Source: Mobula hypostoma
Taxonomy: Eukaryota
Assembly (NCBI RefSeq): GCF_963921235.1
Contig: NC_086108.1
Coordinates: 33,296,001 to 33,360,000 of the forward strand
DNA: 64,000 bases
Direction of reading: 5' to 3'
Shown here one piece after another: positions 1 through 64,000 of this stretch. How positions within the stretch are numbered: position 1 is the stretch's first letter; the number at the start of each line of letters is the position of its first letter. Position numbers and translations under genes: made by a program. The notes under the pieces are model-generated. The model saw only the letters and a list, made by a program, of their open reading frames with translations. It was not told where the DNA came from and searched no databases.

Positions 1-1187
1 AGCTGAGCTTCCTTCTGTTTCCTCAAATTGAGATTTCCAAGCTGATTGCTGGGAAGGGATCAGAGTTGGAGCTTCGACTGACCCTGAGATGTACCAGTAG
101 TTCCCTTCCCTTCAACCATTCTGTTCTTGTGCCAACCTAACGACTACCCCAGTGGCAACGCTTGTAACCACTGTGCATTATTGTAGAATAAAAAAATTCT
201 ACTTGTGTTCTTATCATTTCAATTTGTATTTTTCTTGTGAATGTTGTACGTCTAATCAAGTAAAGTGCCTGTGATGCTGTTTTTCATTTCACCAGTGCAT
301 ACATGTACTTGTGCGTTTGAAAATCAACTCAGCCTTGACTAGTTACATGGACCATTGCGGGTGCCTATTCTTTCCTTTATTCACACAGCAAGTTTTTGAG
401 ACGTCATATTACAAACAAGAGAAAATGTGAGCATCACACACACAAAGTGCTGGAGGAAGTCAGCAGGCCAGGCAGCATCCATGGGGAAAAAGTACAGTTG
501 ATGTTTTGGGCTGAAGCCCTTCAGCAGGACTGGAGAAGAAAAGCTGAGGAGTAGATTTAAAAGGTGGGGTGAGGGGAGAGAGACCCACCAGGTGACAGGT
601 GAAACCTGGAGGGTGAGGGATGAACTAAAGAGCTGGGAGGTTGATTGGTGAAACGCTGCTCTCAACCGCATCTCTTCCATTTCACGCACGTCTGCGCTTA
701 CCCCATCCTCCTGCCACCCTGCCAGGGACAGTGTTCCTCTTGTCCTCACCAATCACTGCACCAGCCTTTGTGTCCAGCACACAACTCTCAAAAATTTCCG
801 CCGCCTCCAATGGGATCCCACCCCCACATTCTACTTGCCGCAGGGATCACTCCCTACGTGACTCCCTTATCCAGTCATTCTTTCCACTGATCTCCCTCCT
901 GGCACTTATTCCAGCAAGTGGACCAAGTGCCACTCCTGCCCGTTTACCTCCTCCCTCAGTACCGTCCAGGGCCGTAAACAGTCCTTCCAGGTGAGGTGAT
1001 ACTTCACCTGTGAGTCTGTTGGGGTCATTTACTGTGTTCGGTGCTCCTGGTGTGGCCTCCTGTATATCGGTGAGACCCGATGTAGACTGGGAGACCGTTT
1101 CGCCCAGCATCTACGTTCTGTCCGCCAGAACAAGTGGGATCTCCCAGTGGCCACCCAGTTTAATTCCACTTCCCATCCCCATTCTGA

Positions 1188-1545
1188 TTTTTTTTTACCA
1201 AAATATACTTTATTCAAAACTAAAATTATGTACAATAAACCATTCAATGTCTGTCAATCCTTTACAGATATTTCCATTACGGTTTACATATTTCCACACT
1301 TTTGGCCACCCACGTGGCACTCCGTTGGTTCACCTTTCCACACCATTGTTGAGGGGTATACTCCTTGCCACCCAACCCCTCCCACTTCCACGGGAGAAGA
1401 ACCCTAAACTATGGTCCTTCCCCACCGGGCCCTTGCGGTGGCTGCACCAAGATTCAGTGCGCCCCTCAGCACGTACTCCTGCAACCAGTCGGCAGCATTC
1501 TCCCACGGACATCTCCGCTGGGAGATGAGAACAGATTTTTTTTTT
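1188..1545 (-). mobile_element. L1/Tx1-clade LINE 3' fragment nested in the Penelope GIY-YIG region
   Basis: Minus strand shows EMSVGECCRL...LQEYVLRGALNLGAATARARWGRTIV*, then AATAAA and a poly(A). Flanked by ATTCTG(A/G) at 1181-1187 and 1546-1552. The host reading frame resumes after it. Confidence 0.7.
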
Positions 1546-1689
1546 ATTCTGGTATGTCAATCCATGGCTTCCTCCACTGTCGTGATGAGGCCACGTTCAG
1601 GTTGGAGGAACAACACCTTATATTCCATTTGGGTAGCCTCCAACCTGATGGCATGAACATTGATTTCTCAAACTTGCATAATGCCCCCA

Positions 1690-1925
1690 ACCCCCCCCCT
1701 TCATTTCCCATCTCCTTTTCCCCCTCTTGCCACATCTTTTTTTTCCCCCTTCTCGCCTCATCTCCTTTTCCCCCTTCTCGCCTGGCCTCCTTTTCCCCCT
1801 TCTCGCCTGGCGTCCTTTCCCCCCCTTCTCGCCTGGCCTCCTATTCCCCCTTCTCGCCCCCGCCCCGCCTCCTTCTCCCCCGGCCTCCCTCTGGCGCTCC
1901 TTCCTCCTTCCGTAGCCTTCCGCCT
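1690..1925. repeat. Pyrimidine-rich degenerate tandem repeat (unit about CCCCTTCTCGCCTGGCCTCCT) inside the Penelope 3' region
   Basis: CCCCTTCTCGCC recurs five times. Confidence 0.8.
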
Positions 1926-3254
1926 CTTTCACCAATCAATTTCCCGGCTCTTTACTTCATCCCTCCCCCTCCAGGTTTCATCAATCTCCCCTCCCCCCAC
2001 CTTTTAAAATCCACCTCTCAGTTTTTCTTCTCCAGTCCTGCTGAAGGGTTTCGGCCCGAAATGTCAACTGTACTTTTTACTGTAAATGCTGCCTGGCCTG
2101 CTGAGTTCCTCCAGCATTCTGTGTGTGTTGAATGGTTGGTTATATTGTCGTGCAGTGCAGAACTCAGTTGTTACCCAGATCCGTTTCAGCACCGAAGAGC
2201 GCTCTTTTGTCCATTTTGTCTGTACTTGCTCTTTGTAAAGATAATCCAGCTGCCTTTACGTTTCTACTCACTCAAATATTCCAAAACGTGTCCTGAAGTT
2301 TGTGTGTACTCCCTGTGGCTCCATGGGTTCTCCTGGCTGCTTAAGTGAGCTCTTATATCGCTAAAGACAAGTGGGTGGGTTATTTAGTGACGATGGGAGA
2401 GCCAGGAGTGGGTGAAGTTGTAAGAAACAATAGTTTATTGGAAAATGGCAATGCTCTGAGAGCTGACATGCGCTCAACAGGCCAAGTGACTTCCTCCTTA
2501 TGTTGCTGTTTGTTTAAATAGGAGAAGTGTCTTGCTGTGATTTCCAACTAATAGCCATAATGTCACGTCCTGTGCACAGATTGTCTCAGTCCTTTCTATT
2601 GGGGATTAGTACACGAAGACTTGGAGGAGAAGCAATTAATGTTTCGGGCAAGCAAAACAAAAGAATCCAACCAACAGCTTGTGAAACATATTTTTCTGGC
2701 TGTAATCCATGGTCCTGTAAATAAGGGCTTAGTCTGAGGAGGAAATAACCCAAGAGGGATGTGTCATTTGTTTCTAAGCAACGTCACCATGGTTACAGAA
2801 GTGTGAGTGAACAGTTGAATTCTGTGACATTTGGAAGATTTCATTGATCATCAGGTGGAGTTCTAGGAATTTCCATTCCCAACCGCTTGACAGTGTGGCT
2901 ATGATGTTTAAAATCAGTTGCTCTTGGACAGTTATTTTTGTAAAATTCAGTAAAAATAGTATGTCCCAGTGGAGGTGGTACATACAGAAAACCATTGTTT
3001 AAGGAGAATGTCCTCACCAGATGCTGTTTTTACCATTTGTTAATGAATGTTCTCGTACCTCCTACATCCATCACACAAGATTATTCCAAACTGACTACTC
3101 CTGTAATAACAAAAACACCCACAAAGACAAGCCAGGCTGATTGCAAAGTGCCAACTAATTTACATTTGTGGTGAGAGGCTGATATCCCTAGCTCCCAAAT
3201 GAAACATTAAATGTCTGATTTCCTGGTTAATGCTTACTTGATCTGTCACATTTT

Positions 3255-4618
3255 CAGACACCCCACCTCTCCCAGAAGTTCCGACGGTCTCCCTGATGCC
3301 CGGAAATTACATACAATATCCCAGAAATCGATTTTTTTGAGAAAGAGAGGGACGGGGAGAACAAGCATCCTGATTGGTCTCTCTTCGTGCTAAGAGTGGT
3401 CCCCAACTACCGGGCGATAAAGAAACAATATGATTTCGCGATATGAGTCAGCTGCACCTTTCCTCATTCTCTGTCACGCACTGTTGAACTTGAACGCATG
3501 CGTCATCCATGTCAGCGCGGGAAGATCAACTCCTCGAGCTTGCAAGTGACGGCGGGCTGAAAAGTATGTTTGACATAACATCTCTGCCAGCATTCTGGGT
3601 CAAAGTCAAGGCTGAATATGCTGAGATTGCCATGGAAGCACTGAAAACGTTGCTTCCATTTCCAACCTATCTCTGCGAAGCAGGGTTTTCTGCATTGAAT
3701 GCAACAAAAACTAAATTGCGGAATAGACTGGACATAAGGAACCCCCTTCGAGTATCGTTGTCTCCCATCTCCCCTCGATGGCACATCTTGTTGCAGGAAA
3801 GCAATCCCAGAGCTCTCACTGATTCAGCGATATTGGTGTGTTGCAATGATTTTATATGTTAATACGAGGAAAATATGCGCTGTGTTTAATATCCAAATGT
3901 TATAATTGACATCACTATATTCATGCGAGGAACATATGCACTGTGTGTTTAATATTAAATTCGTTAGATAAACCCTTTTAGAAATGAAATTGAATATATT
4001 AGCCACATAAGTGACTTATAGTTGACTTATCACCTATATTCCGGTTGTGATTAACACCCCCGCCCCGGTCGGCCGGTCGGCAAGAATATTGTCAATATTA
4101 AACTGGTCCGCAGTGCAAAAAAGGTTGGGACCCCTGCTAAGTAGACCTATCAGTTTTCTCTGTGGGCGGGCTTTATAGTCAACCTCAAAAATAATGACAG
4201 TGTTGCTCACTGCACTGTTTGCAACAGTGACTTTTCTATTGCCCATGGTGGGTTAAAATGTAAAAGACCTGTTGAGGTGAGTTTAACAGGTGTCATTCGT
4301 TCATTAGCATAGCTAACATTATTTAAACTAGCTGAATGGCTGCTAAGGAGCTACTCTATTGATGTCCTATGTGATGAGGCCAAACTCCCTGTAGACTTGC
4401 TTAAAGTTGTAATAGAATAAACATGGTATTATAGTATAAGTACATATTTTAATGTCACATTTTCTGCATATACCCAACTTGGTTTACAGATTAGACAAAA
4501 TCACTAAACAAAGTATTACATACACCCTTGGGGGTCGACTTGAGGGGCGGGATATGGGGTTGCGGGTGGGCGGGGGTGCTACCTCCCTGAAATGAGTTTT
4601 TGCAGGGTGGGATGTCTG
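3255..4618. mobile_element. Non-autonomous TIR DNA transposon (hAT-like) with a 6-bp TSD and a BED-finger-like remnant
   Basis: TIRs CAGACACCCCACC / GGTGGGATGTCTG (12/13 match). CATTTT lies on both flanks (3249-3254, 4619-4624). About 4196-4277 encodes DSVAHCTVCNSDFSIAHGGLKCKRPVE. Confidence 0.7.
3394..4136 (+). mobile_element. hAT Charlie/Buster-type deletion derivative nested in the previous element
   Basis: TIRs (C)AGTGGTCCCCAAC ... GTTGGGACCCCTG. ORF 3509-3862 gives FWVKVKAEYAEIAMEALKTLLPFPTYLCEAGFSALNATKTKLRNRL, the hATC dimerisation domain. Confidence 0.88.
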
Positions 4619-5539
4619 CATTTTTCTAATCTGTTCGCTTTTGTTTTGGATGCCTTGTATTGGCATTCTTACTCTTTATAAATCCATTTTCTGTTGGAAT
4701 CTGACCCAGCTGATATGAGGAGCATACCGTATGGAGGACTGTTGGTATGAGCCCCTATACTTTGTCTTAGTGACCTAAAGTTACTATTCTGAACAAGGCA
4801 CTGTCCTGAAGAAGAGAAAATGAGTTCTCCTCATTGCTCTGGGGAGTGTTTGTACCTCCACCAGTATGACTAAATGAAATAATCCGATCATTACTACAGA
4901 GATTTTGATGGGAATGTGATGTGTGTAATGTGGCAGCCATGCATTCTTACATTATAACGGTGATCATAATTTTAAAATATACCTTGTGGGCTTTGAAACA
5001 TTTTAAGTAGGATGTGACTAGTGGGTCTGAACTTGATGGAAGCTGAAGTGTAGAACTTGACCTGGCTGATTACTTTATCTGCTTGTCTCTGTTCTTGATT
5101 GCCACATCTTCTAAACCATTGTTGAGGTTGTTATATTTCAGGTGAAAATTAAGTATGAAGAAGTTGTAAGTGCTTTCAGTTGTGTATTGATTGGATGTGG
5201 TCAGATTATAATTTTTGCCGCCAAGCAAATGTCTAATCTCAAGTTATGAAAAGTGCAATATAAATTCTTGTCTTTGTTGTAGTTCTGTTTTTCTTATTGG
5301 CTTGTTTTGAAAAGGTTGGCGAAAACCTCCTGTGCGCATTGTAAGGGTAAGTCAGGAGGAAGTTATTGAAACTGTCTTCATTTTCCCCTAACAGCTAGTA
5401 CTAGATAACACTGTGGGGGACGTGGAGGGAATCGTAAAAGAATAGGGAAAGGGCAATAAAACAAATGTAACAAGATATTAAGAGAAAATGGCCATTATTC
5501 TGTGCAAACAACTGAAATGTTTGTTTCTTCTTGGAACAG

Positions 5540-22289
<16,750 letters not shown>

Positions 22290-22606
22290 ACTGCCACGTT
22301 CTTGTCTCTTCCTAAATTCAATCTGTTTCTAATGGTATAAAACAATTCAAGCTAATGAAAAGTTAATTACTGAATGACATTTCAGCTGTGCTGTTTTGCA
22401 GTTAAATAGTTCAAACTGAGTTTTGTTCAGTTTATTGTTTGGATCCACTAAAATTTTGCTTCCTGCAACATTTACTGAAAATTTCTTTAAGATTAATTAA
22501 TCCATTTTTATGGATTTTAACTGGTAGCGTTGTAAACCGTTCTCTCAGGTCTGGAAACTGGGAGAACCTGTACTAAGAAATTAAAGACAATTGTGTAACT
22601 AATTTG

Positions 22607-22612
22607 AATAAA
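22607..22612 (+). terminator. Candidate ALDH9A1 polyadenylation signal (second candidate at 22814-22819)
   Basis: AATAAA about 320 nt downstream of the ALDH9A1 stop. Confidence 0.45.
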
Positions 22613-22964
22613 ATGGTGAATTAATTGTTTCTGAATTAGGTTATTGAAAGCAGAGGGAACTAGTTCAGTTGGCTGTCACTAATTTATGCCTTACTGCCCC
22701 TTCCCCTTTGACCAGCCTCTGGCAGCATTACACCATACAAGGCAAGGAAGTTAAGAGCACGGGGTTAAGCTCTTGGACGAGAATCCAGAAAGCTGGTCTC
22801 ATACTGAGCAATTAATAAAACAACTATGTGGTAACTTCATTTGCTCTTTATAAAAGGTTCAATATACAAACATTAGAAGCAAATAGATTGCTGTGAAGAG
22901 TTAATATTGTTGAAACTATACATTCTGCAAATCAAGTATTCACCTTTCACAAGTTTATTCAGGA

Positions 22965-25900
22965 TTAATATTTGCCACAATTCCTACCCCACCCCAGTTT
23001 GTGAACCCCAAATGATATGGAGATTCCCATCAGTCCCAGGAAAGCCAACGAGCTAAATCCACCACGAACTCTCTTACTCGGATCTACATGAAGGAAAGAA
23101 GAGATTAAATGTTAAATAGCTGAAGCCATTACTTTGGCGTAATGTTTTTGGAAGTCCAGCACAAACAAATTACTTTTGCCTAATGTTAAATTGGAGTACA
23201 ACTTTGAATGGATTCTGTAGTTTTGGCTTAATATAGCCAGACCTAAGGAAAGATAAAATTAACTAGCCACCTATCTGAATTTGACACTCATTTCAATTTA
23301 AATTTTCAGTTTAAAAATGCTAAATAATCTTTCATGAAGTAGTGATTTATTTAAAAAAATACCTTTCATTACTACAAAACCAGAATAAGCAAGATCTTAT
23401 CTTGTCCTCACCTTAAAGTTCTATGAATTTTTATCTCTAATCACATTGTAAAATAAACTTTGTTTCAAAGTGTGTATGTTAAAGCACTCACCCCCAGTGT
23501 AATAGCCATATGCATAAACAACTCTTCCAATTATCCAAATTCCTCCAAGTCCACTAGCTAGATGCTGAAAACAAGAGGTACTGTTAACATGGCACACTTG
23601 GTAGGACCTGTGGCAGTCTAGAACTAAATTTAAGGCCAACACAATATAATACCATATGTGCTTATTTGACTGTAGAGCTAATGTTAGCTTTCAATCACTT
23701 ACTGTAAAATTTTCTAGAGATGTTTTATTGGGGTGGGGGGGGGAGAAGAGAAGAGAAATTGGGAGATCTATGCTAAGTGGCTCCTGCTGTCTTCAAGATT
23801 TTTTAAAGCCAGAAGCCATGTTCTGCTTTTGGTGGACTCTCGCAACAAGAAAATCGGTTTTTGCATTATCAGTATGGATGTGTATTTTGGAGCTATCACT
23901 TGGTTTAAAATGAAATTCAATTTTTACATCTATTACTTGAAAAGTTGCACAATAACCAATTGTGTGAAGCATTTAAAATGTATTAGGGAAGAAGGCATTA
24001 AATTTTAAAACATACCATAACAAATTGACTTGATTTCCAAGGCAAATTCAGCTACTATTTTGTTCAAATGATAAACCAGTATAACAAACGTCAATTTATT
24101 TGATTCAAAACTATGAAGGAACTTTTGAATCCTCAAACTAAAGGTGATTTAATTTGAAGAATAACTTGAGTCTTACAATGTGACAAACTTATTCAATGAT
24201 GGGAAAATGCAATTTAAAGATCGACATGGGAACATGCATAAGAAACTCAAATGGTGTAAAGGTAGTTAAGAATTAATTGAAAAGATTGAAAATAATGGTT
24301 TGAATAGCTTTGTTCACTCAGCTTCATAGTTAAATATCCCTACTTCCTGTACTAGCATAGAGCAGCGATCAGTATGGATACACTTTAGACACTGAGATGA
24401 GACTGGAACTTCAGAATCTACTTAGGAAAAATTCTGGCAAATAAGTCTGCAGAGGAGGAAGGATTGGAAAAATCTCGGGACTTATCAGCCCTCCAGGGAA
24501 TATTTTTCCTCAATGAATAGATCTGACAAGTATCAATCCTCATCTGTATATAGGTTGTGATATTTTTGAAAAAGTCAATTTTCATGAGTGAATTGCAACT
24601 TGCAAATGTGTTTTGCACCATAATTTTCTGGATGTAAAGGCCTTGACTGAGACAATGTTACAATCCACTTCTAACATCAGGCATCTTACGTCAATCTAAA
24701 GTATGCTTTATTTTTATGAAATGCCTTAAAAAGTTTCCTTTTAGAAGAGCAACTCTAATAAAATTTGAGAGAGATCGATGGCACTGTGTAGGTCAATGAA
24801 GGGAAATGAGTCATAATAGGAATAAATAAATGTCTTCCACTGTAATTCCTACCCACTACGAATAACATTCCTTTTCTTTCACTTAAGAATGGGAAAGTGG
24901 GATGCACCATTGTATTAGGCAAGTGACTTTATAACCACAGGGCCAGATCTAGCCTGATTAATAGATTGAAAATGGCCTAAATGTGGTTAAGGCGGCAGGT
25001 GTTCATCCAGCTACTTTCATTGTGGTGACTGATACCAACTCTGACACTTAAGACATGGAGATTCAGAACACCCCCATCAGCTAGTCTTTTGGGATAATTA
25101 TTTTTCTTCAGTTCTTTTGTAATTCTACTACTTAACTTAAATCTGCAACCCTATTTATCACCTTATGTACAAAAGGAAATAAATCTTGCCTGAGCCGCAG
25201 TTCTAGAAACAATTTAAGTCTTCCCTCAGTTTCCCCAAGTTTCAAAGAAAACTGTCTTAAGATGATTGAAACCAGCTCCACATTTCAACAATTAAACATT
25301 TCAACATTCAGGCCCCAACTGGTTAAGGAGTAGAGTCGAGCCTGCAAGGAGGCCTTCCTGTGTTGTTCAGACTTAGAGGGAGTATTATGTCTCCTGTTTG
25401 ATGCTAACACTGGAATAGAAAAATCAAGTCATCAACATCTTTTCATGCTGACAAGCTCAAATTTTTTTTAGCATGCTTTAATTGTTATAGGAGTAATTGC
25501 CAATTTAAAAGTGAACTTAAATTTTCCCAGTTACAAAAGATTAAGGTCTAAATGACAACAGAAAGGAAACAGTTATTTAATAGAGCTTAAATCTTAAAAG
25601 CTACTTTTTCAACAATACTAGCAACTGCAATCTCATTATGTTTAAAGTTAAACAGGGCAGTGTTTTTCAAAATCATTTCTTCTGATCATTTGCCACAAGC
25701 TTCAGTCATAAAATGGTAAACATTACTTACTGGGTACCGAATTCCACCAGTTGCCAAGAAGAAGAGGAATGGTGCGTAAATCTCTAATCTGAAACAGATT
25801 AAAAAAGAAAAACATTCTAGATTTTGGTTACAAATAAAAGGAATTATTTTTAGGCAATGATACAAACTCAGATTCAATCAGGAACAAGATGGACTGCCTT

Positions 25901-28900
25901 GTAACCTGGCACTTTCCCTCTTCACTCACCCCTGCCACTTCCCGCAGGGATCGCTCCCTACGCAACACCATTGTCCATTTGTCCCTCCCCACCGATCACC
26001 CTCCTGGTACTTATCCTTGCAAGCAGAACAAGTGCCACATCTGCCTTGCTCCTCCCTCCCTATCATTCAGGGCCCCAGTCCCTCCAGGTGAGGCGACTTC
26101 ACCTGAGAGTGTGCTGGGGTCATCTGTGTTCGGTGCTCCGTGCGTTGCTTCCTGTATATTGGTGAGACACGACACACATCGGGAGACTGCTTCACCGAGC
26201 CCCAAGCCAGAAAAAGTAGGATCACCTGCTGGCCACCCATTTCAATTCTATTTCTCATTCTGATATGGCAGTCCATGGGCTCCTCTACTGCCACGATGAG
26301 GCCACACTCACGTTAGAGGCTTAACGCCTTATTTTCTATCTGGGTAGCCTGCAACCTGATAGCATGAACATTGATTTCTTGAACTTCTGGTAGTTGCCCT
26401 CCCTGCATTCCCCCCTCCCACCTCATCTCATCTCCTTACCTGCCCATCACCTCCCTCTGGTGCTCCTCCCCCCTCCTTTTCTTCAAGGTCTTCTGTCCTC
26501 TCCTATCAGATTCCCCCTTCTCCAACCCTTTATCTCTTTCACCCATCAGCTTCCCAGCTCTTTACTTCACCCCTCCCCCTCTCCTGGTTTCACCTATCAC
26601 CTACTACCTTGTACTACTTCTTCCCCTTGCCTCATCATCTTACCCTGACTTATTTTTCCCCCTAGTCCTGATGAAGGATCTCAGCCCAAAACACTGACTG
26701 TAACTCTTTTCCATATTTGCTGCTGGGTCTGCTGAGTTCCTCCAGCATTGAGTACATTACGCTGATTTCCAACATCTGCAGCTCTTCCCGTTTGTGATAT
26801 TACAGTACCTTGCTGTTGGGCAAGATCATCTTCCACTCCCAAGCACATGTTATCCAATAGAACCCTCATTGATTCTGACTGAAAAGTGATTGTTTCAAAA
26901 TGTTAACAGTTGCTGCAGCCTGAGCTGCTGAGTATTTCACCTCTGAAACCTTCATCACTTGGGGAATAATAAATAACCATTCCCCCTCCCCCATCCTCAA
27001 CTTCCCAGATGTCAGAAAGGGTAAAATGCTGCACTCAAATATTCTTCCACTTAAGAATTCTAGATAAATGTAACTAACAGTGTATTGTTACTACAAGGCA
27101 GAATTGTGGTCCACAAGAACAAGTTTCTTGAATTATAAATGAGATTCTGCAGATGCTGGAAATCCCAGGCAACACACACAAAATGCTGGAGGAACTCAGG
27201 TTAGGGAGCATCGACAGAGAGGAATAAACAGTTGTTATTTTGGGCCAGGATCCTTTATCAGAACTAGAAAGGAAGTGGGAAAATGCCAGAATAGGGTGGT
27301 GGGGGGAGGAAACAGAGTAAAAGCTGGAGGTGATGGGTGAAACCCAGTAAGGGGAACGTGGGCAAGGGCATTGATGAACTTAGAAGCTGGGAGGTGATAG
27401 GTGGACAAAGTAAAGGCTTGAGGAGGAAGAAACTGATTGGAGAGGATTGTGGAGCATAAGAGGGGGGAACACCACAGGAAACTGATGGGCAGGTGGGGAG
27501 CTGGAATAGGGAACGGGAACAGAAGGGAGGAAGTTAGCGAAATCAATGTTTATGCCATCTGGTTAGAGGTTGTTCAGAAGGAATACGAGGTGTTAGTCCT
27601 CCAACTGAGTGGCCTCATACAGGAGGCCATGGACAGACATGTCAGAATGGGAAAAGGAATTGAAGTGGGTGGCCACCAGGAAATCTCATATTTGTGGCAG
27701 ATAGACCGGAGGTGCTCCACAAAGCAGTCCCTGAATCTACACTGGGTCTCACTGGATAGAGGCCGCACTGGATACGATACAGTAGATGATTATGACAGAC
27801 CCTAGAAGGTCTGTTTGGGGCCCTGAATGGTGGTGAGGGAGGATTTGTAGAGGCAGGAATAGCACTTGAATTATGAATTTAAAAGTGATTAAAAGACCAG
27901 AATTTGAAAGCAGAAGGCCAATTCTATAAACAACATACATAAAAGTTGCTGGTGAACGCAGCAGGCCGGGCAGCATCTATAGGAAGAGGTACAGTCGACG
28001 TTTCGGGCTGAGACCTGTTAGTCGTGACGAAGGGTCTCGGCCTGAAACGTCGACTACACCTCTTCCTATAGATGCTGCCCGGCCTGCTGCGTTCACCAGC
28101 AACTTTGATGTGTGTTGCTTGAAATTCCAGCATCTGCAGGTTTCCTCATGTTTGGGCCAATTCTATAATTTAACTTTGTCATTATTTCATCTGAACAGGA
28201 ATCATATTTTCTTTCAAAATAATTTTGGTGGAATATAATGCAAATTATTGTCCATGACCAAGTCGTTTTTGATATCACTTACGTATTTTGGTGAGCACGT
28301 TGAATACAGTTGAACATGTGTCCATCCTCAGAATTATCACTGTACATTACAGGGTACTGGAGACATTAAAGAGAATTACAAATGGTTAGAAACTGATTAT
28401 CCTATTACATTGTTGTTATGTGCAGGATTATCTAGTCAAGTGATTAAATACAGTCTGGAGCTTATCAGACCTAGACCTGGGGATCTAAACCACACTTGCA
28501 GATCTCTACCCGTAACATGGGTTGCAACATCTATTGCATTTAGATGTAACACTCACACAACTTAGTTTTTAAAAACTGGAAACATCAAAATTATTTTTAA
28601 GTGGGATGTCAGTTGGCCTGCAGAAATGTGCTGATTGGGCAACATACTTTCCTTTTCAACACTCACAACGCGCTGGAGGAACTCAGCAGGGCAGGCAGCA
28701 TCTGTAGAAAAGATCGGTCAACGTTTTGGGCCGGAACCCTTCGTCATGACTGTCCGAAAGGGTTCCGGCCCGAAACGTCGACCGATCTTTTCCATGGATA
28801 CTGCCCGACCTGCTGAATTCCTCCAGCGTGTTGAGTGTTGCTTTGACCCCAGCATCTGCAGATTATTTTGTGTATACTTTCCTTTTGCAGAGCAGATGCA

Positions 28901-30795
28901 TCTGGACAGCAGATTGTAAATAGGGTCATTGGACTATTGTACTCAAACAAATTGCCCAGGCCACATTATCACAAAATCATTAGCAAACTAGAAAACCTGG
29001 ACAACCTATAGCATTAATCAGGTGCGCCCACTCAGGCAAGGATAAGGGAATCACATCAACTGAGTAACAATCTTCACATTGAACCAGACTACTGTTGTAT
29101 ACAGCAAGGGAAGATTCACTCAAAATAAATGGCAAATCTTGCAGGTGACATCATCCCACATTTTGAACCTCCTATCATTACTGTCTGCTTTACAAAATAC
29201 ATAAATGTTAAATTCTTTAAAATGACTCACTTCAAATCACACATTGGTAGTAGCTTCACTGGGCCTACGGTAGGGGGCATCTTTACCACCAGTAATTCTA
29301 AACACATTCAAACTAGTATTAACAATTCACTCTTGTGCCCAGCAATCGGGAAGCAAGGATAAAAATCCACAAAAACTTTATAAATATACTAGCCAATCCT
29401 GATGTTTTCACTTTCAAATCCCCAGATTCCACGTCCAAGTTTAAACTCTAAAGCATACCATTTTCCAGTAAAACTCAGAGACATGCTTGCTTCTCCATTG
29501 CACTGCTGCTCATCGTGGACTGATAGTTGTGAGCATCCTTGAAAAAACAGCAAAGTTCCTGCAATTGCTCTCAACATTTCAACTTGGGGAAGAAACAGAT
29601 CTCATGTGACACCGTTGCACATTGGGCTGTACTGCTGAAAAATCCAGTGCTGGCAGGGCAGTTTGGAATGAACGTCAAGACTAGAGCATCTTTCTGAGCT
29701 TCAGCTAGTAACAAGAATCAAACACCAACTGTTCCTGAAAGTTCAGTGAAGGACACTGAGTCTTGGAGGCTGTCCATTGTAAAAGAGAAGTCCATGACTG
29801 AATTCTGTAGACTGGCACATTCCAAAGGTTGGGACTACATTCTGAGGGATGCATTGATGCGGCAACAGCCAGGGTTTGAGGTCCTGATGCCAGTGCACAG
29901 TTGGGGAATGTGGGGGGCGGGGGAGAAAAGAGAGGGGTGGTGTATATGTAGTTACCCACAAGCACTGTATATGAAGGATTTCACATTGATATAAAGAGAA
30001 TGAAATGGTGTATATTGCAAATGGTGACATTCAGACATACTAATATATATATTTGCAACTATAATAGATCATTTTGAAAAACTGCATTTTTGGGGTGCCA
30101 TTCAAGGACAGGACTAGTAGGGGCATTACTATCATGCGGGGTCAGTACACCAGTCACTGAGTTTAAAATTTGATGGACAGGGAGACAACATTCTGCTTAT
30201 TCCTGCCTTGTTTCTTTTAAGTTGCCATCTCATTTAGCAATTGTTGGCTTAAGAATGAACTTTTAGGTTACGAGAGGTAGATTTAAACAAAGTTCTTCAA
30301 CTTGAGGACAATTAATTAAGAGTTTGTGATTACATGTTGCTGGCTCCGTGTCACACATTGTTCTGAAAATAGCATCCCAACACAAAAATGGAACCAGTGT
30401 TGAATTTACTTTGGAGCGGAGGCCAGGAGAAAAGACTGCGATAAGGAAATGAGTAACTGGCCACACATACAAGCAGCACAGTTAATAGGCAAATTATGAA
30501 TGGCACAACTCCAACAATTTCTACAACAGTTAAGCAAGGTTTTGTAAGTGTTGTAAGTTCCCTGGATCCTGACATCTTAACGGTTGTTCGCAATAGATGA
30601 AAACAATTAGATACATAACTGGCTCAACTGACAAGTGGCCCAAAAAGACACTCAATGGCTTTTTTGGCATAAACTTACTTCCACATTGTACTTCTTACGA
30701 GCAGCTGCGACTTTATAAGCAAGGAAGGAGACCATGGCAAAGCTGGCCGCACCAGTCAGCACCACGTACCCATATTCTTTTGATAGTACCACCAT
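22965..30795 (-). CDS. MGST3: Microsomal glutathione S-transferase 3 (MAPEG family), complete 146-aa CDS. Exons: 30795-30679, 28356-28283, 25788-25731, 23564-23492, 23083-22965
   Basis: Five GT/AG exons (117+74+58+73+119 = 441 nt) translate to [157 protein letters not shown] is the MGST3/MAPEG signature. A splice acceptor 10 nt before the ATG (exon starts 30805) implies a non-coding exon 1. Confidence 0.97.
25900..26795 (+). mobile_element. Penelope-like element 3' fragment (GIY-YIG remnant and terminal repeat)
   Basis: LYIGETR-like and [24 protein letters not shown] segments; degenerate hammerhead at 26664-26699. Confidence 0.82.
27140..27870 (-). mobile_element. Penelope-like element 3' fragment
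   Basis: [17 protein letters not shown] (ORF 27574-27768); terminal repeat at 27140-27270. Confidence 0.8.
27930..28154. mobile_element. 225-bp palindromic Penelope-derived element
   Basis: Two inverted terminal-repeat arms. Perfect 14-bp TSD GGCCAATTCTATAA (27916-27929, 28155-28168). Hammerhead at 28020-28055 (C3>G). Confidence 0.88.
28657..28873. mobile_element. 217-bp palindromic Penelope-derived element (different subfamily)
   Basis: Inverted arms. Perfect 13-bp TSD ATACTTTCCTTTT (28644-28656, 28874-28886). Hammerhead remnant GGGTTCCGGCCCGAAACGTCGACC. Confidence 0.88.
29720..29910 (+). mobile_element. Degraded L1/Tx1-clade LINE 3' fragment
   Basis: [24 protein letters not shown] resembles the 1188-1545 insert peptide. 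Confidence 0.55.
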
Positions 30796-32387
30796 CTTTT
30801 GGGTTCTAAAAGCATAGAAAAATGTAAAAGTAGTGAATTTGTTCCAGTGATGAACATAACGAAACAGAACAGTTTCTTAATTACACCCTGGCAGTAGCCA
30901 CTGCTTCAAGTCTTTTGGCACCCTCTTTCCTTCCATCTCCCCACCAATTCCTCCTTTGGATTTCCCAGAACCTCTAGAGAGATAGGATCTTTCTGCATCC
31001 AAATTCTGAGTTACATTTCCTTCCTAAAACAGTGACTGCACGTACGTGTCCAGAGAATGGCAGAAGTATTCATTCTTCTTTCCCCCAAGGAATAACTGTC
31101 AGCAACAGTCAGACAGCAGCAAAGAAGTAGTTAAGAAAGGAACCACATTCTATTAAGTTAATGTAGATGAATTATTAAAACATATCACCATGTAACAAGA
31201 AATGCAATCGAGAACCTGGAGTGTGTATCACTAAGGCCAATCAACAACTTAGGAAGAGCTGACAAAGCCCACAGATGGAAGCATAAGTAGAAAGCAAATT
31301 GTGTGTACGTCTGTCTGTTACACACCTGATATAATGATTAACTCTGCAATCACTCCAGATACACATACTGCTTACCAGATGAAAATTGCAACATTGCATG
31401 CACAAAATCTCGACCCACAGGATAAGGTATCTTCTAGCAAAATGTACCGTTTTGCTTATTAAAATGTTACTCAAGTTCCAGCTTACAAAGAAAAATCCAC
31501 AAATTGCTTCACATACTTATTTCTGAGACACACTGACCATAAAAGTAGACAGCCAGCATTAGAATGTGAGTGTGAAACAATGTTTAACTACCAAGTCATC
31601 ATTAAAGTTACGAAGCAACCTTCAACCTGGTTGTAAAGTTTACATTGCACATTGACATTTATCAGGAAATGCTAAAGTGCATGCAGCTTTAAATGTAATA
31701 GAGCACAGGGCTACAAAAATCTCCTTAAAAACAGACCAGATTTATGAAACACACATCAAATCATTTGTAAATTAGGTAGATTTCTAAAGTTTATGTATGG
31801 TTGTTGAACCGGCAAACTGCTTTTCAATTTACAGATCACATTGCTGTGATCAATCCTTTACCTCTCCCACTGTTTTCTCCAAAAACTCTATTTCGTAACT
31901 GGACTGGGGCTGTGATGGAAATGTAAAATATCTCCAAGTGTTTTCCCAACTACAGTGGAGAACAACACAGCTTCTGAAAACTCTTCCTGAATTTACAAGT
32001 AACAGCAATAGCTGCTGTGGATGAAACTGAAGTCATAACTGGCAATTTAGGCTCAGAGCCTGACGAGCCAGGATTGGATGTTAGTTATCACAGAAGTTTA
32101 GCACCTAAGGTAGAAAATGGAAAAGCACCATTTTGATATTATACGTCTACAACACAAATAGCCATTGCTTGTGCTGTCATCAGAATCTTCAGCCTTTCTA
32201 ATGAAACCCCAAGCTTAACCGGACCCTGTAACAGCAATGTATTTCCGCTGATCCTGCTGATTATCCCTAATAATAGTGAGCTCACTTTCTAATCAGACAC
32301 GCTCTCTGCAAATAGCTTACTAATTCTTACTTGGATTGATTAGCAACCACCTTTGGATCCTCTTTGTGGAAGCAGTTTCTATGTATC

Positions 32388-32884
32388 TTTTCTTTATTAA
32401 TCTTTTAATTGATTTAAAAGGAACATAAGTACAAACAAGAGGAGAATTATCTCAGATATATATATCAATAACAATACCAACCGAGATTCATACAGACATT
32501 ATCAACATCATAGAGTTAAGCTAGTATATAATAAAAAAGAAAACAGCAATTCTCCTCTTATCAGTTCATAAACAGGAAAGAAAAAACTTTGGACTTCAAA
32601 TGAAGAAAAAAAAACCACTACACTATATAAAAAAAAACAAAAAAAAAGGACCAGGCAGTCCATTCTGAGGAAACGAACAAAAAAAAAAGAAAAACTTTCT
32701 GATCAAATCAAAAACTTTGGAAAAAAAAATTGGAAGTGTAATAAATCAAGTTAAATGAAAATATTGAATAAAAGGTCGCTAGATTTGCTTAAATTTAAAG
32801 TTTGTATCAAACGTCCAACTTCTTATTTTCTCTAAACTTAAACACGACACAGTGGAGGAAAGCCAATAAAAGACCATAGGTGGA
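32388..32884 (-). mobile_element. L1-clade LINE 3' end
   Basis: Minus strand CLSLEKIRSWTFDTNFKFKQI*RPFIQYF (L1 ORF2 C-terminus), T-rich 3' UTR and AATAAA. 14-bp TSD AGTT(T/C)CTATGTATC (32374-32387, 32885-32898). Confidence 0.8.
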
Positions 32885-33339
32885 AGTTCCTATGTATCCA
32901 TCCAAAACTTAACCTCTTCAATCAGGTCATAGCTGGAGTACCATGTACAGGTCTGGTTGCCACATTATGGAAGGCATGTGATTGCACTGAGCGTAGACAA
33001 GATTCACTACGATGTAGTGTTTCATTTGAGGAAACTGAACAGAATAGACTTGAATTGAGCCATACAGTAGCATAGGAGCAGCATAACACTTTACAGCACC
33101 AGTGACTGGGGTTCAATTCCCACTGCTGTCTCTAAGGAGCTTGAAAATTCTCCCCGTGACCACGTAGTTTCCTCTGGGTGCTCAGCTTTCCTCCCACATT
33201 CCAAAGTTATACGGGTTAGTAAGTTGTGGGCATGGGTCGTTAATGCAAAATAACACGTTTCACTATGTTTCGATATATACATAACCAATACAGCTAATCT
33301 TTCAAAAGAATAGATTGGGTTCATTTGCTTTGGAGCAAA

Positions 33340-33800
33340 ATATGGTGACCAGAACTGTCCGTAGTATTCCAGCTGGGATCTAGCCAACTTTTATGAAGTA
33401 GTACCATAACCTCCCTGTTCTTCTATGCTATGCCCTCACTAATAAAGGCAATCATTCCAAGTGCCCGTTTGACCATCTTACCCAGCTGAGCTGCCACCTT
33501 CAGGGATCTTTGGACTTGTACACCAAGGAACTTCCGTTCCTCAGTTCTCCAAGGTCCATCCATTGAATGCACCCGCCCTCCTTCTGCAAGCTTACAAATT
33601 ACCTCCAATATGCATACCTAATTTGATAATGCACAGTAACAGATAGGGTCCCAACACCGATGTCTACAGTATCTCACTGGCAACAGGCTTCCAATCACAA
33701 AACAACTCTCCATCAATTCTGCCTCCTATTACCAGTCCTATATAGGGTCCTACTTGCCCTGGACCCCATGGGCAACTATTTGGACCGGTCTCCCATGTAG
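33340..33800 (-). mobile_element. Degraded CR1 LINE fragment
   Basis: ARSQLEYYGQFWSPY and FLGVQVQRSLKVAAQLGKMVKRALGMIAFI. Confidence 0.75.
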
Positions 33801-36800
33801 ATTGGATCAACTACACCGCCCTCAGTGATACATTAGGTCAGGCAGGATCTCCCTCAAATAAAACCATTCTGTCTAACTCATTAAGCCTGCTTTTCACATG
33901 TAGATTACTTCTGCCCCTCAAATATTTTCTATTGGCATCCCTACTACTGATATGAAACTCACTGCCATTTAGTTACATCTCCACTGCCCTTCTTCGATAA
34001 AGATACCACATCTGCTGTTCTCCAGTTATCTGGTAGCTCGTTTAAAATCTCTTGTCAGGGTTCTAGTAATCATCTCCCTTGCCAACCACAACAGTGTGGG
34101 AAGCATCTCATCAGTGCCCGAGGATTTATACAACTTTGAGCTCACCAAAACACAAAACACTGGAGAAACTCAGCAGGTGCTCCAGTTTCCTCCCACATTC
34201 CAAAGATGTACGGGTTAGTATGTTGATTAAATAAAATAGAAAATAAAATCTGCAGTCACTCGCACCTTCAGCGCTTTAACTCACCTGGAAATGCTGCACC
34301 CTTCTGAAATCAATATTGAATTTTGAATTTCGGAATGGGCACAGAACCCATGAACACTACCTCACTACTTTTTTAAATTTTTATTTTTTCACTACTTATA
34401 TTTAAGTCTATACATTTACTGTAATTCACATTTCTTCCCCCTATTATGTATTGCATTGTACTGCCTCCGCAAAGACAAATTTCACAACATATGCCGGTGA
34501 TATTAAACTTGATTCTGATTCAGATAACTTCATTTCTCAGTCTGTATCAACCATCCATCTGTGATATTAGCTCAATTTGCTTTTCCCCCGCCCCACTCTG
34601 GGCGTGAAGCACCTGTCCAGCCTGACCTGCTGGGCCTGACTTTCTGCTCTGCATTTTACAACTCCCGTGTTCTTTTGTCTATGTTCTAGTTCTATAATCA
34701 CCCCCATTCACCAGATAACTCCTTTATAACTTATCCCTGAGATCACCCTGCTTTTATCCTGTCAGAGGCATCCCTCCTCCTTCCACTCCCTTCCTGCAGC
34801 TTAAGAAGCTTCTTATCTTCCAAGTTCTAATGGAGCCCAGAATGTTGACTTGGCCTCCTATCTTACACGTACAGTCTAAACTGATTTAGAATGAGGTTCT
34901 TTATTTGAGATCTGTTGTGAATTTTGAAGTTTTGTGGCAATATACGACACAATAAATTTTTAAAAAGACTAAAAATTGCAATAATACATAAAAAGATAGT
35001 GCAAAAAGATTAAAATACTGTAGTGAGGTTTTCTTCATGGACCATTGAGAAATCTGAAGGGACATTTCTGCACAGTATTTCCAGCATTTTTTTCCTGTTT
35101 GCTTTAGACCTCCAGCATATGCGGATCTTCCCCCCCCCCCCCCATTATCTCTTGGCATAAAGAGTTCCTTAAAATTCTTGCCTATACCTTCCATGCTTAA
35201 GGGAACATATTGGCCGTGACCATTTAATATTTCACTTTTGAAGAACTCCCACTTGTCTGATGTTGACCTACTTAACACTGGTCACTTCCAAATCAACTTC
35301 TGCCAGGTCCTACCTCAAGATATTGAGATCAGCTTCTCACCAATTCAGGAAAGCATTTTCCAGACTCTTTCTACAACTAACTTGAAACTTATGCGTCATG
35401 GTCACCATCTCCAAAATGCTCTCCCACCGATATGTCAACCACCTGTCCAGCTGCGTTCCCAGAGTCTGAGCTCTGGACAGACGCCTCAGAGGCAACTATC
35501 CACATACTGGCTCATGAAGCTCTCCAGGCCGTGCACCTCCAGCATCTTGTGTGTGTTGCTCTGGATTTCCAGCACCTGCAGAATTTCTCTTGCTTGTATT
35601 CTATCTATGACTTGCCTATTCAAGTGCCTGTCTAAATGACTCTTAAATGTAGGAATTGTATCCTATTTCACCATTACCCTGACAACGCATTCCAAATCTC
35701 AACCACTCTTAAAGCAAAAATCTTTCCCCTGCAACCCTCTTTAAAATTCCTTCCTCTCACCTTAAACATATGCCCTTGTTTTCTCATCCCTCCACCATGA
35801 AAAAAATCTATTCTGTCTATCCACCCTAGCAATACCTCACAACCTTAAATATTCCATTAAGTTCGCTACTAAGCCTGCGTTGGACCAAGGAACAGAAAGT
35901 CAACATTTCCAGTTCCTGGGAAAATGCTAGGAACATACGGGTGAATCTCCTCTGTTCTTAGCGTGACAGCGTCAGTGGCTCATGAAAGGACTTTGCTCTA
36001 GGATTGAACTCAATGGACTATGTGTAGCTGTGGCAATTTCTGCTTCTGCAGTACAACATTTGAAACGAGCCACTGACAAGTCAGTCACGAGAGGAGACCA
36101 AGCACAGCAAGTCACAGGCACACTTACTCAATCTGACTTTGTCTTTACAGGAGTTCAGATCTACAGGAGGAGATCTCGTTGAGCAAAAAACACAAACTGC
36201 TGGAGGAACTCAGCAAATCAGGCAACATCCATGGAGGGGAATAACCAGTCAATGTTTTGGGCTGAGACCTTTCATGAAGACTGGAAAAGAAGAGACAGAA
36301 GACAGAATAAGGTGGTGGGGGCAGGCATTGCAAATGTATGCCTGCGTTCCAGAAAGCTACTCCCCCCAGCCAGGGTTTTCTGTAACCAGGGGTCACTCTC
36401 AGGGTATGGAGAAAGATATCCAGGACAAATATCTTCACTTTGGGGATGCAGAACTCTCTGCCATGAGGATGTGAATGCTACCACCGAATATATTTAAAGA
36501 GACAGGTAGATTTCCAAAACATTAATAGGTATCAAGGGGTATGGGGAGAGCAGAAATACAGTTTTGAGAAAATCAGCCATTATCAGGTCAAATGGTGAAG
36601 CAGTCTCGAAGGGTTCAATGGTCTTTCCTGCTCTTAAGTTGTCTACAGAGGGCAGCGGTGAGACCACACAACTGCATTATACTAAATCTAATTCTATGTC
36701 TAAAGATTCAACTCTTTTTGTGGGATGTTTGCAAGGGCAGTATTTATTAATTGATTGCCTCTGACTCTGATCCATCTGAAGCTATTTCCAAGTGTGGTTG

Positions 36801-39306
36801 GAGAGGGAGGTCTAAGATCAAGTCCCAGCAATGGAGTAGGAGATATTTAGTTCCAAGCAGGCCAATGTGCGATTGGAGGCTACCTCACAGGTGCACCTGC
36901 TGCCCTTGTGGTACAATACATTTTATGAATGGTACACAGATGATATGGTGTGCCAGTAGAGGAGAAAGGTTAATGCCTTGGATGGTGTTTGGGGTGACAA
37001 GCAGGATGCTTCGCCTTGGAAGGCACTGAACATTGCTAAGCTGTACTCATCCGCCTGCACTCTTACCTTGTGTCTCATGAACAGTGGAACTGCCTTGAGG
37101 CCCTCGGGATCACGTTCTGGGAGGAAGAGAAAATTCTGTGAAGGGGGACTGAGTTAACTGGGCCTGTATTGCACTGAGGTTATGAGAATATGCAGTTAAA
37201 CATACAACATTCTCTTGGGGCTTGACATGGTCAATATGACACTGCCTTTTCCCTGGTTGTTAACCATAAAAAGAGACTCACTATTTCAGGAAACAAGGGT
37301 CCAGTCACTTAAAAAAAAAATCTCTTCTTGATCTTAAGATTGAGTATAAAAACAATTTGCAAATCTTTATTAAATACTTCCCAAGCAGCATTGCAGGGAA
37401 TCTGCAGGGGAAGATGAAAGGATATTGTGGGAAGGAACGGATGGAAAGAGTTGCCAAGGTAAAAGCTCAGCCCGTTATTCAGAAAGGACTGGGCTATATG
37501 GCCTACTCCCACTACTTATTTTCAAAGTTCATCAGTCTTATCAATTCTAACATTATTTAACATGCCCTGGTGGTTAATGCATCAGAAGAAAACAATCAAA
37601 TGTCAGGGGATCTGAAGTGAGAAAGGGAAGACTTGGAACATCAATGAAACACTGATTTGGCTCTAGTGGGAAGGTGGGCATGTCTAGGAGGCAATGCATG
37701 GAAAATAATTGATTGATACACTAATGCAACTACAGTAGAAATAAAGAGCCAGGGAATGTGCAGAATCTGTCTGGCTTCTGGACAAAGTTGGTGGTCACCA
37801 TAAATCTCAGAACCAAAAATTTCTAGGTGTGAATCAGACTAATGCTGAAACTAGACTCATGGGATAAAGATATGGCAAACTAGGACTAGCCATTTTAAAA
37901 ATGAATGAAATGAATAGCAGATTAGAGCACAGAAGCTCACCTAAGTGTGGAACCCTTGCAGTGAGAGAATTCCAGTCCTCCTGGACATCTCTAGGAAAAC
38001 TACTGGACTGGGACCATTTACTGTAGTCTGATCTGCTATGATCTGATCCAGATTTAAGGTAACTAATCCAATTTGCAATAATGAAGATGTATGCAACCTC
38101 AGGTGGGCAAGATTGATTATAGCTTCAACTCAGCAGTTAGCTTTTAACTGGGGCTAAAACACAGCAGAGCCTATGCAAGAGTAGGGTCTGCACAGCAGCA
38201 AACAAAGATACAAGAGGCACTGAGGAATATTATAACACTGGAGATAATTTTTAAAAAATCACTTAACACCAATGGTTAAACTTTAACCACCCGCTTGAAA
38301 TGGTCTGAAAGATAATTTTAAAAAGCAGCATCATTGATGGGGTTAAAATACACAGTTTATACATTGTACTTTCACTTTCTAAGAGCAATTAGGAGAGCTA
38401 ATGTTTGCTAGCAATTCCCAAATATCAGTCAGCAATAATTAAAATGACACGACAGTCAAATCAGTTGTTATTTAGGCATTTCTTCCACCTCGGCCCATTT
38501 TCAAATTTAAAACTCTTCCACGTCATTGCTATTCTTATACTTGGCCACCCCAAAGTATCTGTCTCTCATGTTCTATAATCCCCAGTGATTCAAAACTCTG
38601 TTGGATGACTAGTAACTCAAGCTAGTTCTGAGTGATCATCACCTCAGCCTAGTTAAGTAACACAACCATTTTGAAATGATCACCCTCATTGTTAATTTCT
38701 TCCAAGGTTGTCTTCTTTCCCAGTCTCTAACCTCTAAATCTCTACCAATCCCTTGCCTCCATCCCCTTCAAACTTGATCAGTTCCCTTCTGCTGTCAAAA
38801 TAGTTTTCCCCTTCCTTCTTCACATTGCTCTGCAAAAATGGTCCATTAAGAGCAAACGTCTGTCTGTTATGCAGTTTAGTGTCAAGTTCTGTTTGATGAT
38901 AATTTGGCACATCTAGAACCACTTCTACTAGAATTCTATAGATAAGTACCAGATGGACAGCTGATCCTGTTGGACACAAAAACAGCCTGCACCATCTGGA
39001 GTGGAAGTGAAGCACTGAGGAGAAAACACGAGGATGGCGAGATGGGATGATGCAGCATAATGGAGAGAGAGACTGGGTATGACAAAGCAACTCAGCTACC
39101 AAAGCATTTCAGTGAACGAAAGAAAGCTGAATAGTTTCAAGTTTGAAAATACTTTCGTAAGTGACAAGAGCTGGAGGGGAAAATATTGTTGAGACAAACC
39201 CAGCAGACGCAAGGTCGAAAGACACCGTGTAGGATGAGAGGAACAAGAGGGAGGTCTGAGATGTCTCCTTAAATAACCTACACAAGTCAGAAAGGTCAGA
39301 TATGTA

Positions 39307-39845
39307 CAGTACTGTGCAAATGCACATACAGTATATATAGCTAGAGGGCCTAAGACTTTTGCACAGTACTGTAGTAATTATGAATTGCACTGTTAACTGC
39401 CACAAAAACAAATTTCATGATAAACCTGATTCTAGTATGGGTCTTTATAGTGGACTGTGACTGGGAAGGGGACCAGTAGAGGGGAATCATGGTTGTGGAA
39501 AAGGGGAAAGGAGAGGGGAGGGAGCAGGAAGCACCAGAGAGACAGCCTGTAATAATCAATAAAGCAACTGGCTGCAATTGAATGACCTGCTTGGTGTCTC
39601 AGGGCTGGGGCTGGGTGTGTGTACATCTGTGCCGACACCCCCTCCCCACCGCCCCCCGGAGCTCCCTCTCTATCCACCTGTCACTCACTGCTCCCTCAGC
39701 ACTCCACCCTCACCATTCCCAACATCCTTTGCTCCTACCAGAGTTACAAACCTGCGCTCTGCTCCATGGTGGCAAATACACTACTGTGCAAAAGTCTTAA
39801 GCAGCTCGGCTATATCGATGTGCCCAAGACTTTTGCACAGTACTG
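39307..39845. mobile_element. Two about 65-bp Tc1/mariner-type MITEs (39307-39371 and 39779-39845)
   Basis: Each has TIRs CAGTACTGTGCAAA / TTTGCACAGTACTG (one mismatch in the second copy) flanked by TA. Confidence 0.8.
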
Positions 39846-40919
39846 TATAGGAAGCTTCAACAGATAGTGGATAAGAAGACCAATTTTAAGACGAGATGAA
39901 TTATGAAGGTGCCAGCAGAAAACAAGAATGAGGCCAAAACATCAATAAATTTAAATCTCTGGAAGTAAACAGGAGATTTATTAACAGTTCCAATAACACG
40001 TTGTTAAACCAGATAAGCCAAAACTGTTAGAAATACTCAATAGGTCAGACAGCATTAATGGAAGGCAAAATATCAACGTTAAGTGTCAACTACCTTTCAT
40101 TAGAGCAAATGAAAAACATTCAGCTGGAATCATTGTGCATTTCCCCCTCCATAGATGTTGCCCCTCTCCAGCATTTCACTATTTTTACTTCAGCTTTCAG
40201 CACCTACAGTATTTTGCTTTCAGAGTGAGAGACAGATAGGACAGAAACAGGCCCTTTGACTCAGCGCCCACACCAGTCATCAAACACCCAGCTAAGTGCA
40301 ATGCCACTTTCCTTCTGCCAGCATAATCAATATATCAGCTTACCTCTTGCAAGCTTAATTTACCAATCATAAAAGATTTAACATGGGTGGTGATCCAAAA
40401 TACCCAGAGAATCAGAAACCCGGCAACTCACAGGAGATAGATAGGACTACCTCGAGCCCAGCTTCCATTATGCCCCAAGTGACCGACTGAAGACTCCCAA
40501 ATGAGAGGGAGACTCACACCAACACACATGGAGATTGGGTGGAGCTTTATATTTGTATAAACCTTGCACCAGTTTGACATGACTGATCACAACATCTCAG
40601 TCCACTGTCTGGCAGAACGGTTGCCATGACAGGATCCTTTATTAGTATCTTATTCCCATTTCCAGTTTTAGCCTTTGATATTACCAGCCTGTACCACCCA
40701 GTTTCACCTGCAACCCTACCACATGCCATTTAATTTCTTCTATTTCCACCCTATCAGAGACTTCCCCCTCCTGTTCTCTCCACCCCTCCCTTCTTCCCAG
40801 CTCTGACTAAAGGTGATCAACATGAAATGCTCCAGAGGTGCTGTCTGTCTTGTCGAATATTTTCAGGTTTGTTTGTTTTTTTTAAATATTGGAGTCTTCT
40901 GACATCTAGAATTAACCAA

Positions 40920-41039
40920 GCAACACACACAAAATGGTAGAGGAACTCAGCATAGATGCTACCTGGCCTGCTGAGCTCCTCCAGCATTTTGTGTGTATTG
41001 CTTGGCTTTCCAGCATTTGCAGATTTTCTCTTGTTTGAG
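40920..41039. mobile_element. 120-bp fold-back Penelope-derived element (no hammerhead retained)
   Basis: Perfect 15-bp TSD TCTAGAATTAACCAA (40905-40919, 41040-41054). A short inverted arm plus the family 3' end. Confidence 0.85.
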
Positions 41040-41144
41040 TCTAGAATTAACCAATTGTGATGCATCCAGAATTCACTTGATCTGAAACAAATAACTTGAA
41101 ACAGACGTTGGGAAAGGCTTAACACAGTCATAGTCGTACTTTAC

Positions 41145-41357
41145 TGATCCCGGGGGAAATTGGCTTTCGTTACAGTTGCATCATAAATAATTAAATAGTA
41201 ATGAAACCATAAATAGTTAAATAGTAATATGTAAATTATGCCAGTAAATTATGAAATAAGTCCAGGACCAGCCTATTGGCTCAGGGTGTCTGACCCTCCA
41301 AGGGAGGGGTTGTAAAGTTTGATGGCCACAGGCAGGAATGACTTCCTACGACGCTCT
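41145..41357 (-). mobile_element. LINE 3' end with a (TATGAC)n-type tail; same family as 61533-61719
   Basis: Near-identical reverse complement of 61533-61719. The minus strand encodes ...RRRKSFLPVAIKLYN, a Rex1/Babar-type C-terminus. Confidence 0.75.
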
Positions 41358-43079
41358 GTGGTTCTCAACCTGTGGCCCATGGTCCCCTTGGTTAACGGTA
41401 GGCGCCCATGGCATAACGTAAGAGGTTGGGAATCCCGGCTTAACAGAACATGGCTTCTTTCCCAAGACCAGAAGAGGGGGAAATTAAACTGATGGATTTT
41501 AAAATGATGCATAGCCTTGGTAAATTCTAGGGAAGTACAAGAGTACTTCAGCAGGGGCCCAATTAGTAAGAGTGCTGCCTCACAGAACCAGGGATCCAAG
41601 CTTGATCCTGACATCAGGAGCTGGCTGCGTGGCTTGTACATTCTCCCTGTAACTGCATGGAATTTCTCTGTATGCTCGAGCTTCTTCCCACATCCCAAAG
41701 ACATGTGGGATGGTAAGTTGGGAAATTACCTCCGGTATTTAAGTGACTGATAGAATCTGGGGGAGTTGGTGAGAATGTAGGAACAATAAAAATTTGAATT
41801 AATGAATAATTCAGGTCAAGGGGGTGTGGATGATGGTTTTGGTTGGCCCAAGGACCTGTTCCTGTACTGTATCTCTCAGTGAAAATTGCAATATCATGGG
41901 AGAGATCAAGACAAATAGCACAAACACTGTAGGGGGAGGAGGGAGGGAGGGAAATTATTAACAAGAAGAAATATAAGCAAGAGAAGGCCAAGTGGCATCT
42001 CCATCCAGCTCCATCATTGTAAGATCCTGACTGAACTTCAATAATTTATTACCCATTCCTCATGCCCAATCTACCATCCCAAGTTTCAGTTGAACACAAG
42101 CAGGCTTACAGTCAGAGAATTCTAAAGATTCACAATGCTTGTGCAGAGAAATGTTCCCTTACCGCAGTCCTAAAAGACCAATCCACACCCGAGTCTCCTA
42201 CCTGTGGAAACAAGTTTGCAGTGTTTATCCTGGAGGTGCACATGATTCAGTGGGATTAAGTCCATTTTACTTGATACTTTCACAACAGTAATCAAATTCG
42301 GAAAATGTTTGCTTTTCAGGTGACTAAATAGAAAAATTGCGAAAGATCAGGAATGCATTCTTCCCTTACCTGGCTGTAACATCTTAAGAACATTACAACA
42401 CAGCAGTCAGGACAGTCTGTAAAGCGTTTGAAATCAGAACACAAGTTCAGTCCTAAAGCTGACTTGCATCTATAGTCTGCAGTGCATCTGTCCACAAGCC
42501 TGTGCGCCAGATGGACAGCTCGTGTCTCAGCGCCAGACCAACACATTTAAAGCCAGCTAGGTATGCGGTAACAGAGGAAGAATGCCACTGCAGCTACTTC
42601 AGGGGCAAACTTCTCATCAGATACTTGGGAGTTTTTAACTTCAACTGTGGAAATCAGGGCAAATGACATTCTGACAGTAAATGAAAAATTATGTTAAAAA
42701 ACCAGATGCAGCATGTCTAAAAAGTGGAAAATTCTTGACATACTCAAGTCTGGCAGCATCTGTGGAAAGAGAAGCAGAGTTAACATTTCTGATACAAGAC
42801 TGTCGTCAGAATTGGAAAAAAAGATAAAAAGGAAATATCTCAGTTCTGGTGAAGAGTCCCTGACATGGAATATTAGTTCTGCTTCCCTTTCCACTGATGC
42901 TGCCTGACCTATTGAGTGTTTCCAGTATTTATTGTTTTTACATCCCCCAACAGTAGTTTTATGGGACACAATACTGTTGGCATCAGCAAACTTTACTGTG
43001 CCCTGTCATCTAAATGCACTGAATCAGAATGCAAATACTACAACTGAAGCTGTGGGTTTCCCCCTGTGAAATCAGAAAT

Positions 43080-44000
43080 AACACCTCCACCTTGCCGATA
43101 CTCAACATTGGTGCACTCCAAGGACGTGTCCTTAGCCCACTGCTCTAACCTCTCTACATCCACGACTGTGTGGCTAGGCACAGCTCAAATGCCATCTATA
43201 TATTTGTTGATGACACAATTATTGTTGGCAAAATTTCAGATGGTGATGAGAAGGTGTACAGGAGTGAGATAGATCAGCTAGTTGAGGGGTGTTGCACTAA
43301 TAACCTTGCACTCAACATCAGAAAGACCAAAGAACTGATTGTGGTCTTCAGAAAAGGCAAGACGAGGGAACTCACACTAGTCCTCAGAGGGACCAGAAGT
43401 GGAAAGAAAGCAATTTCAAGTTTCTGGGTGTCAGCATCTGAGGATCTAATCCTGGGCCCAACATATCAATGCAGTTTCAAAGGCAGCACAAGAGTGGTTA
43501 CATTTTATTAGAAGTTTGAGGGGATTTGGTATCTCACCAAAGACACTCACAAATTTCTACAGATGTACCATGGAGAGCATTCTAACTGGCTGCATCAACG
43601 TCTTGAGTGTGAGTGTGAGTGTGAGGCAGAGGATTCTTAGAAGCTGCAGAAAGTTGTGAACGCAGTCAGCTCCATCACAGGCACTAGCCTCCTTATCATC
43701 CAAACATCTTACTGAATGCTGCCTCAAAAAGACAGCACCCATTAAGGGCTCCCATTACCCAGGACATGCCCCCTTCTCATTGCTACCCTCAGGCAGGAGT
43801 AACAGGTGCCAGAAGGCACACACTCAGTGATTCAGGAACAGCTTCTTCCCCTCTGCCATCCAATTTCTAAGTTGATATTGAACCCATGAACACCACCTCG
43901 CTACTTTTTAAAAATATATACACACACAATAATTCAGTTATATATTGCAATGTACTGCTGCCAATTAACAAATTTCACGTCATATGAAACCTAATTCTGA
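43080..44000 (+). mobile_element. Rex1/Babar-clade LINE, degraded RT and 3' end
   Basis: ARHSSNAIYIFVDDTIIVGKISDGDE...NNLALNIRKTKELIVVFRK. Confidence 0.85.
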
Positions 44001-44899
44001 CCCTCCTCCAACCCAAACTACACCCTCTGCTCACCTCTCACTGTCACACCTTGCCAATCCCAAAACGTATCCATTTGTTCTAACTTCCTGCTTATTTTCT
44101 GTTAACCAATTCTGTATTGCTGCATACATATCTAATCCCACCGAGTCTTCCACAACCTCTTGTAAAACTTCTTTCTCCGTGCCTTACGAAAATCCGAAAT
44201 ACACCATTAAAAACGAGTTCCACCTTATTCGCCCGGTGGCACAACCTGCAAGAATACAAGGACAAATAGGAGAGCGATCTGATGTATTGCAGTCCCGATG
44301 TAGGGTCTCGGCCCGCAAGGTGACCTCCTTAGATGCTGCCTGACCTGCTGAGTTCCTTTAGTATCTTGTGGGTTACTTTGAATTTCGAGCATCTGCAAAA
44401 CCCTTTGTGTTTCTGATGTATATAACGCTCGGCAGTTACATTACAACAAGAGGGTGCCGCAGTACCCCAGTGTCAGACAACGGCTGGGGCTGTTTAAATG
44501 TTAATAACAGCTACACAAATTGTTCTGCTGCCACAAGAGGAGCCAGTTTGTATGTTCTGGAATAATGCATCATTATTATCCCAGGGCGACTGACTGACTA
44601 CCCGGGAGTTACAACTCCATATTGCGTGCACCAGGAATAGACAACCACCTGAGATTTATCAAGTAAAAGCATTATTTTCCGATTACCATCAAACTCACCA
44701 ATTAATTTTAAACAGAAGTCTGACGATTACCAATTGGGATCACAGACATTTATAAATTTTTTTCGCACTAACCAATATTTCCATTCAGTTTCACCCACTC
44801 TGACCTCTCCCCTTATCCCAAAAGATTCTGCCCTCTATTTGAAACAATGAAAGCTGATCATTAGTTATTAATACCCTTTTTCCCTCACAGTGAAAGAAA

Positions 44900-45370
44900 A
44901 GGATGTACCTAATATCCGTCCTTCGCCTTGACTTTGCTGGATCGTATACACGCACCAGCCGGCCCAGGGGAAAGTCACGATTATAAACCAGGGCGGGCCG
45001 GCTACGGCACACTGCGGAGAAACAGTCCGAAAAAGTGGAGCGAGGAGCACTTAAACGCAGGAACACGGATTTTTGTTTGAGTTACATTCTCAGGGAGGGG
45101 ACAGGTCGACAGCTCTCTTTACAGATTTTTTTTTCAGTTGGATTGCGGTTCACTTTCTCGAACACTTATATTTAGCGAGGTTATTTCAGATAATGCGAGC
45201 CTGGCTTCGTAGCAAAACAGATCACAGATCCAGTATTGAAAATCCACCCTGCAATTTAGTAAGTTTTGAGAGTCTCGCGTGCATTTCGCATTGTTCCCCT
45301 TCAATATCTCTTTAAAATCCTGCCTTGGTTTGATTAAGTGGGGAAATTTAGGGCGGGGTACGGAAGCTGA
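44900..45370 (-). promoter_or_regulatory. Candidate MGST3 promoter and non-coding exon 1
   Basis: Locally CpG-rich non-repeat segment. GC boxes (GGGCGG) at 44991 and 45351, TTATAA at 44981-44986, and a minus-strand donor AG|GTACAT (exon end 44909). No transcript evidence is available. Confidence 0.5.
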
Positions 45371-45464
45371 AAATATTTTATATCCAAATATCACTTTTTG
45401 TTTCTTCACCCCACAACCACCCACCTTCAGCCTTGGGGTGTTGGAACCTCACCAATCTCCCATC

Positions 45465-45631
45465 AACAGACACAAAATGCCGCCGGAACTCGGCGGGCTT
45501 CTCAGGGTCTCGGTCCGAAATGTCGACTGTGGTCTTTTTCTGTAGATATCGTCTGGCCTGCTGAATTCCTCCAGCATTTTGATGTGTGTTGCTTGGATTT
45601 CCAGCATCCGCAGATTTTCTCTTGGTTTGTT
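45465..45631. mobile_element. Short fold-back Penelope-derived element
   Basis: 10-bp TSD ATCTCCCATC (45455-45464, 45632-45641); partial hammerhead AGGGTCTCGGTCCGAAATGTCGACT. Confidence 0.8.
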
Positions 45632-46059
45632 ATCTCCCATCGCCACCTTGTCTGAAAATTATTTTTTGCTGCTTTGCATTTGTGAAGGCGGTAGTTGAGA
45701 TGTTCGGTCAATTGGCTACTATAAATTATCCTTAAGTGTAGAATAATAACAGAAATGGGAGTTGCTGGGCATATGTGAAAGACAATGAGTTAGGGATACA
45801 AGAGAGGAGAATGGAATTACTCTCCAAGAAAAAGAAAAGGCCTGATATGTCGTTAATAAGTACAGATAACGCGTTTCAGCATCAGATACCTTCAGAGATA
45901 GCACGGACATTCGCAAAGTAAAGCACTACAGTATTACAAAATATCAAACCACTTTTAGACTTCTCCTTGCAATGTCGCTGTGATACTTTATTACAAAAGG
46001 CATTCTATTGTTTCTGAGTAAAACAGTGTTTAAACTGGACAAGTGTGAGGATGTAAAAT

Positions 46060-46660
46060 GCAACAGCGAATAGCAGGGCCATTATAAGCATTCATATACA
46101 GAGGGATCTTGGGATTCAAATTCATACCCACACAAATAGTAGGGTGATAAAGAAGGTATATGTCATACTCGCCTTCATTGTTTGGACGTTGTGTATAAAT
46201 GTTGGGAAGTCATGCTGCATCAGTAAAACTTCAGACAGGTCACATTTGGAGTATTGCATGCAGTTTTAGTCATTACACTACAGGAAGGATGTGGAGGCTT
46301 TGAAGAGGTTCACCAGGAAGTTGCCTGAGTTGGAATGCATTAACTATAAGGACAAATTTAGATTGATTTAGAGCATCAGAAAGTGTGGGGCAACCAGAAA
46401 GACATATATAAAATTATAAGAGGCATAAATAGGGTAGGTAAATTCTTTTTCCCGGAAATGCCAAATCGGAAGAATGTAAGGGGAGGAAAGTTTAGATGAG
46501 ATTTATAAGGCAAGAAGTGGATACAATAGCAATGTTTAAAAAATATTTAGACAGACACATGAACATGAACCAGAAGGGAAAAGAGGGACACAGACCATGT
46601 GCAGAAAAATGGGATTAGTTAAGACTGACATCATGGTAGGAACAGACATGGTGGGCAAAG
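46060..46660 (+). mobile_element. Degraded CR1 LINE 3' fragment
   Basis: GTCACATTTGGAGTATTGCATGCAGTTTTAGTCATTACACTACAGGAAGGATGTGGAGG is homologous to the 16140-17530 CR1. Confidence 0.75.
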
Positions 46661-49299
46661 TTAGAAAAAACAAATTTTTTGTCCCTGTTCATTCTCAGTT
46701 AGTTCATGAATGGAGGTGCGTCCATCATAAAATCTGAGATTGATTTTAAGATTATACTTGTTTTACTAGTTTAAGGGTGGGTCTGACTGAACGCAGTGTG
46801 CTTCCACTTAAAAAAAAACCCTCTCTTATTAATGGATTATGAAAACTTCTTTTTAAAGCACCTTGAAAGAGATGGGATGTTAGGTACACAATATTAACAA
46901 AAGCAAGTTTTCCATTTGAGTCTTAGATACCTCTTCATACAACAATGATAAAAAAAATAAAATCCTATCAAGTAAGAGCATCTGTAAGGAAATATTAGTG
47001 CTTTTAGTGCCTACATTTCTGGTAACTGCGATATATTCATTAATCAAAGTTCTGGTGGTCAGACTATTGAACCTCTAATACTGACATTTTTAATGTAAAA
47101 GGAAAATAAAACGTTCAGATTAAATATTAATAATTTTACCTTTTCACTGCTAATTTATAAATGATGTCCTTGTTTTTATTCAAAGTTCAAAGTAATTCTA
47201 ATATCAAAGTACATATATGTCACCATATACAACCCTGAGATTCATTTTCTTGCAGGCATACTCAATAATTCTCCTGAAACTATAACAGAATCAATGAACA
47301 GGACATAATGGATTTTTAAGAGACAACTCCATTTTAGCTTTAAAGACTACCTCGGTCTTCCTAGTAGTGTTCCTTCAACTTCAGAATGATTTACTTCTAA
47401 CCACTCCCAAGTTTACTTTTCTGTTACACATTCAAGATATAAATGTCTTACCATGTGCTTTAACAATGATTCACCAGTCTATGTGGTAGGAACGAAAGAC
47501 CTTTAAGCTGCACGGAATAAATTAAAAATAAATGCCCACAGTTTCAGTATAGTATCCATGCACACTGAGCATTGAAATTGATAAAGTCAGGACAAAATTC
47601 TCTTACAGTTTAGCAACCACGGAATTGCTTGTAATAGTATTCTGGTTTGACAAGTTTGCAGCAGTTTCCCTGCCGTTATCTGCAATAAATAGCCAATACA
47701 TCCAAAGGTTGGCATCTATAGAATGTAACATTGGAGTTTGAAATGATATTTGGTACTGATGCAAGATTCTTTTACGAGATTTACAGTGACTCCCTCCTTA
47801 ACTGCCTCTGGATCTAATTGATAAATTTCAAACTTTTTTCTTGTTCTCAGTTGTGTGCATGTGGTGGGAGGGAGAGTTCTGGGTGTAAAAAGGGATATTT
47901 GGGTGCCTCTTCCCTTAAAAAATATCAGCCCAAGAAAAAGTATACGTAACGTGAATAAATACATTGACTGTTTGATGTCATGTTGGTGTCATGGCCAAGA
48001 AAGTTCACCTACACCTCTACTTCCTCAGGAGACTAAAGAAATTCCATATGTCCCCATTGACTTTCACCAAATTTTTATGATGTATTCCATCTGGATACAT
48101 AATGGCTTGGACTAGCAACAACTCTGCATGTGAAAAAAAAACTGCAGAGAGTTGTGGACACAGCTTAGTGTATCAAGGAAACCAACTTCCCCTTCATAGA
48201 CTCTGTCTTTATATGTCTCAGTAATGCAGCCAGCTGAAAACCCTGAGGATCCTGGGCATTCTCTCTCTTCCCTTCTCCCATGGGGCAGAAGATACAAAAG
48301 CCTGAAAACACATACCAGCCTGGAAGGGCTGGTTAAAGAGGAGCGACTCAGCCTGTTGTAAGGCAAGGGGGGCTGCAGAAACTCTAAAGAATGGTTGAAA
48401 TTGCATGTTACCATTGAGGGGAAATGCACAAGAGTCATGAGTCAAAAGAAAGTTTGTATGCAGTTGCAGAGAGAGAAAGAGTAACTTCAGATGAATTCAA
48501 ACAGAATAAGAATTATACATTGGAGCATCTGGAGACCAGGACAGAAGTGAAGCTTCTAGGAAATTTGACAGGGAAAGGATAAAGACAGAGTGTTTTGTCT
48601 CTCATGCTTCTCACACTTATTTTTACCTTTTCTAAATTAGATGCTGGAATGTCCTCCTACCATGTGCAGGACTTGAACTTTGAATGCTCCATTCACAGTG
48701 GCATGAGAAGTGAGCAGGTTGTAAGTTGTTCCAGGTACTCCAGTGATCCTGTAGGCTCTTGTAGTTACTAGTCCACCTGACTTAACAACATAAACTTATG
48801 GGAGTAAATGTTCTGGCAGAATCAAATTCTTGCTGCACAAGGTACAACTTCTATGTCCTTAATACCAGTGTCTGGAAATATTTTGGTGAAATACTTGGAC
48901 TGGTACCCAGTGCCCACATTGGTAAAATCAATTATAATTTTTTAGGTTTGATTGGTTGAAGAATTTTACAGCTATTAATAGCTGGAGATAATATAAATAT
49001 ATATCCAGTATGTTTTGTTAGGTTCGTAAGAACAGAGAAAAAGCAGGAATAAGCATATCAGCCCCTTGTATCAGCTCAGCCTTCAGAAGATCTTGGTCAT
49101 CTTATGTTGAGTTAATTTATTTGAATTTATTTTATGTTTGTAATGTACTGTGCTGCTGCTGCTCTGAATATGCTAATTACATTTATGCCCTATGTATTTA
49201 TGCCTATAACATGAATAAACTTGAACTTGATTCATTATCTCAGCATCAGATTACCTTAATATCTGTGAGTCTATTGATTGCTACCTCAACAACACTACC

Positions 49300-50060
49300 T
49301 TTGCTGGCAGAATCTCAAATGGCGACAAGGAGGCGTACAGCAGTGACATAAATTGGCTGGTTGAGTGGTGTCACAACAGCAAACTTGCACTCAATGTCTG
49401 TAAGACCAAGGAATTTATTTTGGATTTCAGGAAGGAGAAGTCGGAAGAACACACACCAGTCATCACTGAGGGATCGGCGGTGGAAAGGGTGAGCAGTTTC
49501 AAGTTCCCATGTGTGAAACTATCAGAGAATCTATTCTGGGCCGAACATATTGATGCAATCACAAAGAAGGCATGCCAGCAGCTATATTCATTAGGAGTTT
49601 GAGGAGATTTGGCATGTCTTTAAAGGCTCTAGAAAATTTCTATAGATGTACCACTGATGCCTGACCGGTTGCACCATTGCCTGGTACCGAGGCTCCAATG
49701 CACAGGGTCAAAAGAAGCTACAGATTGTTGCAGACTCAGCCAGCTGAATCCTGGGCACATGTCTCCACCATTGACAACATCTTCAAATGATAGTGCCTCA
49801 AGAAGGCATCGTCCATCGTTAAGGATCCTCACCATTCAGAGAGTGCCCTCTTCTCATTACTACCATCAGGGAGAGAATACAGGAGTTTGAAACCACACAC
49901 TCAACAGCTTCTTCCCCTCCCCTATCAGATTTTTGAAAGGTCCTCTTTTGTTTTATTCCTTTTTGTAATTGATAGTAACTTTGAGTCTTGCACAGTACTG
50001 CTGCCACAAAACAACAAATTTCATGACATACATCTATGATAATAAACATGATTCTGATTC
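49300..50060 (+). mobile_element. Rex1/Babar-clade LINE fragment (further 3' fragments at about 48110-48330 and 55680-56212)
   Basis: DFRKEKSEEHTPVITEGSAVERVSSFKFPCV...HIDAITKKACQQLY; GATTCT tail. Confidence 0.82.
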
Positions 50061-51115
50061 CAAATGCAACTGAGCATCTGTTGCCCACTTGGCCAGAAGA
50101 TTACAAAGAGTCATGACCTTTCCGTGAAGAAATTTCTAACAACCTTGCTATCATTTCTTTAATAACTGAATCTAACATTTTCCATATTGTTGATGTCAGG
50201 CCAATTATTGGTCATTATTTTCTTTCACTCTCCCGTCATAAGTGGAAGGATTATATTTACTATCTTCTAATATATGAGAACTGTTCCAGGATCTTTGTGA
50301 TTTTGGAAGCTAATAACCGAATAACCAATGCATCCACTATGTCCACTTTGCCTTTTATTCATGTTTTGGGCTAATGGCATCTCTGACAAGGGAGGCACTT
50401 ATTGTCCACCCCCAAATGCTCGAGGAGCCAATGGCGTGATGCACTTTTCTTCCACAACACTTTCAGGTCAGGAATTCCAGGATATGAAGCCAGAAATGAT
50501 AAAGGAAGAGCAATTCATTTTCTAGTCAGGATAATGTGCAGCTTGGAGAAGACTCTGCAGACGGTGGCATTCCCATGTGCCTGCTGCCTTTGTCCTTCTT
50601 GTCTGTAGAGGTTGTGGATTTGAGGGGAGCTGCCAGGTTAGCCTGGGTGATATGGCATTTCATTTAGAGGTCCGTACACACTGCCGCCGCTATGTACCGG
50701 TCCTGGAAAGAATGAATATTTAAGGATAGGGTGCTAGTCAAACAGGATTTGTCCTGGATGCTGTCCTGCTTCTAAGTGCAGGATATACAATCATGCTCCT
50801 GAGTTGTGCACTGAAAGACACAACTCAGAAGTGAGGCACTCATCATCAAATAAGAATTCGCTACCTGCAGGAATGGGATTCCATTCTTTTAATTGTTCAG
50901 TTGTTGCTTAAAAGATGAATATTGTCAGTCTTTAACAATTCTTATGCTTCTAAAATTTCTTAAACAACTCAATCACAGAGTGGTTATGGCTGTGATGTTT
51001 TCTCACAGAGTCAACAGTGGAGTGGTGCAAATTGTTTAACAGTTATGTAATTGTTTGGAATCTGTGAAATCTCTCTTCCCTAACACAGTTTGTCAGCCAG
51101 CTTATGGACTAATAA

Positions 51116-52795
51116 GCAACACACATCAAAGTTGCTGGTGAACGCAGCAGGCCAGGCAGCATCTCTAGGAAGAGATACAGTCAATGTTTCGGGCCAAGAC
51201 CCTTTGTCAGGACTAACTGAAGGAAGAGCTAGTAAGAGATTTGAAAGTGGGAGGGGGGGGAGATCCAAAATGATAGGAGAAGACAGGAGGGGGAGGGATG
51301 GAGCCAAGAGCTGGACAGGTGATTGGCAAAGGGGATATGAGAGGATCATGGGACAGGAGGCCCAGGGGAGAAGGAAAAGGGGGAGGGGGGGAACCCAGAG
51401 GATGGGCAAGGGGTATAGTCAGAGAGATAGAGGGAGAAAAAGGAGAGAGAGAGAAAGAATGTGTGTATATAAATAAATAACGGATGGGGTATGAGGGGGA
51501 GTTGGGGCATTAGCAGAAGTTAAAGAAGTCAATGTTCATGCCATCAGGTTGGAGGCTACCCAGACGGAATATAAGGTGTTGTTCCTCCAACCTGAGTGTG
51601 GCTTCATCTTTACAGTAGAGGAGGCCATGAATAGACATGTCAGAATGGGAATGGGATGTGGAATTAAAATGTGTGGCCACTGGAAGATCCTGCTTTCTCT
51701 GGCGCACAGAGCGTAGGTGTTCAGCAAAACGATCTCCCAGACTGCGTCGGGTCTCGCCAATATATAGAAGGCCGCATCGGGAGCACCGGATGCAGCATAT
51801 CACCCCAGCCAACTCACAGGTGAAGTGTCGCCTCACCTGGAAGGACTGTCTGGGTCCCTGAATGGAGGTAAGGGAGGAAGTGTAAGGGCATGTGTAGCAC
51901 TTGTTCCACTTACAAGGATAAGTGCCAGGAGGGAGATCAGTGGGGAGGGATGGGGGGGATGAATGGACAAGGGAGTCGCGTAGGGAGCGATCCTTGTGGA
52001 AAGCGGGGTGGGGGAGGGAAAGATGTGCTTAGTGGTGGGATCCTGTTGGAGGTGGCGGAAGTTACGGAGAATAATACAGTATGTTGGACCCGGAGGCTGG
52101 TGGGGTGGTAGGTGAGGACCAGGGGAACCCTATTCCTAGTGGGGTGATGGGAGGATGGAGTGAGAGCAGATGTGCGTGAAATGAGGGAGATGCATTTGAG
52201 AGCAGAGTTGATGGTGGAGGAAGGAAAGCCCCTTTCTTTAAAAACTGGCCTCCTGTACTGTGAAGATGAAGCCAACCTCAGGTTGGAGGAACAACACCTT
52301 ATATTCCGTCTGGGTAGCCTCCAACCTGATGGCATGAACATTGACTTCTCTGACTTCCACTAATGCCCCACCTCCCCCTCGTACCCCATCTGTTATTTAT
52401 TTATATGCACACATTCTTTCTCTCTCTCTCCTTTTTCTCCCTCTGTCCCTCTGACTATACCCCTTGCCCATCCTCTGGGTTTTTTTCTCCCCCTCCCCCT
52501 TTTCCTTCTCCCTAGGCCTCCTGTCCCATGATCCTCTCATATCCCTTTTGCTTATCACCTGTCCAGCTCTTGGCTCCATCCCTCCCCCTCCTGTCTTCTC
52601 CTATCATTTTGGATCTCCCCTCCCCCTCCCACTTTCAAATCTCTTACTACTCTTCCTTCAGTTAGTCCGGACGAAGGGTCTCGGCCCGAAACGTCGACTG
52701 TACCTCTTCCTAGAGATGCTGCCTGGCCTGCTGCGTTCACCAGCAACTTTGATGTGTGTTGCTTGAATTTCCAGCATCTGCAGAATTCCTCGTGT
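51116..52795. mobile_element. Well-preserved Penelope-like element with about 510-bp inverted arms. The GIY-YIG domain is on - (51510-51836) and its C-terminus is repeated on + (52244-52363)
   Basis: ORF 51510-51836: FTCELAGVICCIRCSRCGLLYIGETRRSLGDRFAEHLRSV...VATHFNSTSHSHSDM...RLEEQHLIFRLGSLQPDGMNIDF. 14-bp TSD TTATGGACTA(A/G)TAA (51102-51115, 52796-52809). Hammerheads at 51179-51214 (-) and 52664-52699 (+). Confidence 0.92.
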
Positions 52796-55700
52796 TTATG
52801 GACTAGTAACTTATTTTTGGCAGATGATTGGCCAATAAAGGAGAAAACTTAAAATCAGGGTGGTGAAGAGAAGTGAGGCTTTCTTTTGAATGTAAGGGGC
52901 GTCTTTGTCAAAAAACACAGTAACAAACTCAGCAAATATGGATCAACATATGTTGTGGACCAGGGCTGTAGAAGGAGGATAGAAAATCTAACAAGTGGTG
53001 ATGGAAACTTGCATGATGTTGAGACATTAATTTTGAAGACTGTTCATGTTTTGTGAATAGAGATATTTTTGAAACCATAAACAGCTTAGTGCTGTGAATT
53101 TCTTAGGGACATGCTAAGATTATGGTATATACCATCTAAATATAAGCTTTTGTTATGTGTTTGAACACTTAAATGTGTAGAAACATACCATCGTAGTGTT
53201 GCATAGCAGTAGTGAGGCAATTTTTAAAATAGACTGAGGACAGGTTGATTCATTCTCTTTGCAACTTTGTTTTCGACTGGCAGATCAGATGTAAAAATTG
53301 TCTTTATTCAAGTTAAACAGAGTAAGGGTACAGTGTTTCTCTCTTTATCCTAAGTCATTATATATCCTGTTAGTTCTAAGAGTGCTTAATTTTAACAAGA
53401 GTCTTTGGGCTATTTGGGCTGTTTTGCGATATCAAGTCACCTTATTTTTTAGTCTGAAGGTATGACGAATATCACATAGAAGCCCGGGGTGGGGTGTTTG
53501 TTTTTGCCAAGCTCAGCTTTCTAACACAACAGCTAATACTTCCAGGGATCAAGGAGTTGTTATTGAGTAAATTAAACTTACAACCATTCTTTGGTCAGCT
53601 TCTTGTCATAAACAAGAACCTGTCTTCAGTTCTTAATGTAAATTGCTGGTAATAAAAAGTCTGACAGCTTTGCAAGCAAACATCACTGTCTATGCAACCT
53701 GAAGGTGGCTGCTCAAGAGATGCAGTTTTGTTAATTGGGCCCACATCAAACCAGACAACACTGCCGAAGTTATTTGGTTCAAGGAAGTTTGCAGACCAGA
53801 CTGATACTATCACCTAGCACATCAAATAGTGGATCTATCGACGCTTGGGAGATTTGCATCCTCAGAGAGTCAGATTTCATAGCATTAATTTTAGGTGTCT
53901 GGGATCTCTTTTCCCTAAAGCTTTTAGACCATCTGTGTGAAATGGTATATTAGAAAAAGCATATGCATATGAAATCACAAAGTAGCAAATTATAGTATAA
54001 ACGTAAGAGAGCAGTCATGGTTGTTAGGAATGGTCAAGGAACAAGAAGAATGACAGAAAGATGGGGGTGACTAGAATCTACTCCACTGCCTTCAATTTCT
54101 GTGATGGATGACTTGTTCATCTGCAACTTGTTGGTATATCTTTTTAGCATAGGAATTGTGCCTAAGTTTTGGAAATGCTGTATGTTTTAGACTTTGTAAT
54201 TTGGAAATTGTTTATAAGATAGAAAATCTCTTTGTTTTAAACGTGCGCTAAGAATTTAAAATGTGCTTTAAGAATTTTATCTAAATTTAAACATGTATCA
54301 CTAAAATAAATAAACTATATTTAAAGTATTTTGTTGGATGGGAGTATCTCCTCCTCGGTGGTGGGAGTGGGGGTGGGGAAGGTTGCCTTCTTCTCAAACA
54401 GTGGGCATCGGCAGCTAAACTTGCTACATATACTGGGCCTTTAGAAAGCTTAGTTCTCAACAAATTTATCAAAAACAAAATGTCCAAACACTCTGAAAAT
54501 CATTCCATTATTCAGTGCATAAAAATGAGGAAAAAACGCTTGTTTGGCACATTGCACAAATGCCACCTTTATGAATCATGGAAAGTGTGCCTTTTAGAAA
54601 ACAAGAAAAACAATGTCACAAATAATAGTATAACATTTCACAAAAAACATACTCAACCATTTTTGAGATCTATATGGAAATGGCTGGTGGCTTGCTTTCC
54701 AATTCTTGTCTTCATGTGGGACCTTGGGCATTAAGAACAATACTTACTGTATGCATTTGAGTAACAACTTTCACAATAACAATGTGCGAGTTCAGTACTT
54801 TGCATGGCGTTCTTGAGCTCTCTGAGAGTTAAGTGTTTTTTTTTTAAATTCTGCGCAGAACTGCTGGCATTTACAGCGAACTCTAGCACAACCTGCTTTT
54901 CAATAATATCAGGCAGCCAGCATTGCCCAGAAAACTGACAAGAATTCTCCTATTTATGTGTCAGATGGTTCCCAATCCTGTCCCTTACTCTAATGCATGG
55001 GGTTGATACGAGGCCTCATCTAAAGAAAAGGCTGCAAGTTTCCCTTCAAATTTTTATCTAATTGTTTTTTGATATTTACGATTAAATCTGCTTACACTTT
55101 ATCAAACACTAAATTGAAGGACTGGAAATTGCTGCATGATAGTGATCATCCATGGCTTGCTTATGGTCCTATTGCCTGTTGATTTAAAACCTTTCTACTT
55201 CCCACTACATCTCTGCTTATCGCCTTCCAGCCTCTGAACCTACCGCTAACCACAACTCTTCCCTCCCACCCTAACCCACCTCCACCTGCTTCTTTCTTTC
55301 TTTCTCTCTCTCTCTGGGCCTGTGCAGAAGTTGCTTGACCCAGTAAGCTCCTTCGGAGGTTTGCTCCAGATTATAGCATCTGTAGACTGCCTACCTTAAA
55401 TCTGTGCCCTTTGGTTATTGAACATCTTGTCAGCAATTACAATTTCTCCTTATTTACTCTTCAAAATCCTTCAAGAAGTTGGAGTACCTGCCTCATTTAT
55501 TGATTACTACTTGCAAAATCCTGGCGATTGCAAATGGCTGTAAAGCATACCTACATTGAAATCACCTCTACACTTCTAAAGCAGCTTCAATCATTTGTTT
55601 CTTTTCTCCAGTGAAATCAGGGGTCTGAAGAGGTGTGAACCAAAGATTTTGGTTGGTTGCCAGATCACAGCTAGTAATCCTACAAAAGGTAGTGGATTAA

Positions 55701-56747
55701 GTCCAGTACATCACGAGTTAAGCTCTCCCATCCGTTGAGCACATCTACATGAAACGCTGTTTGAAACACTACATGAAAAGCAGCATCCATCTTCAGAGAT
55801 CCCCACCACCCAGGCTCTGCTCTTTTCTTGCTGGTGCGATCAGGTAAAAGGTACAAGAGCATCAGGACTCGCACCACCAGGTTCAAAAACAGTTACTACC
55901 CCTCAACCATTAGGCTGTTGAACAGAAGGGGATAACTATGCTCACTTGCCAATCCATTATGATGTTCCTGCAAACAATGATCTCACTTTAAGGACTCTTT
56001 ATCTCATTATCGTATGTTCTCATTATTTATTGCTATTTATTTATATTTGCATTTGCACAATTTGTCGTCTTCTGCCTTCTGGTTGATCTTTCATTGATCC
56101 TGTTATAGTTCCTATTCTATAGATTTGCTGAATATGCCCGCAAGAAAATGAATTTTAGGGTTGTATATGGTGACATATATGTACTCTGATAATAACATTT
56201 ACTTTGAACTTTAATAATACAGCAGGAATTGCTGGGAGCAAGTAAACCTTTTAGTACAATTGTCAGCATTCATTCTTAAACTATTCAACTAGTCACTATG
56301 TGACTAAGCTGCAAAGAATGCTGCTTTGTAGGTCTACATCACAGCATCACTTGTGTCAGGAAATAAGACTGTTGGCCAGAAAGAGCTACAGTCTACAAAT
56401 CAGTGAATTCAAATGAAGCGAGAACAGTGGAAACAGACAGACCAATTACCTTTGTTCTGGCCATGAGGGAGGAGATGGAGACTGATGAGAGGAGAACTGG
56501 ATGAATTATATATGTAGAGGATGAAGATGGCCAGGAAAGGTAAATTATAACTTTAAAGTTACCCAACCCCATGAGTGCATAGGCAGCAGAAGTGGTTAGC
56601 CACCCCGAACATTTCCTACCCAGATCAGTCATACATGCTGATAATATGTACATTTGTAATGGCCCAACAGAACATTTGCCTCTTTGGGAAGAAAGAGGGT
56701 TTGTTTCAGCTGATGGAAAGCTTTTCCAATCTGCTGTCCGGTTTGAA

Positions 56748-58058
56748 GTCAAGTCAAGTCAAGTCAAGTCAAGTCACTTTTTATTGTCATTTCGACCATA
56801 ACTGTTGGTACAGTACACAGTAAAAATGAAACGATGTTTTTCAGGACCATGGTGCTACATGAAACAATACAAAAACTACACTGAACGACGTAAAACAACA
56901 CAAAAACTACACTAGACTACAGACCTACCCAGGACTACATAAAGTGCACAAGACAGTGCAGGCAGTGCAAAAAATAAACAAGACAATAGGCACAGTAGAG
57001 GGCAGTAGGCTGGTGTCAGTCCAGGCTCTGGGTATTGAGGAGTCTGATGGCTTGGGGGAAGAAACTGTTACATAGTCTGGTCGTGAGAACCCAAATGCTT
57101 CAGTGCCTTTTGCCAGATGGCAGGAGGGAGAAGAATTTGTATGAGGGGTGTGTGGGGTCCTTCATAATGCTGTTTGCTTTACGGATGCAGCGTGTGGTGT
57201 AAATGTCTGTAATGGTGGGAAGAGAGACCCCGATGATCTTCTCAGCTGACCTCACTATCCGCTGCAGGGTCTTGCGATCCGAGATGGTGCAATTTCTGAA
57301 TCAGGCAGTGATGCAGCTGCTCAGGATGCTCTCGATACATCCTCTGTAGAACGTGGTGAGGATGGGGGTGGGAGATGGACTTTTCTCAGCCTTCGCAGAA
57401 AGTAGAGACACTGCTGGGCTTTCTTTGTTATGGAGCTGGTGTTGAGGGACCAGGTGAGATTCTCCACTAGGTGAACACCAAGAAATTTGGTGCTCTTAAC
57501 AATCTCTATGAAGGAGTCGATGTTCAGCAGAGAGTGGTTGCTCCTTGTCCTCCTGAAGTCAACAACTATCTCTTTTGTTGACATTCAGAGACTTGTTATT
57601 GGCTCTGCACCAGTCCGTTAGCCGCTGCACCTCCTCTCTGCTGATGAGACCCACCACGATCGTGTCATCGGCAAACTTGATGATGTGGTTCGAGCTGTGT
57701 GTTGCAGCACAGTCGTGGGTCAGCAGAGTGAACAGCAGTGGACTGAGCACACAGCCCTGGGGGGCCCCCGTGCTCAGTGTGATGGTGTTGGAGATGCTGC
57801 TTCCAATCCGGACTGACTGAGGTCTCCCAGTCAGGAAGTCTAGGATCTCGTTGCAGAGGGAGGTGTTCAGGCCCAGTAGGCTCAGCTTTCCAATCAGTTT
57901 CTGAGGAATGATTGTGTTGAATGCTGAACTGAAGTCTATGAACAGCATTCGAATGTACGTGTCTTTTTTGTCCAGGTGGGTTAGGGCCAGGTGGAGGGTG
58001 ATGGCAATGGTGTCGTCTGTTGAACAGTTGGGATGGTATGCGAACTGCAGGGGGTCCA
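56748..58058 (-). mobile_element. Rex1/Babar-clade LINE inserted in the ERV RNase H
   Basis: [18 protein letters not shown]...[20 protein letters not shown]...IIKFADDT; (TTGAC)n tail at 56746-56775. Confidence 0.93.
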
Positions 58059-58741
58059 GTCAAGAAGCAAAGGAAAAGAATATGGAGTCATGAAGGTGAA
58101 AGCCCACTCAAAATTATCCCCTGAGGGGAATACGAAGGCTGAACTAGTGAAGGAGGGTGCTTCAAATGGGCAGGAATGGTAGCTGCAAGCTGGGGAAATG
58201 AGAAGGCAGAAGGAACAACAGTTTAAGGTTATGGATTTAACCAAGGAGCAGAGGAAAGATAAACAATATAAAAGTTAATAGAAGGAGCAGGGTCAGAAAT
58301 GTACAAAGAGCACAAGGGTGTACATGTTAAAGATTGAATAGTCCTCTATGAAGGGGAGTTTGCGGTCTCAGAGGGAGGAAGAAATCAGATGATCCACGGT
58401 ACCATGATTTATGGTGACACCAGGGAGCCAACAGCACCCTGGAAAAGATAAAGGAGATATGTTAGTGGCCTAGGATGAAGAATTGTTTGATTTGTGCACA
58501 ATATGATTCTGATAAGAATGTAAAGAAAGGAGCCCTCTAACATACCAGACCAATGGAGGGGCCTTGGACTAATTTGCAGATATATTATGTTAGACCTTTG
58601 TCACCCGCCCCTGGAGGGTACAAATATATTTTTGTAGTGGTAGATACTTTCACCAAGTGGTGGAAGTTTTCCCGACTAAGACATATACAACCAACTGTAG
58701 AAATCTTATTAGAAAGGATCTTCACTCATTGGGGATTACTT

Positions 58742-59895
58742 CAGATCAAAATCAGGTTTATTATCACTGGCATGTGATGTGAAATTTGTTAACTTAGCAG
58801 CAGTAGTTCAATGCAATACATAATCTAGAAGAAAGAAAAAATAAAATAAAAATAATAATAATAATGAATAAACAAGAAAATCAATTACAGTATACGTATA
58901 TTGAATAGGTTAAAAATGTGCAAAAAACAGAAATACTGTATATTAAAAAAGTGAGGTAGTGTTCAAGGATTCAATGTCCATTTAGGAATTGGATGGCAGA
59001 GGGGAAGGAGCTATTTCCGAATCGCTCAGTGTGTGTGCCTTCAGGCTTCTGTACCTCCTACCTGATGGTAACAGTGAGAAAAGGGCACACCCTGGGTGCT
59101 GGAGGTTCTTAATAATGGATGCTGCCTTTCTGAGACACCGCTCCCTGAAGATGTCCTGGGTACTTTGTAGGCTAGTACCCAAGATGGAGCTGACTAGATT
59201 TACAACCCTCTGCAGCTTCTTTTGGTCCTGTGCAGTAGCCCCTCCATACCAGACAGTGATGCAGCCTGTCAGAATGCTCTCCACAGTACAACTATAGAAG
59301 TTTTTTGAGTGCATTTGTTGACATGCCAATTCTCTTCAAACTCCTAATGAAGTATAGCCGATGTCTTGCCTTCTTTATAGCTACATTGATATGTTGGGAC
59401 CAGGTTAGATCCTCAAAGATTTTGACACTCAGGTACTTGAAACTGCTCATTCTCTCCACTTCTGATCCCTCTATGAGGATTGGTATGTGTTCCTTCATCT
59501 TACCCTTCCTGAAGTACACAATCAGCTCTTTCGGCTTACTGATGGTGAGTGCCAGGTTGTTGCTGTGGCACCATTCCACTAGTTGGCATATCTTACTCCT
59601 GTACGCTCTCTCGTCACCACCTGAGATTCTACCAACAATGGTTGTATCGTCAGCAAATTTATAGATGGTATTTGATATGGCTAGCCACACAGTCATTGGT
59701 ATATAGAGAGTAGGGCAGTGGGCTAAGCACACGCCCCTGAGATGCGCTAGTGTTGCTCATCACCGAGGAGGATATGTTATCAGCAATCAGTACAGATTGT
59801 GGTCTTCCGGTTAGGAAGTTGAGGATCCAATTGCAGAGGGAGGTACAGAGACCCAGGTTCTGCAACTTCTCAATCAGGATTGTGGGAATGATGGT
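58742..59895 (-). mobile_element. Rex1/Babar-clade LINE inserted in the ERV integrase
   Basis: [59 protein letters not shown]. The integrase resumes at 59896. Confidence 0.93.
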
Positions 59896-60899
59896 ATAGA
59901 ATCGGATCAAGGTACACATTATACAGCCCAGATAATGCAAGATGTCGTGGCACCTTTAGGGATCGAGCAGAGATTTCATATGCTCTATAGACCACCGTCT
60001 ATTGGAATTGTGGAAAGAATGAACCGAACATTGAAAAATATGATGGCCAAAATGGTGCAACAACATGGAACAACTGGGTAGATAGTTCTGCTTTATGTAC
60101 TGATTATAATAAAGGAATACAAAGGAATCATCGATGGGTTACACCCCTTATAAACTCATAACTGGAAGAGACAGAGAGGGCTGGATGAGTTGTTAGATTA
60201 GATTTGCCAGAACCCGAATTAGATGGGAATGTGTCAGAAAAGTGGGAACAATAATTGGTAGAGATAGTGAAAGAGGCCAATTATGTGGCACCCCATCAAC
60301 TACGAAAGACAAGGCAAACAGACTTAAGGCCTACTTTGACTCAAAAGTCAGTCCCAGGAATTAAGTCCAGGAAAAGGTGATGATTAGAATACACTAATCC
60401 ACCTCATTTTTAAATCCAAGGTTTGCAGGGTCCTATGAAATTATAGACAAAGCAAGTCTATCAGTATACAGGGTACTGACTTCTCCAGAAAAAAGCAGAT
60501 GGTACCACATCACTCAGTTGAAGTTAGTGGTGGAGAAACCGGAATGCCATCATCATCGGCACGGAACAAACATGGTAAGCCTGATTCGGAAGATTTGAGA
60601 TTGGAACAAGTAGATGGTGACAGATTTGACCAAGGAAGAATTTTTCCATTCTCTCATTCTGAGAATCAGGTGAGTTGTGTCAAGAAAAGGAAAAAAAAAC
60701 AGGTTGGTTCCTGCCTCCCCAAACCTGAAATGAAATTGGGTGGGGAAAAAAAAGATGGATGGCTTGAGTCCAAAGACAGTTGGGAGGCTGGATTGGATGG
60801 GCTAGAAATCAAGTAGCAAATATGGACTTAAAATGATTTATGATTGAAACTTGAAACTGGAAATAAGAGCAGAAATTACAGGTTTTATTTGACATGACG

Positions 60900-62747
60900 A
60901 GAATAATGTAAAATTAAGTACCCCACAACCTCAATTAGCTGAAACTATACCAGAATATAAACGTAGTAAGTCCCAACATAACACAAAGTTGTCAGTGTTT
61001 TTGGAAATTCAGAGGAATTTGTCGCTTTGGTACCAGGGTACCAGCAAGTGCTGGTTATTTTTAATCTAACTGAAATAGTGGTGCCTGTATGGTGCTCATC
61101 TACAATGGCACAGTTTTTTACTCATTTTCTTGGGAGACAACTGAGCAGGAGTGAGTTTAAATCAGTCACAAAATAGAAAGAAGAGAGGACTATTGGAATT
61201 AGTGGAAGTATGTTATGCATCAAAATTTGCAATGGTTAGTAATTTAGATACAGCAGAATTAGGAAGCCCAATATAGTCCCTCCAGCAGAAGGTGCGAGAT
61301 ACAACTGGAGAAAATTACTGGAATGAGATACAGACTTACCATATTGGTCAGAGTGCATCATAGGTATCTCTGGATTCAATTATATTTAAAAGCCCCCAAG
61401 ATACCGTGAATTTGATAATTGACCGCATAGACCTCATATCTGAGGGAAAGCATAAAGCTGAGATCTCTGCTACATATACTAGTTAGTTGCTCGCCATGAT
61501 TGGCACAAATTTATTTCATCTTGATACATCAAACTTTACAACTCCTCCCTTGGAGGGTCAGACACCCTGAGCCAATAGGTTGGTCCTGGACTTATTTCCT
61601 GGCGTAATTTACATATTACTATTTAATTATTTATGGTTTTATTACTATTTAATTATTTATGGTGTAACTGTAACGAAAACCAATTTCCCTCGGGATCAAT
61701 AAAGTATGACTATGACTACACATCAAGTACCAAATTGGGTATCAGATGATCAACTAAAACAAGGGGTTGGGGAAGGTGCCCTTGTGTCATATAAGAATTA
61801 TTACACTAACCAATAGAGTACTGGTACATGTGATTACAGAAAGGAAGGTTTTATGTCAGTGTGGTATTTCATATTCCCCAACCTGGAAATAATTTAATCC
61901 ACTCTTTGTAAAGACTTCACCATGTGGACAAATATCACAAGGAGAATTGGATATTCTTAAGTAACCCACCAGCACCTGCCATTGTTATGAGTGTTACTGG
62001 GAAATGGATAGATTTATCAAGATATCATAAAAGGGGACTACTCACTGGGCTTGTCCAGAAGAGATGATAAAACAGAAACTTCTGAATTGTGGTTTCAGTA
62101 CTTGTGAGAAATATTCATTGTCTATTCTGCCTGTAAATGAGTTTTTCCTTACCATATGCATTGGTGGGACAGACATATTGTAGCAAAAGCAACAAGGGAT
62201 GGAAGTAGAGTCCTTTGGAAAGTCATAATATTGCAATTGGGAGGATGACTTTAGATTTGCCTATCGGAGGGCAAGTTTTGTCTCAGCCACCAATAATTGC
62301 AGTAACAAAGGAGAACGTACCAATCCAACAAACTGATAAGGGTCAATATCTATGGGACTATGTTACCAAGTTGCCACCGATTCTTCTTTTTTGAATCCAG
62401 ATTCGGCACATGTTGTGGAGGAGGCAAAGGAGATAATCCATTAGTGGTCTAAATATACAAAAGTTAGTAAGACATTTTGTTAATGCAAATAAAATATTGA
62501 GTGACTCAGACTCTTTGGAGAAATTTTGGAATTGGAGATCAAATGTTGAAATACATCCCTGGCTGACTCTAGGATAGTATTGTATGCTGCAGTAATATCA
62601 ATTTTATGTAAGCTGATAATGGTATTGTTCAATGTGTATCAGCTTAGAAGGTGGAATTCTGAAATTGTGCAAAAGGAAGAGGATGATGGTTTTGTAATAC
62701 AGGGAACGGGATTGTCTGTAGACAGAGTGTATGAATTCAGTAAGTAA
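60900..62747 (+). pseudogene. ERV env remnant (class I fusion glycoprotein), frameshifted
   Basis: FVALVPGYQQVLVIFNLTEIVVPVWCS; furin site RKKR (61175-61186) followed by GLLELVEVCYASKFAMVSNLDTAEL; Cys-rich middle (THWACPEE...LNCGFSTCE); KFWNWRSNVEIHPWL; TM helix IVLYAAVISILCKLIMVLFNV (62574-62636); short tail ending TAA at 62745-62747. Start not identifiable. Confidence 0.72.
61533..61719 (+). mobile_element. Short LINE 3' end inserted in the ERV env
   Basis: Matches 41145-41357. AATAAA followed by TATGACTATGACT; ACATCAA on both flanks. Confidence 0.8.
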
Positions 62748-64000
62748 TTGGTACCTTTGTCTCTGTGATACAAGTGTCACACAACTGCCGGGGGTTCATG
62801 GCAGTTCTGTGAGTAGTCAATAGAACAGAGGAGGATATTGATCCTAAGATAAATATCTTTGGATCAAGAGGAGAGAGATTTGGCCCAAAAGAACTACAGA
62901 ATTCGAATGAAAGTGGAAGCAGACAGACCAATTTCCTTTGTTCTTGCCATGAAGGAGGCGATAGAAGCTGTCATTTTATGAAGTGACAGTGTTCTCCATT
63001 TTGTGAGTCAGTCACTTGGTTTGATCAGTGTTTTAAAGTAGACACAATAATGCCCCAGGTAATCTGCTGAACTAGAGATAATTTCCAAATAAGAAATTAT
63101 TGGCAAGGTGTTCTTTGGTTGGATATAGCATGCAGGTTTTTGACTGTTGGGGTCTGTATCTGTTCTGCAAGATTCAATCTGGTTGCTGATTGAGAACAAA
63201 GAGCCATAAATTGCTGATTGTCACTTGCTGGGAAGAGGGTAATAAATGGATGCTGGCTTGAAGCAGAGCCAATAAAAAAGTGTGTTAAAGCTCAGACATG
63301 TGATCTACAGCCAATGACACTGCAAAGCAATATTTGAATTGCTAAGGAATGAGTATAAAAGCAGAGGTCTTCACATACAGCGTAGCAAAGACTCAGTAGG
63401 AGGTTCACCATTGTGAATGTGAGGTGCCCCATGGATGTGTGGAGATTTGAAATGGGACTACGAGGAACACGTGACCAGCAGCAGAAACTCCATTTTCACT
63501 AGTATTATATTCTTGGTTCTTTGACTGTTCATGGAAGGTCAGGTAAACCCAGTAGGTGTGCACACACGTACTTGGTTGTGTAAGTTCACTTGTTTTTCCG
63601 TTGAGACAATAAAGGTACTTGTCGGGAATTACAGATTCTCTCTGTGCCTCCCTGATAATTATTACAAGGGATGATTCTTGTAACAAAGCTAACATTTTCT
63701 TTTTGAAAATGATGATTCAACATAATTTCTCTGCAGAAATAGACACACAAAACGAAGATATATTGGGAAATTAATGGAATTGTAGAGATGATGCCGTTGA
63801 CTGTGGATTGCTTTTGCAGCTTTCTGTGGTTTTGCCAAGAGGACACGGCACCATGGGAGATGCTGCCTTTAATAGGATGTTAAAGTGAGTTTTATTTACC
63901 CCTCTCAAGTGGACAAAGATCTCAGATTCTGTTTGAAAGTGCGTTTGTTTCTCCCCAGTGTCCTGGTTGATATCGATCCTCAACAAACAACATTAAAAAA

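Follow-up and report, generated by a model that had tools for sequence, protein, structure and literature searches.

The window, a stretch of 64,000 nucleotides of Mobula hypostoma (NC_086108.1, positions 33,296,001 to 33,360,000 of the forward strand), contains the remains of an endogenous retrovirus. Our best explanation, which we hold with good confidence, is that this virus likely belongs to the snakehead retrovirus (SnRV) branch, that its Env is predicted to be of the paramyxovirus/pneumovirus F type with an extra N-terminal head lost in the window copy, and that a sister env was likely captured by the host. The window copy itself is dead and makes no product: over the 327 codons that align to an open paralogue frame, its env showed 5 stop codons and 10 frame-shifting indels. 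The env paralogues in the genome comprised 89 matches with 70–88% identity (40 scored of 2,200 candidates), a set that exceeds chance. The original prediction had named loss of the frame among the paralogues as grounds for its rejection; the paralogues keep a conserved reading frame across env.

Structure of the window locus and the env deletion

We compared the window with the C21 copy of its family, which carries a natural 548-residue open frame (P0001) with the cleavage site at residue 301. The C21 copy (C21:139528700-139540300, L021-L022) is a younger provirus with LTRs that are 93% alike (K2P 0.07), and all of its genes are broken. The features of the window locus are as follows.

56368..56479, plus strand: remnant of the 5' LTR start (identity 89% to the 3' LTR of the window and 87% to the beginning of the C21 LTR)
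56483..56736, plus strand: RNase H fragment (75% to positions 7609-7880 of the C21 copy)
56737..58061, minus strand: inserted LINE-type fragment and further repeat sequence, splitting RNase H (gap in the C21-copy alignment; non-LTR RT motifs in minus-strand frames)
58062..58745, plus strand: last part of RNase H and beginning of integrase (79% to the C21 copy; Pfam Integrase_H2C2 at E 5e-4, below cut-off)
58746..59893, minus strand: second inserted LINE-type fragment, splitting integrase (alignment gap; RT-like frames on the minus strand)
59894..60910, plus strand: integrase core and C-terminus, pol-env spacer, and first few env codons (76% to the C21 copy)
60910..60911, plus strand: deletion junction, ~610 bases lost (comparison with the C21 copy; junction common to 9 of 28 other distinct loci)
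60911..61186, plus strand: linker and F2-like segment, ending in a furin-type RKKR (tblastn to P0001 and P0004)
61187..61532, plus strand: N-terminal part of the F1-like subunit, with the fusion-peptide position and a long HRA-like helix (family profile 74.5 bits at 61163-61528; helix at 312-396 in the P0004 model)
61533..61719, no strand assigned: 187-bp interspersed repeat within env (7-bp target-site duplication, gap in the paralogue matches)
61720..62570, plus strand: F1-like Cys-rich beta domains, HRB-like second helix, and Trp-rich membrane-proximal segment at 62524-62562 (family profile 85.9 bits at 61843-62589; many frame breaks)
62571..62747, plus strand: TM helix (62571-62636), then a short cytoplasmic tail (P0004 shows a hydropathy peak at the equivalent position)
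62866..63653, plus strand: polypurine tract (~62866-62878) and 3' LTR (72% to the C21 LTR over 62957-63653)

The two minus-strand inserts are presumably LINE fragments, and the labels F1, F2, HRA, HRB, and furin site follow common usage. The local description in the original prediction was partly confirmed. The RKKR site was read at 61175-61186, followed by GLLELV, and lies 675 nt (225 codons; at most ~220 had been estimated) after the integrase WYHITQL motif (60500). Between the cleavage site and the first base of the TM (62571), where ~1200 nt or ~400 residues had been predicted, 1,197 nt (~399 codons) were measured, the 187-bp insert excluded. The Cys-rich middle and the Trp-rich WNW..HPW segment before the TM were in place, and the absence of CX6CC and of an immunosuppressive motif held for the open natural frames P0001 and P0004. 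A 90% identical copy of the 187-bp repeat was located at window 41126-41318. The tail has ~37 codons in the ray family. In 59894..60910, the Pfam matches stayed below the cut-off (rve, E 0.03; SH3_Tf2-1, E 0.04). Further upstream, window 51510-52378 contains the ends of a retroelement, which we take to be Penelope-like (GIY-YIG-type), that are repeated elsewhere in the window.

Relative to the C21 copy, the ~610 bases missing at 60910/60911 correspond to the signal-peptide region and an N-terminal head domain. Undeleted copies have ~280–300 residues before the cleavage site, with ~190 extra residues ahead of the F2-like part. The short N-terminal subunit of the window copy, which the original prediction had read as the native layout of the Env, is thus an artefact of the deletion. 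The argument from that layout fails, because the native N-terminal subunit is long. Among 28 other loci matching on both sides of the junction (distinct loci after three duplicate rows were dropped), nine shared the junction, 18 had at least 461 extra bases, and one had 194; these loci were drawn by two different queries and their ratio is not a genome frequency.

The stretches upstream of eight head-deleted loci were inspected. Protease and RT were absent in all eight, RNase H and integrase were kept in six, and LTR, gag, RNase H, and integrase occurred together in three. In the window, RNase H directly follows the LTR remnant; the intervening gag, protease, and RT are lacking, and gag-RT gave no match in window 50000-64000. 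The lack of protease and RT in the head-deleted loci, together with the LTR remnant joined to RNase H, suggests a non-autonomous derivative. The window copy would be a member of this derivative, which was likely copied by intact helpers and then decayed. Counting the window and nine loci, the derivative without protease-RT and env head appears to have spread as a subfamily of its own. Other long read-through frames occur in the genome, e.g., one of 616 aa on C36. P0002 and P0003 of the horn shark Heterodontus francisci are close to the window family (62–73% in the best local match); they have a different internal gap, and the family is shared between sharks and rays.

Fold and sequence relatives of the Env

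The fold was modelled on P0004, the complete 733-codon frame of a sister family (C2, L060), and not on the window copy; P0004 is an intact relative, 46% identical to P0001 in the core (336 columns). The AF2 model, obtained from an alignment of 38 rows, one of them Loki, had a mean pLDDT of 61 and a pTM of 0.43. Its quality was poor for residues 1–203 and for the loop of the fusion peptide; most of residues 211–590 were modelled with fair or good quality, and most blocks there reached 70–94. All 43 PDB matches listed for the model were pneumovirus or paramyxovirus F proteins (best E 1.4e-11), those of RSV, parainfluenza virus, and henipavirus being the best, and foamy Env structures were absent among them. 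The best VIA match was hPIV3 F (Z 12.0, 323 residues, rmsd 9.0), with both F2 and F1 covered, and the top three Atlas clusters carried Fusion_gly (0.93–0.94). Against F structures, the TM-score was ~0.5 by target length, with an rmsd of 6–14 and an identity of 8–15%. The model contained the strand and helix of F2 and the HRA, beta domains, and HRB of F1, and its part matching 60911..61186 aligned to F2 of hPIV3 and RSV F. These matches, from the AlphaFold and fold-search check that the original prediction had proposed, support its F-like reading, and the window-family Env is predicted to be a fusion protein of the paramyxo/pneumovirus F type.

The BFVD set of predicted viral structures gave a broader range of matches to the P0004 model, including lispivirus glycoproteins and baculovirus F. 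The Envs of walleye dermal sarcoma virus (E 4e-10) and walleye epidermal hyperplasia virus 1 (E 7e-9) were also matched, with low TM-scores; walleye-virus Envs ranked 16 and 21, and feline foamy Env ranked 35, below F proteins. The best BFVD match was A0A384ZVF2 (928 aa); that it belongs to a toad ERV was a guess for which a search gave no support.

The original prediction had named best matches to TLV_coat or foamy Env as refuting outcomes, and neither arose: no TLV_coat match was obtained, and foamy Env ranked below F proteins. Pfam gave no Fusion_gly match for the window frames, P0001, P0004, P0005, or P0006. The three env frames of the window gave no Pfam family. PDB sequence searches with P0001, P0004, and the family alignment A1 returned nothing under E 0.2, and a weak GP41 match over HRB-TM (E 0.016–0.5) remained below the cut-off. 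With CX6CC, the immunosuppressive domain, and TLV_coat all absent, the features of gamma-type Env and of syncytins were not found.

By analogy with F, the Env would work as follows. The precursor, with a signal peptide, would form a trimer, and furin would cleave it into two subunits, as its fold suggests. The outer subunit would consist of the ~190-residue head, a Thr/Pro-rich linker, and the F2-like segment, and the F1-like subunit of the fusion peptide, HRA, Cys-rich beta domains, HRB, Trp-rich segment, TM, and short tail. Most family rows conserve two cysteines (253 and 377 in P0004) that likely link the subunits, as in F. The long HRA helix would project the fusion peptide outwards, HRB would fold back, and the resulting helical hairpin would fuse the membranes, a mechanism established for RSV, parainfluenza virus, and foamy Env (PMC11468914). 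The head is a variable N-terminal module on a stalk and, as a guess from this position, may be the receptor-binding part, replacing the separate attachment protein of paramyxoviruses. For the head domain, AF2 on 14 rows gave a pLDDT of 30, and no Atlas match exceeded 0.78, which provides leads only.

The ray Env thus resembles paramyxovirus/pneumovirus F (PDB 1ztm, 3rki, and 8tve) in the predicted F2/F1 core over P0004 215-596 and in cleavage directly before the fusion peptide, whereas it differs in its low identity to F, in an N-terminal head that belongs to the Env itself and replaces the separate attachment protein, and in its retroviral context. The original prediction had also seen relevance to exchange of fusion proteins with negative-strand RNA viruses; a recent exchange is not shown at 8–15% identity to F structures.

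A search of 1.84 billion proteins with P0004 returned 36 matches. Ten of these were looked up: eight were from sharks (Scyliorhinus, Mustelus, Pristiophorus, and Chiloscyllium), one was from a frog, and the remaining one was P0037. P0037 was found at E 1.5e-5, its sequence reads like published Loki Env proteins, and its own Fusion_gly match (E 4.7e-6) lay below the cut-off. A family profile built without P0037 scored P0037 at 64 bits, compared with at most 4.3 bits for 300 shuffles, and scored the window frames at 86 and 75 bits. The family profile in this way finds teleost Loki Env at 63–64 bits, with the best shuffle at 4. These scores support a distant homology between the Env and Loki Env, as the original prediction had proposed. 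Loki Env is only 21–23% identical and falls, on a long branch, outside the proteins of sharks, rays, and the frog. Relatives of the Env are present in a frog and in no fewer than five shark genera, and they are deeply diverged from one another.

The cleavage site is at residue 279 in P0004, 301 in P0001, and 112 in P0037. In Loki Env, the F2-like part directly follows the signal peptide and the site falls at ~110–130 (starts compared in 20 of 23 entries, one a fragment); P0001 and P0004 do not have this arrangement. The heads of the two ray families are 20–24% identical to each other, and those of one shark and one frog protein are Ig-like, as judged by eye and from the name given by one source. 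P0013 (Chiloscyllium, 739 aa) and P0015 (Pelodytes, 723 aa) are complete Envs of this type whose head differs and looks Ig-like, and P0015 and P0023 may represent an intact amphibian env. In P0017 and P0031, env pieces are fused to ankyrin/ion-channel and F-box gene models; they may be annotation artefacts or exonised env.

Affiliation of the virus

The RT was taken from other copies of the family because the window has none. LPQGFHNSP was found in the RT of three env-linked proviruses; the corresponding motif is LPQGFHASP in SnRV RT, and in the published alignment PFG occupies this position in each of the 24 Loki RTs. Identities were counted by hand over ~251 columns between one in-frame RT copy and four named RTs, with an error of a few identities either way, and amounted to 122 for SnRV (~49%), ~94 for WDSV, 85 for Loki-Sau (~34%), and 84 for SFV (~33%). 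An RT tree of 23 rows, with no named Loki, SnRV, or foamy row, left the position of the family unplaced. Gag has a coiled-coil start, judged from sequence, and one CCHC knuckle, and SnRV Gag is described with a coiled coil and one zinc knuckle (PMC2717909). The nearest Pol proteins are ~51–53% identical in RT and come from sources that include coelacanth and frogs; they bear the automatic name NYNRIN-like, which is no test of integrase grouping. The RT motif, the hand counts, and the Gag features indicate that the virus likely belongs to the SnRV branch. SnRV-related ERVs are known across vertebrates (clade Huo, Xu et al. 2018, PMC6001957) and from a chimaera (CmiERV lineage I, Han 2015, PMC4422223).

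In regards to SnRV and clade Huo, the ray family shares the RT motifs, the hand-counted identity of ~49%, the coiled-coil Gag with one zinc knuckle, and the tether before RNase H. It differs in its primer site, which in the C21 copy matches tRNA-Asn, in its tail of ~37 codons against 136 residues in SnRV (PMC12193657), and in that no accessory genes were seen; the likeness is drawn from RT and Gag, not from Env.

The original prediction regarded the element as lokiretrovirus-like, which would make it the first lokiretrovirus in cartilaginous fish. Several features are compatible with this view. The Env is homologous to Loki Env, sharing the signal peptide, RXKR, fusion peptide, coiled coil, TM, and F-type core, and the dual RNase H in pol is also shared (PMC7947760). 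In Pol of the family copies, RT_RNaseH (a Ty3-like tether) is followed by a second RNase_H, as expected of Loki, and the coiled-coil start of gag recalls the smc gene of some Loki elements. Furthermore, the screen of Wang and Han, which recorded Loki in none of the chondrichthyan genomes, covered only six of these and no myliobatiform (PMC7947760). However, tether and second RNase H are shared with other retroviruses and are not confined to Loki (PMC7947760), coiled-coil Gag is described for SnRV too (PMC2717909), and the ray Env differs from Loki Env in its ~190 extra N-terminal residues, longer HRB, Trp-rich segment, and host, its 21–23% identity and long branch being accompanied by Loki Env starts without a head. 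The RT motif and the hand-counted identities, and not a tree of named rows, indicate that the virus is not a lokiretrovirus. We consider a true lokiretrovirus very unlikely, and this part of the original prediction was not sustained.

A foamy-like ERV with a reduced foamy Env is less likely still. It could be suggested from foamy RT, which led the PDB sequence matches (E 4e-46, with the MLV type at 3e-42), and from the F core of foamy Env (PMC11468914) together with the BFVD match at rank 35; however, that PDB list has no SnRV-type RT, and the hand count gave ~33% to SFV against ~49% to SnRV. The CCHC knuckle in Gag likewise argues against a spumavirus, which would be without it (PMC2717909). 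Foamy Env resembles the ray Env in being a retroviral Env with an F scaffold and an added module, but the foamy binding domain lies between the F2-like part and the cleavage site, i.e., between the subunits (Fernandez et al. 2024, PMC11468914). In the ray Env, only ~70 residues separate the start of the F2-like segment from the cleavage site and the extra domain stands before this segment, an N-terminal arrangement named for coronavirus spike in the same paper.

The virus may also be a recombinant, in which an SnRV-type gag-pol acquired the env of a lokiretrovirus or of an RNA virus, the head being a later addition. Retroviruses of fish and amphibians frequently exchange their env (10.1101/2021.11.23.469661), and Loki Env is the only protein of known kind that was reached by sequence search. 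The deep divergence of the Envs among sharks and the frog and their distance from Loki nevertheless fit old descent, and the presence of walleye-virus and foamy Envs among the F-like matches suggests that the F type may be the ancestral state of Env in several lines of fish retroviruses. We therefore hold recombination to be rather unlikely; it differs from our best explanation, an SnRV-branch virus with its own F-type Env, only in the time at which env arrived.

The intact sister env

The proposed search of the genome for intact copies was successful in the sister family. An env with 733 open codons is located at C2:126459313-126461514 (L060:922-3123). Its LTRs are 81% alike (K2P 0.22); between them, pol is reduced to scraps, and the longest open stretch in the gag-pol region is 157 codons. 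The nearest paralogues are 81–86% identical in aligned letters and are broken in 14 of 14 cases, with ~14 stops and 16 frameshifts per 733 codons. None of 5,000 frames stayed open in a simulation with 10% random substitution. The dN/dS value was 0.40 between the sister env and its siblings (14 pairs) and 0.68 among the siblings (77 pairs), from pairwise counts and not a codon model, consistent with purifying selection on the sister env. This contrast alone proves no host selection, because the younger window-family copy behaved similarly (0.36 against broken copies, 0.51 among them), and evidence of age is needed alongside.

Full-length proteins of 745 residues are annotated in the stingrays Hypanus sabinus and Hemitrygon akajei (XP_059838750.1 and XP_072911529.1) and are 93% identical to P0004 and 96% identical to each other. 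Both open with nine residues that the Mobula genome encodes in an exon ~1.6 kb ahead of the 5' LTR. The exon ends in a GT donor, and its frame continues at an AG acceptor immediately preceding env, 9.4 kb further along. This upstream exon sits in a separate interspersed repeat. The shared nine-residue start from an exon outside the provirus points to one locus across species. P0007 (Hypanus sabinus LOC132400333) is a partial second copy of the intact env, possibly a local duplicate, since its contig equals in length that of the full gene. A copy of the repeat that supplies the upstream exon also lies at window 54086-54147, 2.2 kb upstream of the window LTR remnant, probably by chance; a viral leader at this position was ruled out, the sequence being another interspersed-repeat copy.

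Run X19, from another organism and RNA only by guess, gave contigs that cover L060 911-3398 and none upstream; a loose contig end at the AG acceptor fits the upstream exon. A match of 2,165 bases had 108 differing letters, and in the long contig indels were listed only behind the stop codon. Within the frame, 16 of the 36 differences listed were silent (pN/pS 0.36; 40 of 609 rows). Run X9 covers parts of the sister env at a depth of 3–5 and is given no weight as evidence, and no RNA run was listed for the intact env.

These observations make it probable that the sister env is a host-captured gene. It could instead have stayed open through youth or luck, and the low dN/dS of the younger window-family copy, the guessed RNA nature of X19, and a host function that is only predicted all leave room for this. 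The LTR divergence (K2P 0.22 against 0.07 in the younger copy), the decayed gag-pol region, the simulation, the 14 broken siblings, and the full-length proteins in two stingray genera speak against it, and we give chance preservation a minor share of the probability. With host capture as the preferred reading, a role in the uterus of live-bearing rays is a guess.

The sister env resembles syncytins, percomORF, and chondrichthyan syncytin-like Envs in being open in a decayed provirus, shared between species, and probably spliced; unlike syncytins, it is of the F type and without a CX5-7C(C) motif or immunosuppressive domain. Two 2026 screens for chondrichthyan env used syncytin queries and required CX5-7C(C) and the immunosuppressive domain (10.64898/2026.05.06.723177, PMC12813294); because these motifs were required, both would pass over the ray Env family. 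An anamniote Env survey was confined to gamma and beta types (10.1101/2021.11.23.469661), and Loki Env was already known as F-like (PMC7947760). In the literature covered, outside which most subscription journals and the candidate tables of the screens lie, we found no F-type Env in SnRV-related ERVs and no captured F-type ray env.

The window locus is dead and matters only as a pointer to its family and to the intact sister gene. Wang and Han considered four possible origins of retroviral Env but were unable to decide between them (PMC7947760). An F-type Env that is homologous in sequence to Loki Env yet sits on the backbone of an ordinary retrovirus, beside the F-type foamy Env, favours an F-type Env in the common ancestor and later replacement, and the head-in-front layout would be a third solution by which retroviruses have equipped F with a binding module. 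In live-bearing rays, the sister gene offers a concrete candidate for an F-type fusogen captured by the host, missed by design in the two 2026 screens. We lean towards the view that stingrays carry a host-captured env on the RSV/measles F fold, with an exon outside the provirus, derived from a snakehead-type line with interchangeable N-terminal heads. If this is true, it would be a syncytin-like gene of a fusion class invisible to syncytin screens, and F-type Env would be deep and widespread among retroviruses and not a Loki oddity.
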